Source of the DNA: Nitrososphaeria archaeon
GTDB lineage: Archaea > Thermoproteota > Nitrososphaeria > Geothermarchaeales > JDFR-13
Direction of reading: 5' to 3'
Length of the DNA stretch: 64,000 nt
NCBI GenBank assembly: GCA_027078545.1
Contig: JALWXN010000001.1
Span: 22,312 to 86,311, forward strand
Shown: positions 1-64,000 of the stretch, in pieces
Position numbering within the stretch: position 1 is the first letter of the stretch
Layout of the letters: every line of letters begins with the position of its first letter
Notes under the pieces: generated by a model
What the model was told of the DNA's origin: nothing
The model's input: only the letters and a program-made list of their open reading frames with translations
Databases searched by the model: none
Translations under genes and position numbers: made by a program

Positions 1-349
1 CTGTAACCTCGGATAGGTATGCCCTCATAACTGTTGAGGCGTCCCTGATCCTGAGGTTTTTTATAACTATTCTCTTTGTCTTTGCCCACCTAGCCAGGTC
101 TCTGGGTACTCCTACGGCTCTTCCGTGGGGGATGTAGAATGCTGATAGGCTTGTCTGTATCTGGCTAGCTATGGATGTGGCTGCCGCTAGGGTTACTGCC
201 CCCTCCCAGCTGCCGTCGATGAGTACTGCTATGCCTCGTAGGCCATATTCATCCATATAGCTGAGTATATCCTCCCTTAGATCCCTTAGTAGATGTCTAA
301 CATCGTTTCTACTTGTGAGTCTCCTAGCCCCGCTGGTGGGGATGGACAT
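1..349 (-). CDS. NAD synthetase (NadE)-like protein, N-terminal part, degenerate PP-loop; runs off the window
   Basis: Manual translation from ATG 349: MSIPTSGARRLTSRNDVRHLLRDLREDILSYMDEYGLRGIAVLIDGSWEGAVTLAAA..., open to base 1. Resembles the NadE N-terminus and starts 2 nt after pncB. Confidence 0.55.
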   Translation of the reverse strand, partial: MSIPTSGARRLTSRNDVRHLLRDLREDILSYMDEYGLRGIAVLIDGSWEGAVTLAAATSIASQIQTSLSAFYIPHGRAVGVPRDLARWAKTKRIVIKNLRIRDASTVMRAYLSEVT

Positions 350-350
350 C

Positions 351-1574
351 TTAGTCTCCCCACCCGAGGGACTTGATCCTCTCGAGCTGTCTCAGTACCC
401 TCTTCCTCACTATATGTGGCATCTCCTCCGGTGGTATATCCTCCTGTAGTATCTTCTCACCATTCTTTATGGCTGTCACCAGCATCTTCTCCATCTCTCC
501 CCCGCAGCGTGGGCATCTCCCCACCTTTCCGCTCCTTGGGAGTACTAGGTATTCATAGCATTCCCTGCATCTATAGACCTCCTTGACGCCGCTGAACTTA
601 CCCCTCTTGGCTATTGGCTTGTTGTTGAGCTGTACTATGTCGAGGGCGAAGTCGACTATCTTGGCGTTTGAGAGGCTTGCTCCCACGCCGTATCCATCCA
701 CTGGTGCGTCTCCAAGCCTCTTCACGAGCTCGATATCCACGCCTCCAGAGAGGAATATCTTTACGTCTCTGTATCCCCGTAGGTCTAGCTCCCACCTCAC
801 CTCCCTGATTATTGTGGCTATGTCACCCCTCCTTGAGCCAGGTGTGTCGAGCCTGACACCATCGAGTTTCTCGCCGAGTGTCTCGGCCGCCTTTATGGCT
901 TCGGTCTTCTCGTCAGCGAATGTGTCTATCAGGGCTATCCTGGGTACGTCTCTCTCCACGTGTCTGTCGAAGGCTTTCCATGCCTCCTCCTGGCTCCCCA
1001 TGATTATCACTAATGCGTGTGGCATGGTTCCCATCGGCTTCATCCCGAGTATCTTGGCGCTTAGTATGGAGGAGACCCCGTCGAACCCACCTATGTATGC
1101 GGCGTAGTCGAGCATCGGGGTTATTGCTGGGTGCATCCTCCGGGCCCCGAATGCTAGGAGTGTCTTGTCCCATGCATGGTATCTTAGGTGGGCCGCGTAT
1201 GTGGCTACCCCGGTGGCTTGGCTCAGTAGTCCTAGGAGTGGGGTCTCGTAGATGGCGAAGTCGATGTATCTGCCTGAGATGTATCCGATGGGTACGCGTA
1301 TCCCGTTGTAGTCATATGGCTTGAAGAGGGTGCCCTCCGGCAGGATCCTGAGGGTTATGGGTAGCCCTTCTAAGAGGTTTATGGCTTCATACGTCCCGGC
1401 GAGTATGCCCCATGTGAATCCGTATGGTAGTCCTCCCGAGGTTATCTCCATATCGACTTGTGCCTCTCCCCTACCCTCCTTCTTTAGTATGTCTACTGTG
1501 CGGATGAAGTAGATGTCTGTCGTCCCACCCCTCTTGATCTCACTCTGGGTGGCTACTAGGAATCTCCTATCCAT
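351..1574 (-). CDS. pncB: Nicotinate phosphoribosyltransferase
   Basis: TDIYF, FGARR, GTMPHA, GVRLDTPGSRRG and SGG motifs; archaeal-type C-terminal CxxC..CxxC. Confidence 0.93.
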   Translation of the reverse strand: MDRRFLVATQSEIKRGGTTDIYFIRTVDILKKEGRGEAQVDMEITSGGLPYGFTWGILAGTYEAINLLEGLPITLRILPEGTLFKPYDYNGIRVPIGYISGRYIDFAIYETPLLGLLSQATGVATYAAHLRYHAWDKTLLAFGARRMHPAITPMLDYAAYIGGFDGVSSILSAKILGMKPMGTMPHALVIIMGSQEEAWKAFDRHVERDVPRIALIDTFADEKTEAIKAAETLGEKLDGVRLDTPGSRRGDIATIIREVRWELDLRGYRDVKIFLSGGVDIELVKRLGDAPVDGYGVGASLSNAKIVDFALDIVQLNNKPIAKRGKFSGVKEVYRCRECYEYLVLPRSGKVGRCPRCGGEMEKMLVTAIKNGEKILQEDIPPEEMPHIVRKRVLRQLERIKSLGWGD

Positions 1575-1596
1575 CTGTATGCACCGCCTAGATATG

Positions 1597-3381
1597 TTAA
1601 TTGGTCTCTAGGAAGTAATATTCGCCTATCTCCTTCTGGTACCTGTCGAGCCTGCTGTCTGGCTTGTTTATCCTTGGCCTCCCGCTATGCCTATCGCGCC
1701 TCAGGGTTACCCCTACCTCCTTGAGGAAGGTGTTCATCGCGTCTATCTTGTCCATAGGCTTTGTTGCGTATCCCCTTCTCGATGGTTCTCCCTTGAATAC
1801 TATTATCCTGTCGGAGACCGCGTCCACCATTATTAGGTCGTGGTCGATCACGGCTGCTGGTTTCCCGCTCAGCTTTATGAACTTGTTTATCGCGTTGGCG
1901 AGTACTAGTCTGTCCTCCACGTCTATGAAGGCTGATGGCTCGTCTAGTAGGTAGAGGTCTGCCTCCATGAGTAGCGTGGCTGATACGTAGAGCTTCTGGA
2001 GCTCCCCTCCTGAGAGGTCCTTCACCCTCCTCTCTAGTAGCTTGTATAGGTTGAGGGGTTTGAGTAGGTTGTCTACTGCCTGTCCTGACAGTGCCTTTGA
2101 CCCGACCTTCTCTAGGAGGAAGTCCTGGACTGTGCCTTCGTACTCCGGCCTTATGTACTGGGGCTTATATGCTATCCTACCCGGCCCCACTATTATTTCT
2201 CCCTCATCCGGCTCCAGCTCCCCCACCAGCATGCGGAAGAAGGTGGTCTTGCCGGTGGCGTTCTGGCCCACTACCCCGACTACCTCTCCATTGTATATCT
2301 CCCCATCCTCCACCTCTAGGTGGAACCCGTTGAGGGTCTTGCTCAGCCTTGTATACTTGAGTATTGGGGTCTCCTCCACCTTGTGGCTTGGCTGTGGCTT
2401 CTCGAAGACTATCTTCCTATCCCTGAACCTTATGTTGTCGCCGGGGATGTATCCGTCTAGGAATATGTTTATACCTGTCCTTACACTCTCGTTTCGGGTG
2501 AATATGCCGTAGGTGCCCGGCTCTCCATAGACTACTGATACCTGGTCGCTTACATAGTCGAGGAAGGCTAGGTCGTGGTCGACGAGTACTACGTACTTTC
2601 CTCTCTGGGCTATCTCTGTTATTAGCCTGGCTATGGCCATCCTCTCGAAGACGTCGTTGAAGCTGCTGGGCTCGTCTATCAGGTATGCATCCGCATCTTT
2701 TAGGAGTGCTGCTGCTAGTACGAGTCTCTGCACCTCTCCTCCTGAGAGGTTCTTGACGTCTTTGTCGAGGCTGTTCCCAAGGTTCAGCCTCTCCACCATG
2801 TAGTCTATCTCGCCCGTCTCGTCGGCCTTCCTGAGTAGGTCTATAACCCTGCCCTTCACTATCCTGGGGGTTAGGTATACCTCCTGTGGCTTGTATGATA
2901 CTCTTAGCCTACCGTCGTATAGGTCTTTGAAGTAGTAGTATAGCTGTGTCCCTGAGAGGTAGTCTAGGACTGCGTCTCTATCGGGCTCCTTCTCTAGGTT
3001 GCCCAGGTTTGGTATCAGCCTGCCTGACAATATCTTTATGGCTGTAGACTTCCCAGTCCCGTTCCTACCCACTATTCCGAGTACCTGGCCCTTTAGGGGT
3101 GTGGGTAGGCGGAAGAGTCTGAAGCCGTTTACGTCGTATTGGTGGATCAGGTCTGTCTCGAGCTGTTGTGGCAGGTTGACTATGGTTATTGCGTTGAAGG
3201 GGCATTTATTTACACATATTCCACAGCCTATGCAGAGGGGCTCGTTGATATATGGCTCCCCCTCTATGAACTCTACCGCCATTATACCCATCTTTACGGG
3301 TGGGCAGAACCTCTGGCATTCATGGTTACACTTGTCTGGGTTGCATATGTCCCGGTCTATTACGGCTACTCTTAGCACCAT
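1597..3381 (-). CDS. rli: Ribosome recycling ATPase ABCE1/Rli1
   Basis: N-terminal Fe-S Cys cluster, two ABC domains (GRNGTGKS, GQNATGKT, LSGGE), C-terminal RPRINK. Confidence 0.97.
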   Translation of the reverse strand: MVLRVAVIDRDICNPDKCNHECQRFCPPVKMGIMAVEFIEGEPYINEPLCIGCGICVNKCPFNAITIVNLPQQLETDLIHQYDVNGFRLFRLPTPLKGQVLGIVGRNGTGKSTAIKILSGRLIPNLGNLEKEPDRDAVLDYLSGTQLYYYFKDLYDGRLRVSYKPQEVYLTPRIVKGRVIDLLRKADETGEIDYMVERLNLGNSLDKDVKNLSGGEVQRLVLAAALLKDADAYLIDEPSSFNDVFERMAIARLITEIAQRGKYVVLVDHDLAFLDYVSDQVSVVYGEPGTYGIFTRNESVRTGINIFLDGYIPGDNIRFRDRKIVFEKPQPSHKVEETPILKYTRLSKTLNGFHLEVEDGEIYNGEVVGVVGQNATGKTTFFRMLVGELEPDEGEIIVGPGRIAYKPQYIRPEYEGTVQDFLLEKVGSKALSGQAVDNLLKPLNLYKLLERRVKDLSGGELQKLYVSATLLMEADLYLLDEPSAFIDVEDRLVLANAINKFIKLSGKPAAVIDHDLIMVDAVSDRIIVFKGEPSRRGYATKPMDKIDAMNTFLKEVGVTLRRDRHSGRPRINKPDSRLDRYQKEIGEYYFLETN

Positions 3382-3476
3382 GTCTATCCACCCCCAATAA
3401 TTATTCTAGGCCCCTCTCCCCCTGAGCCCCGTGTTCAAGACCCTTAATATATATCTATTCCTGGTAAATTAGTGGG

Positions 3477-4178
3477 GTGGTGTCCTGCCATATGAGTAGA
3501 GCAGGTGGTGTGACTACTAATCCTATCGATATGTTGAAGTGGAGCATCGACTGGATGGCTAGGGATAACAAGATATGGATATACCCTGTCCTCCTCTCCC
3601 TCATCTCCGGCCTACTCATCTATGCCCTGAGCATCGTCTTCCTACCCGCAGCGATCCTCCTACCATTCGCGATATTTGTATGGTGGCTCATAGTACTAGT
3701 GGTTAACCTGCTTATCCAGCTCGTCATATACGTCCTGATGGTCATCAGTGGTAAGATGTTTCTACAGGCCTTTACCGAGGGCTCTACAGACTTTGAGAGG
3801 GCTAAGAGGGAGGTCCAGTCCGCGATCGGCGCATATATAGTCGTAGGTATAATAGCTGTGATCCTCGGCGCCCTCATCATAACTGCGCCGCTGGGTATTA
3901 TGCTGGTTGTCTACTCCATCCTATACGATCCATCTAGGATCGCTGAGAACCTTGAGAGGGGCTTCAGGGCTATCATAGATAACCTCGCCCATGTACTTAT
4001 CTTCATAATCATCTCTATAGTGGCTGGTGCCCTACTATCCCTATCCGGCTCGTTGCTCTCGATACTCACCAACCCGTTGTCGACATTCCTGAACATTGCT
4101 GTGCTGGGTGCCTTCGTCTATCTCGCCGCTGAGTATGAGGGTCTAGGTGGGGAGGAGGCTGGTCCTGAGGAGGTCTAA
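3477..4178 (+). CDS. Hypothetical multi-pass membrane protein
   Basis: About 5-6 hydrophobic segments and an acidic tail; true start is probably downstream of 3477. Confidence 0.7.
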   Translation: MVSCHMSRAGGVTTNPIDMLKWSIDWMARDNKIWIYPVLLSLISGLLIYALSIVFLPAAILLPFAIFVWWLIVLVVNLLIQLVIYVLMVISGKMFLQAFTEGSTDFERAKREVQSAIGAYIVVGIIAVILGALIITAPLGIMLVVYSILYDPSRIAENLERGFRAIIDNLAHVLIFIIISIVAGALLSLSGSLLSILTNPLSTFLNIAVLGAFVYLAAEYEGLGGEEAGPEEV

Positions 4179-4223
4179 GGCGTTATAACCCACATTCTCT
4201 ATACTAGTCTGTCTTGGTGCGCT

Positions 4224-6848
4224 ATGGAGAGGGGGATTACTAAGGAGGAGTTGTTGGCTGCTCTGGATCCTGACGTAGCCCGTTGGTTCTCGCGCTTCGA
4301 GGACCTGACTCCTCCCCAGAGGCTGGGTATACCCCATATAATGGCGGGTAGGAATGTACTTATCACCTCCCCCACGGGTTCTGGCAAGACGTTGACGGCC
4401 TTCCTATACATCCTGAGCGAGCTATATAAGATGGCTAAGAGGGGCGAGCTTAGGGACACGGTATACGCCGTGTATGTCTCGCCCCTGAGGTCCCTCAATA
4501 ATGATATACGTAGGAATCTTGAGACCCCGCTTAGAGAGATATCTGAGATGATATCCGCCGATGGCCGTGAGCCTCCTGAGATTAGGGTTGATATCAGGAC
4601 TGGGGATACGACTCAGAGTGAGAGAAGCAGGATGCTCCGTAAGCCGCCCCATATACTCATCACTACACCGGAGTCTCTAGCCCTGATAATCACAGCCCCG
4701 AAGTTTAGGGAGAGGCTTAGGAGTGTTAGGTGGGTCATTATAGATGAGGTCCATAGCCTCTGTGAGAATAAGAGGGGTGTACACCTCGCCCTCTCCCTGG
4801 AGCGGCTGGAGGAGCTCGTTGATGGCCCGTTGAGGCGTATAGGCCTCTCCGCAACTATACATCCCTTGGATGAGGTGGCTAGGTATCTGGTTGGCTATAA
4901 CGATGACGGGTCGCCCCGTGAATGCGTCATTGTCGACGCCCGTTTCGTTAAGGAGATGGATCTCCGACTATACTCCCCGGTTAAGGATCTGATCTACACC
5001 GATAGTGAGGAGAAGAATAGGGCTCTCTATATGTTCCTCAAACGGGTTATCGATAGCCATAGGACAACTCTCATCTTCACCAATACGCGTAGCGGTGCTG
5101 AGAGGGTGGCGTACCACCTGGTGAAGTATGGGATCGTTAGGGAGGATGAGCTCGGTGTCCATCATAGTAGCCTCTCTAGGGAGGTTAGGTTTGATATTGA
5201 GGAGAAGCTTAAGAGGGGTGAGATACGCTGCGTAGTGACTAGTACGAGTCTGGAGCTGGGGATAGATATCGGCTATATAGACGCCGTTGTCCAGATAGGG
5301 TCTCCTAAGAGTATTAACAGGGGGCTCCAGAGGATCGGTAGGAGTGGGCATAGCCTTGACCGTGTCTCGAAGGGGTATTTCGTTGCCCTGGATCTTGACG
5401 ACCTGGCTGAGGATGGGGTCTTGATATCCGAGGCCTATAGGAGTAGGCTCGACCGTGTCTATATCCCTATGAAGCCCCTCGATGTTCTTGCTCAGCATAT
5501 AGTTGGTATGGCCCTCGAGAGGAGGTGGCGTGTGGAGGATGCCTTTAGGGTTGTTAGGAGGGCCTATCCCTATCACGACCTATCGATGGAGGAGTTCCTA
5601 GACGTCCTCAGGTATCTAAGTGGTAGGTATGGGCTTGAGGACTATAGGGTGTATGGGAAGATCTGGTTCGACGAGGAGACTATGGAGTTTGGTAGGCGTG
5701 GCCGCTACCTGAGGCCTATCTACTTCATGAATATAGGCACTATACCCGAGAACATGAACCTCGTAGTGTATCATGGGAGGCGGAGGATCGGGTTGTTGGA
5801 GGAGGAGTTCGTCGAGCATCTGGATGTGGGTGACATCTTCGTCCTCTCTGGTAGGACCTACCGCTTCCTCGGGGTTAAGGGTGATAAGGTATATGTAGAG
5901 CCCGCCGATGGTAGGAAGCCCACAGTCCCTACGTGGATCTCCGAGATGCTCCCCCTCTCCTTCGACCTGGGAGAGGCCCTATCGAGATATAGATATGTGA
6001 TCTATAGGATGGTGAGTAGTGGGCATCGCGAGGGTGCCAGACGCTTCATAAAGCGGTTTATGAGGGCGGATGACTGGGCAGCGGATAACCTGGTCAGGTA
6101 TATAGAGGCTCAGGCGGGTTATCTCAGGAGCCTCGGTGTAGATGTCTTCCACTCCCCTAGGGATATACTTGTTGAGAGGTATCTCGATAGGGGGGAGAAC
6201 CTGCTATACCTGATCTTCCACGGCGTCTTCGGTAGGAGGGCTAACAGTGTCCTGGCGAAGGCCTATGCCTATAGGGCTAGGGAGGCGTTGGGGACTAGTG
6301 TGAAGGTCTTGGTGGATGACCATGGCTTCGGGATAGGCTATCCCAGTGAGCTTATGGATAGACTGGATGTCGAATGGCTTGTGAGGAGTATAAGGAGTGA
6401 TGAGCTTAGGGATGTGGTCACAGCCTCGATAATGAGTAGCCACTATATCAGGCGGATATTTAGACACGTGGCTAACCGTGGGCTCATGATCCTCCGGTAC
6501 TACAAGGGTAGGAAGACGAGGCTCACTAGGCAGCAGCTGAATAGTGAGGCGATCTTCGAGTTTGTCCGTAGGATCAGGGACTTCCCGCTCCTCAGGGAGG
6601 CTGTGAGGGAGGTCATCGAGGATAAGATGGACGTAGCTAGTGCCGAGTCTGTATTGAGGGATGTGGAGACTGGGAGGAGGCGCTTCGTGATACTACCCAT
6701 TAGTGATGTGCCCTCCCCATTCGCCCATGGATTGCTCCTGAGGGGTATGGAGGACGTGGTCTTGATGGAGGATAGGGTTAAGATCCTCCAGAGGTTTTAT
6801 AACATGCTGTGGCTTAAGATTGGTGGGAATGGCGATAAAGCTGTATAG
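4224..6848 (+). CDS. lhr: Lhr-family ATP-dependent SF2 helicase
   Basis: PTGSGKT, TTPESL, DEVH, SAT, TSLELGIDIG, QRIGRSGH; C-terminal SPFA. Confidence 0.95.
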   Translation: MERGITKEELLAALDPDVARWFSRFEDLTPPQRLGIPHIMAGRNVLITSPTGSGKTLTAFLYILSELYKMAKRGELRDTVYAVYVSPLRSLNNDIRRNLETPLREISEMISADGREPPEIRVDIRTGDTTQSERSRMLRKPPHILITTPESLALIITAPKFRERLRSVRWVIIDEVHSLCENKRGVHLALSLERLEELVDGPLRRIGLSATIHPLDEVARYLVGYNDDGSPRECVIVDARFVKEMDLRLYSPVKDLIYTDSEEKNRALYMFLKRVIDSHRTTLIFTNTRSGAERVAYHLVKYGIVREDELGVHHSSLSREVRFDIEEKLKRGEIRCVVTSTSLELGIDIGYIDAVVQIGSPKSINRGLQRIGRSGHSLDRVSKGYFVALDLDDLAEDGVLISEAYRSRLDRVYIPMKPLDVLAQHIVGMALERRWRVEDAFRVVRRAYPYHDLSMEEFLDVLRYLSGRYGLEDYRVYGKIWFDEETMEFGRRGRYLRPIYFMNIGTIPENMNLVVYHGRRRIGLLEEEFVEHLDVGDIFVLSGRTYRFLGVKGDKVYVEPADGRKPTVPTWISEMLPLSFDLGEALSRYRYVIYRMVSSGHREGARRFIKRFMRADDWAADNLVRYIEAQAGYLRSLGVDVFHSPRDILVERYLDRGENLLYLIFHGVFGRRANSVLAKAYAYRAREALGTSVKVLVDDHGFGIGYPSELMDRLDVEWLVRSIRSDELRDVVTASIMSSHYIRRIFRHVANRGLMILRYYKGRKTRLTRQQLNSEAIFEFVRRIRDFPLLREAVREVIEDKMDVASAESVLRDVETGRRRFVILPISDVPSPFAHGLLLRGMEDVVLMEDRVKILQRFYNMLWLKIGGNGDKAV

Positions 6849-7581
6849 GGGGCTATACATAGCGGATCCATGGCCAGCCGCATATATCGAGGATATGGAC
6901 GCCCTCGTATTCTCAGATCTACACCTGGGTATTGAGGGTACGCTTGAGGAGGAGGGGGTCTTCCTACCCAGGGGTGTGAGTAGGGCTACCGCCGATATAG
7001 TCTTCTCGGCAATAGAGGATTATAGGCCGTCAACGGTCGTCTTCGACGGTGATCTTAAGCACTCCTTCGGGCTTCTTAAGACGAGTGAGTGGAGGGAGCT
7101 TAGGAGCTTCTTCGAGAGGCTTAGGGATGTGTATCGTCTCCAAGTGTATGTGGTGAGGGGGAACCATGACAACTATCTAGGTGTCCTGCTGGACCGGTTT
7201 GGATACAAGTTCTTCGAGAGGCTTGATGGTGAGTGGTATACTATTATCCATGGCCACGAGGATGTGGATCCAGATGAGCTTAGGGAGGTCGTGATACTTG
7301 GCCATGAGCATCCTAGCATCGTACTGAGGGACGAGGCTGGTGGTAAGTATAGGTTTAAATGCTTCCTATGGGGGGACTATGGGGAGAAGAAATTCCTCGT
7401 CCTACCCCCCGTATCCGAGTTGTCTGGGGGGAGTAACTATGCGAGCTATGAGTTGATGAGGCCTATGTCGCCCATACTTAGGAGGTTTGATATGGGGGTG
7501 ATGAGGCCCTACGCCATCGTTGTCGGTGAGGCTGTTATGGAGCTGCCTCCCCTTAGGGAGCTCGGCTCCGTGATGGGGTAA
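6829..7581 (+). CDS. Metallophosphoesterase (Lhr-associated MPE type)
   Basis: SDLHLG, GDLKH, GNHD, HGH and GHEHP motifs; overlaps the lhr stop. Confidence 0.9.
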   Translation: MAIKLYRGLYIADPWPAAYIEDMDALVFSDLHLGIEGTLEEEGVFLPRGVSRATADIVFSAIEDYRPSTVVFDGDLKHSFGLLKTSEWRELRSFFERLRDVYRLQVYVVRGNHDNYLGVLLDRFGYKFFERLDGEWYTIIHGHEDVDPDELREVVILGHEHPSIVLRDEAGGKYRFKCFLWGDYGEKKFLVLPPVSELSGGSNYASYELMRPMSPILRRFDMGVMRPYAIVVGEAVMELPPLRELGSVMG

Positions 7582-7660
7582 GGTGATAACCTAGGGGGTC
7601 GTCGGAGTATATAGATACTATTCTAAAAAACCGGGCTGGAATACTATACCTAATCCACTG

Positions 7661-8707
7661 GTGAATACTATGAGGCCCACCAGGGAAGTGGGGATCTACG
7701 GCTATGGTGCGTATATCCCTAGGTACATCATAGAGAATAGGGATATAGCTGATCTCTGGGGGCGTGACGCCACTCCTATAAAGTCTAAGAGCTTTCCTAG
7801 CTACGACGAGGACACGATAACGATTGCCTATGAGGCCGCGTTGAGGGCTATAGAGTCCTCAGGCGCCGATCCATCTCTGATCGGGGCGGTCTTCATAGGG
7901 AGCGAGTCTAAGCCCTATGCTGTCAAGCCTTCGGGTACTGTGGTGGCGGAGGCCCTAGGCCTGGGTAGGAACATATTGTCGGCCGACTATGAATTCGCCT
8001 GTAAGGCTGGTACTGAGGCTATGCAGACTGTTTTTGGCCTTGTCTCCTCGGGTATGATCAGGATGGGTCTAGCTATAGGTGCTGATACTGCCCAGGGTAG
8101 GCCTGGTGATGAGCTTGAATATACTGCTGCAGCGGGTGGTGCAGCCTATATAATCTCAAGGGTTGAGGATGGTGTGTTGGCTAGGCTAGAGGCTTCCTAC
8201 ACATATGTCTCGGACACCCCCGACTTCTGGAGGAGGAGTCTGGAGGAGTATCCCCGTCATCTCTATAGGTTTACGGGTGAGCCGGCCTATTTCCACCACA
8301 TCATGTCGAGTGTGAAGGGACTCTTCGAGGAGTATGGCTACAGCCCCTCCGACTTTAAGTACGCGGTCTTCCACCAGCCAAACTATAAGTTCCCTACCCG
8401 TGTAGCCAAGAAGCTGGGCTTCACTATGGATCAGATAAAGCCTGGGCTGGTGGTGGCCCTTGTAGGGAATACTTATAGCGGCTCGAGTCTACTTGGGCTT
8501 GCAGCCACCCTCGACGTGGCGGAGCCGGGTGACAAGATACTGCTCGCATCCTTCGGCTCCGGCGCTGGTAGTGACTCGATGGTCTTCGAGGTGACTGATC
8601 TCATTGAGGAGAGGAGGATGAGGCCCCCGGTCTCCAAGCTTATCTCTAGGATGATTCCGGGTGACTATGCGACCTATGCGATGTTTAGGGATATCCTGAG
8701 GAGGTGA
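7661..8707 (+). CDS. Hydroxymethylglutaryl-CoA synthase (archaeal)
   Basis: GSESKPYAVKP, FACKAGT (catalytic Cys), HQPN, GNTYSG, SFGSGAGSD. Confidence 0.95.
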   Translation: MNTMRPTREVGIYGYGAYIPRYIIENRDIADLWGRDATPIKSKSFPSYDEDTITIAYEAALRAIESSGADPSLIGAVFIGSESKPYAVKPSGTVVAEALGLGRNILSADYEFACKAGTEAMQTVFGLVSSGMIRMGLAIGADTAQGRPGDELEYTAAAGGAAYIISRVEDGVLARLEASYTYVSDTPDFWRRSLEEYPRHLYRFTGEPAYFHHIMSSVKGLFEEYGYSPSDFKYAVFHQPNYKFPTRVAKKLGFTMDQIKPGLVVALVGNTYSGSSLLGLAATLDVAEPGDKILLASFGSGAGSDSMVFEVTDLIEERRMRPPVSKLISRMIPGDYATYAMFRDILRR

Positions 8708-9864
8708 GCCTCATGGGTATGCCTGTAATAGCTGGGTATGGCTTCACCCGGGTGGGTGAGCATTGGGATAGGGGTTTGAAGGACTTGTCGCTGGAGGCTA
8801 TTGAGAAGGTCTTCGAGGGCATGTCCTCGGTTGAGATAGATGCTATATATGTGGGGACGGCCCTCTCAGGGTTCTACGAGCTACAGCTCTCACTGGCTAG
8901 CCACATAGCAGACCTGATAGCGAGGTTCGACGCATCTGTATCCAACTTCGAGGCTGGCGCGGCCTCCTCGGCCCAGGCTTTCTACAACGCCGCTCTCGGG
9001 ATACTCTCTGGGATGTATAAGGCGGTCCTGGTTGGTGGTGTTGAGAAGATGAGTGATGAGCTTCCCGCCCCTAACTATAGGGGTGTCTCACTGGTGGAGG
9101 ATAGTTTCCTCGTGAACTATTCGGGCATGACCGAGATCGGTCTCCACGCCCTCCTAGCAAAGATGTATCTCTCGGAGTATGGCCTCGAGGAGCCATTGTA
9201 CTCATACCTCCCGGTAAATGAGCATGAGAATGCGTCTAGGGCTGGGCATGCACAGTTTAGGAATAGGATTACGTATGACATGGTTAGGTCGGCATCGCCC
9301 GTCTCTGATCCCTTGACGATCTTCGATGTGACTGCTCCTGGGGATGGGGCGGCCTATATACTGTTGATGGATAGGGAGTATGCCGACTCGCTGGGGGTTG
9401 AGTATGTCAAGCTCCTTGGTATGGGTGCGGCTGGGCAGCCAGCCAATCTCTTTGACAGGGCCTCGCCCCTATTCTTCTCTGCCAGTTCGAGGGCTGTTGA
9501 GAAGGCTCTTGAGAAGGCTGGTGTGGAGACTGAGGATATTGGTCTGCTGGAGATGTATAACCCCTCATCGATCTCGGGCGTCCTCGTCCTGGAGTCTCTA
9601 GGACTGGCCGATAAGGGTGGTGCTGGGAAGCTATTGGAGAGGGGATACTTCTCACTCTCTGGTGAGCTGCCTGTGAACACCTTCGGGGGTGCCAAGGCCA
9701 GGGGTGATCCTAAGGGTGCCACTGCTGCGTATCAGTTGGCCGAGGCCGCTATGCAGCTCCTTGGCAGGGCTGGTGATAACCAGGTTGATGGTGCTGAGTA
9801 TGCCCTCGTCCACTCTATGGTGGGCCTGGATATATCTGCATATGCCTTTGTCCTGGGGGTGTAG
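8704..9864 (+). CDS. Thiolase-fold protein (acetoacetyl-CoA thiolase homolog) lacking catalytic residues
   Basis: GGVEKMSD, DGAA, VNTFGG..ARG.P.GAT; lies between HMGCS and DUF35; contains no Cys. Confidence 0.88.
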   Translation: MSLMGMPVIAGYGFTRVGEHWDRGLKDLSLEAIEKVFEGMSSVEIDAIYVGTALSGFYELQLSLASHIADLIARFDASVSNFEAGAASSAQAFYNAALGILSGMYKAVLVGGVEKMSDELPAPNYRGVSLVEDSFLVNYSGMTEIGLHALLAKMYLSEYGLEEPLYSYLPVNEHENASRAGHAQFRNRITYDMVRSASPVSDPLTIFDVTAPGDGAAYILLMDREYADSLGVEYVKLLGMGAAGQPANLFDRASPLFFSASSRAVEKALEKAGVETEDIGLLEMYNPSSISGVLVLESLGLADKGGAGKLLERGYFSLSGELPVNTFGGAKARGDPKGATAAYQLAEAAMQLLGRAGDNQVDGAEYALVHSMVGLDISAYAFVLGV

Positions 9865-9867
9865 GGG

Positions 9868-10251
9868 ATGACGGAGGTTAGTGACTGGAGGTTTAGGAGG
9901 TATAGGTATAGGCTTATAGGGAGTAGGTGTAGGGAGTGTGGTGAGACCTCATACCCTCCACGTAGGCGCTGCTCTAGGTGTGGAGGGGCTACCGAGGAGT
10001 ATCAGCTGCCGAGGAGGGGTAGGGTGGTTCACTACACCCTGTTGAAGGCCCTCCCCACTAGGTATAACCATTATAGGCCGTATTTCCTCGCCGTCGTGGA
10101 GCTCAGTGATGGTACTAGGGTTATCGGTATGCTTACCGATGTGGATGAGCCTAGTGAGGGTATGGAGGTCGAGGCTACCCTTAGGAAGCTCTATACCTAT
10201 GGCGAAGATGGCAAGATCATCTATGGGGTGAAGTTTAGGCCGGTGCTCTAG
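9868..10251 (+). CDS. DUF35 Zn-ribbon/OB-fold protein
   Basis: CRECG..YPPR..CSRCG and C-terminal YGVKFRP; third gene of the HMGCS-thiolase operon. Confidence 0.93.
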   Translation: MTEVSDWRFRRYRYRLIGSRCRECGETSYPPRRRCSRCGGATEEYQLPRRGRVVHYTLLKALPTRYNHYRPYFLAVVELSDGTRVIGMLTDVDEPSEGMEVEATLRKLYTYGEDGKIIYGVKFRPVL

Positions 10252-10862
10252 AGGTTCTCACCCATCTTCTTCTCCTCAAATTTTTTGAGGGCCCACCTGA
10301 TCTTCCCTATTGTATCCCTCCTCCTAGCCACCTCTCCATGGTCTACAACCTCTATCCTTGTTACTATCCCGTCCTCATCCAGTATGTGGAAGGAGAACCT
10401 CTTGTCCTTCGGCCTCTTCCCCTCATCGATCTCCCTCATATCCTTGGACATCTCCTCGGTTAGGCGTGGCTCTAGGAAGCGTGTAACTAGTGTGTCGTCG
10501 ACCCTGAAACCAAAGGACTTGTCTATCCTGACTACCACTGCGTGTGGGTAGTGATCCACCCAGGCCACTGGTCTGCCCCTGCTTACCCATAGTATCTCTG
10601 TTCTGAGGGGCTTCTCCTGCTGTGGCTTGGTCTCGATACTTGTCTCGGCCCACTCCGTCTTCATGGGTTCTCTTGGCTCCGGCCTCTCCGCGCCTAGTGG
10701 CTTTATCTTGTCTGCTGGTGAGAAGGACTTCTCGGTTATCATGTCCTCCAGAGCCTTGAGGAAGCGGTTTATCCTCCGGAGCTCCTCCTCCAGTTCCTCC
10801 CTACGCTTCTCTAGGTATTGGCGGAGCTCCTCTACGTCGTCTATCCCAGCCATCTTGACCAT
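10248..10862 (-). CDS. Hypothetical protein with N-terminal coiled coil
   Basis: 204-aa ORF; charged heptad-like N-terminus. Confidence 0.7.
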   Translation of the reverse strand: MVKMAGIDDVEELRQYLEKRREELEEELRRINRFLKALEDMITEKSFSPADKIKPLGAERPEPREPMKTEWAETSIETKPQQEKPLRTEILWVSRGRPVAWVDHYPHAVVVRIDKSFGFRVDDTLVTRFLEPRLTEEMSKDMREIDEGKRPKDKRFSFHILDEDGIVTRIEVVDHGEVARRRDTIGKIRWALKKFEEKKMGENL

Positions 10863-10994
10863 ACAGTATTAGAGCATTATGTGGGTGATAAATAGGCATG
10901 CCAAGGGGTTAGGAGGGTTCTGTATAGGATATGGATACTGTATAGCCTGGATCCAGGGCTTTATATAAAGGGAGGAGAGAGAAGGGTGCTGGTT

Positions 10995-11282
10995 CTAGGC
11001 GGTCTGCTCTAGGACTATCTCGATGGTTGAGACCTTCCTGGGAGGCTCGCCGACCTCCTCGGTGTCGATCTTGCAGCTGGTCACCTCTACCTTGCCGCCT
11101 AGGAGCCTCCTCTTCACTATCTGGGCTACGTCGACAGCCTTGGAGATGGCCTTACCCCTGGCCTTGAGTACGACGACCTTGTTGCCGACGTCGAACTGGA
11201 GGAGCACTGCTAGGACGTAGTTCATCACTGACTTCTTCCCGATGAAGATTACGTTCTCACCCTCGGCGCTCATGGTGATCAC
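10995..11282 (-). CDS. albA: Chromatin/RNA-binding protein Alba
   Basis: IFIGKKSVMNYVLA, KARGKAISKAVDVA, VSTIEIVL; likely start ATG 11273. Confidence 0.96.
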   Translation of the reverse strand: MITMSAEGENVIFIGKKSVMNYVLAVLLQFDVGNKVVVLKARGKAISKAVDVAQIVKRRLLGGKVEVTSCKIDTEEVGEPPRKVSTIEIVLEQTA

Positions 11283-11342
11283 CGTTGATTGTTATGTATT
11301 TAGATAAGGGGGGAGGGTATATAAATGGTTCCCGTGAGGCGG

Positions 11343-11657
11343 CTAGATGTCTACCTCCCTATCCTCCATCTCGGCTAGGAGGAGCCACTTGACGGGTATG
11401 GGGTCGAAGTCGTCTCGGTATATAAGCTTCCTCTTTATCGAGAGTGGTAGGACCCCGCTCTCAAGCTCCTTTATGGCTATGTCTATACTCGTCATCCCCT
11501 TCTCAGCCTTTATGAAGGGCTCGGCTCCATAGTCTATCTGTACAGCCCTTATACCTATTATCCTGGCCCGCTCATATGCGGTTAGCTTGGGCGGGCCGAT
11601 TGTTATCAGGTCTTTATACCTTATCTTACGCTTCTTCTCTGTTGTCATCTCGGGCAT
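11343..11657 (-). CDS. rpo6: RNA polymerase subunit Rpo6 (K)
   Basis: LTAYERARIIGIRAVQI..GA.P and IAIKEL..GVLPLSIKR. Confidence 0.93.
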   Translation of the reverse strand: MPEMTTEKKRKIRYKDLITIGPPKLTAYERARIIGIRAVQIDYGAEPFIKAEKGMTSIDIAIKELESGVLPLSIKRKLIYRDDFDPIPVKWLLLAEMEDREVDI

Positions 11658-11717
11658 CGGAATAATTTATATAGGGACACTTTAAAAATGTTTTGACCCG
11701 GTGTATCAATAGGTTGT

Positions 11718-12098
11718 TTGGACATGCCCTCAGATAACAGGACGATGTATAGAGTCGTTGTGGAGAATCTGGGGGAGGCTGTACTGGCGCTCGACAATGA
11801 TAGGGGCTTCTCCATAATATCGGAGCTCGAGTTGAAGGGGGAGGTGCAGACCTACGCCGTGAGGAGGGGTGAGGTGGTGGTTATACCCCTGGGGGTGGAG
11901 AAGGGGCTCAGGGGTCTCCCAGGGGTCTTCACGGCTGGTAAGGTTCTCTACACACCTATTGACGATGGCTTCGCCATTGTTCTTGAGGACTTCAAGAGTC
12001 TGGAGCAGAACTATGTGGAGATAGGTGAGGTTGTGGAGGGCCTGGATCTGCTTCGGGGTTTGGAGGGGGTTAGGAGGGTTGTTGTTAAGCGGCTTTGA
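11718..12098 (+). CDS. Hypothetical protein, possible cyclophilin-like fold
   Basis: Pattern AGKVLYTP...FAIVL...VEIGEVVEGLDLL resembles TM1367/DUF369-type proteins. Confidence 0.5.
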   Translation: MDMPSDNRTMYRVVVENLGEAVLALDNDRGFSIISELELKGEVQTYAVRRGEVVVIPLGVEKGLRGLPGVFTAGKVLYTPIDDGFAIVLEDFKSLEQNYVEIGEVVEGLDLLRGLEGVRRVVVKRL

Positions 12099-12393
12099 CT
12101 GGTACGTATACCTCTAGCTCCCGGTTCTTGAGCTCCAGCCGTATAAGCCCCTGGTTCTCAAGCTCCTTCAGGAATCTCCTGGCCTCGCTTATCTTTATCT
12201 CGGCCTTCCTCGAGACCATGGAGGGTGTTACGTATTTAGAGCTCTTGATGAAGCCTATCAGCTCCTTCCTAGTCGCCTCGTCTATAATCACTCCATACTC
12301 AACCTTCCTGACCTCCTCCTTCTCACTCCTCCTCTTCTTGCCTTCGAGCATCTTCTTGAGCTTACTTATTGTCGGCTTTTTCTGTCCACCCAT
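12085..12393 (-). CDS. rps25e: Ribosomal protein eS25
   Basis: MGGQKKPTISKL; KYVTPSMVS...IKISEARRFLKELENQGLI. Confidence 0.92.
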   Translation of the reverse strand: MGGQKKPTISKLKKMLEGKKRRSEKEEVRKVEYGVIIDEATRKELIGFIKSSKYVTPSMVSRKAEIKISEARRFLKELENQGLIRLELKNRELEVYVPVKAA

Positions 12394-12501
12394 CTATACC
12401 ACCCTATCTACACCCTATAGGGGCTTTGGGTATAGATAAATAGGAATAATGTTGGTTTGTGGGTAGGGACAATATCGGTAAAAAGGTTGGTCCAGGCCTA
12501 T

Positions 12502-12588
12502 CTACCTGAACTCTGGCCTGAACTTGAAGTACCATGTGGCATGTATTGCCGACATGCCTATCTCGAGCTTCTCGATCTCCTTCTTCAT
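12502..12588 (-). CDS. Small 28-aa ORF (MKKEIEKLEIGMSAIHATWYFKFRPEFR), not in the ORF track
   Basis: Strong RBS (AGGAGGAGGTGA), upstream BRE/TATA (AGAAAAGTTTATAAATAGG, about 12622-12640) and downstream T-run (about 12480-12484). Confidence 0.65.
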   Translation of the reverse strand: MKKEIEKLEIGMSAIHATWYFKFRPEFR

Positions 12589-12681
12589 CCTCATCACCTC
12601 CTCCTGACTCTGGATAAGTAACCTATTTATAAACTTTTCTGTTGTGACGGGCCGTTCTAGATGTATGTAATCCGGGGGTTT

Positions 12682-14448
12682 CTACTCCACCCCTATCCTG
12701 CGCTGCCTCTTATACATCTCGATCACTTCCTCCTCCGTAGTTGCGTCCTCCGGCCTCTTGTCCAGCCTATACCTGCCTGTGAAGCGTGGGAATCTGAGGG
12801 CTAGGCCTACTCCCTCCTCTATCTTGTTGTATGCGCATGTATGTAGTGGGCTGAGGGTTATCTCCGCGGCTGTTATCTCTAGGACTATGGCTGGCTCTAC
12901 CCACTTGTCGGGCTCCATCTTAGCCTCTACCCTGGCCGGCTTCTTATCCCTTAGGTATGGCTTTAACAGCTTGTTCATCTCAACTATGTCCTCGTCCTTG
13001 AAGCCTGTCCCTACTTTGCATATCGTTTTGAATACGTCGTTCTCATGGTCGTATACAGCCATTAGGAAGCTGCTTAGGACCCCTGCCTTCCTGCCCCGAC
13101 CGTAGAGCCCACCTACGACTACTAGGTCTAGGGTGTCTGTCAGTTCTGATCTGTAGTCCCTCTTGAGCTTTATCCATAGCCATCCCCTGGCCCCTGCCTG
13201 GTAGATAGAGTCGGGGCCGGTGCTCTTTATCATGAGCCCCTCCAGTCCCTGCTCCACGGATAGGTGGAAGAAGTCCCAGAGCTCCTTCACAGTCTTTGGG
13301 TATGTTATGTCTGAGGGGGCTATGTTCTCGTTGGTCTTGACGACCTCCTCCAGCCTCTTCCTCCTCTCTGGGAAGGTCTTGTTCATCAGGCTCTCTCCGT
13401 CGTATATAATGTCGAAGACTCTTAGGGAGACGGGTATCTCCTTGGCTACTTGGTGGATGTCGTGCTTCCTCTTCCTCCTCATAAGTTCTTGGAAGGGTCT
13501 GAACTCGCCTGTCTCAGGGTCGATGGCCACTGCCTCCCCCTCTAGTATGCCTACCTCTAGGTCGACGTATCTCCTCACGACCTCTACTACGTCGGGGAAT
13601 TGGTGGGTTATTCTCTCGAGCCTCCTGCTGAATATCTCTATCTCGCCGTTGGGTAGGATGTGGATCTGCATCCTCTCCCCGTCGTATTTGAACTCCGCCG
13701 CTAGTCTCCCCCTGGTCTTCTCCCACGCCTCCTCTGGGCTCCTGACCCTCTCCGCCAGCATGGGCCTTACCGGTATGCCTGGCGTGACGTCCACCTTGTC
13801 GATTCCTTCCCAGCCCTCGGTGAAGAGGATCCTGGTTATCTCCCCGATGTCGGGTAGCCTGTTGTAGGCCCTCTCTATGCGGGGCTTCATCTCCCTGCTT
13901 CCCTTTGCATTGGCGAGTGCCTCGAGTATCGTCATGTCAGCCACTCCTAGACGCATGTTCCCGTCGGCCAGCCTAGCTATGTACCGGGCCTCTAATGGGG
14001 TGGCGTCGACCAGGAGGCTTGTCAGGAGCTTGACCCTAGTCTCTATAGCCCCCTCCCCCTGTACCTTGGAGATCTTCTTGAAGGTCTGGTAGACCCTCTT
14101 CACCGTGAGCTCCTGTGTCAGGAATACCATCTGCCTCTTCCTCTTCATCATCTCCTCCGCCACTAGGCCTACGTCGCCGAGCTCGTTCAGCTTCTTCTCG
14201 ACCACCTTCGTGTCGTACCCAGCGGCCTTGGCTATGGCCCTGGTTATCAGCTTCTCGCTTAGCCCGAGCTCCCCACCCTTGTATGGAGGCTCGATCTCCC
14301 CGAGTAGGATATAGGAGATGTATGCGGCCTCCTCCGGATCATTAATAGTCCTATATAGCTCGGTAAGGATATTCACCATCTCTATCCTTCCAGTGGTCTT
14401 CTCAACCCTGAGGAGGTACCTAGCCAGGTCTTCGAACTTCATGGACAA
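12682..14448 (-). CDS. lig: ATP-dependent DNA ligase
   Basis: EFKYDGER, EGEAV, EGLMIK, WIKLKRDY, LRFPRF. Confidence 0.97.
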   Translation of the reverse strand: MSMKFEDLARYLLRVEKTTGRIEMVNILTELYRTINDPEEAAYISYILLGEIEPPYKGGELGLSEKLITRAIAKAAGYDTKVVEKKLNELGDVGLVAEEMMKRKRQMVFLTQELTVKRVYQTFKKISKVQGEGAIETRVKLLTSLLVDATPLEARYIARLADGNMRLGVADMTILEALANAKGSREMKPRIERAYNRLPDIGEITRILFTEGWEGIDKVDVTPGIPVRPMLAERVRSPEEAWEKTRGRLAAEFKYDGERMQIHILPNGEIEIFSRRLERITHQFPDVVEVVRRYVDLEVGILEGEAVAIDPETGEFRPFQELMRRKRKHDIHQVAKEIPVSLRVFDIIYDGESLMNKTFPERRKRLEEVVKTNENIAPSDITYPKTVKELWDFFHLSVEQGLEGLMIKSTGPDSIYQAGARGWLWIKLKRDYRSELTDTLDLVVVGGLYGRGRKAGVLSSFLMAVYDHENDVFKTICKVGTGFKDEDIVEMNKLLKPYLRDKKPARVEAKMEPDKWVEPAIVLEITAAEITLSPLHTCAYNKIEEGVGLALRFPRFTGRYRLDKRPEDATTEEEVIEMYKRQRRIGVE

Positions 14449-14526
14449 AACATATTTGGCTATGGCGAACCTAATATAGTAGTCTAGAATCCGTGATGCC
14501 TGGTTTCTTAAGGGAGAGATATAAGG

Positions 14527-15819
14527 GTGGGCTGGTGGTTTAATTTGGGAGTGATGAGTGTCGAATGGGGGTTGATGATAGCGTCCATAATAATATTCAT
14601 AGGCTTCATAGGCTCTGTCCTACTAAATAGGCATAACATCCCAGACGCTATCTTCCTGATTATACTGGGTTATGTATTGGGACCTGGTCTGGGACTTGTC
14701 GATATAGAAATCCTCAAGGGGGCGGCACCCTACATAGGGGCAGTTGCCCTGATCTCAATCATGTTTGAGAGCAGTTTTGGGATAAATATTCGGGAGTTGT
14801 TTGCGTCTGCGAAGCCTGCCCTGATACTCGCCTTCGGCGGATTTGCCCTGTCTACCCTGGCGACTACTCTTCTCTTATACTATGTCATAGGCTTCTACCC
14901 TGACAATATCCTGATGAGTCTTCTTGTGGGCACTATCATAGGTGGTGGTAGTGGTGCTATCATCGTAAGCGTTATACAGAGGATAAGCGTTCCTACCAAG
15001 GTACAGGTCACCCTGAGTATAGAGTCTGTTCTAACCGATGTTCTCGTCATCATATTTACAGAGACGGTTCTACTAATCATCACGCTACAAATGCTTCAGA
15101 ATGGGGTTACCCTAGACCTCAGAAATGTAGGAGGGAGCATAGCATCAAGCTTCTCCATAAGCGTTGTCCTTGGAGTTCTAGCTGGTTGGATACTGGCTAA
15201 TCTTTTGGATAGGTTTAAGAAGGAGAAGCATGTCTATACGATGACAATTGCCTATCTTATCCTAATTTATGTAGCCACCCAGAGCCTCAACGGTAGCGGT
15301 GCCATTGCTGTGCTCACATGTGGTATTGTCCTGACGAACTTTAGGCATATACCGTTTCTCTTCGAGAAGAGGAGTCCGGAGAGCCTCACCTACCAGCTCT
15401 ACTCACTAGAATCTATGCACTCAGAGCTTACCCTACTGCTTAAGATCTTCTTCTTCGTGGAGGTAGGAATAATCATGAATATTAGGGATCTATGGACGAT
15501 CGTCATATCCCTACTCCTATCGGTAATTCTGTTTCTAGTTAGATTCCCCGTCTCCCTTCTTGTCGCTAAGAGCCTCAATTTCGGTGAGGCTAGCCTTGTA
15601 CCCGCCGAGATAATATCCTTCTCATATGCCAGAGGTTTAGCAGCTGCTGTCATGGCTGTTAGGGTTCAGAATGAGTTTGAACTAGTGTTTGGAGAGCTTT
15701 TTTCAGAAGCTGTGGAGTTTATCCTGCAGGTTACATCGGGTGTGATCCTCTTCACTAATCTATTCTTTACCGTTGGCATAGCGCTCCTGAGGAATAAGGT
15801 TAGGGAGTTCTACTACTGA
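14527..15819 (+). CDS. Cation:proton antiporter (CPA1/NhaP-like)
   Basis: About 12 TM helices, IESVLTDV motif, ARGLAAAV. Confidence 0.85.
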   Translation: MGWWFNLGVMSVEWGLMIASIIIFIGFIGSVLLNRHNIPDAIFLIILGYVLGPGLGLVDIEILKGAAPYIGAVALISIMFESSFGINIRELFASAKPALILAFGGFALSTLATTLLLYYVIGFYPDNILMSLLVGTIIGGGSGAIIVSVIQRISVPTKVQVTLSIESVLTDVLVIIFTETVLLIITLQMLQNGVTLDLRNVGGSIASSFSISVVLGVLAGWILANLLDRFKKEKHVYTMTIAYLILIYVATQSLNGSGAIAVLTCGIVLTNFRHIPFLFEKRSPESLTYQLYSLESMHSELTLLLKIFFFVEVGIIMNIRDLWTIVISLLLSVILFLVRFPVSLLVAKSLNFGEASLVPAEIISFSYARGLAAAVMAVRVQNEFELVFGELFSEAVEFILQVTSGVILFTNLFFTVGIALLRNKVREFYY

Positions 15820-15869
15820 GTTTTTCATCTAACCTCACGATATTGGAAAAAGATGTTTGGGGGTTCGGG

Positions 15870-16439
15870 CTAGGTATACTCTATTAGTCCTGCGTCGATA
15901 AGCTTCTTCTGGAGCTTCTTCACCGCCCTGTACACCTCCTCCTCGCTCCTCGCACCTGTACATACTATTTTTCCGCTGGAGAAGAGGAGTATCACGACGT
16001 TTGGGTCGTCCATCCTATATATGAGGCCTGGGAACTCCTCGGGCTCGTAGATGGTGAACTCTAGCTCGTAGGCGGCTCCCTCGAGGTCTATGTATCCCTT
16101 CAGGTTTCCCGATGCGACTACATTCTCTATCTTTACCTCGGGCTTCACCCCTGTGAGTATGCCCTTCTCCTCAAACTGTTTTATAAGCTTGTTTACAGCC
16201 TGTTTGACTGCTGACTCGGTCTTCGCCCCTGTTATTACCATGTTTCCTGAGCCGAATATGAGTATCGCGGTCCTAGGCCTGTCTAGCCTATAGACTAGTC
16301 CGGGGAATCTCCTGGGGTCATACTCCGCCTGTGGTATCTTCTCGAGGATCTTGCGCAGGTTGATATCCTGTCCAAGCTTCACGGTAGCCACTACATTCAC
16401 TATTTGTACATCCGGCTCGACAGGAACGTCATCCGCCAT
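15870..16439 (-). CDS. tbp: TATA-box-binding protein
   Basis: Two repeats of NVVA...Y.P..FPGL.YR...LIF.SG..V.TGA. Confidence 0.97.
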   Translation of the reverse strand: MADDVPVEPDVQIVNVVATVKLGQDINLRKILEKIPQAEYDPRRFPGLVYRLDRPRTAILIFGSGNMVITGAKTESAVKQAVNKLIKQFEEKGILTGVKPEVKIENVVASGNLKGYIDLEGAAYELEFTIYEPEEFPGLIYRMDDPNVVILLFSSGKIVCTGARSEEEVYRAVKKLQKKLIDAGLIEYT

Positions 16440-16447
16440 TTAAAAAC

Positions 16448-16486
16448 ACCTTTATAAAGGTATATTAACCCGTCACGGGGTTAATA
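16448..16486. promoter_or_regulatory. Two inverted repeats upstream of tbp
   Basis: ACCTTTATAAAGGT perfect palindrome at 16448-16461; TATTAACCC-N6-GGGTTAATA at 16463-16486. Confidence 0.5.
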
Positions 16487-16493
16487 ATCTAAT

Positions 16494-17078
16494 CTATTCT
16501 TCCTCCTCCACCTCGGCCTCTATACAATCGTAGACCTGGAACTCCTCCACCTCCTCCTCTTCCTTCCTCTTCAGATAATCCCTATACTCCAGGTAGATCA
16601 TGGCGAGAACTATGAGTAGTATAATTCCGTAGCGCATTAGGGGTGAGGATGTGAATATCCTTGTTATTATACCGAGTTGGGGTATGACGAAGACAACCCT
16701 GCCGATTATATACTCATCTGTCAATGTCCATGGGTCGTTGAGATTATTGTTATCCCCCTTGGTTATGAAGCCTCTCTCCCCATTTGGGAGGATGATTATG
16801 TCGACTACTCGGTGAACTATCGGTACTGGGCCTCCAGTGGGGTTTCTAAACACTATTATGTCTCCTACCTCGATATCGTCTGGATCTACACCTACAACCA
16901 CTATTATGTCGTTTACCTTTAGGGTTGGCTCCATACTCCTCGAGATGACGACCATGAAGGGTGTCTCGGTACCTAACACGGCTTTGAATACTGTTGGGAG
17001 GCCGAAGACTATGAATATTGTGATTATGAGTATGGCGGCTATCCTTATAGCTAGGCCCTTGTCTACCTGTCTCTCCAT
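16494..17078 (-). CDS. Signal peptidase I (Sec11/SipW type)
   Basis: SRSMEPTL, GDIIVF, IVHRV, TKGDNN. Confidence 0.93.
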   Translation of the reverse strand: MERQVDKGLAIRIAAILIITIFIVFGLPTVFKAVLGTETPFMVVISRSMEPTLKVNDIIVVVGVDPDDIEVGDIIVFRNPTGGPVPIVHRVVDIIILPNGERGFITKGDNNNLNDPWTLTDEYIIGRVVFVIPQLGIITRIFTSSPLMRYGIILLIVLAMIYLEYRDYLKRKEEEEVEEFQVYDCIEAEVEEEE

Positions 17079-17079
17079 C

Positions 17080-17376
17080 TCATGCTCCCTTTATGATGGT
17101 CAGGGCTATTGAGAGGAATAGTAGTCCCCAGCCCAGTATGAGGATTATCTTGAAATACTTCTTCACTGACTCGATCATGACTAGGAGTATGTAGATTGCT
17201 GTTATGCTTATTAGGAAGGTTATTATGTCGCCGTACATAACTGCTATCTCGGGCGCCTCCTTGAAGAGTGTGTTCTCAAGGATGAATGTTATTATGTCCC
17301 TGATGAAGTAGTATATGGCATATAGGAAGTTGATGAGGGCCTCTGTAGTTATGGGGAATGTTGGTGCCTCGGCCAC
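17080..17376 (-). CDS. Small hypothetical membrane protein
   Basis: Two to three hydrophobic helices; abuts the signal peptidase gene. Confidence 0.7.
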   Translation of the reverse strand: MAEAPTFPITTEALINFLYAIYYFIRDIITFILENTLFKEAPEIAVMYGDIITFLISITAIYILLVMIESVKKYFKIILILGWGLLFLSIALTIIKGA

Positions 17377-17412
17377 TACGGATCACCCTTAAAGAGATAA
17401 TAATCTCTTCTT

Positions 17413-17967
17413 CTAGTCAATTAAAGCTTCTTTCGGCTCCTCATAGAAGCGTCCAAACATGTAGAGCAGGGCTATCAGGCCGACTATCCCCGTCACCACC
17501 CTGAGCCTCAGAACCCAGTTGGGCATCTCAAGTGGTTTAAAGGTGACCTCCACCACAGCCTCACTAGAATTCACGAGCCTGAATTCCGCGGCATAATTGG
17601 CGTTGATACTCGCAGTCACCACTCTTTTATAGCTCCCCTCCTCAAGCACCTTTGTACCGTCGATTATCCTGTAGCGTGTTATTGCGGGGTTGAACTCGCT
17701 CCTCAGGTTTGGCTTAAGTATGTATGCCTTCATGACATATGCGACCCTCCCCCTCTCCACGTCGAGTAAAACCTCGATCTTGTCGCCACTCTCTAGCTGG
17801 ATAACCGCCAACCCCTCCTGGTTCAAGGGGCTTCTATCGTTGAGTGTAATGGTTTCTGTCTTTGTGAACAGTATGTTGACCACTTGGGGGGCTAGGAGGA
17901 AGAGGATGATACTGGCTATACCTGCAAAGATAACTATCTTGTCTAGAGTTGAGAGGCGCCTCATCAT
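17413..17967 (-). CDS. Hypothetical membrane protein
   Basis: N- and C-terminal TM helices flanking a beta-rich soluble domain. Confidence 0.7.
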   Translation of the reverse strand: MMRRLSTLDKIVIFAGIASIILFLLAPQVVNILFTKTETITLNDRSPLNQEGLAVIQLESGDKIEVLLDVERGRVAYVMKAYILKPNLRSEFNPAITRYRIIDGTKVLEEGSYKRVVTASINANYAAEFRLVNSSEAVVEVTFKPLEMPNWVLRLRVVTGIVGLIALLYMFGRFYEEPKEALID

Positions 17968-18061
17968 CTCTTACCGACTATTATAATGCTGTGTCTAGGG
18001 ATAAGACGGTGTGTTTAGACGTGTATGTGTGGCTCAACCTTGAAATATAAAGGGTCGTACC

Positions 18062-19159
18062 GTGATATTTTTAGAAGTAGTAGCCGCAGGTGGTGTGATG
18101 GCGGTCGTTAGATACCTCGCCTTTAGAATTGTGAATGCCCTCATCATACTGTTCCTAGTCCTGCTCATCACAGCGGTAATGATGAATGAGTATGTCGAGG
18201 ATCAGATCAGGACTGATATCAGGGAGAGGGCATACCAGGAGATATATAGGAATCCTCAGTATGCCCAGTGGACTGAGGAGCAGAAGCAGAGGGCTGTACA
18301 GGAACGTATAAAGTTTTATGAGAGGCAGTATGGTCTTGACCAGCCCTACTATGTTAGGGTGTTATACCGGACCGTAGACGCGATGATGTTCAACTTTGGT
18401 AACGCGATGGTTCTGAAGAGTGCCGGTGGATCGCCGGTGGTGTCCGACATTATTCTTGAGGCGTTGCCGAGGACTATCCTACTGTTCACCACTGGTACTA
18501 TCATCACGATCGTCATAGGCATATTACTGGGTATTAAGGCGGCTACTAAAGTAGGCTCACTGCTAGATAGAACGATATCGACATTCGCGATGTTCACATA
18601 CAGCCTACCCATGTGGTGGGTGGGCATGATCTTCATCTTCTACTTCTCATACACATTAGGTATATTCCCATCAGGAGGTATGGTTAGTATACCCCCTCCT
18701 GAGGAGCCTATGGCATATGCCCTAGATGTCCTGTATCACTTGGCCCTGCCGCTGATAGTCTTCGTCTTCGTAAACTTCGGTGGCTGGAGCTACGCAACTA
18801 GGAGTATCGTGCTCAACGTCTTGACCGAGGACTTCGTGAACACGGCCAGGGCCAAGGGTGTGCCTGAGAGGAAGATTCTCTATGGCCATGTCCTAAGGAC
18901 GGCTAGTCCGCCTATCGTTACCTCGACGACCCTGGCCATTCTCGGCTCGATAGGCGGCGCTATTATCACGGAGGCTGTATTCAACTGGCCGGGTATTGGT
19001 AGGCTCTTCTACCAAGCCATCCTCAATGGTGATATGCCTGTAGTAATTGGTCTGACCTACATATCCACCTTCCTCTACGTCTTCGCCATACTGGCTCTGG
19101 ACTTTGCGTATGCCCTGCTAGACCCGAGGATCAAGGTCGGTGTGGGAGGCGGTAGATAG
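18062..19159 (+). CDS. Peptide ABC transporter permease (OppB/DppB)
   Basis: YGLDQP, EDFVNTARAKG, ITEAVFNWPGIG; likely start 18098. Confidence 0.93.
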   Translation: MIFLEVVAAGGVMAVVRYLAFRIVNALIILFLVLLITAVMMNEYVEDQIRTDIRERAYQEIYRNPQYAQWTEEQKQRAVQERIKFYERQYGLDQPYYVRVLYRTVDAMMFNFGNAMVLKSAGGSPVVSDIILEALPRTILLFTTGTIITIVIGILLGIKAATKVGSLLDRTISTFAMFTYSLPMWWVGMIFIFYFSYTLGIFPSGGMVSIPPPEEPMAYALDVLYHLALPLIVFVFVNFGGWSYATRSIVLNVLTEDFVNTARAKGVPERKILYGHVLRTASPPIVTSTTLAILGSIGGAIITEAVFNWPGIGRLFYQAILNGDMPVVIGLTYISTFLYVFAILALDFAYALLDPRIKVGVGGGR

Positions 19160-20574
19160 TGTATGGGATGGGTATTAAGGACATAGTATCGGAGTTCCTG
19201 CGTTTCAAGAGTGGGCTGATCGGCGTCTTCCTCCTACTAATCATTGTAGGGATGGCTATCGCTGCCCCGGTAATCAGTGATGAAGAGGCGGGTTACCGCT
19301 GGTATGACATCGAGTGGTGGACAGAGAAGAACATCCCTAAGGGTGTCCCACCTGAGTGGATAGGTATTATCGAGGGTAGGGAGTATGCATCTACCACTGA
19401 GTTTACGTATACCATACCTAGTAGGGATGGCTTCAGATTTACCTTCAACATATCGTATGACATGACGGCGGACGTCCCGCCCTCGGACATAATCCTATAT
19501 ATAAACGTGTCGAAGGCTGAGGGTGCTGCGGATGAGGAGTATATCGTGATCATGAGTATCTATAGGCCTGACGGCACAAAGATCGACCGTGTCCTCGACC
19601 TGACCACAGCGGCTCCCTTGGCTAAGATTACGATCTCCACAGATGATAGGGCTAGATCCACGATAGTGACCTTCATGAAGAAATATGATCCTGAAAACTT
19701 CGAGGATATCACGTCTCGTGGCCTCCTGGAGGTTATAGATATTGTTAAGATCTTATTCTCGGAGGCTCAGGAGGATGTTCTTCTAGAGAAGGCGCCTCCT
19801 CTTAAGGGGGAGTATAAGTTTGAGATCACCCTCTTCAGGAGAAGTACCAATGTAACCTTTAACGAGGCTAAGCTGGTGGTTCTAGGCTCTGCATACGGTA
19901 TCTTCGGGACTGACAGTTTCGGAAGGGATATCTTTGTGGGTATTATCTGGGGGGCTAGGATAGCTCTCGTCCTAGGCCTCGTCGTAGCTATAGTCAGCGT
20001 CTTGATAGGGGTTGTCTATGGAACGGTTAGTGCATATGTGGGTGGATGGACGGATGAGGTCCTCCAGCGTATACAGGAGTTCGCAATCTCAATCCCCCTC
20101 CTACCACTACTCCTGATCCTGGCATACACCTTTAAGCCCACGATATGGAACCTTATACTTCTGCTCATAGTATTCTCGTGGCCAGGCCCTGTAAAGACTA
20201 TCCGCAGCATGGCCCTGCAGATACGTGAGCAGCTCTATATAACGGCTGCTAAGGCGGTAGGTGCCTCGACCTCTAGGATAGTGCTTAGATATATCCTTCC
20301 ACAGATACTGCCATACACCTTCGCACTGGTGGCCTTCGCCGTCCCAGGAGCTATCCTGACCGAGGCCGGTGTAAGCTTCCTACTAGGTGCACAGGGTACG
20401 CTGGAGATTACCTGGGGACGTATACTGAGTGACGCTGAGAGGAAGAGCGCGGTTCTCACTGGTATGTGGTGGTGGGTCCTCCCGCCAGGCCTCATGATAG
20501 CCATATCTGGCCTGGCCTTCGTCTTGATAGGCACTGCTCTGGATCGTGTCCTCAACCCGAGACTGCTCAGGTGA
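19159..20574 (+). CDS. Peptide ABC transporter permease (OppC/DppC) with large extracellular insertion
   Basis: FGTDSFGRDIF, YITAAKAVGAS, WWWVLPPG. Confidence 0.93.
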   Translation: MYGMGIKDIVSEFLRFKSGLIGVFLLLIIVGMAIAAPVISDEEAGYRWYDIEWWTEKNIPKGVPPEWIGIIEGREYASTTEFTYTIPSRDGFRFTFNISYDMTADVPPSDIILYINVSKAEGAADEEYIVIMSIYRPDGTKIDRVLDLTTAAPLAKITISTDDRARSTIVTFMKKYDPENFEDITSRGLLEVIDIVKILFSEAQEDVLLEKAPPLKGEYKFEITLFRRSTNVTFNEAKLVVLGSAYGIFGTDSFGRDIFVGIIWGARIALVLGLVVAIVSVLIGVVYGTVSAYVGGWTDEVLQRIQEFAISIPLLPLLLILAYTFKPTIWNLILLLIVFSWPGPVKTIRSMALQIREQLYITAAKAVGASTSRIVLRYILPQILPYTFALVAFAVPGAILTEAGVSFLLGAQGTLEITWGRILSDAERKSAVLTGMWWWVLPPGLMIAISGLAFVLIGTALDRVLNPRLLR

Positions 20575-20581
20575 TCTGGCC

Positions 20582-21541
20582 ATGTCGTCCGACCTAGCAC
20601 TGGATGTGAGGGATCTAAAGGTATACTACTACACCTATGCAGGTGTAGTGAAGGCAGTGGAGGGTGTCTCCTTCCAGCTCCGGAAGGGTGAGACCCTCGG
20701 GCTGGCCGGTGAGTCTGGGTGTGGCAAGAGTACGCTGGGCTTCTCTTTGATGAACCTAGTCCCCCCGCCCGGCAGGATAGCTGGTGGGAGCATCTACCTA
20801 GACGGTATGGATATCGCGAAGATGAGTGAGGAGGAGCTTAGGAGGAAGATTAGGTGGAAGAAGATCAGCATGGTCTTCCAGGGGGCTATGAACGCATTGA
20901 CACCAGTATACAAGATTGGTGACCAGCTGGCCGAGCCCCTCATGGTCCATAAGGGGCTGGAGAAGAATGAGGCTATAGAGGAGGCCAAGAAGATCCTCCC
21001 CAAGGTCGGCCTCGACCCAGAGATTGTGAATAGGTATCCACATGAGCTTAGCGGTGGGATGAAGCAGCGTGTAATGATTGCTATGGCCCTTGTCCTGAGG
21101 CCGGAGGTCGTCATAGCTGATGAGCCTACAACGGCTCTAGACGTGATTGTCCAGGCCCAGATCCTCAACCTCCTGAAGAGCCTTAAGAAGGAATTCAACA
21201 TCAGCTTGATACTCATCTCGCACGACCTGAGTATCATGGCTGAGGTGGTTGAGAGGCTAGCGATAATGTATGCAGGTAAGATGGTGGAGATAGGCTCCAG
21301 CGATGAGCTCTTCGCGGATCCCAAGCATCCCTATACTCAGGGCCTCCTAAAGAGTATCCCCAAACTGACTGAGAAGGGCCTCCACTACATCCCTGGAACG
21401 CCTCCAGACCTTAGGAACCCGCCCCAGGGATGTAGGTTCGCCGATAGGTGTCCATTCGTATTTGATAAGTGTAGGCGGGAGGAGCCCCCGATGTTCAAGG
21501 TGGGGGAGACCCAGTATGCCGCGTGCTGGCTATATGAGTAG
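20582..21541 (+). CDS. Peptide ABC transporter ATPase (OppD)
   Basis: GESGCGKST, YPHELSGGMKQR, DEPTTALD, C-terminal GCRF..RC. Confidence 0.95.
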   Translation: MSSDLALDVRDLKVYYYTYAGVVKAVEGVSFQLRKGETLGLAGESGCGKSTLGFSLMNLVPPPGRIAGGSIYLDGMDIAKMSEEELRRKIRWKKISMVFQGAMNALTPVYKIGDQLAEPLMVHKGLEKNEAIEEAKKILPKVGLDPEIVNRYPHELSGGMKQRVMIAMALVLRPEVVIADEPTTALDVIVQAQILNLLKSLKKEFNISLILISHDLSIMAEVVERLAIMYAGKMVEIGSSDELFADPKHPYTQGLLKSIPKLTEKGLHYIPGTPPDLRNPPQGCRFADRCPFVFDKCRREEPPMFKVGETQYAACWLYE

Positions 21542-21544
21542 GAG

Positions 21545-22672
21545 GTGGGCATCATGACAAAGGAGTTCACCCCCCAGGACTATGTGAAGGAGCTTGGCGA
21601 GGATGATCTCCTCGCTGTGAGGGACCTTGTGAAATACTTCCCTATACGCCGCTCCGTCATCGACGTGATAGCTAGGCGTAGGCAGAAATTTGTAAGGGCT
21701 GTTGACCACATCTCATTCGACATAAAGAAGGGTGTGATCTTCTCCCTCGTAGGTGAGTCAGGCTGTGGTAAGACCACCACGGGAATGACGCTTGTACGTC
21801 TATACGACCCTACCTCTGGCCACATATTCTTCAAGGTTGATGAGGAGACGAGGAAGAAGCTAGACGACATCTCCGGTGGCAGGATAAAGTTCTACGATGG
21901 ATACGTGGACCTTGCACAGGTGCCTAGTAAGTGGATGAAGCCGCTCAGGACGAAGCTCCAGATCATCTTCCAAGACCCATACTCCTCACTCAACCCTGCA
22001 TATAGGATTAGGGACATATTGATGGAGCCCCTCATAATACATGGCATAGGTGACAGCCCTGAGGAGAGGTATGAGATCATACTGAAGGCCCTTGAGGCGG
22101 TTAAGCTTGTCCCCGCCGAGGATATTGCGAACCGCTTCCCCCACATGCTCAGCGGTGGCCAGAGGCAGCGTGTAAACATTGCGAAGGCCCTACTCCTAAA
22201 CCCCTCATTCGTGGTTGCTGATGAGCCTATAGCCATGATAGACGTCTCGCTCAGGGCTGAGGTTCTACTCTCGATCCTAGACCTCAAGGAGAAGTTCGGT
22301 GTCAGCGTCCTATTCATCACACACGACCTGACCATAGCCTATAACATCAGCGACTATATCGGGGTGATGTATCTAGGTAAGCTGGTGGAGCTGGGCTCGG
22401 CCGAGCAGATCATTAAAAACCCGCTACACCCGTATACACAGGCATTGGTAGCGGCTATACCCATCCCAGACCCAAAGAGGAGGCACATCATAAAGGACAT
22501 AAGGATCAAGGGCGAGATCACGAGTGCGGTCAACGTACCCCCTGGCTGCCGCTTCCACCCGAGATGCGTTGCCTTCGACGAGCATCCCGAGGTTCAGGCT
22601 AGGTGTAAAGCCGAGGAACCCAGGCTTATAGAGGTAGAGAAGGGCCACTACGTCGCTTGCCACCTCTACTAA
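21545..22672 (+). CDS. Peptide ABC transporter ATPase (OppF)
   Basis: GESGCGKTT, LSGGQRQR, HPYT, GCRFHPRC, VACHLY. Confidence 0.95.
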   Translation: MGIMTKEFTPQDYVKELGEDDLLAVRDLVKYFPIRRSVIDVIARRRQKFVRAVDHISFDIKKGVIFSLVGESGCGKTTTGMTLVRLYDPTSGHIFFKVDEETRKKLDDISGGRIKFYDGYVDLAQVPSKWMKPLRTKLQIIFQDPYSSLNPAYRIRDILMEPLIIHGIGDSPEERYEIILKALEAVKLVPAEDIANRFPHMLSGGQRQRVNIAKALLLNPSFVVADEPIAMIDVSLRAEVLLSILDLKEKFGVSVLFITHDLTIAYNISDYIGVMYLGKLVELGSAEQIIKNPLHPYTQALVAAIPIPDPKRRHIIKDIRIKGEITSAVNVPPGCRFHPRCVAFDEHPEVQARCKAEEPRLIEVEKGHYVACHLY

Positions 22673-22806
22673 CTGGCTAACCAGCAACTAAAATCCTTTT
22701 TCCACATATTCCTAAAAATGAGGTTTTACACTGGATTTCCACGGGTTTTGGGGCTTTAAGATATATAAAGCCTGTGTCCGTGTATAATTTGTGAGGTGTT
22801 ACTTCT

Positions 22807-25734
22807 ATGAATAGGGCAGCATGGTCCATAGTACTCGCTATTCTACTCGTGTTGCCGGTGTTCTTCATCCAGGCACCAGTATATGCCCAGGAGAGGCCGG
22901 GGCCACCTGCAGACAAGGTTCTCGTAGAGGTTAGGCTGACGCAGGATGTCGGTCTAGCAGACGTAGCTGCTGGTAAGGCAGACATATTCATGTGGGGTGT
23001 CTCACCAGCGACGCTGGCCCAGCTCTCAGAGGCTCTGAGGCAGAACCTTAAGACCTACCAGTCAAGGTCCTCATTCTGGTCATATGTCTTCAACCCTGTG
23101 GAGAGCCCTGAGCTGGGTCCAGGCATAGTGAACACGACATCCGGTGAGGTACACTTCAACCCATTCGCTATCAGGGAAGTAAGGTTCGCCATGAACTACG
23201 CCCTTAACAGGAAGTTCCTGATCGACGAGATCCTGCTGGGCGGCGGTGAGCCGATGTACTCACCAGTGATGGTCAGCAACCCGTTCCACGTGTGGGTTGA
23301 GCCATTCATCAGGGAGTTCGGCTTCACCGAGGAGGGCAACCTAGAGCTTGCAAAGCAGATGGTTGACGCAGCCCTTACAGAGGTGGCTAACCAGCTAGAG
23401 GGTACAGGATATACCTTGGAGAAGGTCACTGATCCAGAGTCCCCAGCAGGGTTCTGGTGGAAGTTTAGCGGTCCAGGCGTGCCTGGCGGTGAGGAGATTG
23501 TAACTGTGAAGTTCATAGTAAGGGTTGAGGATGAGAGGAGAGAGGGTGGTAGGGCCTTCGCCTCATGGATAGAGCAGACAGGTATAAAGGTTGAGATCGC
23601 CGAGACTGAGAGGAGGCTCGCCATCAGCACGGTATACATTACAAACCCAAGGGACTATAGGTGGAACATCTATACCGAGGGCTGGATATCGCTCTCGGAC
23701 TTCCCATACATTGAGCTCGATGCAGTATTCTTCTACTCATCGACCTTCGGCTTCGTACCTGCATTCCCACTGGAGGACTGGATAGTATATAGGAACGAGA
23801 CAATTGACGAGCTATCCTTCCAGCTGGTTCAGGGTACACTCCCAGATAAGGAGTCCTATGAGCAGACAGTGAAGACTCTTATCAAGATGGGTATGCAGGA
23901 GTCTGTCAGGGTATTCGCCGTTAACACGATCGAGTATTGGGCAGCCAGCGCAGACCTGACCAACGTGATACCTGGATTCGTAACTGGTCCGGCTAACATG
24001 TGGTTCTACAGGACGGCGACTACTGAGGACGGTATCATTAGGCTTCTAGAGTATTCTGCCCAGGGTCAGCTATTCCTGACGGTGTGGAACCCAGTTCTAG
24101 GTTTCCAGGGTTACTACGCAGAGATTATAAGGGCGGCTGTTAGGGACTACGGTATATTCCCACACCCGAGGCTAGGTGAGCCAACAGCTGTGAGGGCTGA
24201 CTTCGTGGTTGAGAAGCAGTTCGATATAGTGGAGGGTACACTAGTGCCTCAGTACCCAGTGCCGGCAACGGCATTGGTGTTCGACCCAGTGGCTGAGGAG
24301 TGGGTAGAGATTGGTGAGGAGACTACATCGCTGGTCAAGATAACGTACAACTTCAAGTTCAGCAAGTTCCACGACGGCACAATGATGGGTATAGCTGATG
24401 TCATGGCTGCACTGGCCTTCACATATGAGTGGGCTAGCATGGACTTTGAGGGCGACCCGTTCTACGACAGCTCAATAGATAGTGGCGCTACACCATTCCT
24501 AGAGACAATTAAGGGTATAGAGATAATTAACGAGACTGCTATAGCTGTATATGCTGACTATTATCACCCGTACTCCGACGGAGCAATTGCAATGAACTAT
24601 GACTTCTTTACAGACCTACCGGTGCAGATCTGGGATGCTATGGAGTACGTAGTAGTGGCCAATGGCCCAGCAACTGGTACAGACTACTACTGGGAGGATG
24701 TTGAGCCAGAGGTCGGTCTGGACCTGATTAGTGCGTCCCACGCAGAGGACATCAAGGCTGCTATGGAGAACCTACTTAACGAGGGCTGGACCGTAGAGGT
24801 AAATGGCAGCGTCGTGAGGCAGATAGACGCTCCATACGTATCGCCATACGCAGCACCATGGCTAACGGCTGACGAGGCTGCTGAAAGGTTCCAGAACTCG
24901 ATAGCCTTCATCGAGGAGTTTGGCCACGCATACATTAGCAACGGTCCATTCATGATCGAGCAGTATAGGCCTGAGGAGAGGTTCATGGAGCTAACAGCCT
25001 TCAGGGATGAGTCCTATCCATTCACTGAGCAGCAGTTCCTAGAGCAGTTCTCAGTTGCCTTCCTAAGGATCGACGCTGTAGAGGTGCCTGACGACATGTT
25101 CGTCGGTGAGGACATACCAGTAACAGTCTACCTGACCTACGTAGAGACATTCCCGAACGAGATCGCAGTACCAGCATCACAGGGTGAGGTCATTGTAAAG
25201 CTATTGACTCTAGACGGTGAGGAGATAGCTGCTGCAAGGGCCAGTCTAATAGAGCCAGGTAGGTTCGACGCCATACTGCCAGGTGCCAGGACAAGAGGCA
25301 TAGCCCCAGGAGTATACCAGATAGAGGTATTCGCAACATTCGGTGGCCTATATGGATGGAAGCAGGTCATCACTGTAGAGCTCCAGCCCAACCCGACACA
25401 GACGAGGCTAGATGAGATAACTGACAGGCTCAACGGCCTGTCAGAGGCCTTGGCACAGCTCTCTGACAACCTAGCCAACGCACTTAACAGCGTAAGCGAG
25501 GCCCTAGGCGAGATAGACACAGCCATCTCCGGCCTAGGCGACCAGCTAGGCAACCTTGGTGACCAGCTAGACAACCAGGCACAGACTCAGACGCAGCAGT
25601 TCAACGACCTACAGAACTCGCTAGACGAGCTGTCACAGAAGCTAGACGCACTATCAATGGTGACGACGCTGCTGATACTGATAGTGATACTGCAGCTAGC
25701 ATCCATCGGACTCTTCTTCATCAAGAGGAAGTAG
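22807..25734 (+). CDS. Peptide ABC transporter substrate-binding protein with coiled-coil stalk and C-terminal membrane anchor
   Basis: Signal peptide; NPFAIREVRFAMNYALNR; ISNGPFMI; heptad stretch, TM helix and KRK end. Confidence 0.9.
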   Translation: MNRAAWSIVLAILLVLPVFFIQAPVYAQERPGPPADKVLVEVRLTQDVGLADVAAGKADIFMWGVSPATLAQLSEALRQNLKTYQSRSSFWSYVFNPVESPELGPGIVNTTSGEVHFNPFAIREVRFAMNYALNRKFLIDEILLGGGEPMYSPVMVSNPFHVWVEPFIREFGFTEEGNLELAKQMVDAALTEVANQLEGTGYTLEKVTDPESPAGFWWKFSGPGVPGGEEIVTVKFIVRVEDERREGGRAFASWIEQTGIKVEIAETERRLAISTVYITNPRDYRWNIYTEGWISLSDFPYIELDAVFFYSSTFGFVPAFPLEDWIVYRNETIDELSFQLVQGTLPDKESYEQTVKTLIKMGMQESVRVFAVNTIEYWAASADLTNVIPGFVTGPANMWFYRTATTEDGIIRLLEYSAQGQLFLTVWNPVLGFQGYYAEIIRAAVRDYGIFPHPRLGEPTAVRADFVVEKQFDIVEGTLVPQYPVPATALVFDPVAEEWVEIGEETTSLVKITYNFKFSKFHDGTMMGIADVMAALAFTYEWASMDFEGDPFYDSSIDSGATPFLETIKGIEIINETAIAVYADYYHPYSDGAIAMNYDFFTDLPVQIWDAMEYVVVANGPATGTDYYWEDVEPEVGLDLISASHAEDIKAAMENLLNEGWTVEVNGSVVRQIDAPYVSPYAAPWLTADEAAERFQNSIAFIEEFGHAYISNGPFMIEQYRPEERFMELTAFRDESYPFTEQQFLEQFSVAFLRIDAVEVPDDMFVGEDIPVTVYLTYVETFPNEIAVPASQGEVIVKLLTLDGEEIAAARASLIEPGRFDAILPGARTRGIAPGVYQIEVFATFGGLYGWKQVITVELQPNPTQTRLDEITDRLNGLSEALAQLSDNLANALNSVSEALGEIDTAISGLGDQLGNLGDQLDNQAQTQTQQFNDLQNSLDELSQKLDALSMVTTLLILIVILQLASIGLFFIKRK

Positions 25735-25740
25735 CCCACC

Positions 25741-25755
25741 CAACCCCTCCTTTTT
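25741..25755 (+). terminator. Probable oligo-T terminator after the SBP gene
   Basis: CAACCCCTCCTTTTT just after the stop; near-identical CAACCCCTCATTTTT follows 59747..60493. Confidence 0.5.
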
Positions 25756-25855
25756 AAAACCCTCCAAAATTTTTATAAAACCCTCCTGACGGATACATAA
25801 CTCCTCCTAGAGATATCAAACCCTTTATGAGGGCATACAACCAACATATAATGGT

Positions 25856-27004
25856 ATGTCTAGAGGCGGTGGTAGCTTTGCACGATACTTGGTAGCTATA
25901 TATCTATCGACCCTCATCATAGGGCTCCTCCTCACTTATTGGGTGGCCAAGTCGGAGGTGGATTCCGCTGTATCTGGTGTAGAGATAGAGGTGCTCGCAA
26001 AGATATATAGCCTATCCTACCAGGCGGAGAACATTACCCAGCCAAAATTCAATAACTTGACTCGGGAGTTGTTGGGTCTCGAGCCCGAGAGGCTCTACGG
26101 CTTCCTATATATTGCCCAGCCGGAGACTAGTTGGGTCTATAGGGCTGGATACATAAACATATTCCTATTCTTCGGTGGGTTTGACAGTAGGTATTTCGCC
26201 GGGTTCTCCATCCCCAGGATACAGTTCTTCCTAGCAACACCTGATTATGACGAGCTGGGAATCGATGAGCCTGGTGATGGTGAGGTATTGATTGTTCTGG
26301 ATGAGAGGTATAGGCTTAGGGATGACCCTATCTTTGAGGTGGTACTTGATGAGAGTTGGCTGGCTCTGTACTATCCAAGTGTATTGTCAATAAACCTGAC
26401 CTACACCACAATATTCATGGATACGGAGCCCCTGAGAAGAGCACTAGGGATACCCGAGGAGGTTGGGTATGATGGTGAGACATATGACTTCACAAGGACG
26501 CCGCCGATCTATCTATTGGTGAACCTGAAGACCTATGCAGACATCCTCGATGTTACATACCCCGTTATCTCGGGAGAGGTGCTTAGGGCGGAGTGGGTGC
26601 TGAGCGGCTTCGAGACATATGTAGAGGCGGCCTCCAAACCAGTCTCTCTCAGGGAGCGGATCATTAATGTCGTGTACTCCCTTGGGATAGAGGATGTGGA
26701 GGTAGTCTTGCTAAATATTGATGAGCTTGATAGGGCTGCTAGGCCAGCCAATCTCTACTCCCTATATGGGATCATATTCCTTGTGGTGGCTACAATCCCC
26801 GCCTTATACCTCGGCAGACGTTATAGGCGTAGAAGAGCCGGTCTAGACGGCTACGCAGTGATGGTGTATCTACTCATCCTGATCATCCTTATAGCCGTTC
26901 TGAGGATCCAGTACTACGTTAACCTTGTGACACTACTCCTATACGCTACACTACCCATACTCGTCTCCCTCTACATCAGCCTTAAATCTAGGCGGCGCAT
27001 ATGA
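25856..27004 (+). CDS. Hypothetical membrane protein
   Basis: N-terminal TM, large extracellular domain, three C-terminal TM helices. Confidence 0.7.
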   Translation: MSRGGGSFARYLVAIYLSTLIIGLLLTYWVAKSEVDSAVSGVEIEVLAKIYSLSYQAENITQPKFNNLTRELLGLEPERLYGFLYIAQPETSWVYRAGYINIFLFFGGFDSRYFAGFSIPRIQFFLATPDYDELGIDEPGDGEVLIVLDERYRLRDDPIFEVVLDESWLALYYPSVLSINLTYTTIFMDTEPLRRALGIPEEVGYDGETYDFTRTPPIYLLVNLKTYADILDVTYPVISGEVLRAEWVLSGFETYVEAASKPVSLRERIINVVYSLGIEDVEVVLLNIDELDRAARPANLYSLYGIIFLVVATIPALYLGRRYRRRRAGLDGYAVMVYLLILIILIAVLRIQYYVNLVTLLLYATLPILVSLYISLKSRRRI

Positions 27005-27050
27005 AGATATCTTAATCTCCGGGAAGTGGGGAGGGTGGGTTTGGAGATCC

Positions 27051-28892
27051 ATGTCTAAGAAGGTCTCTCTGAAGAGGGAGATAGGTCTACTCGGCTCCTT
27101 CTCCATGGGCTTCGCAGATGTTGGTGCAGATGTCTTCCTAGCCATAGGTATAGTTGCACTATATGCAGCCGGTTTCTCACCACTAGCATTCTTAATAGCC
27201 TCTATATGCTACATAACGACTGGCCTAGTCTATGCGGAGCTCAGTGAGCTATATCCCTATGCAGGTGGCGCACAGGTATATGGAACTAAGGCGGGTGGTG
27301 ATGCTTTAGGATTTCTGATGGGATGGGCAATACTTCTTGACTATGTCTTGAACATCGCCCTATTCTCCATAGCCTCTGCTGGATACCTCTCATTTATACT
27401 CCCCAACCTCAGAGAAGAAATTAGTTTTCTGGGTTTGGAGCTTAGTGGTGTAGGCGTAACTGCCTTCAGCATCGTGATTTTTCTGATAATCCTTAACATT
27501 ATAGGTATTAAAGAGTCTAGTGATTTCAACGTAGTACTCGTTCTTGTAACCATAGCTACTGAGTTGGCGGTGCTTAGCCTTGGATACCTATACGCATTCG
27601 ATTTAGACCGTTTCTTTGAACAGTTGAACTATTTTGGAAATCCAGAGGGAGTGAAGTATGTCTCCTACACAGGACTTCTAGATGTACGGACAGAGAACTT
27701 CCTATATGGCGTCACCCTCGCCATGAGTAGCTACATAGGAATTGAATCAATAGCACAGGCGGCTGAGGAGACTAGGAATCCTTGGAAACATCTCCACAGA
27801 GCTTTTAAAATTGGGATTGTAGCAGTCGTCTTTTTCACCCTCGCCTTTTCAATCCTAGGTTTGGGGGTTCTGGGCTGGGAAGTTCTTGCCGAGGAGGCAT
27901 ATAACCCGATAGCATCTATAGCTAGTAAGGTTCCAGTTATTGGTGGGATATTCTCACTAAGTGTAGCCTTCGTGGCGTTTGCTATAAACATGGTATCTAC
28001 AAATACGGGTGTCATCGGTGTTTCTCGTGTAGTATATAGCATGTCCAGATTCAAGATGCTGCCCAAGGTGTTTAGTAGGTTACACCCCACTAGGGCCACT
28101 CCATATGTTAGCATCATAGTCTTTAGTTTGATAGGTGGATCCCTAGCCCTAACGGGGGAAATACACTTTGTAGCCAGTCTCTACAACTTTGGTGCTTTGC
28201 TAAGCTACTTCTTAGTAAACCTTAGTCATATAAGGCTGAGGAAGATAGATAAAGAGGCTTACAGACACTGGAAGACACCACTCAACATAAAGATAAAAGG
28301 TGTAGAGTATAGCCTCGTATCGATCGTTGGGTTGGTATCTACAGGTGTTCTTTTCAGTCTTGTCGTCATCTACCACCCAGATGGAAGGATACTAGGGTTT
28401 ACTTGGATGTTCATCGGAGCCCTGCTCTATGTAGCTTACAGAAAGGCGAAGGGCTGGGGCGTCTTTGAAAGGAGAAGCGTGGAAGAGATACCACCAGCAA
28501 CCCCACACCTTAGAACAGCAGTAATAGTGAAGCCTGGGGTGGATCCGAGAAGAGTATTAGCCGCCATAGAAACACAGCTTCCAAGGATACATAGAATATT
28601 TCTCATTGGCCACTTGGATATACCTAGTGGTGGTGGAAAGGTGGCTGTCGATTTGGCTAAGGAGTTTGACAGGGAGCTGGAAACTTTAGAGAGACTTCTA
28701 AGAGAGGCTGGATATCTCGTGGAGCACCGTATATTCGTTGGTGGGGAGGATGGGCTTATGAGGCTTCTAAGCGACTTATCAGTGGATCAGGCGGCCTTCA
28801 TAGCGCCTAAGAGGGTGTTTAGGAAGGCTGGGCGCTGGGGCCTGCTACGCCTCCCCGCTGGTGTCGAGCCTATCTACCTATATATAGACTAG
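27051..28892 (+). CDS. APC-family amino acid permease with C-terminal soluble (USP-like) domain
   Basis: YAELSELYPYAGG, GIESIAQAAEE, SRVVYSMSR..LHP...TP. Confidence 0.9.
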   Translation: MSKKVSLKREIGLLGSFSMGFADVGADVFLAIGIVALYAAGFSPLAFLIASICYITTGLVYAELSELYPYAGGAQVYGTKAGGDALGFLMGWAILLDYVLNIALFSIASAGYLSFILPNLREEISFLGLELSGVGVTAFSIVIFLIILNIIGIKESSDFNVVLVLVTIATELAVLSLGYLYAFDLDRFFEQLNYFGNPEGVKYVSYTGLLDVRTENFLYGVTLAMSSYIGIESIAQAAEETRNPWKHLHRAFKIGIVAVVFFTLAFSILGLGVLGWEVLAEEAYNPIASIASKVPVIGGIFSLSVAFVAFAINMVSTNTGVIGVSRVVYSMSRFKMLPKVFSRLHPTRATPYVSIIVFSLIGGSLALTGEIHFVASLYNFGALLSYFLVNLSHIRLRKIDKEAYRHWKTPLNIKIKGVEYSLVSIVGLVSTGVLFSLVVIYHPDGRILGFTWMFIGALLYVAYRKAKGWGVFERRSVEEIPPATPHLRTAVIVKPGVDPRRVLAAIETQLPRIHRIFLIGHLDIPSGGGKVAVDLAKEFDRELETLERLLREAGYLVEHRIFVGGEDGLMRLLSDLSVDQAAFIAPKRVFRKAGRWGLLRLPAGVEPIYLYID

Positions 28893-28910
28893 TGGGGGAA
28901 GTGGTATTGT

Positions 28911-29147
28911 ATGAAGGCGATTGTCCTGATCGTGGTTGAGCCGAATAAGCTTGACCATGTATGTAAGGAGCTGAGTAAGATAGAGGAGGTTGTGAAGGTC
29001 TACGAGATAACCGGGGAGTTCGACGTATTCATAGAGGTGGATATGGAGGATGTACAGAGCTTTAGACGCCTCCTCAAGGATAAGATTATGAAGATCAGTG
29101 GTGTCCGCATGACCCAGAGCAGCATAGTCATAGGTGAGTGGAAGTAG
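28911..29147 (+). CDS. Stand-alone Lrp/AsnC ligand-binding (RAM) domain protein
   Basis: VYEITGEFDV...ISGVRMTQSSIV; no HTH. Confidence 0.88.
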   Translation: MKAIVLIVVEPNKLDHVCKELSKIEEVVKVYEITGEFDVFIEVDMEDVQSFRRLLKDKIMKISGVRMTQSSIVIGEWK

Positions 29148-29563
29148 TGATGCGCCTCCTCATCCCAGTAGGGCTATACACATCCCCATACCCATATCTA
29201 CACCTCCCGAAGATCGTGGGGCCGCAGGAGGTGGAGGCGACGGTATTCACAGCGATCCCCATACCCCAGGTAACTAGTCTGGACCATGTGCGTGAGGAGG
29301 AGCTTGAGATCATAAAGAAGTATCAGGATAAGCTACGGGAGATCGGGGGTGTGTTGAGGGATCTGGGCTACACTGTGACGGAGAAGATCGTCTTCGCCCG
29401 TGACGTCGCCGAGGCTATATACCAAGAGTCTATCGAGACTCCATACGACCTCATAGTCCTGGTTAAGAGGAAGAAGCCGCCACGCTTCCTAGGCAGGAGT
29501 GTGAGCAGGTCACTTATACATAGGGTTGACAAGCCACTCCTAATCCTGACCATGGAGGACTAG
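29138..29563 (+). CDS. Universal stress protein
   Basis: YDLIVL...FLGRSVSRSLIHRVDKPLLIL. Confidence 0.8.
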   Translation: MEVVMRLLIPVGLYTSPYPYLHLPKIVGPQEVEATVFTAIPIPQVTSLDHVREEELEIIKKYQDKLREIGGVLRDLGYTVTEKIVFARDVAEAIYQESIETPYDLIVLVKRKKPPRFLGRSVSRSLIHRVDKPLLILTMED

Positions 29564-29566
29564 GCC

Positions 29567-30151
29567 GTGGATCTGGGGCTACACCCCACACGCCTAGTAG
29601 TCCTCCTAGCTATGCATACAGGGAGGGAGTGGGAGAGGCTGGCCCATCTATACGGCTTGACCGAGGCTGAGCTTAGGCGTCTCCACGGTATGAAGGATCT
29701 CCTCGGGGATGACGAGGCCTTCTACAGGGTTGTTGAGGCTCTACTGGCACAGGGATACGTGGATGACGTGGCCCGAGTACTTACGTGGAGGGGCTTCGAG
29801 AGGCTTACAGCCTACATACTTAGGAGCTATGGATATAGGGTGGAGTTGAATGTTAGGCTGGGGCGTAGGGAGATCGATGTCCTAGGTAGGGGTAGGGGCC
29901 ACACGCTATGTATAGACTGTAAACAGTGGGATAGGCCATTGATACCCTCTGCCGCTAGGAGGATACTCGAGGATCTAAAGACTAAGTGTGGGGAGCTGGG
30001 GGATATAAGTGGTAGGAGGATACCCCTAATAGTCTCGCTCAGGATGAGGAGGCCACTTATCATTAAGGGGATTGGGGCTGCGCTGCCCCTCGTGGCTCTG
30101 CCAGAGTTTCTAGGGGAGCTGCCCGTGATGCTTGGGACTGGTGAGCTTTAG
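29567..30151 (+). CDS. PD-(D/E)xK restriction-endonuclease-like protein
   Basis: WRGFERL...GYRV...EIDVLG...IDCKQW. Confidence 0.8.
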   Translation: MDLGLHPTRLVVLLAMHTGREWERLAHLYGLTEAELRRLHGMKDLLGDDEAFYRVVEALLAQGYVDDVARVLTWRGFERLTAYILRSYGYRVELNVRLGRREIDVLGRGRGHTLCIDCKQWDRPLIPSAARRILEDLKTKCGELGDISGRRIPLIVSLRMRRPLIIKGIGAALPLVALPEFLGELPVMLGTGEL

Positions 30152-30156
30152 AGGGG

Positions 30157-30330
30157 CTACCTAGCGAGTACCCTGTTACCCATATCCCTCCTAACCTTCT
30201 CGAGGACTGTGAAGTTGCATTTGGGGCATTTGAGGAAGCTCTGCTGTGAGATTACAGCCGCTGTGAAGACGCTTCCACATTTTAGGCAGCGGTAGCGGAT
30301 ACTCTTGGTATCCAGCTTAATATTCCTCAT
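30157..30330 (-). CDS. rpo12: RNA polymerase subunit Rpo12 (P), not in the ORF track
   Basis: Manual translation (57 aa): MRNIKLDTKSIRYRCLKCGSVF...LKCPKCNFTVLEKVRRDMGNRVLAR, matching the YxCxxC..CPxC..L.K.R pattern. Confidence 0.85.
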   Translation of the reverse strand: MRNIKLDTKSIRYRCLKCGSVFTAAVISQQSFLKCPKCNFTVLEKVRRDMGNRVLAR

Positions 30331-30398
30331 GGCAAGTAGAATTTATATTGACCCACCTATTTAAAGATGCTAGGCCCTGGGCTGAGGTGCGCCTCGAG

Positions 30399-31532
30399 AT
30401 GCCATCTATAGCTATATTCACCCCCACCCGCTCCTCAATAATCCTCCTATCGAGGGTCTATAGGGAGCTTATCGAGTCTACAGACATATCCATCCTCCAC
30501 TATGATGTGGTGGAGGAGCATGGATGGTTTGAGAAGGGGCTTCAATACGTATCCCTAGAGTATGACAAGCCTAGGAGGGTTATTAGGTACCGGGATATGG
30601 AGGCCCTTACAAATGAGGTTAGGGAGGTTGTTGAGAGGGATGAGCCGGACCTAGCTGTACTGGCTGGCTACTCACCAGCCACCAAGACGATTCTAGACAC
30701 ATTGGCCAGCATGGATGTGAAGACTGTGCATCTAGAGTCGGGTCTGAGGACCTATACAGAGTCTGAGGAGGAGTATCTCAGGCAGTACATCGACTGGCAC
30801 AGCACCGTGAACCTCACACCTGGGAGGCAGTACTATGAGAACCTTGTGAGGGAGGGGTTCCCACGTGAACAGCTATACAACGTCGGCTCCCCCATTGTGG
30901 ACGCCGTGTTGACGAATATCTCTAGGGCTGAGAGGCTCAGCAGCATACTCGAGGAGATCGGGCTTGAGAAGAGGCGTTACATACTGGCCTACACCGGCTC
31001 CCACGACCCTTCACGCTTCTTGGAGGCTGTTGGGGAGGCGTCCCTCAAGTGGGATATAGACGTCGTGATACCACTGGCTAAGTGGCAGAAGAAGAGGCTT
31101 ATCGATATGGGGCTCTACTACGAGTCGATGACCAAGTACCTCGTCATACCGATAGAGATCCAGGACTATCTGGACCATCTAAGCCTGATAAACAACTCGA
31201 GGCATGTAGTGACCGACTCTCCCGAGCTGGCCCTAGAATCCTCGGTACTTAGGAGGGGGGTGACCCTGATAACCGGGTCTCCAGACCTATATAACCTCGT
31301 GGATCGTGGGGTCGCTACTACAGCCTCTATAGACGAGTTGTCGAGCATCCCTGTGGAGAGGCTTGGGAGGAGGCGTGGGCTAGACGTCTCCAAGGTCTTC
31401 GGAGGTGGGGAGAGCCACCTCAGGATCGTGGATGCAGTGAAGGGCTTTATAGATGCGAGGCTAACCAGGCCGGTGTGGCGCGGCCCAAGGTATAGCCACG
31501 GCGGTGGGGAGGGTGTGGAGCTAGGGGTCTAG
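30399..31532 (+). CDS. UDP-GlcNAc 2-epimerase (WecB)-like protein, degenerate
   Basis: EPDLAVL, HLESGLRT, EEYLRQ, NVGSPIVDA, VVTDS; catalytic motifs altered. Confidence 0.75.
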   Translation: MPSIAIFTPTRSSIILLSRVYRELIESTDISILHYDVVEEHGWFEKGLQYVSLEYDKPRRVIRYRDMEALTNEVREVVERDEPDLAVLAGYSPATKTILDTLASMDVKTVHLESGLRTYTESEEEYLRQYIDWHSTVNLTPGRQYYENLVREGFPREQLYNVGSPIVDAVLTNISRAERLSSILEEIGLEKRRYILAYTGSHDPSRFLEAVGEASLKWDIDVVIPLAKWQKKRLIDMGLYYESMTKYLVIPIEIQDYLDHLSLINNSRHVVTDSPELALESSVLRRGVTLITGSPDLYNLVDRGVATTASIDELSSIPVERLGRRRGLDVSKVFGGGESHLRIVDAVKGFIDARLTRPVWRGPRYSHGGGEGVELGV

Positions 31533-31535
31533 ACG

Positions 31536-32246
31536 GTGCGTCTGATGCCCAGGAGACTAGTGGTTATACCCACCTATAGGGAGGCTGATAACCTGCCAAG
31601 CCTCCTAGAGGCCATATTGAGCCAGCCAATAGAGCTGGACATCTACGTCGTGGATGATGATAGTAGGGATGGGACGGAGGAGATTCTGAGGCGCTACAGG
31701 GAGGGGTATGGGGATAGGGTGGGATACGTTATAAGGAGGGATGAGAGGGGGTTCGCATCAGCCCTCTACACGGGCTATAGATATGGCTATGATACGGGCT
31801 ACGACTACGTCGCCCAGATGGATGCCGATCTCCAGCACGACCCCCAATACCTCCCGAGCCTATTCGGGAAGGCGGAGGAGGGCCTCGACCTAGTAGTTGC
31901 TTCACGATACGTGGAGGGCGGCGGTATAGAGGGGTGGCCACTAACCAGGAGGATTATCAGCTGGGGTGCCAATACATATGCCCGGATAGTCCTAGGCCTC
32001 CCGATCAGGGATGTGACGAGTGGATACAGGGTCTTTAGTAGGGAGGCAATATCCACCCTCCTGGGACATAGGCCTAGGTCACGGGGCTTCATGATCCAGG
32101 TGGAGACCGCCTATATACTCCATAGGGCTGGGCATAGGCTTGGTGAGGTTCCATTCATATTCAGGAGTAGGAGGGCGGGTAGGAGCAAGCTGGGGATTGG
32201 CATGATCCTGGAGTTCTTTATTAATGTACTCAGGCTTAGAATATAG
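31536..32246 (+). CDS. GT2 polyprenol-phosphate glycosyltransferase (DPM synthase-like)
   Basis: IPTYREADN, VDDDSRDGT, MDADLQHDP, DVTSGYR, GRSKL. Confidence 0.92.
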   Translation: MRLMPRRLVVIPTYREADNLPSLLEAILSQPIELDIYVVDDDSRDGTEEILRRYREGYGDRVGYVIRRDERGFASALYTGYRYGYDTGYDYVAQMDADLQHDPQYLPSLFGKAEEGLDLVVASRYVEGGGIEGWPLTRRIISWGANTYARIVLGLPIRDVTSGYRVFSREAISTLLGHRPRSRGFMIQVETAYILHRAGHRLGEVPFIFRSRRAGRSKLGIGMILEFFINVLRLRI

Positions 32247-32252
32247 CTTGGA

Positions 32253-33074
32253 ATGGAGGTCTCCCTAGGATTTATCCAGCCTAGGCTTAGGTTTGGGGAT
32301 CTAGACTGGAACATGAGCCGTATAGATAGGCTGGCCCAGGCACTGGACTCCCCCGACCTAATAGTCCTACCCGAGCTCACATATACCGGGTACCTCTTCC
32401 GCTCAAGGGAGGAGGCGTTGGAACTGGGCAGGAGGTTCTGGGAGACCAGTTTGGAACATCTTCTTAGGCTGAGCGATAGGCTGTCAGCCACTGTGGTGGC
32501 TGGGGTTGCCGAGCCCGGTGGTGATAGGCTCTACAACTCGGCGGTGGTAGCGTCTAAGGGCGAGTTGCTGGGGATATATAGGAAGATACACCTCTTCAAC
32601 GAGGAGAAGACCTGGTTCGATCCTGGTGATAGGCCGCCCAGCATCTTCGACGTGGGGTTCAGGCTCGGTGTTATGATATGCTTCGACTGGGCATTCCCAG
32701 AGGTTGCACGTAGCCTCGCCCTCCAGGGTGCGGATGTGATAGCCCATCCAAGCAACCTAGTCTTCGACTATGCCTATACAGCAACCCTTGTAAGGGCTAG
32801 GGAGAACTCTGTCTATATAGTCACGGCTAATAGGGTGGGTATGGATGACCGTGGGGATAAGAGGCTCCTCTTCAAGGGGATGAGCCAGATAGCCTCGCCT
32901 GATATGGAGCCTATCTATAGGGCTAGGCCCTACACTGAGGAGGCGTACACCGCTATAGTGGATCTTGGGAGGGCTAGGGATAAATGGATAACTAGGAGGA
33001 ACCACTTATTGAGGGATCGTAGGCCGGAGCTATACCTACTAGGCGGGGAGGAGCTGGAGAGGGAGGAGGCGTGA
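32253..33074 (+). CDS. Nitrilase-family carbon-nitrogen hydrolase
   Basis: E-K-C triad: LPEL, YRKIHLF, ICFDW; ANRVG. Confidence 0.92.
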   Translation: MEVSLGFIQPRLRFGDLDWNMSRIDRLAQALDSPDLIVLPELTYTGYLFRSREEALELGRRFWETSLEHLLRLSDRLSATVVAGVAEPGGDRLYNSAVVASKGELLGIYRKIHLFNEEKTWFDPGDRPPSIFDVGFRLGVMICFDWAFPEVARSLALQGADVIAHPSNLVFDYAYTATLVRARENSVYIVTANRVGMDDRGDKRLLFKGMSQIASPDMEPIYRARPYTEEAYTAIVDLGRARDKWITRRNHLLRDRRPELYLLGGEELEREEA

Positions 33075-34351
33075 ATATAGACAGCCTCTTCGGCGGCGGC
33101 CCTGTCCTTGATGGTTTCGTGAAGCCTAGGCTCTACAGCGAGAGTATATGTGTCAGGTGTAGGGGGAGGGATCTACTCTGTGGGAAGCCTGTATGCCCAG
33201 TCATACTGGAGTATAGGGCGTTGATGGAGAGCTATAGGGAGCTGTATAGAGAGGATATCTATGGGGCGAGCCCACCAAGCGTGTTCATAGGTAGGATGGG
33301 GTATCCAAAGGTCTCGATGGGTGTCCTCACACCTCCCGAGACTGGTGACACCTCTATCTACGACTATCCCGAGAGGTGGCACAGCCTAGGCCTAGAGGAT
33401 ATTCTCCGTCTGAGGAGTAGGCTGGTCCTGGGCTGGAGGAGGGTGGATAAGCACCTCCCAAGGAGGGGTGACAGGCTATACCACGACATCCTAGACCTAG
33501 CGATAGCACGTAGGAGCCCAGAGGTGGAGATCCGGCTCGAGAAACGCCCCGTCAGGGTCATGGTTATAGACGAGGATATAACGCCCTTCGGCCCTAGGGC
33601 CCCGGTCAAGAGCCTCTCACTGGGGAGCCTGAAGATAGACTATCGTATCGAGAAGAGGGTGGGCGATACCGATCTACCGGCTGAGGAGGGTGTTGTCGAG
33701 CTGTACCGCTCCGGTGTCGAGGTCAGTAGGATCATCAGGGTCTTCAGCATGGGGGGCCTTGGGAGGAGGGGTAGACGTGTACTCGTACCTACTAGGTGGT
33801 CGATAACGGCTGTCGACGATATCATTGGGAGGTGGCTCTACAGGAGGGTTAGGCGCTACCCAGAGATAGATACCTACCTAGTCTATGAGAAGGACTTCCT
33901 GGAGAATAGGTATGTAGCTCTCCTAATACCTGGTCCATGGATGTACGAGTTTATGGAGGCCTGGTACCCAGGGACCTTCTGGAACCGTCTAGGGACTAGG
34001 GTGGTTGTAGAGGGATCAGCAGAGTTTGGGAGGCCTAGGAGGGAGTATGCAGATATAGGTGGCTGCTACTACGCCTCACGCCTAGCCACCCTCGAGTATC
34101 TCGACAGGATTGGTAGGCAGGCATCGGTAGTGATCTTTAGGGAGGCGTATCCAGGCTATGTCTTCCCAGTTGGCGTGTGGAGTGTACGTGAAAGTGTCCG
34201 TATGCTCTTCAGGGAGAGACCCTTGAGGTTTGAGTCTCTAGAGGAGGCCCTCAACCATGTGTTCAGTAGGCTTAGGACGCCTAGGGATATGTGGAGGAGT
34301 GAGGTCATAGACTTCTGGACTAGGCAGAGGCGTCTAGGTGATTATCTTTGA
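33071..34351 (+). CDS. nreA: Nre-family DNA repair protein
   Basis: CVRCRG..LCGKPVCP, SPPSVFIG, LVPTRWSITAVD, GGCYYA; C-terminal PIP box QRRLGDYL. Confidence 0.92.
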   Translation: MNIDSLFGGGPVLDGFVKPRLYSESICVRCRGRDLLCGKPVCPVILEYRALMESYRELYREDIYGASPPSVFIGRMGYPKVSMGVLTPPETGDTSIYDYPERWHSLGLEDILRLRSRLVLGWRRVDKHLPRRGDRLYHDILDLAIARRSPEVEIRLEKRPVRVMVIDEDITPFGPRAPVKSLSLGSLKIDYRIEKRVGDTDLPAEEGVVELYRSGVEVSRIIRVFSMGGLGRRGRRVLVPTRWSITAVDDIIGRWLYRRVRRYPEIDTYLVYEKDFLENRYVALLIPGPWMYEFMEAWYPGTFWNRLGTRVVVEGSAEFGRPRREYADIGGCYYASRLATLEYLDRIGRQASVVIFREAYPGYVFPVGVWSVRESVRMLFRERPLRFESLEEALNHVFSRLRTPRDMWRSEVIDFWTRQRRLGDYL

Positions 34352-35193
34352 CCCCGGTATATAGGGAGAGGATCAGGGGTAGCTACTACCTCCATAGGAC
34401 GCCCCTCCCCGAGATGGATTATAGCATAAACCCGTACTTCGGGTGTGAGGGGGGCTGTAGATACTGCTACTCCATCCAGTACTTCAAGATACGTGGGGTG
34501 GACTATGACTGGGGAGAGTATATAGAGGCTAAGATGTACCTCCCCCGTGAGCTGGCTAAGAAGCTGGATAGGTTCGAGAGGGGGGCGGTCATAGGGATAG
34601 GAACCTATATAGATCCCTACCAGCCACTGGAGGCCAGGACGAGGCTCACCAGGAGGGTTATCAAGGTCCTAAGGTGGAGGCGGGATCTACACCTATCGAT
34701 ACAGACGAGGTATCCCCTAGTCCTCAGGGATCTAGACCTCATAGCTGCTGGCCCAGCGGATGTAGGTACTTCTGCACCGTCCTACGACAAGATGTTCTGG
34801 AGGGTTCTTGAGCCTAGGACCCCTGCCCCCTGGGCTAGGGTAGCAATGCTGGGAAGGTTCTCTGAGAGGGGTGTGGAGACATGGGTCTACTACGCCCCGG
34901 TTATGCCCCGGCTCAACGACGATCCTGCCATGTTCGAGGAGGTTGTTATCGACGCGGTTAACAGGGGGGTCGAGACTATATACACGGATATTCTACGCTT
35001 CAAGGTGGGTGTGAGGGAGCGTCTACTGAGGGCCCTGGAGGATTATAGGCCGGATCTGGTGGGGCTCTATAGGGGGCTTGGTAGGAGGGAGCTCTACCAA
35101 TGGTATAGGGAGGTGGTGAGGAGGTTCTCCGAGATTGCTGGGAGATATGGGGTGAAATATATAGATGCTGAGCCGATGATGTTCCGTACATAG
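34348..35193 (+). CDS. Radical SAM protein, SplB-like family
   Basis: INPYFGCEGGCRYCY and DPYQPLE. Confidence 0.88.
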   Translation: MTPVYRERIRGSYYLHRTPLPEMDYSINPYFGCEGGCRYCYSIQYFKIRGVDYDWGEYIEAKMYLPRELAKKLDRFERGAVIGIGTYIDPYQPLEARTRLTRRVIKVLRWRRDLHLSIQTRYPLVLRDLDLIAAGPADVGTSAPSYDKMFWRVLEPRTPAPWARVAMLGRFSERGVETWVYYAPVMPRLNDDPAMFEEVVIDAVNRGVETIYTDILRFKVGVRERLLRALEDYRPDLVGLYRGLGRRELYQWYREVVRRFSEIAGRYGVKYIDAEPMMFRT

Positions 35194-35253
35194 GCTGGGT
35201 ATACCGACCCCCTTAAATCGCCGTATAACTACATATCTTTTGGTAGATCTGCT

Positions 35254-36144
35254 ATGGAGTGGATGGTTCTCCAGGCCGTTATAGATATTGGTAGCCTAAT
35301 ACTCGCGATAGTAATCATCATATTCCTGGCGATATTGATAAGGGCCTCGATAAGGGTGGTTAGGGAGTATGAGAGGATCGTTGTTTTCAGGCTTGGTAGG
35401 GCTATCGGTGTGAAGGGGCCTGGCCTAGTCTTCCTCATACCCTTCATCGACGTCCCTGTAAAGGTGGATCTTAGGGAGCAGTATATCGAGGTGACTAAGC
35501 AGACATGTATCACTAAGGACAACGCACCCGTCGATATAGACTTCCTCATATACTTCAAGGTCGTGGACCCGCTGGAGAGTGTGCTGAACGTTAGGGACTT
35601 CAAGGGTGCGGCCACCGGCGTGGCGACTACTACTCTTAGGGCTGTGATAGGAGATATCGAGCTGGACTCTGTACTGGCTAAGAGGGAGGAGATAAACAAT
35701 ATCCTAAGGGTGAAGCTTGACGAGGTGACCCAGAAATGGGGTGTCAAGGTAACGCTGGTTGAGATTAGGGAGATTACTCCTCCGAGGGAGGTGCAGGACG
35801 CGATGATTAGGCAGATGAGTGCGGAGCGTAACAGGAGGGCCATGGTAACCGAGGCGGAGGGTAAGAAGGAGTCTGCGATCAAGGTGGCTGAGGGTGAGCG
35901 TCAGAGCGCTATTCTGAGGGCTGAGGGTGAGAGGCAGGCGATGATCCTGAGGGCCGAGGGATATGCACTGGCCCTAGCCAAGATATTGGAGGTGGCCCGT
36001 GAACTGGATGAGAACACGATGATCCTCCAGTACCTAGATACTCTAAAGGAGGTGGCGAGGGGAGAGTCTACAAAGATAGTACTCCCGATGGAGGTGACGA
36101 AGCTCATAGAGGATGTGAAGAAGTTTCTAGAGAAGAGGGGTTAG
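35254..36144 (+). CDS. SPFH/stomatin-family protein
   Basis: VREYERIVVFRLG, ITKDN, WGVKV, C-terminal AEGE repeats. Confidence 0.95.
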   Translation: MEWMVLQAVIDIGSLILAIVIIIFLAILIRASIRVVREYERIVVFRLGRAIGVKGPGLVFLIPFIDVPVKVDLREQYIEVTKQTCITKDNAPVDIDFLIYFKVVDPLESVLNVRDFKGAATGVATTTLRAVIGDIELDSVLAKREEINNILRVKLDEVTQKWGVKVTLVEIREITPPREVQDAMIRQMSAERNRRAMVTEAEGKKESAIKVAEGERQSAILRAEGERQAMILRAEGYALALAKILEVARELDENTMILQYLDTLKEVARGESTKIVLPMEVTKLIEDVKKFLEKRG

Positions 36145-36149
36145 CCCCT

Positions 36150-37391
36150 ATGGCTAGGGCCCCAGCCCTCCTAACCCTAGTCTTTATACTTGCATTGACA
36201 GGTGTGTGGGGCCAGCCCTCCGAGCCTATAAAGGTGATCGTGGTAGATGGGACGATAGACGGTGGGTATGGAGACCTTGTGGGTAGGCATCTATATACGT
36301 CGGACCCCGGTGAGCCGGTCATCATCTACCTGAGGACTAATGGTGGGTATCTTAAGCCTACCCAGGACATTGTGACGGCCATACTAGAGTCGGGTGCCAA
36401 TGTGACTGTCTTCGTCCCCAAGGGTGGCTTCGCCTTCTCAGCGGGGGTGTATATCTCGCTCTCGGCTGAGACGCTGGCGATGGGCCCGGGCTCGTCGATA
36501 GGCTCGGCGGAGCCTAGGGATCTATCTGGTAACGTGGATCCGAAGGTTCTGAATGCTATGGTGGCCTGGATAGAGAGTATTGCGGAGGCCCGTGGTAGGA
36601 ACGTGACAGCTGCTAGGCTAATGGTGCTTGAGAACCTTAACCTACCGGCTGAGGAGGCTGTACGCCTAGGCGTCGCCGATCTACTGGTGGGTGATCTGGC
36701 GGGGCTCCTAGACATACTTGGGCTCTCCGGCAGGCCCGTGGAGTATGTTGAGAAGGATGTCCGTAGCCACCTCCTAGCAATGTTGACAGACCCATTCATC
36801 CTAGGCATACTCCTCAACATAGCCGCCCTACTCATCCTGATCGAGCTCTTCAACCCGACCTATATAGGCATGGTGGTGGCGGCCGCCCTCCTAGTCATGG
36901 CCTTCCTAGGCCTAGGCATCCTAGGGGCAGACTCCACGGCGGTTATACTCATGTTGATCGGGGCCTTCGCGATTGTTATGGAGACGTGGTTCGGGGAGGG
37001 GGAGCTCGCCGTGGCTGGGGCAGTCATGACGATCCTGGGGATACTCCTCCTCTACCGGGGGGAGTACTTCATATGGACCCTAAATATGAGGCTCCTCGTG
37101 ATAGGTGGGATGATACTCCTAATAGCTGGTGTTGGCTTCTTCGGCTTCTACCTCCACAAGATTAGGGAGACCCTCGCTATGAGGGAGAGCCCCCTGGAGA
37201 AGAGTAGGCTGGTTGGTATGAGGGGGGTGGCTAAGTCGGATATAGTGCCTGGTAAGCCGGGGATCGTACACGTCGCTGGTGATGACTGGACGGCTAGGTC
37301 CGACGTATACATTCCAAAGGATGCTGAGGTTGTTGTGGAGAGGGTTGATGGCCTGATCCTCTGGGTCAGGCCTGCCGAGGAGGCTGGCTGA
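36150..37391 (+). CDS. nfeD: NfeD membrane serine protease
   Basis: TNGG, AFSAG, IGSAEP, TM region, C-terminal OB domain; paired with stomatin. Confidence 0.9.
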   Translation: MARAPALLTLVFILALTGVWGQPSEPIKVIVVDGTIDGGYGDLVGRHLYTSDPGEPVIIYLRTNGGYLKPTQDIVTAILESGANVTVFVPKGGFAFSAGVYISLSAETLAMGPGSSIGSAEPRDLSGNVDPKVLNAMVAWIESIAEARGRNVTAARLMVLENLNLPAEEAVRLGVADLLVGDLAGLLDILGLSGRPVEYVEKDVRSHLLAMLTDPFILGILLNIAALLILIELFNPTYIGMVVAAALLVMAFLGLGILGADSTAVILMLIGAFAIVMETWFGEGELAVAGAVMTILGILLLYRGEYFIWTLNMRLLVIGGMILLIAGVGFFGFYLHKIRETLAMRESPLEKSRLVGMRGVAKSDIVPGKPGIVHVAGDDWTARSDVYIPKDAEVVVERVDGLILWVRPAEEAG

Positions 37392-38544
37392 GGCCTAGCC
37401 TCTCAACCAGCTGGGCTACCTCGTCCTCCGCCTCCTCGAAGTACTGTATAACTATCTGCTCATCCCCCCTTAGCCTATAGCCCTTGACCGGTGGGTTGAG
37501 GTACCAGTAGCCACCGACCTTTATCGCCAGTATATCCACCCCGAGCTTTGTGAGGCCTAGGTCGGCCAGCTCCTTCCCGGCCAGCTCCCTAGGGATCCTC
37601 AGGAGCCTATACCTCTCATCGGTGGTCTCGAGTATCGTCTCTATGATGGGGTGTGGCGGTATACCCATCCTTAGGCTGTAGGTCATGTCTAGCGCGGCGT
37701 CTCCAAGGTATTCACAGGAGTCTATAAACTCTATGAGGGCGAGCTTCTCCTTATCACTTATTCCGCTATCTGCTATGACGCCTGTCTTTAGATCCTTCGT
37801 CACCTGGTCTATCCCATCCTCTAGAGACTCTAGCTCCTGGGCAAGCTCCTCCGAGCCTGTGAAGAGGGCTCCATAGGCCAGGTCAACCATGAACTCGCTT
37901 AGGTTCTTCACGTAGAGTATGCCCTCCAGCTTCTCGGGATCCAGCCTCACACCTCCGCCGCCCCTCTCACCATGCATCGAGATGATCCTCCTGATAGTCT
38001 CGGCCAATCCCTTGATGTAGATGACGTCCCCCTCCCTGAGAACCACGTCCTCCCCGGGTGAGAGTATGTAGTCGTCACCCCTCCTAATGGCTACTACGTC
38101 GAATATCTCGCCTACTATGTCGTAGGCCCTCTCTATAGACCCGTCTTTGAAGGGGCTGTCCCCCGTGATCCGGAGTGTGTAGACGAAGTTTGTCCTGCTG
38201 TTCCTCATAACATAGTCTCCCAGCTCTATCCTCAGCCTGTCATGGGTGAGCTCTGATATGTCCTTCGCCACCTCGCTTATCTTGTCTACTGCTGAGGCCA
38301 TGTCGAAGACTGAGAGCATCCTCTCGGCGTCCTCCCTATCCCTGGTGGCTAGTGCCGCCTGCATTATCAATAGGCTCCTCAGATAGTCCACCCTATCGTC
38401 TAGGTGGCTTATCTCCCTGTAGAGGGAGGGGTCTCCGAAGAATAGGCTGCAGTAGGATAGGCTCATAATTAGCTGTGAAAGGTCTTTGAGCTCTCTTAGG
38501 AGCTCCGCCACTGGTTTGGGGCTGTATCCTAGCCTCCTACCCAA
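37366..38544 (-). CDS. PhoU/TrkA-C (RCK_C) domain ion-transport regulator
   Basis: Two PhoU-like helical repeats, each followed by an RCK_C domain (VVAIRRG..ILSP). Confidence 0.82.
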   Translation of the reverse strand: MGRRLGYSPKPVAELLRELKDLSQLIMSLSYCSLFFGDPSLYREISHLDDRVDYLRSLLIMQAALATRDREDAERMLSVFDMASAVDKISEVAKDISELTHDRLRIELGDYVMRNSRTNFVYTLRITGDSPFKDGSIERAYDIVGEIFDVVAIRRGDDYILSPGEDVVLREGDVIYIKGLAETIRRIISMHGERGGGGVRLDPEKLEGILYVKNLSEFMVDLAYGALFTGSEELAQELESLEDGIDQVTKDLKTGVIADSGISDKEKLALIEFIDSCEYLGDAALDMTYSLRMGIPPHPIIETILETTDERYRLLRIPRELAGKELADLGLTKLGVDILAIKVGGYWYLNPPVKGYRLRGDEQIVIQYFEEAEDEVAQLVERLGLSQPPRQA

Positions 38545-38704
38545 CTTCTACACCCTCGCCATATGAATCTATGGCTACAATAATAATTTGGTGTCCACGG
38601 CTTATAGCAGGGCCTGGATGTCTTGGATGGCTATTGCCATGTAGATCGGGGCTTGATGGAGGGGGGCGGCGTGTCCAGTATGCCTATATGTATCGAGTTC
38701 TGGG

Positions 38705-39829
38705 GTGGCCTGCTTGGATAGGGGGGAGTTTCTCCAGGGCTTGGCATCCTTCTCCGCCTCCCTCCTCAACATCGTCTCCGGCCTCCTACTCTACATATAC
38801 AGCCCCGGGCTGGACCAGGGGCTGGTCATCATCCTTCCTATGATGCTCAGCTTCCGTGGAGCCTTGACAGGGATCTTTAGCGGGGGGTATTCCTCGGGCC
38901 TCCACCTAGGTAGTATGTATCCCGGTCTCAGGCGTAACACACCAGTATTTTATGGCCACCTCATGGCGGTCATGATCGATAGCTATATAGTCGTCCTACT
39001 ATCCACGGTGGCGGGCTCAGCTGCTGAGTATATACTCACGGGGTCTACAGACCCGGCTAGGATCTTCTTGATAACGAGCTACGTCGTGATCCTTAGCATG
39101 GCTTTGACACTCCCCTTCAACGTGGTTCTTGGGGCGGTGATCTTTAGGAGGGGTTGGAACCCTGATATCATGCTCTACCCAGTGGCTAGCAACTTCTCCG
39201 ACATCGTGACCAGCCTCCTACTAGTCTCTGTGACCCTGATGCCTCCGACCACTCTCTGGCTCCTCTCCAGCCTATCCCTACTGCTCTACACCCTCCTGGC
39301 TATTAGGCTGTACTCCTATTCCGATACAGGGGTTGTTAGGAGGGGTGTGGCGGAGTCCCTCCTCTCCCTCCTCATGGTGGCCCTCTCCTCTGGCTTGGGC
39401 GGGTTTATGCTTGGGGGGTTCTGGGAGGCGCTAATGGATAGGCCATATATCTACATGGTCGTCCCAGCCATCCTAAGCCTCGTCGGGAGCTTCGCCGCCG
39501 CCCTCGCCTCGAGGGCGACCACCCTGCTACACCTAGGGGAGTATATAGGTTCCCTAGGCGTGGTCTCTAGGCTTGTCGCCCCACTATTAACATCCGCAGC
39601 GGTAGTGGCTGGGCTCAGCGTCTCACCTGTCCTTCTTGTGGCCCATCCCCTGGAGCCTCTACGCCTCCTCCTCTCATCGATCATAGCGATGACCCTGCTT
39701 GGAGTCTTCTCCCTAGTCCTGTCGATAGCTGTCTTTATGCGTGGCCTCGATCCCGACAACCTGGTTATCCCTGTGGTCACCTCACTATCCGACCTGGCGG
39801 CTATTGCCACTCTTATCCTCGTCTCCTAA
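38705..39829 (+). CDS. MgtE-type integral membrane transporter (duplicated domain)
   Basis: GWNPDIMLYPVASNFSD and GLDPDNLVIPVVTSLSD; GLHLG/LLHLG. Confidence 0.85.
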   Translation: MACLDRGEFLQGLASFSASLLNIVSGLLLYIYSPGLDQGLVIILPMMLSFRGALTGIFSGGYSSGLHLGSMYPGLRRNTPVFYGHLMAVMIDSYIVVLLSTVAGSAAEYILTGSTDPARIFLITSYVVILSMALTLPFNVVLGAVIFRRGWNPDIMLYPVASNFSDIVTSLLLVSVTLMPPTTLWLLSSLSLLLYTLLAIRLYSYSDTGVVRRGVAESLLSLLMVALSSGLGGFMLGGFWEALMDRPYIYMVVPAILSLVGSFAAALASRATTLLHLGEYIGSLGVVSRLVAPLLTSAAVVAGLSVSPVLLVAHPLEPLRLLLSSIIAMTLLGVFSLVLSIAVFMRGLDPDNLVIPVVTSLSDLAAIATLILVS

Positions 39830-39869
39830 CCCCTCCTCAATGCTTTTAAGCCCTGTCCATATAATATAT

Positions 39870-40862
39870 ATGGAAATGTCCCAGAGCAGCGTGATAAAGA
39901 TCCCGGAGAGGATTGTTAACCAGCTGTTGAAGGCCCATTATGGTGTGTATAACCACTCGACGGTGGAGGTATGCCACTGGACTAAGAAGAGTGTTAAGAA
40001 TGAGGGTGTATGCTACAAGAGGGTCTTCTACGGTATAGATAGCCATAGATGTATAGAGTTCAGCCCAGCCGGGATGATGTGTACAATGAAGTGTATATTC
40101 TGCTGGAGGCCCATGGAGTTTATGAAGAAGGTTGATATGGGGTTTGACGAGGTCGACGACCCCATATCCATAATGGATGGGTTGATGCGGGAGAGGAGTA
40201 GGCTGATGAGTGGCTATCCCGGCATGCCGGGGGTGGACTTCAGGAAGTTGGAGGAGTCTAGGGAGCCTACGCACTATGCTATCTCGCTCTCGGGTGAGCC
40301 CACCCTCTACCCCCGCCTACCCGAGCTTATAAAGTATCTGAAGAGCCTCCCATCAACAAGGTCTATCTACATAGTCTCCAACGGTCTCCAGCCAGACATG
40401 ATTAAGAGGATGATGGATGAGGATGCACTGCCTACACAGCTATACATCTCGATGTCGGCCCCTAATGAGGAGGTTATGAGGAGGGTGGATAAGCCGCTCT
40501 ACCCAGATGCCTGGAAGAGGTATATGAGGACGTTGGAGCTTCTGAGCGAGGCTGATACGAGGACTGTTATCAGGATGACTATGATTAAGGATGTGAATGC
40601 CCTAGACGAGTATGTCCCCGAGTATGTGGAGCTCCTAGAGATAGCTAATCCACACTTCATAGAGGTTAAGAGCTATATGCATCTGGGCTACTCGACTAAG
40701 AGGCTTAGGAAGTCGAACATGATGAGTATTGAGGAGATACGTAGATATGCGAGGAAGATTCTTAGGAAGCTCGACGGCTTCAGATACATGGATGACTATC
40801 CACCCTCGAGGATAGCCGTCCTACAGAACATGGTTAGATATGTGGATCGCTGGATACCCTGA
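39870..40862 (+). CDS. taw1: 4-demethylwyosine synthase Taw1/TYW1 (radical SAM)
   Basis: HSTVEVCHWT, CYKRVFYGIDSHRC, CxxxCxxCWRP, SLSGEPTLYP, EVKSYM. Confidence 0.93.
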   Translation: MEMSQSSVIKIPERIVNQLLKAHYGVYNHSTVEVCHWTKKSVKNEGVCYKRVFYGIDSHRCIEFSPAGMMCTMKCIFCWRPMEFMKKVDMGFDEVDDPISIMDGLMRERSRLMSGYPGMPGVDFRKLEESREPTHYAISLSGEPTLYPRLPELIKYLKSLPSTRSIYIVSNGLQPDMIKRMMDEDALPTQLYISMSAPNEEVMRRVDKPLYPDAWKRYMRTLELLSEADTRTVIRMTMIKDVNALDEYVPEYVELLEIANPHFIEVKSYMHLGYSTKRLRKSNMMSIEEIRRYARKILRKLDGFRYMDDYPPSRIAVLQNMVRYVDRWIP

Positions 40863-40912
40863 CAAGGAAAAACTAAATATATTTCATGGGTCATGAATTA
40901 TCCACGGTGTAG

Positions 40913-42721
40913 ATGTCCTGGGACGTGGATGAGTTTAGGAGGGGGATCCAGTTCCTCGAGAACCGGTTTAGAACCTCATTGGAGAGGGTGGAGGGCCGGG
41001 TAGATACATCACGACTCACCAGGAAGTTGGATGAAGAGGCTGCGAAGGACTATCTATATAGGCTGTGGGGCGAGGGCGAGTATACAGCGATAGGTATAGA
41101 CGGTAGTATGGATCACTCGGTGGCGCTGGACATCATAACGATGTTTATAGCAGTCGCCACTGCGGAGGCCAGGTTCACTGTTAGCCGTGACGGTATAGGG
41201 GTAAGCCTCGACGAGTCGGACATCTCTGCTAGGGAGAGTATCTATAAGGTTGTGCCCTACTCGTTGGAGGATTCTGTGGAGGCCAGTGGCTTCGGCTCAG
41301 CCCTGGAGGAGAGGTCTGTAAAGGGGACTATAGAGAGCATCCCCAACGCTGTTATGACTCTGGGTGAGTTCTACATAGCTAGGAAGTCGCTGGAGAGGGA
41401 GGATGTTAAGATCGTCTTCCTAGACAGGCCCATAGCCAGCACCTATGGTCCATACTCCAGGAATCTGAGGGAGCGTCTGGATAGGGATTGGGACTGGGTA
41501 TTCATAGACGAGGATGTTATGGGTGGAGAGGCTATCCAGCCGATCGATATCTACCTCACGCTACACATAGGTCCTAGGCCGGGATTCCTTGGGCTCCAGT
41601 ATATACCCGGCCAGAAGCTGGCCTATGTAGTCGACCGTATGCTGAGCCTGGCGGATGAGGATGGCATGGTTGATCTTAGGGAGCTTGGGAGGGTGATACC
41701 TACATTCCCCGGTATCGATAAGATTCTTAAACGTCTGGAGAGGAATCTGGGGAAGGAGCTATTCAACATGTTGGTTGAGGATGTGATGCATACCAGACTT
41801 GTCCTGGCAAGTGGTGTGAAGGACTACTGGACCCGTGTATCTAGGGTGTGCGACGAGTTTCTAGGTGAGCTATTCGGGGGTGGGGAGGTGGAGCACCCCC
41901 TATATGTGAAGGGTAGGCCTGTAACGGTGGCTGATCTAAGCCTCATAGGTATAGTGGAGATCTATAGGCTGGCCGAGATTGTTAGGGAGACGGATAAGCT
42001 GGTTATCGGGATGGGTAAGGATACTGCGGTTACAGATATAATACGGTCAGTAGCCCCATATCTAGGCGGTCTCAGGGAGGCTGAGCAGCTGACCAGGATC
42101 GCCAGGACGGATAGGAACCTATTCACATTGATATCCGCTAGGCAGCCTGAAGACCTACCAATACCCTGGAGATCGGTTGGATATGATAATGCTTTCTCGG
42201 CACTGGTATACAGAACGAGTCTAGAGGCCCCACGGGGCGGTATGCCTCCGCCACGCCTCCTGATAAGACAGTATTTCCAGCTTAGGGAGTGGGTAAAAGG
42301 TGGTGTCCGGATGAGGAGTCCGATATTCTTCTTCGACAGGTTCTACCTGCCCCATGAGCCCGATAACCAGTTTGTCAAGAAAATTGAGATAATCTTCAGG
42401 AAGAGGCGGCCTACAAAGGAGAGAAGGGAGGCTGTAGACATATATATAGAGGATGGGGAGGGAGGCGTAAACCCCCTCGACAACACGATCCTCTACATCA
42501 TCTCAAGGTTTGACAAGCCCCTCCCTCTGGAGGCGGCTGGACATAACTACCTCCTATTCCTAGCCGATAAGGAGGTGAAGCGGATGATCCGGGTTATTAG
42601 GGATAGGGTATCCCGCCTGATGGAGGGTAGGATCTACAGTATTATGAGGGAGTCGAAGACATTCATGCTCCCATGGAGGTTTAGGGAGTTCCGTGCAAGG
42701 ATTGAGCATAGGAGGCGGTAG
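40913..42721 (+). CDS. nurA: NurA-family nuclease
   Basis: AIGIDGS, VFLDRP, IGMGKD, GHNYLLFLADK; directly upstream of herA. Confidence 0.85.
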   Translation: MSWDVDEFRRGIQFLENRFRTSLERVEGRVDTSRLTRKLDEEAAKDYLYRLWGEGEYTAIGIDGSMDHSVALDIITMFIAVATAEARFTVSRDGIGVSLDESDISARESIYKVVPYSLEDSVEASGFGSALEERSVKGTIESIPNAVMTLGEFYIARKSLEREDVKIVFLDRPIASTYGPYSRNLRERLDRDWDWVFIDEDVMGGEAIQPIDIYLTLHIGPRPGFLGLQYIPGQKLAYVVDRMLSLADEDGMVDLRELGRVIPTFPGIDKILKRLERNLGKELFNMLVEDVMHTRLVLASGVKDYWTRVSRVCDEFLGELFGGGEVEHPLYVKGRPVTVADLSLIGIVEIYRLAEIVRETDKLVIGMGKDTAVTDIIRSVAPYLGGLREAEQLTRIARTDRNLFTLISARQPEDLPIPWRSVGYDNAFSALVYRTSLEAPRGGMPPPRLLIRQYFQLREWVKGGVRMRSPIFFFDRFYLPHEPDNQFVKKIEIIFRKRRPTKERREAVDIYIEDGEGGVNPLDNTILYIISRFDKPLPLEAAGHNYLLFLADKEVKRMIRVIRDRVSRLMEGRIYSIMRESKTFMLPWRFREFRARIEHRRR

Positions 42722-42723
42722 AT

Positions 42724-44490
42724 ATGGTAGGGGTAGGCATGGAGAATGAAACCCTGTTCGACGAGTTGGACGATAAGTTCGACGCTAGGATCGCGTACTA
42801 CACCGTGCAGAACCCTACTGATAAGGAGGGGAAGATGGGTGTCTAGGAGGGCCTTGCATATATAGTGGCGCCCTTCCAGATCGAGGTTTTTGACAGGCTA
42901 CACGACCCAATCCTCATAGGTGTTGAGAGGAGGTATAATGGAGAGGACTGGTTCATAATATTCGACGTAGCTGATATTATGCCGCTACACATGGAGATGG
43001 GGAGTGTTGGGGTATCCCTACCCTATAAGCTCCAGGAATATGTCCTGGAGAATATTGAGGAGAGCTGGTTCCACGAGGATGGGAATAACTGGATGGCTGT
43101 CCGGGCGGTGAACACTGGCTACCTGATAAACAGGGATAGGGTGGTGATGAGGAAGCTCTTGACACCCCTCGCGGGTAGTAGGGCGCACCTCCTATCGGCA
43201 TCGACCTATCAATACCTCGTTAATAAGGAGGGCAGCTATACAGTGGAGGTCGGCAGGGTGAAGGGGTATGGCGTCCCGGCCAGGATAGATATAAGCACCC
43301 TACATAGATACCATACAGGGATATTTGGCTACACCGGTACGGGGAAGTCCAACCTAACCTCCAACCTCCTCAGGAAGATTATGGATACCGTGGATGACCT
43401 AGTAGCCGTGGTCCTAGACATTACGGGGGAGTACCCGATAAACATCATCGATATGCTTGAGAGGTATGGGGTGATCTATCTAGACCCCTCCACACCTATA
43501 GACAGTTTTAGGGAGACGGTGGTCTATCCGGAGACCCTCCAGCAGAGGATGGCTGGGGAGGGGCTGGATCCCAGGATTGTACGGGATATACTCATGAAGA
43601 TCCCCACCAAGAAGCTCTACCTAGAGGATGATGAGGTGACGATAGAGTCGGTGATCGGTGAGATCAACTCGGTTCTGCGTGATGCTGATAAGCTTACCCT
43701 GGATGGGCGTGTAAAGCTTATGGAGCTTGTGAGGAGCCTCTACGAGATGGATAGGAGGATGGATCTGAAGACCTTCAAGGAGAAGTATGGAGATATGTAT
43801 CAACACGTCCTAGATACCCTGAGAGAGGTGGCTAATCCGCTAAACCAGAGAAGTACCGTGAGGATCAAGCTTGAATCACTAATTGCGTTGATCGAGGAGC
43901 CTCCAGAGCAGGTTGAGAGGGATTATGAGACTATCAGGAAGTTTGCCCGTCGGATCCTATATCATGGGGAGGAGCGGCTCTACCTCCTCTACATACCGGA
44001 GGACTTCTTGGCGAGGGAGTATATAGCCAGGCTGATCGACGAGATCTTCCTCCTGAAGAAGACGGCCGGCCTGGGTAGGAAGGTGTTGTTCGTGGTTGAT
44101 GAGGCGCATGAATTCATATCCCGTGAGACTAGGGGTGCTAGGAACATGGATCGTTCTAACCTTGCTCTTGAGAAGCTCTTTAGGCAGGGGAGGAAGTATG
44201 GGGTTGGTGGCTGGATAGTGACCCAGCGTGTCGCCCATCTAAACACGAGTATTATGCAGCAGCTCCACACATACTTCGTCTCCACCCTGCCCAGGACATA
44301 TGACAGGTCTGTAGTTGCTGACGCCTTCTCCATCAGTAAGTCGATCATAGATAAGGTGCAGGCTTATGATATGGGGGAGTGGCTATTCATGAGTCATGTA
44401 GCCACTAAGTATAAGAACATACCTGTCGAGGTTAGGACCGATAATAATGAGGACTATGTCTTGGACTGGTTACTAAGCAAGAAGGCATGA
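42724..44490 (+). CDS. herA: HerA-family ATPase/translocase with in-frame TAG at 42844-42846
   Basis: [37 protein letters not shown]; the frame extends 47 codons upstream of 42865 through one TAG to ATG 42724. Confidence 0.85.
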
Positions 44491-44610
44491 GAGCCATGTT
44501 ATTAGACCTGGCTAGACCCCATTGGAAAACATTTGGTATATATCCGCTTTTTATAGACATATATCCTAAGACCTTTAAAACTTATATATTTTCAGAGACG
44601 TGATAAGTAT

Positions 44611-45048
44611 ATGCCCCCCGATGTATGTGTAACTGGAGCGGGGGGGGGGCAGGGAGTATTGAGGGATGAGCCTATGCCCGAGAATAAGGATCCTGTTTCT
44701 AATCCGTCTTCCTTGGTGGAGAAGGTGCGTGTCCTACTTGACCAAGCTGAGTGTGTCGAGTACAGGCCGGGGTCTGTCTGCCGCGTTATCAGGCTGGGCT
44801 CCAGCGAGCTGGATGAGGACTATTCCTATTACCTGGCGTACTATGAGGATGATGGCTCGATAACGGTTACTCTGAAGAAGCATAAGAACCAGTCGAACTC
44901 CTTCGCTGTCTTCAAGATTACGGATAAGATTCTGGAGCTGGAGACTAAGGATAGTTTCCTGGAGAGGATGGGGAAGATATATGATATCCTTGCTGGCCTA
45001 GCGAGTAGGATTGGTGTAAAAAAGGAGTTTGAGGGTGATCTTATCTAG
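44611..45048 (+). CDS. Hypothetical protein with a G10 tract near its 5' end
   Basis: ORF downstream of a TATA-like element (about 44574-44590); an alternative internal ATG exists at 44673. Confidence 0.6.
   Translation: MPPDVCVTGAGGGQGVLRDEPMPENKDPVSNPSSLVEKVRVLLDQAECVEYRPGSVCRVIRLGSSELDEDYSYYLAYYEDDGSITVTLKKHKNQSNSFAVFKITDKILELETKDSFLERMGKIYDILAGLASRIGVKKEFEGDLI
44640..44649 (+). repeat. G10 homopolymer
   Basis: Ten consecutive G; longest mononucleotide run noticed in the window. Confidence 0.9.
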
Positions 45049-45050
45049 GG

Positions 45051-47672
45051 CTAGGCTACTACGCAGGCCGACCATCCACACTCTAGACATGTTATACAGC
45101 CCTCGGCATGGCTCAGCATCTTGCTGCCACATTCTGGGCAGGTCTCATACTTGTGGCTGGTCTTTGTCCCGCCGTCCTCCTCGCCGGTGGTTATCTGGAG
45201 TGTTGGCTGCTTCGGCCTGGTCTCCTCGCCCATGTTGGGCCTCTCTATGCCTAGCTTCTCTAGGAGTTCTAGGGTCTTGTTCTGGACCACTACCATGTAT
45301 CTACCCGTCCTCTGGCTAGGTGTTACGAGTACCTGTACACTCTTGCTCCCGTCTCTGTAGATGGTTATACCCTTTACTCCTAGGCGGTAGCTGAATAGGT
45401 ATGCCTTCTCGACGTCGTCCACCGATACCCATGAGGGCATGTTTATCGTCTTGCTTATCGACTCGGTTATCCATAGCCCTGCCTCATACTGCATCCTTAT
45501 GTGGTCCCACCAGGGTATGTCGTAGGCTACTGGGAATGTCTTCTTCAGGTCTTCTGGTACGTCGTTGAGGCCCTGTAGACTCCCGCCGTTGTCGGCTATC
45601 TTCTTGAGGAGCTGCTCGTCGTAGAGGCCCCTCTCCTTCAGCTGCCTCTCGAACTCTATATCGGTGTAGAAGAATACTCCTACCGATACTCTCTTCTCAT
45701 ATACTAGGGCGAATATCGGCTCTATCCCTGAGGATACGTCTACTATCATTGAGATCGAGCCTGTAGGTGCGATGGTGGTTACGCCCACGTTCCTCACTCC
45801 ATACTTCATTATCTCGTTCCTAAGGGAGTCCCAGTCTAGTGTCCAGAGCTCCCTCCTGTAGAAGCCCGCAACCGGCATCTCTCCCTCCTTGTAGCTGCTC
45901 TTATCGTATAGTGGGTATGTCCCCCTCGTCCTGGCTCTCTCGACACTCTTCTTTAGGGCGTAGTATGTGAGGTGCTCGGTTATCTTCCTGGTGAACTCGA
46001 ATCCCTCCTCGCTGTTGTAGGGTATTCCTAGGGCTGCTAATGTGTCTGCCAGTCCCATTATCCCTAGGCCTACCCTCCTAAGATTGTTGGTCACCTCCTC
46101 GATCTTCTTGATTGGGTATTTATTGACATCTATCACATTGTCTAGGAACTCGTAGGCCTCCTCTATCGTCTTGTGGTATGCGTCCCAGTCGAACCATGCC
46201 TTCCCATTCTCGTCGAACCTTACGAAGGCGTATAGGTTTATGCTGCCTAGGTTGCAGCTCTCATATGGGTATAGGGGCTCCTCGGAGCATGGGTTTGTAC
46301 TCCTTATTAGGCCTAGTGACTTCTTCATCACGTTGTGGGCGTTTATCCTGTCGAGGAAGAGTAGGCCTGGGTCTCCAGTCTTCCAGGCGTACTCGGCTAT
46401 CATCCTGAATAGCTGCCTCGCCCTCACCTTCCTTACCTTCTCCCCGTTCCTCGGGTTTATAAGCTCGTACTCCCCGTCCTCATCAAGCCTACGCATAAAC
46501 TCGTCGTTTAGCATTACGGATATGTTGAAGTTCTCTAGGACACCCTCCTTCTCCTTTGAGGTTATGAACTTCTCTATGTCTGGGTGCCACACCTCTAGTA
46601 TACCCATGTTGGCGCCTCTCCTCTTGCCTCCCTGCTTTATCACGTCTGTTATCGTGTCTATGATCCTCATGAAGGATACTGGTCCGCTGGCTACTCCTGA
46701 TGTGGATGATACTATGTCTCCCTCTGGCCTCAGCTTACTGTAGTTTATGCCTACTCCCCCGCCGCTCTTGAATATCATGGCTGCGTCCTTGGCCGCGTCC
46801 ATTATGCTCTCTAGGTCGTCCTCCATGTCTAGTACGAAGCATGCTGATAGCTGTCCAAGCCTCGTGCCTGCGTTGAAGAGTGTCGGGCTGTTGGGTATGA
46901 ACCTCTTACTTACCATTAGGTTGTAGTACTGGAGATACTTGTCTAGATATTTCTGGTGCCATCCAGACTCCAGCTTCTCGAGGAACTCGCTCCACGAAAT
47001 CTTCATCTTGCCCTGGCTGTTCAGCCTGTCGTATAGGCTCTTCATCCTGTCTAGGTGGTACTTGTTCCATGTGACCTTCTCACCGTCGGGTAGGGTGAAT
47101 CCATACTTGCCTTCGTAGAGCTCTGGGTCGAAGTCCTCTCTTGGGAAGGGCTGGTTGCCGCCTTCTAGGCTGAAGATCTCTGGGTCGTAGAGGAGGTCTG
47201 CTATGACGATGTCCATGGCCACTCTCTGGAACATCTGTTTGGGTGACTCGATTATCCTGCCCTCCTCATCCTTCAGGAGGTATCTGCTGGCTAGGAGCCT
47301 TATGGCGTTTAGGCTTAGGCTCTTATCGACCTCGTCCAGCTTCTCCTTACCCAGTATGAGCATCTTCTCCCGCCTTATCCTCTCCCTCTCCTTCCTGTAG
47401 AGTATGTAGGCCTTCGCCACCTCGTAGAGGTCGTGCTTGACTAGGCTGAGCTCGACTATGTCCTGGATCTCCTCCACAGTGGGTATCCCGCCGTCTCCAT
47501 ACTTCTCGTCCAGGATCTTTAGGACGAGCTCTACGACCTTCCTATGCTTCTTGGGGTCGTACTGCTTAACAGCCTTCATAGCCTTCATTACTGCGTTCTC
47601 AATCCTCTTAACGTCGAAGTCCACTACCCTGCCGTCCCGCTTCACAACCTTCGAGACCCTGATGCGCATCAT
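45051..47672 (-). CDS. nrdJ: Class II (adenosylcobalamin-dependent) ribonucleotide reductase with ATP cone
   Basis: VVKRDG ATP cone, [42 protein letters not shown]-terminal Zn ribbon. Confidence 0.95.
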
Positions 47673-47903
47673 GTCTGCTCCACCTCATTGAAACGTGAAG
47701 GTGACGCTGAGGGTGGTTGAAATACCCTCCTAAGTAAATATGGGCTTGATCAGGGATATAACGTGTTTATAGGCCTCTGTTGTTGCCGTGTTACGTTTTT
47801 CAGGGTAATAGGCACACGTCGATACTGAAATTTTCATCCAGCTGTTATAGGGTTTTTAAATGATTTCCAGGCTGTACGGGAATCGTGTGTGACCGGATAC
47901 AGA

Positions 47904-49232
47904 TCACCCTATCAGCCCAGCCTTGAGTATTGCTTCGTATACCTTCCTGCTCCTCGTGATCATTGAGGCCGCCCTTTCCCATAGTTCCTGTCTGCTCGGC
48001 TTCTCCCTTGCTACTCCTTGTTTAATACTCTGTAATGCGGCTGCTACTGCCATTCTTGGGTATACCTCCCATTCATCCATCCTTGGGACTATGTATTCCT
48101 CATGTATACCCTTCTCCTCTGCGAATCTCGCTATCTCCTGGGCGGCTGCTATGCACATCTCGTCCGTCACCGTCTTTGCCCTGACGTCTAGGACTCCCCT
48201 GAATATTCCTGGGAATCCTAGGCTGTTGTTGATCTGGTTTGGGAAGTCTGATCTGCCTGTTGCCACTATCCTTGCCCCTGCCTCCTTGGCGTCCCATGGC
48301 CATATCTCTGGTATGGGGTTGGCCGTCGCGAATACTATTGGGTCGTCCGCCATTAGGCGTATCCACTCCTTCTTGATGGTGTCTGGCCCTGGCTTCGAGG
48401 CGCCTATAACTACATCGGCTCCTCTGAAGGCGTCCTCCACCTTCTCGATATGCTCTGGGTTGGTCATCTCTGCCAGCCTGTATTTCCATGGGTTCTTCTC
48501 CACCTCTAGGATGTCCCTCCTCCCCGCGTGGATCACTCCCTTGCTGTCTACTAGGTACATCTTCTTTGGGTCTGCCCCTGCAAGTATCAATACCTCAGCA
48601 GCCTTTGTATTGGCTGCCCCGACACCGAATAGGACTATCTTTACCTGGCTCAGCTTCTTACCCACTATCTTCAGGGCGTTTATCAGGCCTGCCAGTATGA
48701 CTGTGGCTGTCCCCTGCTGGTCGTCGTGCCAGACAGGTATCTCGAGCCTCTTCCTCGCCTCCTCCAGTATGTAGAAGCATTTCGGCTTCTCGATGTCCTC
48801 TAGGTTTATCCCTCCGAGGCTCGGCTCCAAGGCCTTTAGTATGTCTAGGAACCTGTCCGGATCCCTGGCGTCTAGTGCTATTGGGAAGGCGTCTACCCCT
48901 CCTAGGTATTTGAACAGTAGGGCCTTACCCTCCATAACCGGTAGTGAGGCCTCGGGCCCTATGTTTCCTAGGCCCAGTACTCTTGAGCCGTCTGTTATGA
49001 CTCCTACTGTGTTCCACCTGTTTGTGTAGTCGAAGGACTTGTCGGGGTCTTGTGCTATTATCTTTGATACTGCGGCTACCCCTGGTGTGTACCATATGTC
49101 GAAGTCGCTTAGGCTCTTGATCGAGCATTTAGGTATAATCTCTATCTTCCCCCCATACTTCTTGTGTAGCTCGGGGGCTATTCGGCCGGGCCTCTCGGCC
49201 TTCTCCATCAACTCCCTTATCTTCTCATCCAT
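47904..49232 (-). CDS. NAD(P)-dependent malic enzyme
   Basis: YTPGVA, GLGNIGPEASLPVMEGKA, NLEDI, HDDQQGTA, ATGRSDFPNQINN. Confidence 0.95.
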   Translation of the reverse strand: MDEKIRELMEKAERPGRIAPELHKKYGGKIEIIPKCSIKSLSDFDIWYTPGVAAVSKIIAQDPDKSFDYTNRWNTVGVITDGSRVLGLGNIGPEASLPVMEGKALLFKYLGGVDAFPIALDARDPDRFLDILKALEPSLGGINLEDIEKPKCFYILEEARKRLEIPVWHDDQQGTATVILAGLINALKIVGKKLSQVKIVLFGVGAANTKAAEVLILAGADPKKMYLVDSKGVIHAGRRDILEVEKNPWKYRLAEMTNPEHIEKVEDAFRGADVVIGASKPGPDTIKKEWIRLMADDPIVFATANPIPEIWPWDAKEAGARIVATGRSDFPNQINNSLGFPGIFRGVLDVRAKTVTDEMCIAAAQEIARFAEEKGIHEEYIVPRMDEWEVYPRMAVAAALQSIKQGVAREKPSRQELWERAASMITRSRKVYEAILKAGLIG

Positions 49233-49318
49233 CTATATGCACCGTATAGAAGCTAGATATACACCTCTATTGTATGGGGTGCTTGTATAAATAGTATAGG
49301 CTGGGCCGGGACAACTGG

Positions 49319-49807
49319 TTAGGCCTTACCCATATGTATCCTGGCTATGAAGTCTTCTAGGCTGCTGCTGTTGATGAGGGTCTCGAGGGCCTCCATGGGG
49401 CCGAGCCTGTCCACTGCCTCCTGGAAGGCTTCTAGGAGGAGGGTCTGTCTATAGGTGCTGGGGCCGCATCCCCTGGCTCTCCAGAAGATGTTCGACGCCT
49501 CTTCCAGCCTCTTCCCCAGGTATATGAGGTAGGCTATGGCTACTGTCCCAGTCCTTCCACATCCTGCTCGGCAGTGGAGGTATACCTTCTCCCCCCTGGA
49601 TCTGGCCTCGTCTATCTCCTTTATGGCTAGGCCTATGTTCCTGACCGGCTCCACGTCGAAGTCTGTTATGTGTAGACACCTCTCCCTGGGCTTGTTGGGA
49701 GCTGTGGGCTTCGCCCCACAGTCTAGTGAGACTATCCTGTCCACCTCTATGTCTAGGAGTATCTTGCCTGGCCCCACGTAAAGCCCTGGCACGAGCTCTA
49801 CTGGCAT
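49319..49807 (-). CDS. Dual-specificity/protein-tyrosine phosphatase
   Basis: HCRAGCGRTG (HCx5R). Confidence 0.9.
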   Translation of the reverse strand: MPVELVPGLYVGPGKILLDIEVDRIVSLDCGAKPTAPNKPRERCLHITDFDVEPVRNIGLAIKEIDEARSRGEKVYLHCRAGCGRTGTVAIAYLIYLGKRLEEASNIFWRARGCGPSTYRQTLLLEAFQEAVDRLGPMEALETLINSSSLEDFIARIHMGKA

Positions 49808-49860
49808 GTTAAAAAGTAGGGGCTGTAAATCTAATAATGGCTTAAAGGGCTTGGCCAGGG

Positions 49861-50088
49861 GTGTGGCTGGTGAGGAAGGTCTCTATAGAGATTCCGGAGA
49901 CTCTTTATAGGAGGCTCGAGGCCCTAGCAGGGAGGATAGGCGCTGGGTCTGTGTATGAGCTTGTTGTGGATCTCCTGAGGGAGGGTGTCTCCCGGCTGGA
50001 GGAGGATCTGGACTCTGGGCATGAGCTTAGTGAGGAGGAGGTTAGCCGTATCAGGGAGAGGCTTAGGAGCCTCGGGTATCTAGACTAG
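49861..50088 (+). CDS. RHH/CopG-like small protein with C-terminal LRSLGYL tail
   Basis: KVSIEIPETLYRRL (RHH strand-helix); ELSEEEVSRIRERLRSLGYLD. Confidence 0.8.
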   Translation: MWLVRKVSIEIPETLYRRLEALAGRIGAGSVYELVVDLLREGVSRLEEDLDSGHELSEEEVSRIRERLRSLGYLD

Positions 50089-50098
50089 GTGTCTACCT

Positions 50099-51247
50099 AT
50101 GGTTAGCCGTCCCCATGGGGGTAGGCTGGTCAGGAGGGTCCTGCCTAGGGATAGGTTGGAGGATATCCTCCGGGATAGTAGGGGGCTGCACCAGCTGGAT
50201 GTTGATGACACTATCTATAGGGATCTCGAGAACATAGGGTATGGCGTCTATAGCCCCTTGACAGGCTTCCTCGATAGTGTGGAGCTCGAGAGTGTCCTGC
50301 TTACCATGAGGCTGTCCAACGACCTTCCCTGGACAATCCCTATAGTACTGGATATCGATGAGGAGGCAAGAAGGTCGATAGGTATTGGCGATACGGTCCT
50401 ACTTAGGTATGGTGGACAGCCCGTGGGGCTCCTCATGGTTGAGGAGGTCTACCGTTACGACAAGAGGCTATATGCGGAGAAGGTGTTCAAGACTACTGAC
50501 CCGGCTCACCCAGGTGTCGCTAGGGTGATGTCTATGGGGGACTACTTGGTAGGCGGGTCTGTCGAGTATATCCCGATGGTTAGGGATGGCTATGAGGACT
50601 ACTTCCTCACACCTATGGAGACCCGTGTACTCTTCAGGGAGAGGGGCTGGGAGACTGTTGTTGCCTTCCAGACTAGGAATGTCCCACACCTTGGGCATGA
50701 ATATGTCCAGAAGACCGCCCTAACCTTTGTCGACGGCCTCTTCATAAACCCTGTGATCGGTAGGAAGAAGAGGGGGGACTTTAGGGATGAGGTTATCCTC
50801 GAGGCTTATAAGACGCTTATAAACAGGTTCTACCCGAGGGGCTCCGTAGTCATGAGTATCGTTAGATATGCTATGCGCTACGCAGGGCCCCGTGAGGCTA
50901 TCCACCACGCGGTTATGAGGAAGAATTTTGGGGCTACCCACTTCATAGTTGGTAGGGATCATGCCGGGGTGGGTAACTACTATGGGAGGTATGAGGCCCA
51001 GGAGATCTTCTCAGAGTTCCCCGACCTAGGTATTACCCCGCTCTTCTTCAGGGAGTTCTTCTACTGTAGGGGGTGTGGAGGAATGTCCAACGAGAAAATA
51101 TGCCCACATGATAGGGATCTCAGGATCTATATCAGTGGTACGAGGATTAGGGAGAGCCTCTCGCGGGGCGTCGTTCCGCCTGGGGAGATGATGCGTAGGG
51201 AGGTGGCTGAGACGATACTCTCCTTCGAGAACCCCTTCGTGGAGTAG
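50099..51247 (+). CDS. sat: Sulfate adenylyltransferase
   Basis: PHGG, YSPLTGF, FQTRNVPHLGHE, YAGPREA, VGRDHAGVG. Confidence 0.96.
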   Translation: MVSRPHGGRLVRRVLPRDRLEDILRDSRGLHQLDVDDTIYRDLENIGYGVYSPLTGFLDSVELESVLLTMRLSNDLPWTIPIVLDIDEEARRSIGIGDTVLLRYGGQPVGLLMVEEVYRYDKRLYAEKVFKTTDPAHPGVARVMSMGDYLVGGSVEYIPMVRDGYEDYFLTPMETRVLFRERGWETVVAFQTRNVPHLGHEYVQKTALTFVDGLFINPVIGRKKRGDFRDEVILEAYKTLINRFYPRGSVVMSIVRYAMRYAGPREAIHHAVMRKNFGATHFIVGRDHAGVGNYYGRYEAQEIFSEFPDLGITPLFFREFFYCRGCGGMSNEKICPHDRDLRIYISGTRIRESLSRGVVPPGEMMRREVAETILSFENPFVE

Positions 51248-51284
51248 TATCGAGTCTTTATCCCCCTAGCCAGGCTATACATAG

Positions 51285-52316
51285 ATGGGTGTCTCGATAA
51301 TGGATATGCCCAGTGAGATTAGGGAGAGGCTTGGCGGGAGTAGGGCCCTACTAGCCTTCCACTGGGATGCAGATGGAATCTCCTCGGCAGCCCTCCTACT
51401 GGATGTCCTGGGGCTGGATGCCGTGCTCTACACACCAGTTATAGGGCTGTATAGACTTGTCCCCGAGGACCTCCCCAGGGATATAGATGTAGATGCATTG
51501 GTGGTGGCTGATATGGGTGTATCCACAAAGGCTATCGAAGGGGTGGCGGAGTATCTAGGCGTCCCCGGCTACGTGTTTGACCATCACCATAGGGAGCCCT
51601 CGGATAGGCTGTTTATAGCCAGGTATATCGATGGGTATGGAGACCTATATCCCTCCGCCTCAATGGTCATCACTGATGCCCTTGGGATAGAGCCTAACAC
51701 GTTGACTATCCTTGGCATAGCGGGGGATCTCGAGGAGGGTGTTAGGGAGTCTAGGTACTATGGTGTTGTTGAGAGGGTTGCAAGTAGGTATGGCTTGAGA
51801 CCTAAAGACTTTATAGAGATATCCCGGCTTGTGGACACCAACTACCTATTCCTCGATAGGGCTGGTGTGATAGAGGCCGTCCATGCCCTGAGGGAGTATA
51901 GGGAGGATCCCAAGGCGCTACTGGCGAGGGATGACTGGAGGGCTAGGCTCGAGGAGTTTATGGGTGAGTTGGAGCGTCTCGCTAGGGTGGAGCTGGAGGA
52001 GGTCGATGGGATACTCTTCCGGGAGCTGGATAGTAGGCTGTACATAGTTTCTAAGCTTGGTAGGATGCTGAGTAGGAGGAACCCCGATAAATATGTCCTA
52101 CTAGGTGTGCCGCGGATGGCCAATGGCTATAGCCAGGTATACCTCAGGACTGGGAGGGGGGACGTGGATCTTAGGCCCCTGATCGAGAGGCTGAGGGGTA
52201 TGGGTCTCTATGCAGGGGGGAAGAGGAATGTCTTGGGCGCCGTTGTCGAGCCTGGTAAATATAGGGCTGTCCTGGGCGAAATATTTAGGTATCTAGGTGT
52301 CCCAGATGTCGTGTGA
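51285..52316 (+). CDS. DHH-family phosphoesterase (candidate PAP phosphatase)
   Basis: HWDADG, VADMG, FDHH, C-terminal AGGK; located between sat and cysC. Confidence 0.85.
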   Translation: MGVSIMDMPSEIRERLGGSRALLAFHWDADGISSAALLLDVLGLDAVLYTPVIGLYRLVPEDLPRDIDVDALVVADMGVSTKAIEGVAEYLGVPGYVFDHHHREPSDRLFIARYIDGYGDLYPSASMVITDALGIEPNTLTILGIAGDLEEGVRESRYYGVVERVASRYGLRPKDFIEISRLVDTNYLFLDRAGVIEAVHALREYREDPKALLARDDWRARLEEFMGELERLARVELEEVDGILFRELDSRLYIVSKLGRMLSRRNPDKYVLLGVPRMANGYSQVYLRTGRGDVDLRPLIERLRGMGLYAGGKRNVLGAVVEPGKYRAVLGEIFRYLGVPDVV

Positions 52317-52842
52317 TAAGGGGTTCGTCGTATGGTTCACCGGTATACCCGGCTCGGGTAAGACTACACTGGCTAGGATGCTTAGGGAGAGGCTGTCGAG
52401 CATGGGTCTATGCGTGGAGCACCTGGATGGGGATGAGGTTAGGCCTTGGCTGAGCCCCGAGGCGGGCTTCTCCCGTGAGGATAGGCTTAGGCATCTGAGG
52501 AGGGTGGCCTTCGTTACACACCTCCTGAGTAGGAATGGGGTGGTGGTGCTCGCCTCCTTCGTCTCCCCGTATAGGGAGGCTAGGGATCTGGCGAGGGAGC
52601 TGAATGGGGATAGGTTTGTGGAGGTCTATGTGAAGTGTCCGGTGGAGGTGGCTGTTGAGAGGGATCCCAAGGGCCTCTACAGGAAGGCTCTCAAGGGTGA
52701 GATTAAGAACATGACTGGTATCCAGGACGTCTATGAGGAGCCGCCTAACCCCGAGGTCGTGGTGGAGACTGATAGGGAGACCCCCGAGGAGAGTCTAGAG
52801 AAGATACTCGGTTTCCTAAGGAGTAGGGGCTTCATAGGATGA
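52297..52842 (+). CDS. cysC: Adenylyl-sulfate kinase
   Basis: WFTGIPGSGKTT, LDGD, FVSPY, RDPKGLY. Confidence 0.96.
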   Translation: MSQMSCDKGFVVWFTGIPGSGKTTLARMLRERLSSMGLCVEHLDGDEVRPWLSPEAGFSREDRLRHLRRVAFVTHLLSRNGVVVLASFVSPYREARDLARELNGDRFVEVYVKCPVEVAVERDPKGLYRKALKGEIKNMTGIQDVYEEPPNPEVVVETDRETPEESLEKILGFLRSRGFIG

Positions 52843-54407
52843 GTAGTAGGCGTATATTGCTGCTTGGGTGGGACGGGGTTCCGCCAGGCCTTATTAGGGA
52901 GCTTGTAGAGACCGGTAATACGCCTAATCTTTCAGAGGTGTTTGGGGAGGGGCGGTTCGGCGAGGTTGTAGCCCCCCTACCCATTGTGACTCCTGCGAGC
53001 TGGTACTCTGCATTTACGGGTGTGGAGCCATATAGGCATGGTATTCCCCACTTCGTCGTGATAGATAGGGAGTATAGGCTTAGATACATGTCTATATCCG
53101 ACCTCAGGGTCGAGGCTATCTGGGATGTCCTCGGTAGGCATGGTGTGGAGGGGCTCTATCTAAACCTCCCGGTCTCCACACCCGCGCCGAGGGTAACTGG
53201 GTTGTGGATAGGGGGTGAGCAGATCTATAGAGAGGTTAGGGAGGCAGACGTATATCCATCCGAACTCGTTAGAGAGCTTAGGACCCTGGGCTACATGGTT
53301 GGATACCCAAACATATCGACGGATCCCGGTAGCTATGTATCCGGCCTACTTATGGCTGAGTCGAGGCGACTAGACGTATTTACACGCCTGATGGATAGGC
53401 GTCAATGGGGGTTGTCAATCTACATAGCATACTCCCCCGACATAGTTCTACACGCCTTTTACGGGATGGATGGTTATCGGGAACATATCTATAGATGTTT
53501 CGAGGAGCTGGATCGATGGCTAGGGACACTCCTCAACCGTCTTGATAAGGAGGACATACTTGTCTTGATGTCTGATCATGGCCATGGATACAAGAATGGG
53601 TATATAAATCTCCTGGCGCTACTCAGGAGCATGGGGTTATTGGCGACCCGTAGGCCTAAAGGGTTGAGGATGAACTGGGTCCGGAGGGTAGGCCTGGTCA
53701 GGAGGATATGGTGGAGGCTCCCTGACCGTATGAGGAGGTGGATAGGGAGGTATGTACTGGGTAACATAGTGGTTCTCGACACACCCTCAAGGATCTCTGG
53801 AGCTAGTATAGACTGGGATGTGACAAAGGCCTTCCCCCAGGTGGATATAGGGGGTATCAAGATGCATAGGGCGGATCTCTTCCCCCGTGGCGTCTTGGAT
53901 AGGGGTGAGGCATATGAGCTGGCCGTCAAGATTGTCGAGGAGCTTAGGAGAGTCGACTTCGGAGGCTCCCCCATATTCGGGGATGTCGTCCTCAACTTCA
54001 ACGATGATCCGTTGACGCCAGACATATATCTAGAGCCCAGGGATGATCTCTGGTTCAAGTCTAGGGTTGAGGATGAGCTCATAATCCAGAACAGGCCTGA
54101 TAGGTATCTCTCTCCGACCCGGATAGATGTGGCTGGTGATAGGGCGTCGTACCATGTTAGGAATGGATTTATCCTTGTATATGGCGAGGATATAGAGCCA
54201 GGTGACGCTGGTATCATTAGGATGGTGGATGTTATGCCGACGGTTCTACATATGATGGGCCTACCGATACCTACGGGGCTGGATGGAGGTGTAGCAGAGT
54301 CTATTCTTACTAGGGAAGCTATTAATAGGGATGTAAAGTATGAGAGGAGTCTTAGAAGGGATCTTCGTGCAAGATCCCGTTCCCTTAGGAGGAGGCTCAA
54401 GAGGTAG
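52839..54407 (+). CDS. Alkaline-phosphatase-superfamily NPP-type protein
   Basis: LGWDG, PIVTPASW (Thr nucleophile), DIVLH, SDHG, H..NG, DVMPTVL. Confidence 0.88.
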   Translation: MSSRRILLLGWDGVPPGLIRELVETGNTPNLSEVFGEGRFGEVVAPLPIVTPASWYSAFTGVEPYRHGIPHFVVIDREYRLRYMSISDLRVEAIWDVLGRHGVEGLYLNLPVSTPAPRVTGLWIGGEQIYREVREADVYPSELVRELRTLGYMVGYPNISTDPGSYVSGLLMAESRRLDVFTRLMDRRQWGLSIYIAYSPDIVLHAFYGMDGYREHIYRCFEELDRWLGTLLNRLDKEDILVLMSDHGHGYKNGYINLLALLRSMGLLATRRPKGLRMNWVRRVGLVRRIWWRLPDRMRRWIGRYVLGNIVVLDTPSRISGASIDWDVTKAFPQVDIGGIKMHRADLFPRGVLDRGEAYELAVKIVEELRRVDFGGSPIFGDVVLNFNDDPLTPDIYLEPRDDLWFKSRVEDELIIQNRPDRYLSPTRIDVAGDRASYHVRNGFILVYGEDIEPGDAGIIRMVDVMPTVLHMMGLPIPTGLDGGVAESILTREAINRDVKYERSLRRDLRARSRSLRRRLKR

Positions 54408-54410
54408 TTT

Positions 54411-55799
54411 GTGATGAGGAGGCGTCTAGTTGTCTTTGGTCTGGATGCCGCTGCTCCTGAGCTGGTATTCAATAAGTTTCTGGATTACCTACCCAATTTC
54501 CGGAGGGTTATCGAGAGGTCTGTACATGGTAGGCTTAGGAGCTGTGACCCGCCTATAACTGTCCCGGCCTGGATGGTTATGATGACTGGTAGGGAGCCTG
54601 GGGAGCTTGGGCTCTATGGGTTTAGGCATAGGAGTGGCTATAGCTACACCGAGTATGAACTCCCGAGTAGCAGGTCTATCAGGAGGCCCCGTGTATGGGA
54701 TGTCCTTGGTGCTGAGGGGCTTAGGAGCTTCGTGATGGGTGTCCCACCCTCCTATCCACCGTATAGGGTTAATGGGTGGCTTATCTCATGCTTCTTGACT
54801 CCAGATGATAGTGTCCAGTTCACCCATCCCCTCCCCCTTAAGTATGAGGTTAAGAGGCTTGTTGGTAGGTATGTCTTCGACGTTCCTTTTAGGAGGGAGG
54901 ATAGGGACTGGGTTCTGGATAGGATCCATGAGATGACGGATATACATGAGAAGGTTGCCCTTGAGATGCTTGTGAGGAAGCCTTGGGACTTCTTCATGTA
55001 TATGGAGATTGGTCTCGACAGGGTTCAGCACGCCTTCTGGAAGTATATGGATAGGGGTCATAGGAGGTTTGAGGAGCATCCCCGCTTCTCAAGGGCTATA
55101 CTCGAGTACTATGTCAGGCTGGACAGGATACTGGGTGAGATCATTAGGAGGGCTGGGGACGCTGATATATTGATAGTCTCGGACCACGGTGCGAAGAGGA
55201 TGGATGGGGCCTTCGCTATCAATGACTGGCTGGTGGAGCAGGGCTATCTAAAGCTTAGGGGGGATGTGGAGCCAGGCACGAGGATCTCGAGGGCAGATGT
55301 GGACTGGGGGGAGACGATTGCATGGGGATGGGGCGGCTACTATAGCCGTATATTCCTTAATGTCGAGGGGCGTGAGGAGATGGGCGTAGTCTCGAGGGAG
55401 GAGTATGAAGATGTTCTTAGGGAGCTCTCTAGGAAGATCCTGGGTATCAGGGGGCCTGATGGCGAGGCGTGGCGTAACGTTGTCTATAGGCCTGTGGAGA
55501 TCTATCGGGAGGTTAATGGTAACCCCCCTGATCTGATGGTCTACTTCGATGATCTCTACTGGAGGGCGGCTGGTACGATGGGCTATGAGACGCCCTACCT
55601 GGAGGAGAATGATACTGGGCCTGACGACGCCGTCCATGACTATGACGGGATCTTCATATGGTATAACAGGGGTAGCGGTGTGGAGAGGGACGCCTCTATC
55701 TACGATGTCTTCCCAACCATCCTTAGGTTCTATGGCTTGGAGCCGCCAGAGGATATACGTGGGGAGGTTGTGGAGGAAGTCTTTAGGGGGCAGGGCTAG
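54411..55799 (+). CDS. Alkaline-phosphatase-superfamily NPP-type protein
   Basis: FGLDA, PPITVPAW, DRVQH, SDHG, DDAVHDYDG, DVFPTIL. Confidence 0.9.
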   Translation: MMRRRLVVFGLDAAAPELVFNKFLDYLPNFRRVIERSVHGRLRSCDPPITVPAWMVMMTGREPGELGLYGFRHRSGYSYTEYELPSSRSIRRPRVWDVLGAEGLRSFVMGVPPSYPPYRVNGWLISCFLTPDDSVQFTHPLPLKYEVKRLVGRYVFDVPFRREDRDWVLDRIHEMTDIHEKVALEMLVRKPWDFFMYMEIGLDRVQHAFWKYMDRGHRRFEEHPRFSRAILEYYVRLDRILGEIIRRAGDADILIVSDHGAKRMDGAFAINDWLVEQGYLKLRGDVEPGTRISRADVDWGETIAWGWGGYYSRIFLNVEGREEMGVVSREEYEDVLRELSRKILGIRGPDGEAWRNVVYRPVEIYREVNGNPPDLMVYFDDLYWRAAGTMGYETPYLEENDTGPDDAVHDYDGIFIWYNRGSGVERDASIYDVFPTILRFYGLEPPEDIRGEVVEEVFRGQG

Positions 55800-56943
55800 G
55801 TATTACCGCCCCACTCTCCACAAGCCTCTCGATCTCATCCTCGCTGTATCCGAGCATGGATAGGATCTCCCGGTAGTGCTGGCTCAGCCGTGGTGGGGGT
55901 ATCTGTGTATAGATCCTCCTACCATCGATCCTCATCGGTGGCTTGAGATAGGCCCTGCCACCGGGGTCTCTCCCCAGGGCCCCGGCCTCCTCGAGGTATC
56001 CACTCCTAACCATCTCGACCACCCTGTTGACGGGGGCCGTGGGTACACCTGCACTGCTTAGCTTCTCGAGGGCCTCCTCGAGGCTTAGCCTTGATATCTT
56101 CTCCCCTATCTCGCGGTCCACGTACTCCCTGTTCTCCACCCTATCCGGGTTGTGTCTACACCTGGGGTCTCCAAGTAGGTGTTCTAGGCCTAGTGCCCTG
56201 CAGAGCCTCTCGAATAGGTTGTCGTTAGCCGCTGCCACTGCTATCCATCTCCCATCCCTGGTTTGGTATGCCCTGTAGGGGACTATGGATGGATGTCCTG
56301 AGCCGTGTCTACCAGGCTCTATCCCGGCGTGGAGGGCTGAGTATACTAGGTAGGACATGGAGTATATCATGGAGTCCATGAGGGAGACCTCTATCATGGT
56401 GGGCCTTCTATTCCTTCGGAGTGCGTCGAGTATCGATACTGCTGCGTATAGCCCGGTGAAGATATCGGCTATGGCGAAGCCTACACGGGTGGGCTCCTCC
56501 CCCTCGTTGCCGGTGGCCATCATTATTCCTGAGTATGCCTGTATAATCAGGTCGTAGGCCGGCTGCCTAGCTAGTTTCGTGTCTGGGCTGTATCCCCTTA
56601 TGACGCAGTAGACTATCCTGGGATTCACCTCCCTGACCCTATCGTAGCCTAGGCCCAGCCTCTCGGCGACTCCATCCCTATAGTTGTGGATCAATACGTC
56701 TGCCCATCTAACCAGTCTTTCGATGACCTCTCTACCCCCTTCATTCTTCATGTCTATCGCTATGCTCCTCTTCCCTCTGTTGATGCTGTAGAAGTATGTC
56801 GAGACACCATTCACGATTGGTGTGTATAGCCTCGTCTCGTCACCCCATGGAGGCTCGACCTTGACTACCTCAGCTCCCAGCTCTGCTAGGACCATCGTGG
56901 CGAAGGGGCCTGCCAATACCCTGCTCATGTCGAGTATCCTCAT
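55783..56943 (-). CDS. Family III CoA-transferase (CaiB/BaiF)
   Basis: LAGPFAT..LAELGAEVVKVEP, NRGKRS, YDLIIQA, IADIFTG. Confidence 0.93.
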   Translation of the reverse strand: MRILDMSRVLAGPFATMVLAELGAEVVKVEPPWGDETRLYTPIVNGVSTYFYSINRGKRSIAIDMKNEGGREVIERLVRWADVLIHNYRDGVAERLGLGYDRVREVNPRIVYCVIRGYSPDTKLARQPAYDLIIQAYSGIMMATGNEGEEPTRVGFAIADIFTGLYAAVSILDALRRNRRPTMIEVSLMDSMIYSMSYLVYSALHAGIEPGRHGSGHPSIVPYRAYQTRDGRWIAVAAANDNLFERLCRALGLEHLLGDPRCRHNPDRVENREYVDREIGEKISRLSLEEALEKLSSAGVPTAPVNRVVEMVRSGYLEEAGALGRDPGGRAYLKPPMRIDGRRIYTQIPPPRLSQHYREILSMLGYSEDEIERLVESGAVIPSPAP

Positions 56944-57017
56944 AATACCTGTTATTCCTCCCGAGGGGTATTTGACGAATCCCTTAATGAACCAGTTATG
57001 TACTCCCTATTCTAGGT

Positions 57018-58688
57018 GTGTCTGGGATGAGGGTGTCGCAAAATCTGTTGAGGCTGATGGATGAGAGTATTGACCGTGGATGGTTCGACGTGGCAGAGGT
57101 GTCGGGCATAATCGGTGGCAGGGAGAAGACGCTCTCCACATTAATTGAGGGGTATGTCCTGGGCCTATTCAACTATAGGGGTGAGACTGTCTTCGAGCTT
57201 AGGAGGGAGGGGCTGGAGCTGCTGAATATATGGGGCTTCCTGGGTAGGCCAGAGGCTGATCCATGGATAGACACTAGGGTATACAGCATGCTCAGGACCC
57301 TCTTGATGAGGCCTGGTGGGATACCTGAGGACTGGGTAGGCCTCCTTGAGGAGAGGGGTCTAGCCACTGGTGATGAGCTCTCCCAGTATGCGGCTGAGCT
57401 ACTCTCCCTCATGGATAGGCTCGAGAAGACTATATTCCTGACCACCGGCTTCGCAGGGCTATTCACCACGTTTCCCGACGGCCCCGCTGAGAGGGTTAGG
57501 TTCCCCCAGGGATGGGAGCTCGCCGAGGCCATGTCCCTACTCGTAGCCTCTATACCTAATGGCCTCTACCTAGGCCTCACAGAGGCTGGTAGGACGCTTA
57601 AGAGGGCATTGAGGAACCTGGCTATACCCAGGGGTATACCGGTGGTTGTTAATAGGCGTATCCTGGAGGGTCTGGAGAGGCTGGAGGCCAGTGAGAAGAT
57701 CCCTGACGACCTTCTCCAGCTCCTGATAAGTCTCGACTATGTATCTGGCCTTGGACGGCTCGAGTATAGGGGTAGGATGGTTCTCAGGGCGTATAGGCTG
57801 GTTAGGAGCCCACCTGTCAATAGGCCGATGGCGATGACTGCTGAGGAGGAGCAGCTTCTGAGGGGTGTGGTGATTACGTGGAGGGAGAGGATGGATAAGA
57901 CGAATGTATATGCTACTAAGGAGAGGATTGCTAAGAACCTAGGTGTGGAGTGGACGGGCGACCTTGGGCTTAGCCTGAAGCATCTAGAGAGCCTGGGCCT
58001 GGTGGAGGAGTACTATGAGGATGGGAAGGAGGAGTATAGGCCGACGAAGGAGGGTGAGGAGTTGTCTGGGCTGCCCGGCCTGGGTGAGGGCACGAGTGTC
58101 GAGGCCGTCTCCTCCGTGGCGAAGACCGTATCTGCACTGTCCCCCAGTGAGGAGTGGGTCTCCGAGGCCCTCTCCAGAGGCATTCTTGGTGGGCAGGGGC
58201 CTACGAAGAAGGGTGAGATGCTCTATAGGGCTGGGTACTATGCGAGGAGGCCCTTCCTAACCAGGGATGAGGCTATAGCCCTGAGGCAGATGCCTGAGAG
58301 GAAGAGTGTGGATAAGTCCTACCTAGTCGGTAGGGGGGTGGATGAGAAGGGTATTAATAGGCTGGTAACGCGTGGATTGATAGAGCTCCTCCCCGACGGT
58401 AGGTATGTGATAACTGATGCAGGCCTCCTGCTCAAGACTGCCCTGGTAGCTGTCTCGCCGGGTATAGCCACGCCTGTCTATCCGACGCTGGTCAAGGTCT
58501 TGGAGGCGATCGATAGCCTCAACACGGATGATCCTGTCGAGATAATTAAGAGTACGAAGCTCTCGGTAGATGCTGTGAAGACAGCGTTGATCATCGGTAG
58601 GAACGCGAAGTATATAGGGCGTTCCGGTAAGGAGTTGACCCAGGCTGGAAAGGCGTTGTTGCAGGCGGCTAAGCTACTGGCCAGCTAG
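57018..58688 (+). CDS. Multi-winged-helix protein, probably DUF505 family
   Basis: Repeated L...GL....Y.LT..G wHTH-like units; WIDTRVYSML. Confidence 0.65.
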   Translation: MSGMRVSQNLLRLMDESIDRGWFDVAEVSGIIGGREKTLSTLIEGYVLGLFNYRGETVFELRREGLELLNIWGFLGRPEADPWIDTRVYSMLRTLLMRPGGIPEDWVGLLEERGLATGDELSQYAAELLSLMDRLEKTIFLTTGFAGLFTTFPDGPAERVRFPQGWELAEAMSLLVASIPNGLYLGLTEAGRTLKRALRNLAIPRGIPVVVNRRILEGLERLEASEKIPDDLLQLLISLDYVSGLGRLEYRGRMVLRAYRLVRSPPVNRPMAMTAEEEQLLRGVVITWRERMDKTNVYATKERIAKNLGVEWTGDLGLSLKHLESLGLVEEYYEDGKEEYRPTKEGEELSGLPGLGEGTSVEAVSSVAKTVSALSPSEEWVSEALSRGILGGQGPTKKGEMLYRAGYYARRPFLTRDEAIALRQMPERKSVDKSYLVGRGVDEKGINRLVTRGLIELLPDGRYVITDAGLLLKTALVAVSPGIATPVYPTLVKVLEAIDSLNTDDPVEIIKSTKLSVDAVKTALIIGRNAKYIGRSGKELTQAGKALLQAAKLLAS

Positions 58689-58696
58689 CACGTTAT

Positions 58697-58903
58697 TTAT
58701 AGGTATCCAAGGCTCCTCAGATTATCCTTTATCTTCTCCTCCTCCTCGGGGCTGTAGCTCCTCTCCTCCCCGCCCAGCGTCTCCTTGATAATGAATTCTA
58801 GGAGGTCCTCCACACTCTTGAATTCCCCGCCGCTCTCCTCGACTGTCTTCTTCAGTAGCTCGTAGGACTCCCTTGAGATCTCGATGCTGACCTTCTCAGA
58901 CAC
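58697..58903 (-). CDS. RHH/CopG-like small protein with C-terminal LRSLGYL tail (paralog of 49861..50088)
   Basis: KVSIEISRESYELL...YSPEEEEKIKDNLRSLGYL. Confidence 0.82.
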   Translation of the reverse strand: MSEKVSIEISRESYELLKKTVEESGGEFKSVEDLLEFIIKETLGGEERSYSPEEEEKIKDNLRSLGYL

Positions 58904-58986
58904 TGCTCCCCACCAAGATATAGATAATGCCTCGCAGCATAGATAAGGCCCCTAGATATATAGCTGCCAAGCCCAATACATTCAAC

Positions 58987-59048
58987 GGGATGACGACTAC
59001 CTCCGAGCCTGATCACCCACGAAGTGATGAGAAGGCATTTGTCCGACC
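58987..59048 (+). ncRNA. Box C/D methylation-guide sRNA
   Basis: C ATGACGA 58990-96, 12-nt guide, D' CTGA 59009-12, C' GTGATGA 59024-30, 12-nt guide, D CCGA 59043-46; intergenic. Confidence 0.8.
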
Positions 59049-59127
59049 AACTCTATGCGATATGTATCGATACACTTGATCGGTGGCTCCATCTTTTTAA
59101 CCCCTACATGAGTCATTACTATATTGT

Positions 59128-59670
59128 ATGGCCACCGCGGCTAGGGTGCTGGGTGGTCTGGGCTTCATATTCTCAGCTATTACTGACATGTTGGTTCTGA
59201 GCATCTTCCTCTCCTATCTGGCGATGATCACTTATCCCATTAGTATACTACTGCGTGGCGTAGCCTGGATCCTGCTCTCCGGGAGTCTGAAGAATAGGTT
59301 CTATGCCGCTGTGGGTATACTTGTGATGTTCCTCGGCGCATTGTTCTTCCTATCACTGCTGGGTGGAGGGGATCTGCTGGAGGCTGGGCCCAGCGAGCTC
59401 TTCATCCCGGTCGTTATATGGGCTGTATACTCGTTGATCGAGTTCTCCGCCTATCTCAGGCTGAGGATCTATTCAAAGGTCTTTCTGGGAGCCATGATCA
59501 GTATAGTAGGTATAGCCGTTCTACTACTCGGCGTGACCCTCCCGGCTACGAGTGACGAGATGTATCAGTATCTCCAGGCTGGGCTGGTCCCACTGATAAT
59601 CTCCGCGTTGATGGCGTCGATAGGCTTCTTCAGCCTAAGGATTCGTGGGGACGAGGGTATAGTGATGTAG
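59128..59670 (+). CDS. Hypothetical membrane protein
   Basis: About six hydrophobic helices. Confidence 0.72.
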   Translation: MATAARVLGGLGFIFSAITDMLVLSIFLSYLAMITYPISILLRGVAWILLSGSLKNRFYAAVGILVMFLGALFFLSLLGGGDLLEAGPSELFIPVVIWAVYSLIEFSAYLRLRIYSKVFLGAMISIVGIAVLLLGVTLPATSDEMYQYLQAGLVPLIISALMASIGFFSLRIRGDEGIVM

Positions 59671-59746
59671 CGCCTCTTTAATACACCTGTTCAAACCTAT
59701 TTAGTTAGTAGGCCTTGGCGGCTCTTCTAATCATGAGGTTGTAAAG

Positions 59747-60493
59747 ATGAGGCTCCACATAGCTCTTATGCTGATGCTTCTGCTACTCCTCGTGGCACCG
59801 ATATACGGTGTGGAGGTGTACAGGATCTACGACGAGGAGGGTATAGACCCGGAGAGGATCGGGGTTCCACTGCCTGATGTGAATGATCCAGTGGCGAGGG
59901 ACTTAGTGGATATAAGGGAGGCCTGGGTGGAGGTAGAGGGGGACAGGGTTAGCTTCTCCATCAGGGTGGCCTCCACGATCCTGCCTGACCAGCTACCCGA
60001 GGAATCCCCCTACGACATAACATATACGGCGCAGGCGATCCTAAACATGGATGGTAGGCCCGTAAACGTTAGTGGATTGGTCAGGTTCAGCACGACCATT
60101 GCGGCAGCTGGGTGTGAAGTAAGGGAGGATGGAGACTTGATAAGTGAGACCCCGGGTGAGTATGAGACGACCATGATGGACACAGCTGTCGTGAGGTTCT
60201 CCTGTAGTTTCCAGGGCGTATCCTTCTCCTCCCCCGACCCCGCATATCGCGACTTAAAGGTCACAGCGACGATACTATCGACAAGCATAGACAACCCACT
60301 ATCGCTCTTCGACATCGCAACACTGGATACGAGTGGTACAGGTGGCGATGCGGGAGAAACACCTGATCGTGGAGAGCCCGAGCCCCCGGCTGAGCCATCC
60401 GAGGACGGCGGGATAGATCTACTCCCGATAGCCCTGATACTGATACTTGCAGGTATCGGCTTAGCAGTATACTTCCTAAAGTTTAGAGGCTGA
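59747..60493 (+). CDS. Secreted/surface protein with C-terminal membrane anchor
   Basis: Signal peptide, beta-rich domain, G/P/E linker, TM helix then KFRG. Confidence 0.78.
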   Translation: MRLHIALMLMLLLLLVAPIYGVEVYRIYDEEGIDPERIGVPLPDVNDPVARDLVDIREAWVEVEGDRVSFSIRVASTILPDQLPEESPYDITYTAQAILNMDGRPVNVSGLVRFSTTIAAAGCEVREDGDLISETPGEYETTMMDTAVVRFSCSFQGVSFSSPDPAYRDLKVTATILSTSIDNPLSLFDIATLDTSGTGGDAGETPDRGEPEPPAEPSEDGGIDLLPIALILILAGIGLAVYFLKFRG

Positions 60494-60528
60494 ATCCCAA
60501 CCCCTCATTTTTACATTGTCTAGGCGCC

Positions 60529-60885
60529 CTATCCATAGGACACTATGGATATCTCCCTCCCATCGGGATCCTTGATCACGACTTCATAGATCCCTTCTGC
60601 CACCTCGGTCGGGCCTGTATATCCTATTCCACGGTCCTCTAGGAACTGGACGGCGTCATCGATACTCTCAACCCTAAACACTATCTTATCCCTACTAGCC
60701 GTAGCCTCCTCGTCGAGGTGGAGCCCCAGCCTCACGCCATAACCTTCGACAACGGCGAACATATCCTTGGAGGCCTCGAAGATCGTCTTGTGGGAGGTTA
60801 GCCTAAATCCCAGGAGATTTACGTAGAACTCCAGCGCCCTGGCCATGTCACGGACAAAGATCAGAACCATGTCAAACTCCATCAT
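60529..60885 (-). CDS. VOC/glyoxalase-family protein
   Basis: VRDMARALEFYVNLLGF...FRVESID...KDPDG. Confidence 0.9.
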   Translation of the reverse strand: MMEFDMVLIFVRDMARALEFYVNLLGFRLTSHKTIFEASKDMFAVVEGYGVRLGLHLDEEATASRDKIVFRVESIDDAVQFLEDRGIGYTGPTEVAEGIYEVVIKDPDGREISIVSYG

Positions 60886-60951
60886 GCCAAGAAGGGAATG
60901 TCTTACGAACAGTAATTAACCGGTGTATTATGGATCGTCTCTCCAAGGTGT

Positions 60952-61848
60952 CTAATCCCTATAGTCTGGCCAGTATCTCCCCTCGAATCCATACTTGTTG
61001 AGGAGTCTGTAGAAGTGTCTTTCCAGGGCTATGTCTATCTCCCTAGTGTAGTAGGGTGTTAGCCCGGTCTCCTCTCTAATCATCCTTGTGTTGGCCCCCC
61101 TTATGTGTAGACACTCCCCATGGACATAGTCTGGACGTATCTCGTCGAGGGCTTGGAATAGCCTGTCAAGCTCCCTATAGGGGTCGTATCCATATGGGTT
61201 GCCGGGTAGCGGTGGGAATATCGGTGATATCATGGCCCCTGTCTTGAAGCCTCTCTCCTTGGCCCTCCTAAGCACCTCCAGCCTAGCCTTTGGAGCTGGT
61301 GCGTATGGCTCTATGACCCTTGAGAACTCCTTGTTGAGGGTTGGTATCGAGACCTGTATCCATACCCGGTCAATATACTGCTCCAGTAGGTCTAGGTCTC
61401 TGAGTATGAGTGGGGATCTAGTCAGGATATAGAAGCCTACCCCGCTTGGTAGGGCTGTCTCCAGGATCATCCTCGTATAATCCCTGATCTCCGGTAGGTA
61501 GGGGTCGTGCATGGAGCTCATGAGGACGTATCTCCCGCTCCACCTCCTCCACGGTGTAGCCTTGATAGCCTCCTCTAGGTTCTCGGGTATCAAGAGGTAA
61601 GTTCCCCACCTCTTCTTAACCACTTCTCCATAGTTTCTCCAGAGCCTCTTTATGATCGAGTCTACATAGCAGAATATGCATCCGTGGCTACAACCCACCA
61701 CATAGTTGACTGCCCATCCGTCTGAGTATCCCTCCTCTATGTTGTATGGGATCCGGCTCCTCCTCACTATGGGTGGCCTGATCCTATAGGCTCTATATGT
61801 GATGCCGAGTCTGGCTATGCGGGGCTCGATATCCATCCCGGTATCCAC
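60952..61848 (-). CDS. Radical SAM protein, SplB-like family (second paralog)
   Basis: NYVVGCSHGCIFCY, SSMHDPYLP, ILTRSPLILRD, IEPYAP. Confidence 0.85.
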   Translation of the reverse strand: MDTGMDIEPRIARLGITYRAYRIRPPIVRRSRIPYNIEEGYSDGWAVNYVVGCSHGCIFCYVDSIIKRLWRNYGEVVKKRWGTYLLIPENLEEAIKATPWRRWSGRYVLMSSMHDPYLPEIRDYTRMILETALPSGVGFYILTRSPLILRDLDLLEQYIDRVWIQVSIPTLNKEFSRVIEPYAPAPKARLEVLRRAKERGFKTGAMISPIFPPLPGNPYGYDPYRELDRLFQALDEIRPDYVHGECLHIRGANTRMIREETGLTPYYTREIDIALERHFYRLLNKYGFEGRYWPDYRD

Positions 61849-61896
61849 TCCCAGCAGGATATGTGGGATAATCAGCTGTTAAGATGATGGGTTGGG

Positions 61897-61955
61897 TGGT
61901 CAGGGACTCTATCTCTAATCATCTCTTCCTCATTTGACCGTCTTCTCATCATCCC
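61897..61955 (-). ncRNA. Box C/D methylation-guide sRNA
   Basis: Minus strand: ATGATGA-gaagacggtcaa-ATGA-ggaagag-ATGATTA-gagatagagtcc-CTGA; two 12-nt guides. Confidence 0.8.
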
Positions 61956-61985
61956 GTCTCATAATATGTTTCTCCGTGGCTATAA

Positions 61986-62252
61986 CTACTGCTCCTCTCT
62001 TGGGATGGAGGAGGCTGTGTATAGGTCTATCGTCATCTCGCCGAGGTCCATGGTGTACTCGGTTATCCTCTTGATGCTCTCCAGGATGGTGCTTGCTAGT
62101 ATGGGGCTCCTCGGGGGCTTGGACTGGAGCTTCTTGGCCGTGGCCTCTATCCTGGCTATCAGCCTCTTCCCGGCTGAGATGGTCTCGTTGGCCTTCTCTA
62201 TATCCATCGTCCTGTAGGAGTGCTCTGAGTAGCTGAGTATCTCCCCCGCCAT
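61986..62252 (-). pseudogene. 3' fragment of an archaeal PhoU-type phosphate uptake regulator
   Basis: DIEKANETI...ILESIKRITEYTMDLGEMTID matches the last PhoU repeat; only 88 aa; abuts AT-rich DNA. Confidence 0.6.
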
Positions 62253-62349
62253 ATGACTATTCCTATTAGCTTATCTTGGTTCTCTACAACAGGTAGGCCA
62301 TGTATATTCATACCAACCATGATCTCGATGGTATCCGAGACTTTAGAAC

Positions 62350-62540
62350 TGGATCTACAACGATCGTGTCCCTGAGGATATTCGACTCGAATCTATTAAT
62401 CCTCCTAGCCATGTTAACCTGCTCTTCTACACCACAGCTCCTATGTAGAATGTCTAAACACCCCCAATGTAATTGCCGCCTCTGGAGTGATAATTATATC
62501 CATAAGAAACTATACAAGATAGAGCCAGATGAATGCACTT
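62350..62540 (-). pseudogene. Decayed IMP dehydrogenase (guaB) fragment
   Basis: Minus strand reads KCIHLAL/LV*FLMDIIITPEAAITLG/CLDILHRSCGVEEQVNMARRINRFESNILRDTIVVDP, with one stop and frameshifts; resembles the IMPDH segment leading into the CBS domain. Confidence 0.6.
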
Positions 62541-62586
62541 TACGATTAAGAAAGATTTATATATTTAATGGAGAAAAATAATTAAC

Positions 62587-63336
62587 ATGACAAATAGAAG
62601 AGATTTTCTGAAATTAGCTATTTGGGCCTCATTTCTAATAACAATAAATAAAATAAGTAAGGTAAGTGAAGCCGAGGCTAATCCTTCGTATATCGTTTCA
62701 AGGGGGACGATATTATATAATATCTTGGACCTATATGTTACACATAGGTTAGAAGATCTAGGCGATGGAAATCATGTAACTAAAATTTTTCCGATAGAGA
62801 TAATTAAGATGTCTGATTTAAGTAAAGAAGATGAAAGTAGTATAGAAAAGAGTTTTGATGTTTTCTTAGTTCACGGTAAAAAACCAAGAATTTTAAAAGG
62901 GAGGAAAGTTTATTTAGAAATACTATACAAAAATTGGAAGATTCCGGTAACTGAATATGCTGTGTTTTCTAAGGATGGAAACTATCTCGTTTATTATGAA
63001 ATTGGTACTGAAGATAAATTTAGAGCTGCTGCCAAAGTTATGATCCGAAACAACTCAATTCACTTCGGAAAAATAAGCGTCAATGGACGAATAGTTAAAT
63101 TGGCTTCATGTGTTGATAGCTGCACATCACATGATGATTGTGCTGGTGCTCCCTACATGGGATGTTATCCTTACTGTTGTTCCATTGATATTGAATGTTG
63201 TGCTGAGGAATGCATTTACTGTTTATTATGTCTCCTCGGTTCTAAAATTGGTTGTCTTCTATGTCTAAGCCTTTGTACGTTAATGTGTTTGGATTCATGT
63301 TGTACTCAAGAGGCGAACTCATGTACGTCCCCATAA
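62587..63336 (+). CDS. Tat-exported precursor with Cys-rich C-terminal domain (halocin-C8-like archaeocin candidate)
   Basis: NRRDFLK twin-arginine motif and AEA cleavage-like site; no Cys in aa 1-174, 18 Cys in aa 175-249. Confidence 0.75.
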   Translation: MTNRRDFLKLAIWASFLITINKISKVSEAEANPSYIVSRGTILYNILDLYVTHRLEDLGDGNHVTKIFPIEIIKMSDLSKEDESSIEKSFDVFLVHGKKPRILKGRKVYLEILYKNWKIPVTEYAVFSKDGNYLVYYEIGTEDKFRAAAKVMIRNNSIHFGKISVNGRIVKLASCVDSCTSHDDCAGAPYMGCYPYCCSIDIECCAEECIYCLLCLLGSKIGCLLCLSLCTLMCLDSCCTQEANSCTSP

Positions 63337-63352
63337 AAGGAGGTGGGGTGGA

Positions 63353-63694
63353 ATGGAACGCACAAGGGAATATGGCCCCAAATATATATTCCTCCTGGTG
63401 ATCGTATACTTGATATCTCTGTTTATTAGCCTCTATTTGGGGAGGTTCGTAGTTGTCCAGATGGTGGTGGATACGTTCCTGCTGGTGAGCAGCATTCTAA
63501 TCATCTTCCTCTTGAGATATCCAAGACGATTCATAGGCACGGTTATCTTCGTGTATTGGTTCCTTACAAAGATAACCATTAGTCAGGTGCTAAAGGGTAT
63601 AAGTGTTGAGATGATGGCCTTACTAACCTTCGTATATGGGGTGATGCTTCTCCTAGTTGTAGAGCAGTATATGTCGATTAGAGGCGGTGAATAG
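63353..63694 (+). CDS. Small 4-TM membrane protein (candidate immunity/partner)
   Basis: RBS AGGAGGTG directly after the precursor stop; four hydrophobic helices. Confidence 0.7.
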   Translation: MERTREYGPKYIFLLVIVYLISLFISLYLGRFVVVQMVVDTFLLVSSILIIFLLRYPRRFIGTVIFVYWFLTKITISQVLKGISVEMMALLTFVYGVMLLLVVEQYMSIRGGE

Positions 63695-63986
63695 CTACGT
63701 TCAACTAAGAATGGTTGAAACTTCCTGATTATGTAGGATCGATGCAACTATCCCAAATAACATGCTTGCTTAATATTGCTACTATGCTATTGCTGGAGCT
63801 GGAAAGCACATGTATAATATGTTCATCCCAAGAATCTCAACAACTATAGCATCCTCCTTCTTAACATAATCTGGCTTATGTGGGTTTGAGGTGGTTCCCC
63901 ATATTATATAGGCTTTAGGAGGAGAGTCCTTATAGAGAGTATGGTATGTTCATCTATATCCTGATTTTCTGGCTATATAAAGAGGA

Positions 63987-64000
63987 TGGTCAGGGACTCT
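63987..64000 (+). repeat. Direct repeat of 61897-61910 (sRNA 3' end), truncated by the window edge
   Basis: TGGTCAGGGACTCT is identical at both positions. Confidence 0.75.

Follow-up and report, generated by a model that had tools for sequence, protein, structure and literature searches.

In the 64,000-nucleotide stretch of archaeal DNA analyzed here (the window), the gene lying between those for HMG-CoA synthase (HMGCS) and a DUF35 protein encodes a full-length thiolase-like protein that has lost three catalytic positions, yet the gene is under strong purifying selection. We consider it probable that the product is a pseudo-thiolase without the ability to form acetoacetyl-CoA, and a similar degree of confidence attaches to the suggestion that the HMGCS complex keeps it as a scaffold or CoA-site subunit that takes no part in catalysis, while other enzymes make acetoacetyl-CoA.

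The complex of thiolase, HMGCS, and DUF35 protein is the accepted explanation for how archaea overcome the unfavorable condensation of acetyl-CoA that opens isoprenoid membrane-lipid synthesis, and to our knowledge the channelling thiolase is taken to be near-universal in these organisms. If a conserved and selected thiolase subunit is indeed dead, this explanation cannot hold for the source lineage. Thiolase-like genes of this kind routinely carry the label “acetyl-CoA acetyltransferase,” with the result that metabolic reconstructions would credit their hosts with a reaction that the protein, on our reading, cannot carry out. The dead subunit would also offer a natural experiment on the non-catalytic contribution of the thiolase to HMGCS. 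In the literature searched, we met with no account of an archaeal HMGCS operon whose thiolase is catalytically dead, and the nearest published case is its mirror image, in which a dead HMGS accompanies a live acetoacetyl-CoA thiolase (ACAT) in bacteria (PMC12960953).

Loss of catalytic residues from the thiolase-like protein

The open reading frame at positions 8704 to 9864 (forward strand) encodes 386 amino acids and not a single Cys, as had originally been predicted and as translation bears out. Although true, the absence of Cys is weak evidence by itself, because Cys makes up only 0.6% of the long open reading frames in the window and about 9% of proteins of this length would be expected to lack it by chance; we therefore rejected it as a statistical oddity. 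The meaningful finding is the loss of three catalytic positions rather than the bare absence of Cys.

These positions were assigned from HMMER alignments that are free of gaps across the motifs. The two references were the Pyrococcus furiosus thiolase PFC_04095 (7YVY; E = 2e-67), which is the best sequence match, and the thiolase of the Methanothermococcus thermolithotrophicus complex (6esq_A; E = 8e-49). The motifs CxS, HDxF, and GHx are the signature motifs of archaeal ACATs (PMC12960953), and 7YVY retains them as CAS, HDAF, and GHP, whereas the thiolase-like protein does not. In place of EAACAS it has EAGAAS (positions 8950 to 8967, exactly where the original prediction had put it), so that the nucleophilic, acyl-accepting Cys is replaced by A86 (8959 to 8961). 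EVHD[AC]F has become EMYNPS, with Y285 at the position of the His (9556 to 9558), and GHP has become GDP, with D335 at the position of the second His (9706 to 9708). All three replacements had been read correctly in the original prediction. The His of the HDxF motif is essential: its replacement by Ala (H284A) leaves the archaeal complex unable to form HMG-CoA, and a related ACAT loses nearly all thiolysis activity when His is changed to Tyr (H294Y) (PMC12960953). Lacking the Cys that accepts the acyl group as well as the two catalytic His residues, the thiolase-like protein is predicted to be unable to make acetoacetyl-CoA.

Organization of the operon and its intact partners

The HMGCS gene (7661 to 8707; 348 amino acids), the thiolase-like gene (8704 to 9864), and the DUF35 gene (9868 to 10251; 127 amino acids) are adjacent, tightly packed, and all on the forward strand, and together they make up the gene set known from 6ESQ. 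Upstream of HMGCS lies an intergenic leader (7600 to 7660, forward strand) in which inspection of the sequence revealed the A/T-rich, TATA-like stretch TATATAGATACTATTCTAAAAAA; this leader is likely to contain the promoter of the three-gene operon. A putative ribosome-binding site of the thiolase-like gene, GGAGGTGA (8699 to 8706, forward strand, also found by inspection), overlaps the HMGCS stop codon, suggesting that translation of the thiolase-like gene may be coupled to that of HMGCS. Given the position of this site and the fact that related proteins begin MG.PV, the true start of the thiolase-like protein is probably the ATG at 8713, which would give a product of 383 amino acids. The DUF35 open reading frame begins 3 nt past the thiolase-like stop codon. 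As for HMGCS itself, the longest open reading frame opens at a GTG (7661), but an in-frame ATG at 7670 (MRPTREVG...) fits the N termini of orthologs and of the 6ESQ protein better and may be the true start. Elsewhere in the window, G+C content falls to 0.40 between positions 62001 and 64000, against 0.47 to 0.56 across the remainder.

Both partner proteins are intact. HMGCS passes the NCBIfam equivalog model NF003274 (496.9 bits; cut-off, 244) and matches 6esq_I (E = 3.5e-110), and its catalytic tetrad of E82, C114, H238, and N270 is invariant across 17 orthologs. It thus keeps the catalytic Cys (in FACKAG) that it had been predicted to keep. It is the single HMGCS/KAS-III-like gene of the source genome, in which HMG-CoA reductase is also present. 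The DUF35 protein, made up of a zinc ribbon and an OB fold, matches Pfam PF12172 and PF01796 as well as 6esq_E (E = 7e-27), and its four zinc-binding Cys residues (C21, C24, C35, and C38) are likewise invariant in 17 orthologs. When the three proteins were submitted together to complex prediction, with an alignment for each, the score was 0.89, against 0.82 when an unrelated protein replaced HMGCS, so that the score is non-specific and speaks neither for nor against assembly.

Fold and selection

The thiolase-like protein is recognized by Pfam as a member of the five-layer thiolase fold (Thiolase_N plus Thiolase_C_1; PF22691, 112.9 bits; PF00108, 38.7 bits). Its AlphaFold2 model has a pLDDT of 92.8, and Foldseek superimposes this model on 6esq_A with a TM score of 0.94 (rmsd, 1.8 Å) and on 7YVY, the best structural match by E value, with a TM score of about 0.9. 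The model therefore describes what is predicted to be a full-length, well-folded thiolase body of the SCP2 type. Nevertheless, the protein misses every NCBIfam thiolase cut-off, the best match, PRK06064, giving 281.6 against 420 and AcCoTHIOL_METTL giving 219 against 600, whereas two live paralogs in the same genome exceed the PRK06064 cut-off (486.8 and 570.4).

The gene is not decaying. In comparison with a sister genome (97% amino acid identity; dS, 0.41), the dN/dS ratio of the thiolase-like gene is 0.043, and the same comparison gave 0.021 for HMGCS and 0.037 for DUF35; the thiolase-like gene is thus under strong purifying selection, and the relaxed selection that would have spoken against the original prediction was not seen. 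Conservation of individual alignment columns gives a similar picture. The HMGCS-linked thiolases that bear the Cys share 98 columns that are at least 90% conserved, and in Cys-less copies 57 of the 98 are still conserved to 80% or more, including those of GVEK, DGAA, and GGxKAxGxPxG, while 11 collapse, C86 and H335 among them. The ratio of thiolase to HMGCS divergence is 1.4 to 2.0 for Cys-less copies, against 1.15 to 1.5 for Cys-bearing ones, and reaches about 2.8 within the source genus, although the pairs are not independent and the comparison is descriptive only. Cys-less copies thus evolve somewhat faster relative to HMGCS, which points to reduced constraint.

Distribution of Cys-less copies

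Rather than the oddity of a single genome, as which it had first been presented, loss of the nucleophile proved to be a lineage-wide trait that is present in many phyla. In 40 relatives, the best match to the thiolase-like protein adjoins a DUF35 gene in every locus fetched and HMGCS in nearly all, and the order HMGCS, thiolase-like gene, DUF35 is maintained across the approximately 100 loci examined. The nucleophilic Cys is absent from all 13 genomes of the source family, where A, G, D, or E takes its place, and from all homologs of genus level in metagenomes (10 proteins), every one of which carries the triplet [AGS]/Y/D. The two His positions have been lost piecemeal within the family, position 285 being H, N, F, or Y and position 335 being N, H, Y, or D, and in the source genus all three catalytic residues are gone. 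A sister family, which groups with the source family at 99% SH-aLRT support, retains Cys/His/His, and the copies of Nitrososphaerales retain the Cys in a scan of named genomes.

Outside the source family, the nucleophile may be replaced by S, T, Q, H, or P as well. The three-gene cluster likewise contains a Cys-less copy in Bathyarchaeia (S, T, or Q at the nucleophile position), in Nezhaarchaeota/Methanomethylicota and in metagenome-assembled genomes labelled Njordarchaeota (G in both), in Caldarchaeales (A, E, or D), and in Chloroflexota/Anaerolineae (mostly D). The Cys is missing from 65 of the 147 best cluster representatives at 50% identity, most of the 65 retaining both His residues; these figures are indicative only, the representatives having been found with a family profile of which half was Cys-less. 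To the same indicative extent, the accepted explanation of the complex would fail for many lineages besides the source lineage. The gene tree, left free, requires at least four changes of Cys state, three of them forced by well-supported branches, although a single Cys-less clade is not rejected by the AU test (P = 0.10). Such non-uniform replacements, with His lost lineage by lineage, are what would be expected if the active site had been given up and not rebuilt.

Two further arrangements were seen among these loci. In three genomes of another family of the same class (f8; loci L032, L033, and L037 of genomes G021, G027, and G039), the HMGCS-linked thiolase has the triplet H/H/F, in which His stands in for the nucleophile and Phe for the GHx His; these copies are nested among Cys-bearing Nitrososphaerales sequences. 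In addition, the same genomes encode a live thiolase that is paired with DUF35 but has no HMGCS beside it (L034 and L039). In genome G017 (family f4; locus L025), the Cys-bearing match that ranks best adjoins DUF35, with no HMGCS found within the 4-kb locus, and the three-gene cluster appears to have been split in this lineage.

Possible role of the thiolase-like protein

Loss of three catalytic residues under continued strong selection is most readily reconciled with survival as a non-catalytic subunit of a complex. Archaeal HMGCS works in an assembly with thiolase and DUF35 protein, where the thiolase adds to the structure and forms half of a CoA-binding chamber that the subunits share. A dead thiolase might therefore be kept because HMGCS works in this three-protein assembly; it would serve solely as a structural or CoA-site subunit, and acetoacetyl-CoA would arrive from outside the complex. 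Given the residues lost, we predict that the three-protein complex makes no HMG-CoA from acetyl-CoA alone.

Comparison with the M. thermolithotrophicus complex (6ESQ/6ET9) brings out both sides of this proposal: the gene set and the fold are the same and all three proteins match their counterparts with the E values given above, but replacement of the nucleophilic Cys, the HDxF His, and the GHx His should rule out here both the thiolase half-reaction and any channelling of what it would have produced. There is precedent for keeping a dead subunit of the thiolase superfamily in such an assembly, since one subunit is inactivated in the tripartite systems PhlACB, MucABC, and PfACAT-HMGS-DUF35 (PMC12960953). 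In those systems, however, it is the HMGS-like subunit that has died, through loss of the E-C-H-N tetrad, while the ACAT-like subunit keeps its Cys, so that the archaeal operon, with its intact HMGCS and dead ACAT, would be their mirror image. They are also bacterial and lie outside the mevalonate pathway, whereas the present host is an archaeon that needs this pathway.

A thiolase fold without the nucleophilic Cys need not be inert, as the aldolases Ltp2-ChsH2(DUF35) and Sal-Shy(DUF35) (6OK1 and 9MYR; PMC12329534) illustrate; TbSLP (5AB4) similarly lacks the nucleophile. Ltp2 and Sal share with the thiolase-like protein both a DUF35 partner and a Tyr at the position of the HDxF His, which in these aldolases is the catalytic base. 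The active site might thus have been repurposed for Cys-independent chemistry of the Ltp2/Sal kind, with Y285 as base and D335 as acid acting on a CoA thioester, but we regard this as unlikely. Y285 does lie at the position equated with the catalytic Tyr294 of Ltp2 (YDHF versus HDCF; PMC12329534), and Y285, N286, and D335 do not vary among 12 distinct sequences of genus level that are 56 to 97% identical to the thiolase-like protein, so that the former active site is still constrained to some degree. The triplet G/Y/D is also found in the distant Njordarchaeota-labelled copies. In the source genus, however, 35% of all columns are invariant, which makes invariance at two of these three positions unremarkable and not significant, and the conservation of Y285 and D335 is accordingly no evidence of a new catalytic role. 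Across the family both positions vary, leaving no fixed set of residues, and Tyr, Asn, Asp, and Gln are all single-nucleotide neighbors of His, as drift would give. The Ltp2 match is itself weak (E = 5e-9). Ltp2 and Sal have YDHF and YDCY motifs and belong to steroid pathways, whereas the motif here is YNPS and is not conserved beyond the genus. The second catalytic residue is Tyr344 in Ltp2 and Cys304 in Sal (PMC12329534), and D335 may correspond to Tyr344, the spacing of 50 residues being equal. Against repurposing, too, the thiolase-like gene shares its operon with an ordinary HMGCS and not with a hydratase.

Other thiolases and the supply of acetoacetyl-CoA

If the thiolase-like protein is a non-catalytic subunit, another thiolase or another route would have to feed HMGCS, and the search for other Cys-containing thiolases that the original prediction called for was productive. 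The source genome contains five thiolase-fold genes in all. Two of these encode thiolases with CAS, HDCF, and GHP motifs (Cys/His/His), each followed by its own DUF35 gene; they are the live paralogs mentioned above and are 27 to 31% identical to the dead copy. One of these pairs shares a cluster with genes for SCP2, an acyl-CoA dehydrogenase, and a fusion of 3-hydroxyacyl-CoA dehydrogenase with enoyl-CoA hydratase. This cluster (C4:1105300-1111000; loci L003 and L120) is a compact one of the beta-oxidation type in an archaeal genome of 1.24 Mb, and within it the live thiolase lies at C4:1109220-1110374, the DUF35 protein has 188 amino acids, with a long N-terminal extension, and the fusion protein has 672. 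Every near-complete genome of the family has two live SCP2-type thiolase+DUF35 pairs, and each family genome with a dead copy has at least one live paralog, the exception being a fragment of 0.7 Mb. The sister-family genome, by comparison, has one thiolase only, the HMGCS-linked type that retains Cys/His/His.

The presence of two live pairs in every near-complete family genome also lends some support to the idea that the dead subunit pairs with a live paralogous thiolase, forming a mixed dimer or taking part in a swapped complex, and so preserves channelling into HMGCS. The low identity of the live paralogs to the dead copy, their own DUF35 partners, and their degradative contexts make such an arrangement improbable. 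The view of the gene as a pseudogene in decay, or of its residue changes as assembly or sequencing artefacts, as might be raised for a metagenome-type assembly in 11 contigs, is effectively refuted by its intact frame, low dN/dS, and confident AlphaFold2 model, by the Cys loss throughout the family, and by recurrence of the same substitutions in independent assemblies and in the 10 metagenome proteins.

We return, then, to an HMGCS partner that takes no part in catalysis. Supply of acetoacetyl-CoA by another enzyme is plausible in view of the two Cys/His/His thiolase+DUF35 pairs and the 3-hydroxyacyl-CoA dehydrogenase elsewhere in the genome. Acetoacetyl-CoA is an intermediate of beta-oxidation, and candidate sources would be either of the two pairs or the beta-oxidation cluster around one of them, in which 3-hydroxybutyryl-CoA could be oxidized. 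Among other routes, a malonyl-CoA-dependent acetoacetyl-CoA synthase of the NphT7 type was considered and rejected, since the source genome, which is 92% complete, yielded no carboxyltransferase and no KAS-III-like gene besides HMGCS. Neither acetyl-CoA carboxylase nor a family-I CoA transferase was found in this 92%-complete genome, and no bacterial-type thiolase II was found among its five thiolase-fold genes; at this level of completeness, the genome may still encode some other route to acetoacetyl-CoA.

More tentatively, the same pattern may extend to whole lineages of archaea and bacteria. Geothermarchaeota, Bathyarchaeia, Nezhaarchaeota/Methanomethylicota, Caldarchaeales, and Anaerolineae might all start the mevalonate pathway without a channelling thiolase, with lipid precursors fed by metabolism of the beta-oxidation type and not by condensation of acetyl-CoA within the complex. 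The dead subunit would then be a dedicated acetoacetyl-CoA-capturing or CoA-site subunit and, in the source genus, perhaps a Cys-independent catalyst based on Tyr and Asp. We think this broader scenario possible, though rather doubtful.

The remaining two thiolase-fold genes of the source genome form a Cys-less pair of the PRK06066/PRK06065 type, followed by two DUF35 genes, in a four-gene cluster (C4:715559-718400; L004, positions 194 to 3504) that is kept in most genomes of the source family. The first protein is PRK06066-like but falls below the cut-off of that model (393.5 bits), and the second exceeds the cut-off of PRK06065 (715.6 bits). Their motifs read GGDG/VDDRF/GYP and GGTG/VYDPF/GNP, respectively, and the YDPF of the second resembles the YD[HC]F of thiolase-fold aldolases.

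Follow-up and report, generated by a model that had tools for sequence, protein, structure and literature searches.

The archaeal sulfate-activation cluster was reportedly described in T. onnurineus by Lee et al. 2009 (J Bacteriol 191:3415), as TON_1704-1707. The T. onnurineus genes have been equated with PYCH_17520-17570 of P. yayanosii and Ferp_2428-2433 of F. placidus (PMC8268124). In Thermococcales and Archaeoglobi the cluster contains a copG/RHH gene together with genes for ATP sulfurylase, a DHH PAP phosphatase, a type I phosphodiesterase/NPP and APS kinase; in Ferp_2428-2433 and in Geoglobus the order is small protein-sat-DHH-NPP-cysC-TauE. TON_1706 is given as a PAP phosphatase (PMC4463584) and TON_1705 as a pyrophosphatase (PMC4463584, PMC8268124). 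The latter has a Km of 18.8 uM, a kcat of 2.1 per s and a kcat/Km of 1.1e5; the canonical pyrophosphatase (PPase) of the same organism has a kcat ~10^4-fold higher (PMC9653972).

Two further archaeal systems are close to the locus described here. MtPAPP, from Methanothermococcus thermolithotrophicus, is a DHH-family PAP phosphatase of solved structure (PDB 8A8K) and described enzymology (PMC10322725), encoded beside the ATPS and APSK genes. In that organism PAPS passes to an APS-reductase-like PAPS reductase and Fsr (PMC10322725), neither type of which was found in the genome examined here. In Halobacterium salinarum, Agl30 (VNG1056C) and Agl31 (VNG1057C), of the AlkP superfamily, are genetically established N-glycan sulfotransferases; their substrate is a glycan linked to DolP or to protein, one enzyme is membrane-bound and the other soluble, and they provide a precedent for an archaeal non-P-loop sulfotransferase (PMC11980604).

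The locus lies in a 64,000-nucleotide stretch (the window) of a Nitrososphaeria archaeon genome that is 92% complete, ~8% being missing from the assembly. Open reading frames and Pfam/NCBIfam scans agree with the initial annotation in placing six tightly packed genes, all on the + strand, at 49861-55799, in the order RHH-sat-DHH-cysC-NPP-NPP. These genes, and a second RHH gene beyond them, are as follows:

49861..50088, + strand: RHH1, a 75-aa RHH/CopG-like protein; its gene heads the cassette in 59 of 79 related loci
50099..51247, + strand: sat, ATP sulfurylase, with PUA_2 and ATP-sulfurylase domains (NF003166)
51285..52316, + strand: putative DHH-family PAP phosphatase of the MtPAPP type (phmmer against PDB 8A8K)
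52297..52842, + strand: cysC, APS kinase (PF01583, TIGR00455)
52839..54407, + strand: NPP-A, a 522-aa AlkP/NPP-fold protein (PF01663 Phosphodiest, 77 bits)
54411..55799, + strand: NPP-B, a 462-aa cytoplasmic NPP-fold protein (PF01663 Phosphodiest, 157 bits)
58697..58903, - strand: RHH2, a second RHH-like protein, recognised in translation, with a C-terminal tail as in RHH1

Successive operon genes are spaced by 10, 37, -20, -4 and +3 nt, the DHH gene and cysC sharing a 20 nt overlap and NPP-A overlapping cysC by 4 nt. The arrangement is not due to chance, because it is seen again in most of the 79 loci, across many phyla; NPP-B is accompanied there by RHH in 59, sat in 56 and cysC in 50. The core of the operon is already known as the archaeal sulfate-activation cluster, in print since 2009, and as a cluster it is not the uncharacterised pathway that had been proposed. 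Nevertheless the locus differs from the published cluster in several respects. The order is sat-DHH-cysC-NPP instead of sat-DHH-NPP-cysC, there is no TauE gene of the kind found in Ferroglobus and Geoglobus, and two genes are additional: the inserted AlkP-fold paralogue NPP-A and a second RHH gene with the tail.

The prediction that the operon makes PAPS is borne out by Sat and CysC, both of which exceed their family cut-offs. Sat matches PF01747 (293 bits), PF14306 (169 bits) and NF003166 (517 bits, cut-off 387), and CysC matches PF01583 (195 bits) and TIGR00455 (218 bits, cut-off 139). The DHH protein scores 24.9 bits against Pfam DHH, below the cut-off. In a phmmer search of the PDB it aligns over its full length with 8A8K (E 3.6e-23; residues 18-337 against 18-332), including the metal and DHH motifs (HWDxDG, DHH and GGK). 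On this sequence likeness it is assigned as a PAP (3'-phosphoadenosine 5'-phosphate) phosphatase of the MtPAPP type, in keeping with the role first suggested for it; MtPAPP is its best match, whereas it is only ~27% identical to the Archaeoglobi protein.

In both NPPs the nucleophilic Thr and the full set of six metal ligands are present. In NPP-B, residues D12, T50, D203, H207, D258, H259 and H409 are invariant among 46 sequences; in NPP-A, D12, T51, D201, H205, D246, H247 and H439 are conserved, position 51 being T or S. The AF2 model of NPP-B (pLDDT 96) matches ENPP1/3, while the best PDB matches of the NPP-A model (pLDDT 89.8) are NPP3, ENPP1 and Xac NPP. With Xanthomonas NPP (2GSN), ENPP1, ENPP3 and ENPP6 they share the fold (Foldseek E 1e-15 to 1e-18), a site for two metals and a nucleophilic Thr, albeit with an identity of only 11-16% and a TM-score of ~0.5-0.6. 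Unlike these enzymes, the operon NPPs are cytoplasmic, lack a signal peptide and contain large family-specific insertions; no close relative of either has a solved structure. The initial annotation had treated the two alike. However, NPP-B is a conserved member of the cassette, whereas NPP-A is lineage-specific and drawn from a separate, far larger AlkP-fold family, which is huge, uncharacterised and COG3379-like.

In eukaryotes, APS kinase, ATP sulfurylase and pyrophosphatase occur as fusion proteins; these sulfate-activation fusions are reportedly the subject of Patron et al. 2008 (cited in PMC8268124). They are mirrored by the main fusion partner of NPP-B, which is Sat. Of 159 long protein clusters in the NPP-B family, the best 120 are almost all PUA_2 + ATP-sulfurylase + Phosphodiest fusions, so that the family is joined to Sat in more than 100 clusters, in many bacteria. 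It is also fused to CysC in Nitrosopumilaceae, and an NPPB-CysC protein of 646 aa is found in L053 and L059. The Sat-NPPB and NPPB-CysC proteins would thus be a prokaryotic analogue in which a pyrophosphatase is physically tied to sulfate-activating enzymes, although the eukaryotic domain is a family I PPase and the fold here is AlkP/NPP.

NPP-B and the F. placidus protein of the sat-DHH-NPP-cysC-TauE cluster share 53% identity across 95% of the NPP-B length (53-54% for the Ferroglobus and Geoglobus members together), and identity across archaeal phyla is 50-74%, with 80 invariant columns in the family. TON_1705, PYCH_17550 and the gene of the Ferroglobus cluster are its counterparts, and its probable function is that of a pyrophosphatase coupled to sulfate activation. 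Because TON_1705 has PPase activity in assay, and because Sat fusions occur in many bacteria, a role as a PPi-removing helper suits NPP-B better than one as a sulfotransferase. The PPase assignment rests on a single in vitro study of the Thermococcus counterpart. The 92%-complete genome encodes a membrane H+-PPase (831 bits), but a search for a family I PPase found none; a soluble pyrophosphatase seems to be missing from this organism.

The reading that we favour, with a probability of roughly 0.55, is that the locus is a PAPS factory with NPP-B as PPi helper, NPP-A as the best sulfotransferase candidate and regulation by RHH proteins. From this analysis it draws on gene identities, conservation, fusions and a search in which known consumers were not found; from the literature, on pyrophosphatase assays of the NPP-B counterpart and on the enzymology of DHH-type PAP phosphatases. 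Sat would make APS and PPi, and hydrolysis of the PPi by NPP-B, at its cytoplasmic two-metal site with a Thr nucleophile, would allow the unfavourable Sat reaction to proceed. CysC would then phosphorylate APS to PAPS. PAPS would be spent on sulfation via no recognisable sulfotransferase, the best candidate being NPP-A, translationally coupled to cysC; NPP-A is predicted to lie on the membrane surface, where its substrate would be a lipid-linked glycan or glycolipid. The inhibitory by-product, PAP, would be destroyed by the MtPAPP-type DHH enzyme.

The reported lack of a sulfotransferase, CysH or Apr in the window extends to the 92%-complete genome for the families searched: Sulfotransfer_1, _2 and _3, NIR_SIR, AprA and Sulfatase (PF00884) were not found there. 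The sole PAPS_reduct match was rejected as CysH; the protein is a TtuA/NcsA tRNA thiolase. As no CysH, AprA or sulfite reductase was found, PAPS is probably spent on sulfation and not on sulfur assimilation.

We infer, tentatively, that NPP-A is the best candidate for the PAPS consumer, a role that is possible rather than probable, because of its overlap with cysC, the occurrence of its family in AglB/glycan loci and its predicted membrane-binding helices. A relative with an NPP-A of 44% identity keeps the gene order. Other family members stand beside the cassette in Nitrososphaeria (L045, L072 and L081) and within an AglB/glycosyltransferase/sulfatase-like locus (L094). NPP-A has an Arg/Trp-rich amphipathic insertion (~residues 271-322; amphipathic moment 0.80 and net charge +5 at residues 289-306) and a basic C-terminal helix, and these basic helices are predicted to bind membrane. 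Agl30 and Agl31 may be likened to NPP-A, though their donor and mechanism are left undefined (PMC11980604) and they belong to a sulfatase-like branch (PF00884; nearest structures GAG and ulvan sulfatases) as opposed to the NPP/PF01663 branch. Most cassette loci, those of close relatives (L010-L012) among them, lack NPP-A, which therefore cannot be the cassette's general PAPS consumer. The original suggestion that the NPPs are non-canonical sulfotransferases is thus reasonable for NPP-A, and unlikely for NPP-B in view of its PPase counterpart and Sat fusions.

Were NPP-B nonetheless a PAPS-dependent sulfotransferase, which we consider unlikely, Thr50 would take the sulfuryl group from PAPS for transfer to a sugar-type acceptor, and PPase would be a promiscuous side activity. 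NPP-B is the sole uncharacterised enzyme common to every cassette, and it adjoins or is fused to CysC even where sat is not nearby (L045, L053, L059 and L081); this linkage and the extreme conservation of the family seem to exceed the needs of a simple PPi scavenger. The cassette often adjoins sugar-nucleotide or AglB genes in other loci, and the kcat of TON_1705 is low (PMC9653972). A canonical sulfotransferase above cut-off was found in none of 16 NPP-B-positive Thermoproteota genomes, and a strong PAPS_reduct match is missing from four of these and from the organism's own genome; the PAPS consumer is likewise not identified in P. yayanosii (PMC8268124). Among 151 sampled Thermoproteota, all 17 NPP-B-positive genomes have CysC. 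Against a sulfotransferase role, 48 others in the sample have CysC and no NPP-B. Furthermore, the Km of TON_1705 for PPi is physiological and its kcat/Km is ~1e5, the dominant fusion partner is the PPi producer, and neither an acceptor-binding feature nor a PAPS motif was identified in NPP-B.

Less likely still, both NPPs may be hydrolases without sulfuryl transfer, PAPS being used by an enzyme of an unrecognised family encoded elsewhere or PAPS/PAP serving as signals, a messenger role that has been raised (PMC8268124). NPP-A would then act at the membrane surface as a phosphodiesterase or pyrophosphatase, for example in lipid head-group remodelling or phosphate scavenging. The models are nearest to nucleotide and lipid phosphodiesterases (ENPP1/3, ENPP6 and Xac NPP), most cassettes lack NPP-A, and the operon abuts PhoU-PstSCAB in relatives and PhoU-TrkA_C pairs in Bathyarchaeia. 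However, NPP-A is still translationally coupled to cysC in the relative with 44% identity, NPP-A-family paralogues recur beside cysC in several Nitrososphaeria lineages, and a dedicated PAP phosphatase implies a real PAPS-consuming flux. Ordinary assimilatory sulfate reduction, with reductases that are non-homologous or encoded in the unassembled ~8%, is improbable: although the cluster has been termed 'assimilatory' (PMC8268124, PMC4463584), later steps in M. thermolithotrophicus use atypical enzymes (PMC10322725) and 12 of the 16 NPP-B-positive relatives have strong PAPS_reduct-domain proteins, these proteins are long (430-700 aa), multi-copy and unlike CysH; CysH-type, AprA-type and NIR_SIR matches are all missing from the organism's own genome, and the context is one of glycan and sugar-nucleotide genes, not cysteine synthesis.

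In the favoured PAPS-factory reading, the RHH proteins are the presumed regulators of the operon. RHH1, whose P. yayanosii counterpart is annotated copG (PMC8268124), may alternatively start at a GTG at 49870. It has no Pfam match itself, and RHH_1 is weakly matched by 11 of 34 family members. An acidic linker forms part of the protein, which ends in a conserved tail (...RL+xLGYLD) that is present in 67 of 68 family members, with L68, L71, G72 and Y73 invariant. RHH2 converges on the operon; between it and NPP-B lie one gene for a CoA-transferase and one for a DUF505 protein. In relatives it directly follows NPP-B (L010, L011, L013 and L091) or is divergent from RHH1 (L014-L016).

The operon at 49861-55799 comprises six ORFs on the + strand, with successive gaps of 10, 37, -20, -4 and +3 nt, in an archaeal genome of 1.24 Mb that is 92% complete. 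The ORFs, these gaps of -20 to 37 nt and the profile matches confirm the co-oriented, tightly packed run described in the initial annotation. Both AlkP-fold proteins match PF01663, for which the gathering cut-off is 23 bits.

Genes of the operon, in order, with the evidence for each
First gene, + strand: RHH1, small RHH/CopG-like protein, 75 aa; no Pfam match of its own, RHH_1 matched weakly by 11 of 34 relatives
Second gene, + strand: Sat; NF003166, 517 bits
Third gene, + strand: DHH protein; full-length homology to MtPAPP
Fourth gene, + strand: CysC; TIGR00455, 218 bits
Fifth gene, 52839-54407, + strand: NPP-A, 522 aa; PF01663, 77 bits
Sixth gene, 54411-55799, + strand: NPP-B, 462 aa; PF01663, 157 bits

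MtPAPP is a crystallised archaeal PAP phosphatase (8A8K; PMC10322725). Residues 18-337 of the DHH protein align with residues 18-332 of this structure (E 3.6e-23), and the HWDxDG, DHH and AGGK motifs are aligned. With full-length homology and both DHH and metal motifs, the protein is a predicted PAP phosphatase of the MtPAPP type. That the operon has a PAP phosphatase of its own implies genuine PAPS consumption with release of PAP. Divergent from the operon, at 49319-49807 on the - strand, lies a gene for a dual-specificity protein phosphatase (DSP), and the order RNR, malic enzyme, DSP and operon is kept in a related locus, L091. Downstream, between NPP-B and the gene for a second RHH protein, RHH2, a family III CoA-transferase gene (-) and a gene for a 556-aa DUF505 protein (+) occupy 55783-58688; the pair looks like an insertion, because RHH2 directly follows NPP-B in L010, L011, L013 and L091.

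The co-oriented RHH/CopG-like, Sat, DHH, NPP and CysC genes constitute the published archaeal sulfate-activation cluster. Jin et al. (2021) described the same cluster as PYCH_17520-17570 and Ferp_2428-2433, with copies in Aciduliprofundum, Aeropyrum and Ignicoccus; its first gene was named copG, and the NPP gene was presumed to encode a PPi-degrading enzyme (PMC8268124). The window differs from the published order, copG-sat-DHH-NPP-cysC, in that cysC and NPP are swapped. Ferroglobus placidus and Geoglobus acetivorans carry the same gene set as the window operon, in the order small protein-sat-DHH-NPP-cysC-TauE, adjoining AglB and glycosyltransferases. NPP-B is 53% identical to the F. placidus NPP over 95% of its length and 54% identical to that of G. 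acetivorans, which, to judge from these two members, places it in the same orthologous family as the NPP of the published cluster. The proposal of an uncharacterised pathway does not hold for the cluster as such, the core of which is already in print (PMC8268124, PMC4463584). The window operon is distinguished by its inserted paralogue NPP-A and by the complete absence of a recognisable PAPS consumer.

That absence, first noticed in the window, extends to the 92%-complete genome, which was searched for Sulfotransfer_1, _2 and _3, CysH, AprA, NIR_SIR and PF00884. No Sulfotransfer family scored above cut-off; the best match, to Sulfotransfer_3 at 12.9 bits, was far under it and was rejected. Only Phosphodiest and Metalloenzyme were matched by NPP-A and NPP-B, and a P-loop sulfotransferase domain (Sulfotransfer_1/2/3) with the 5'-PSB and 3'-PB motifs that define canonical sulfotransferases was found neither in these proteins nor elsewhere in the genome. 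The searches of the genome likewise gave no match to NIR_SIR or to the PF00884 sulfatase family, and no AprA, the best match (19.6 bits, in a 579-aa open frame) being rejected as far under cut-off. The only PAPS_reduct match was rejected as CysH, since it is a tRNA thiolase of the TtuA/NcsA type. The pairing of a PAPS/APS reductase with a sulfite reductase, by which assimilatory sulfate reduction is recognised, was not found in the 92%-complete genome. A similar situation has been reported in P. yayanosii, where no sulfotransferase and no enzyme that reduces sulfite was identified (PMC8268124).

Among 151 sampled Thermoproteota genomes, NPP-B is present in 17, all of which (17/17) also encode CysC; a further 48 are CysC-positive and lack NPP-B. 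None of the 16 other NPP-B-positive genomes has a canonical sulfotransferase over cut-off. Proteins with a strong PAPS_reduct domain occur in 12 of the 16 and are absent from four, though those of the 12 genomes may not be CysH, because they are long and often multi-copy.

The two AlkP-fold proteins are only 26% identical to each other. By score, fold and active-site residues, both belong to the NPP branch of the alkaline phosphatase superfamily (PF01663), having the Thr (or Ser) nucleophile and the six Asp/His ligands of a two-metal site that mark this branch. In NPP-B, D12, T50, D203, H207, D258, H259 and H409 are invariant among 46 sequences, while in NPP-A, D12, D201, H205, D246, H247 and H439 are conserved among 50 sequences, with T in 35 and S in 15 at the nucleophile position, T51. 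The AF2 models (pLDDT 96 for NPP-B and 89.8 for NPP-A) both resemble ENPP1/3 and Xanthomonas (Xac) NPP most closely in the PDB. When the PDB was searched by sequence, NPP-B had no solved relative and NPP-A no more than marginal matches to NPPs.

NPP-B is best read as a pyrophosphatase coupled to sulfate activation, with a probability of roughly 55%. It is 97% identical to a protein from a 'Candidatus Geothermarchaeota' MAG and has thousands of relatives at 50-74% identity in Bathyarchaeia, Asgard archaea, Methanomethylicia and Archaeoglobi. The counterpart of NPP-B in Thermococcus onnurineus is TON_1705, which PMC4463584, following Lee et al. (2009), lists as a pyrophosphatase; TON_1706 is given there as the PAP phosphatase. 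Tabulated kinetics for TON_1705 are Km 18.8 uM and kcat 2.1 per s, with an optimum at pH 9.5 (PMC9653972). The pyrophosphatase reading is favoured because this counterpart has measured activity on PPi at a physiological, micromolar Km. It is favoured also because the dominant fusion partner of NPP-B is Sat, the PPi producer: Sat-NPPB fusions of ~870 aa form over 100 clusters, those of Roseiflexaceae and Anaerolineae among them, and the best 120 of 159 clusters of long NPP-B relatives (P0287-P0406) are nearly all PUA_2 + ATP-sulfurylase + Phosphodiest. Eukaryotes have ATPS-PPase fusions, which provide an analogy. In addition, the genome encodes a membrane H+/Na+-pyrophosphatase (831 bits; G000:C4:590526-592505), and no family I soluble PPase was found in its 92%-complete sequence. 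A single fusion of NPP-B to phosphoglucosamine mutase was also seen (P0386, 1003 aa).

That NPP-B is itself a sulfotransferase, as the initial annotation had suggested for both NPP proteins, appears unlikely in the light of TON_1705 and the Sat fusions. It would fit the low kcat of TON_1705, the exceptional conservation of the family and the tie of NPP-B to CysC in loci without a nearby sat, and several genomes with the cassette have no known PAPS consumer. A 646-aa NPPB-CysC fusion is found at two Nitrosopumilaceae/Thaumarchaeota loci (L053:9986-11926, L059:5260-7200). On the pyrophosphatase reading, NPP-B would probably do no more than pull the ATP sulfurylase reaction, in which case the search for a sulfotransferase should shift to accessory COG3379-like paralogues such as NPP-A. 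The earlier interpretation was thus partly right: it is weakened for NPP-B and survives for NPP-A as a candidate.

A role for NPP-A as the PAPS consumer is tentative and less likely than not. Its absence from most cassettes, including those of the close relatives L010-L012, counts against such a role, and close relatives of NPP-A are few. One, 44% identical, lies in the order RHH-sat-DHH-cysC-NPPA-NPPB, followed by RHH2 on the opposite strand and then PhoU and PstSCAB. The wider family, which consists of COG3379-like AlkP-fold proteins of 500-570 aa, is very large: an exhaustive phmmer search returned 10,013 representatives at E <= 1e-3, of which 4,741 reach E <= 1e-10. Members adjoin the cassette in Nitrososphaeria (three at L045, and at L072 and L081), and an archaeal glycosylation locus (L094:1-15209) contains two NPP-A-like genes, a sulfatase-family (PF00884+SGSH_C) gene, several glycosyltransferases and AglB. 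The NPP-A model consists of an NPP core, a low-confidence helical insertion and a basic C-terminal helix; for residues 289-306 of the insertion the amphipathic moment is 0.80 and the net charge +5, and in the model the insertion and the C-terminal helix may act as membrane-surface anchors. A third AlkP-fold paralogue in the genome (L003; G000:C4:793644-797474), 41% identical to NPP-A and with no exact-sequence record found, lies directly downstream of a gene for a 393-aa polytopic membrane protein without a Pfam family. The latter has a 57%-identical counterpart, again linked to a paralogue, in another metagenome contig (L096:4561-9584). No glycan or lipid genes were found in the L003 neighbourhood.

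There is precedent for a non-P-loop sulfotransferase in the AlkP superfamily, though in another branch and with an undefined mechanism. Agl30 and Agl31, sulfatase-like members of the superfamily, sulfate the Halobacterium N-glycan, as demonstrated by deletion and heterologous expression (Zaretsky et al. 2025), with neither donor nor mechanism given (PMC11980604). They belong to the PF00884 branch, whereas NPP-A and NPP-B have no PF00884 match at E <= 0.01 and share only the superfamily with them. Agl7 (HVO_2046) of Haloferax contributes to DolP-hexose sulfation; no statement of its protein family was found in the literature searched. Full-text searches returned nothing relevant on archaeal AlkP-superfamily PAPS sulfotransferases or on sat/cysC/NPP clusters.

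A broader proposal, somewhat more doubtful still, is that NPP-A and part of the COG3379-like family (~10,000 representative clusters) might form a new class of PAPS-dependent NPP-branch sulfotransferases, sulfating membrane-anchored glycans or glycolipids via a covalent sulfo-enzyme intermediate on the Thr/Ser nucleophile at the two-metal site. PAPS cassettes without a recognisable PAPS-using enzyme are found in many archaea and in bacteria such as Aminicenantes, as published papers agree, and telling NPP-A and NPP-B apart brings the question of the consumer into sharper focus. If a COG3379-like paralogue were a sulfotransferase, it would represent a new enzyme class and allow sulfated glycans and lipids of archaeal surfaces to be predicted from genomes; an enzyme of the NPP-A type would explain how archaea without a P-loop sulfotransferase spend PAPS. 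If no such paralogue is one, the known operon is present here simply as one more ordinary copy.

RHH1 and RHH2 (58697-58903, -) share a C-terminal tail, [FY][ST]xEEExx[IV]+xRL+xLGY[LI], of 20 residues, in which an acidic stretch precedes RL+xLGY[LI] (window 50020-50088 and 58697-58760). It is present in 67 of 68 RHH genes of related loci and at the end of 101 of the 162 best NPP-A-like family representatives (P0132-P0286). NPP-A and NPP-B lack it; the other AlkP-fold family members, NPP-A included, mostly end in a basic helix or have no extension. A similar ending, LxxLGY[LI], is seen in some CysC proteins. With NPP-B and RHH1 each supplied as an alignment, complex prediction gave scores of 0.13 and 0.17, the mark being 0.32.

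Across 79 loci, taken as one-genome-per-species contigs with non-overlapping gene sets, the counts within 10 kb were 59 for a tailed RHH gene, 56 for sat and 50 for cysC, all lower bounds because many contigs end early. Carriers of the cassette include Geothermarchaeota, Bathyarchaeia, Asgard archaea and Thermoplasmatota among archaea, and Aminicenantes/Saccharicenans, Rubrobacter, Dehalococcoidia and Armatimonadota among bacteria. In Aminicenantes (among L021-L086, for example L030:10279-11226 and L075:7728-9044) a TviC-like UDP-sugar (UDP-GlcNAcA) 4-epimerase comes after the cassette, joined at some loci by two UDP-glucose 6-dehydrogenases, neighbours which suggest a sulfated uronic-acid polymer. 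PhoU and PstSCAB follow the operon at L091:11471-16107 and at L092, and in Bathyarchaeia (L058:11517-12705, L054, L085) a pair of PhoU+TrkA_C proteins comes after RHH-sat-NPPB. Such PhoU neighbours may tie the cassette to the control of phosphate (or anion) uptake.

Follow-up and report, generated by a model that had tools for sequence, protein, structure and literature searches.

Characterised antimicrobial proteins from archaea are very few, and nearly all of them come from haloarchaea or Sulfolobales. Among the described systems, the one that most invites comparison with the locus examined here is halocin C8 (HalC8). Its Natrinema precursor, ProC8, is exported through the twin-arginine translocation (Tat) pathway and contains its own immunity protein, HalI, as the N-terminal part; homologues of HalC8 have also been reported outside the haloarchaea (bioRxiv 10.64898/2026.07.27.741052). 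In the window, by which we mean the whole 64,000-nucleotide stretch of DNA that was analysed, an intact open reading frame of 249 codons (62587-63336, forward strand) had been read from its letters alone as a halocin-C8-like archaeocin precursor in a non-halophilic archaeon. The observations behind this reading were correct, and the kind of function it guessed is the one that we infer as well, but the kinship with halocin C8 was wrong. The novelty it saw in a non-halophilic host is also weaker than claimed, because HalC8 homologues beyond the haloarchaea were already known (bioRxiv 10.64898/2026.07.27.741052).

The case against kinship comes from profile searches. The halocin C8 domain model TIGR04449 (cut-off 24 bits) did not match the window protein at E<=0.1 and had no match in a six-frame search of the whole genome at E<=10; the same model does match in a Haloferax control. 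PF22862 (HalC8_like_N) left the window protein unmatched at E<=1, and none of 12 members of its family matched either model at E<=10. Profile-profile alignment with hhalign of the family (A5) against seven Thermococci HalC8-domain proteins, six of them above the TIGR04449 cut-off (A6), returned a probability of 1.8% and an E-value of 0.028 over 31 columns. Genuine HalC8-domain genes above the cut-off occur in 6 of 133 Thermococci genomes. Two genomes, G502 and G557, carry both HalC8-domain genes and the new family, each at separate loci. The tails of the new family contain 14-20 Cys (18 in the window protein, hence more than in C8, as had been claimed), are rich in Leu and Ile and differ in Cys spacing from HalC8, which has 10 Cys in about 76 residues and is rich in Gly and Ala. 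On this evidence the family would be analogous to halocin C8 without detectable homology. At one of the Thermococci HalC8-domain loci (L047:513-1007 and L047:1492-2472, both on the reverse strand), the gene is followed directly downstream by another copy that is truncated at the N-terminus and ends in a different Cys-rich tail, an orphan-module arrangement that is typical of polymorphic toxins.

The reading that we prefer, with slightly better than even confidence, is that the gene encodes the precursor of a disulfide-rich, hydrophobic helical-hairpin effector and forms, together with a membrane immunity gene, a two-gene toxin-immunity ("archaeocin-like") cassette.

The precursor and its Cys-rich tail

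The 249-residue product divides into a signal peptide, an N-domain and a tail (Table 1). The sequence-only reading had claimed a Tat signal, a Cys-free pro-region of about 145 residues and a 75-residue tail with 18 Cys, and all three are borne out. The N-terminus (MTNRRDFLKL...SEAEA) combines an RR motif (RRDFLK), a hydrophobic stretch and AEA, and an export signal, there of the Tat type, is also present on ProC8; residues 32-174 comprise 143 amino acids with zero Cys; and all 18 Cys fall within residues 175-246 of a tail that spans residues 175-249. The hydrophobic core quoted in that reading is located at residues 204-239. Since TatC and two TatA genes are encoded in the genome of this archaeon, a Tat signal should be usable here. 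The RR motif recurs in the family members P0008 and P0011, so that three members with RR were found in total.

The gene is AT-rich, as had been noted (GC 0.34 in the gene, 0.52 in the window), and lies in a low-GC stretch that begins near 62300 and lasts until the window ends. The claimed TATA element can be read as TTTATATA, centred about 27 nt upstream of the ATG, and transcription from this putative box could yield an mRNA with a short leader or none. With 0.95% Cys among the residues of the open reading frames of this genome (a 1.24-Mb MAG in 11 contigs), the chance of at least 18 Cys in 75 residues is about 2e-20. The precursor has the densest Cys cluster of any open reading frame in the genome (18 in 75 residues), followed by a runner-up with 11 Cys in 75 residues.

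Table 1. Features of the precursor locus and its surroundings (window coordinates)
Feature	Position	Strand	Basis
Left copy of the 356-bp direct repeat R, bounding the island	61897..62252	-	Contig and depth evidence
Left island end, CBS-domain gene fragment (pseudogene remnant)	62253..62451	-	Weak CBS Pfam match
TATA-like box TTTATATA	62556..62563	+	Read directly from sequence
Signal peptide, aa 1-31, twin-arginine N-R-R-D-F-L-K, A-E-A cleavage-type motif	62587..62679	+	
Cys-free N-domain, aa 32-174, candidate carrier or pro-region	62680..63108	+	AF2 model
Cys-rich tail, aa 175-249 (18 Cys), and stop, candidate mature effector	63109..63336	+	Tail-only AF2 model
Shine-Dalgarno-like GGAGGTG, 7 nt 5' of next ATG	63339..63345	+	Read from sequence
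Small polytopic membrane protein, 113 aa, 2-4 hydrophobic helices, candidate immunity or partner protein	63353..63694	+	ORF and hydrophobicity
AT-rich non-coding right island end	63695..63983	.	Composition
First 17 nt of the right copy of R; contig C1 and the window end here	63984..64000	-	Direct repeat D4

In the AF2 model of the full-length protein (m1e1de648a28f, pLDDT 67.5), the N-domain is predicted as a single long helix packed against a six-stranded antiparallel sheet (pLDDT mostly 65-80); confidence in the AF2 models is moderate (pTM 0.55). A Foldseek search of PDB folds with the N-domain returned nothing at E<=0.001, and the best match in the VIA wide search, a cystatin-like fold with Z 5.4, is at noise level. 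Two phmmer matches to residues 92-175, the long Rib-repeat protein P0003 and P0010, were rejected as compositional similarity to Gram-positive surface protein. The N-domain also exists in a shortened form: an allele with an in-frame deletion of 192 bp (62773-62964) encodes a protein without N-domain residues 63-126 (64 aa). Its product has been deposited as the 185-residue protein P0002, and vent run X3 contains the allele (depth 71) side by side with the full form (about 100-300).

The tail opens with a conserved C-x-x-x-C...D-C...C-C motif. A tail-only AF2 model built with 16 homologues (pLDDT 78) orders this Cys-rich head, a strand (192-200), a helix (202-215), a four-residue turn, a second helix (220-237) and a closing strand (239-247), so that the helical hairpin proposed by the sequence-only reading is recovered as a structure prediction. 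The Cys lie on a single face of each helix and the opposite faces are rich in Leu, Ile and Met; 59% of the non-Cys residues of the hairpin are hydrophobic. Seven Cys are invariant across the 16 tails compared. Against PDB folds, the tail gave nothing at E<=0.001 with Foldseek and a best Z of only 3.2 in the VIA wide search.

That the hairpin would be stapled by disulfides rather than occupied by metal thiolates is suggested by the number of Cys. Of 29 tail clusters formed at 70% identity, 27 have an even count (14, 16, 18 or 20; binomial p 8e-7), and inside a cluster the count shifts in steps of two, as expected if disulfide partners are gained and lost in pairs; nothing of the kind is required of metal sites. 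The even number implies oxidised Cys and hence an extracellular fold. Most members contain an extra single Cys near the signal peptide, so that whole-protein totals are often odd. The Thermococci copies carry Sec-type signals, and TatC was not found in four Thermococci genomes that contain the family. The export route thus appears not to be conserved across the family, and the mixture of Tat and Sec export argues against a cofactor that needs cytoplasmic loading.

The family and its membrane-protein neighbour

The window protein matched no Pfam model (E<=1) and no NCBIfam model, and it belongs to an uncharacterised family that neither library covers. An exhaustive phmmer search recovered seven distant clusters of 190-250-residue proteins of like layout. 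One of these proteins, ACS89719.1 from T. sibiricus, is annotated as hypothetical and is not mentioned in the literature searched. With a profile of 14 members, a six-frame scan found matches in 42 of 133 Thermococci genomes, 4 of 96 Archaeoglobi genomes and 4 of 401 Thermoproteota genomes. The family is therefore at home in Thermococci and sporadic elsewhere. Some of the Thermococci copies occupy conserved chromosomal positions, hence the family is not always mobile. A search for longer fused forms (577-2000 aa) returned none, which weighs little as evidence. Makarova et al. reportedly predicted in 2019 many candidate families of this kind, among which the present one may already be; in the literature and family libraries searched, no earlier description of the family was found.

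Within the family, orphan tail reading frames, split copies and copies with internal stops occur, with up to 5 matches per genome. At one locus of Archaeoglobus sp. UBA230 (L035:564-1343 and L035:1495-1692, both on the reverse strand), a 65-residue orphan tail frame is found about 7.6 kb from a full cassette. Beside this orphan lies a gene for a 259-residue secreted protein with a different hydrophobic tail, rich in Gly, Ala and Cys, which has zero Pfam or NCBIfam matches. At three Thermococci loci from related genomes (L041, L043 and L044), the cassette is divergent to a gene for a TldD/PmbA-like metalloprotease, as judged from N-terminal sequence; this adjacency is probably shared synteny. 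In E. coli, TldD/E process microcin B17.

The tail diverges much faster than the N-domain. Nine pairs of proteins share N-domains that are at least 80% identical and have tails with 40-56% identity, and zero pairs show the reverse. In genome G388, two variants share an exact 127-bp 5' part, after which the tail and the downstream gene both diverge.

This downstream gene is the most constant companion of the family. A small membrane-protein gene is found directly 3' of the family gene in 39 of 39 loci examined, and only 2% of genes in the genome of this archaeon have such a neighbour. The encoded proteins have about 60-170 residues and 2-5 helices and sometimes occur as two or three in tandem; the first start codon lies within about 120 bp of the precursor stop or the gene overlaps it. 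The 113-residue protein of the window has zero matches in Pfam or NCBIfam, and ESM Atlas gave nothing named. Mutual homology between the membrane proteins of different lineages is undetectable, and the argument for an immunity role is therefore one from position and co-variation.

Co-variation is seen among close relatives only. For pairs with N-domains at least 75% identical, the membrane proteins have a median identity of 0.58 where tail identity reaches 70% and of 0.16 where it does not (p 2e-5, from pairs that are not independent). Across the whole family, the correlation between membrane-protein and tail identity is weak once N-domain identity is controlled (partial 0.07). One locus (L025) combines an N-domain like that of L036 (92%, T. 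sibiricus type) with a tail (72%) and a membrane protein (72%) like those of L037. In view of position and co-variation, the 113-residue protein is a candidate cognate immunity protein, and the hypervariable tail together with the co-varying membrane gene would indirectly support a toxin-like role of the precursor.

The island and its repeats

Both genes lie on an island between direct repeats (Table 1). The repeat, R, has two recognisable parts: an sRNA-like element of the C/D-box type (61898-61956) and, from an AbrB-PhoU regulator gene, the final 88 codons (61986-62252). The sRNA-like element, on the reverse strand at the start of R, scores 26.7 bits against Rfam sR20 (E 0.006), which falls short of the gathering threshold. 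Three other genomes of the genus contain look-alikes of it that are about 56 nt long and 80-88% identical. The end of contig C4 is an exact 127-bp copy of 62126-62252, followed by the full-length AbrB+PhoU gene, pstS and pstC. Because C4 holds the full-length gene past the shared 127 bp, the copy in the window must be only the last 88 codons. Exactly at 62253, the sequence ceases to follow native phoU and gives way to foreign DNA, which begins with a CBS-domain gene remnant. The DNA of this remnant is 68% identical to C4:1061484-1061691, and its CBS Pfam match (E 0.002) is below the cut-off.

At the right end, the last nucleotides of the window form part of a second repeat copy (16 of 17 identical to 61894-61910), and in runs X1 and X3 the island end, ...GGCTATATAAAGAGGA, is linked to position 61897, where R starts. 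The same junction is present in a 2,036-bp contig from another genome of the genus (L002 in genome G003), which is 99% identical to 62102-64000 and then continues into a 96% identical copy of 61894-62047. Loose ends of public vent metagenome contigs link the island end to 61897 and position 62252 to the body of phoU. In run X1, the left flank has a depth of 124, R (61897-62252) of 251, the island of 91-150 and the phoU side of 140, that is, R has twice the depth of the flank and the island single-copy depth. The simplest structure consistent with these data would be flank, R, island (62253-63983, 1,731 bp), R and phoU, which is what integration of an R-bearing circle of 2,090 bp into the chromosome by one crossover would produce. 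An equimolar episome would also be compatible with the contigs alone; integration is favoured because an identical protein is recorded on a 519-kb contig. The island contains no recombinase gene.

Horizontal acquisition, which had been suggested by the sequence-only reading, agrees with an AT-rich island that is flanked by direct repeats and is 99% identical across hosts with differing flanks. In run X2, the island is 99.6% and the flank 98.4% identical; in run X3, the island is 99% identical at high depth and the flank mostly below 90%. Among four other genomes of the genus, only one contains the island, and in another the flank is present but the island is missing. All metagenomes in which the gene was found are from hydrothermal vents.

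The radical-SAM gene immediately to the left of R (60952-61848, reverse strand) was considered as a source of a peptide-modifying enzyme and rejected, since it is located outside the island and shares the conservation of the host flank (86% in G002); its product matches the Rv2578c/PA0069 (SplB-like) class. Contigs C8, C10 and C11 were likewise rejected as continuations of the island because they look like bacterial contamination. They are short and low in GC and contain an IS110-type transposase, a large repeat/adhesin-like fragment and a lipoprotein. Contigs C1 and C4 each start with a G/C homopolymer of 13-15 nt, next to which their sequences are similar, and their other ends meet at R; the two probably close into one circle.

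Function and comparison with known systems

How might such a cassette work? As judged from sequence and models, the precursor would first be exported, through Tat in this archaeon and through Sec in those Thermococci without TatC. Outside the cytoplasm, up to nine disulfides may form in the 75-residue tail. They would staple its pair of antiparallel helices, and the two-stranded sheet that closes the fold, into one unit that resists heat. The Cys-free N-domain could carry or mask the greasy tail and is perhaps removed by cleavage near a conserved S/T-x-N-G motif. The tail might then attack the envelope or membrane of competitor archaea, from which the co-inherited membrane protein would shield the producer. 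The cassette itself would have arrived on the 1.7-kb AT-rich island between two copies of the sRNA-like element and phoU 3' end. Antimicrobial activity and processing of the precursor would both belong to this proposed course. Two features of the toxin-immunity class are found here, namely a variable C-terminal module on a conserved N-terminal part and a co-varying downstream gene. A reading as a conflict cassette fits the fast-evolving tail, the constant adjacent membrane gene, the orphan, split and multi-copy forms, and the mobile island.

The same gene pair could serve a purpose other than killing. The hairpin may be a C-terminal membrane anchor of a surface protein and the membrane protein its docking partner, with a role that could lie in envelope structure, adhesion or kin recognition; on this view, the variability of the tails would stem from specific recognition or from evasion of viruses and not from toxicity. 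We consider this explanation unlikely. The score of segment 209-227 (KD 2.17) is that of a transmembrane helix, but it treats Cys as hydrophobic, and helices of just 14-18 residues with 4-5 Cys on one face would be unusual for an anchor that spans a lipid bilayer. The hydrophobicity of the remaining hairpin residues and the ever-adjacent membrane partner gene suit an anchor, as does the neighbourhood, in which no protease or exporter gene is conserved among the loci examined. Oxidised Cys in an extracellular fold, as implied by the even counts, speak against it. The orphan tail cassettes and pseudogenes, the patchiness of the distribution and the mobile island are more in keeping with genes of conflict.

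Binding of metal is a more distant prospect, and we regard it as improbable. The copper storage protein Csp1 is exported through Tat and carries many Cys along the helices of a helical bundle. In a similar manner, hairpins of the present family could dimerise into a bundle with Cys lining its interior, giving a secreted thiolate-rich protein that buffers Cu(I), Zn or Cd in metal-rich vent fluid. This idea draws on the Cys that line one face of both helices, the Tat motif and Tat genes of this archaeon, the restriction of metagenome holders to vents and a DtxR-type metal regulator gene that adjoins the pair in one Archaeoglobaceae locus. Against it stand the even Cys counts, which metal sites do not require, outer helix faces too rich in Leu, Ile and Met for a soluble bundle, the need of the Thermococci members to export via Sec, and the hypervariability of tails in which metal sites would usually be conserved. 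None of the 12 family members matched a metal-binding model in Pfam or NCBIfam, including those for DUF326/Csp and ferredoxins/4Fe-4S proteins. A 4Fe-4S motif of the type CxxCxxCxxxCP is absent from the tail, where C209-x2-C212-x2-C215 is followed by LLGSKIGC and not by xxxCP.

Very divergent common descent from halocin C8 is the least credible explanation and very improbable, because the similar overall layout, the small membrane genes downstream of Thermococci HalC8 loci and a sub-threshold third place for a "Halocin C8" cluster (0.83) in the ESM Atlas protein-language-model search are outweighed by silent profiles, differences in Cys number, spacing and composition, and the distinct loci of both families within the same genomes.

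If the toxin-immunity reading holds, the family provides a testable antimicrobial candidate in thermophiles, including cultivable and genetically tractable relatives of Thermococcus. What it predicts is a heat-stable peptide of some 8 kDa that contains as many as nine disulfides, together with a membrane partner that confers protection. The island illustrates a minimal route by which such cassettes may move between distant vent archaea, and, should the effector prove real, so small and so densely crosslinked a hairpin would make an interesting thermostable peptide scaffold. A broader proposition, to which we give a little less than an even chance, is that this is a third, undescribed family of archaeocins. 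Such a family would combine a Sec/Tat carrier with a hypervariable disulfide-ladder hairpin as the warhead and a membrane immunity protein, occur in about one third of Thermococci species, spread across phyla at vents and, in the present case, travel on a recombinase-free 1.7-kb mini-island that inserts by homology at the sRNA/phoU 3' end.

Several known systems share parts of this design. The helices of plant alpha-hairpinins and similar disulfide-stapled hairpin peptides (for example Luffin P1, PDB 2L37, and BWI-2c, PDB 2LQX) are also antiparallel with Cys at i and i+3/4 on facing sides, and entries of this group appear among the weak structural matches of the tail (Z 3.0 and 2.7, at noise level). 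These eukaryotic proteins are polar and contain 4 Cys, so the likeness is one of geometry and not of kinship. Csp1 resembles the family as an exported protein with many Cys arrayed on helices. It differs by its four-helix bundle, compared with the two-helix hairpin of our model; the family in turn has no DUF326 match and shows a hydrophobic exterior, even Cys counts and hypervariable sequence.

The genetic organisation resembles that of polymorphic toxin and class II bacteriocin cassettes. There too, a conserved N-terminal part bears a rapidly diverging C-terminal module, a small membrane protein encoded directly downstream co-varies with this module, and orphan modules, patchy distribution and carriage on mobile islands are encountered. 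Unlike in these cassettes, the candidate warhead would be a tiny disulfide-rich hairpin instead of an enzyme domain, and no dedicated apparatus for secretion or delivery is encoded, export being left to the general Tat or Sec pathway.

With ProC8 and the HalC8 proteins of Thermococci, the family shares an export signal, a Cys-poor N-terminal domain of 150-240 residues and a hydrophobic, Cys-rich C-terminal module of about 75-85 residues; small membrane-protein genes and orphan tail modules downstream are also features of the Thermococci HalC8 loci. Unlike in ProC8, the N-domain is of unrelated sequence and the tail has 14-20 instead of 10 Cys with other spacing and composition. Finally, since immunity in ProC8 resides in its N-terminal part HalI, the two systems would also differ in how the producer is protected: in the present family, the separate co-varying membrane protein is the better candidate for this role.
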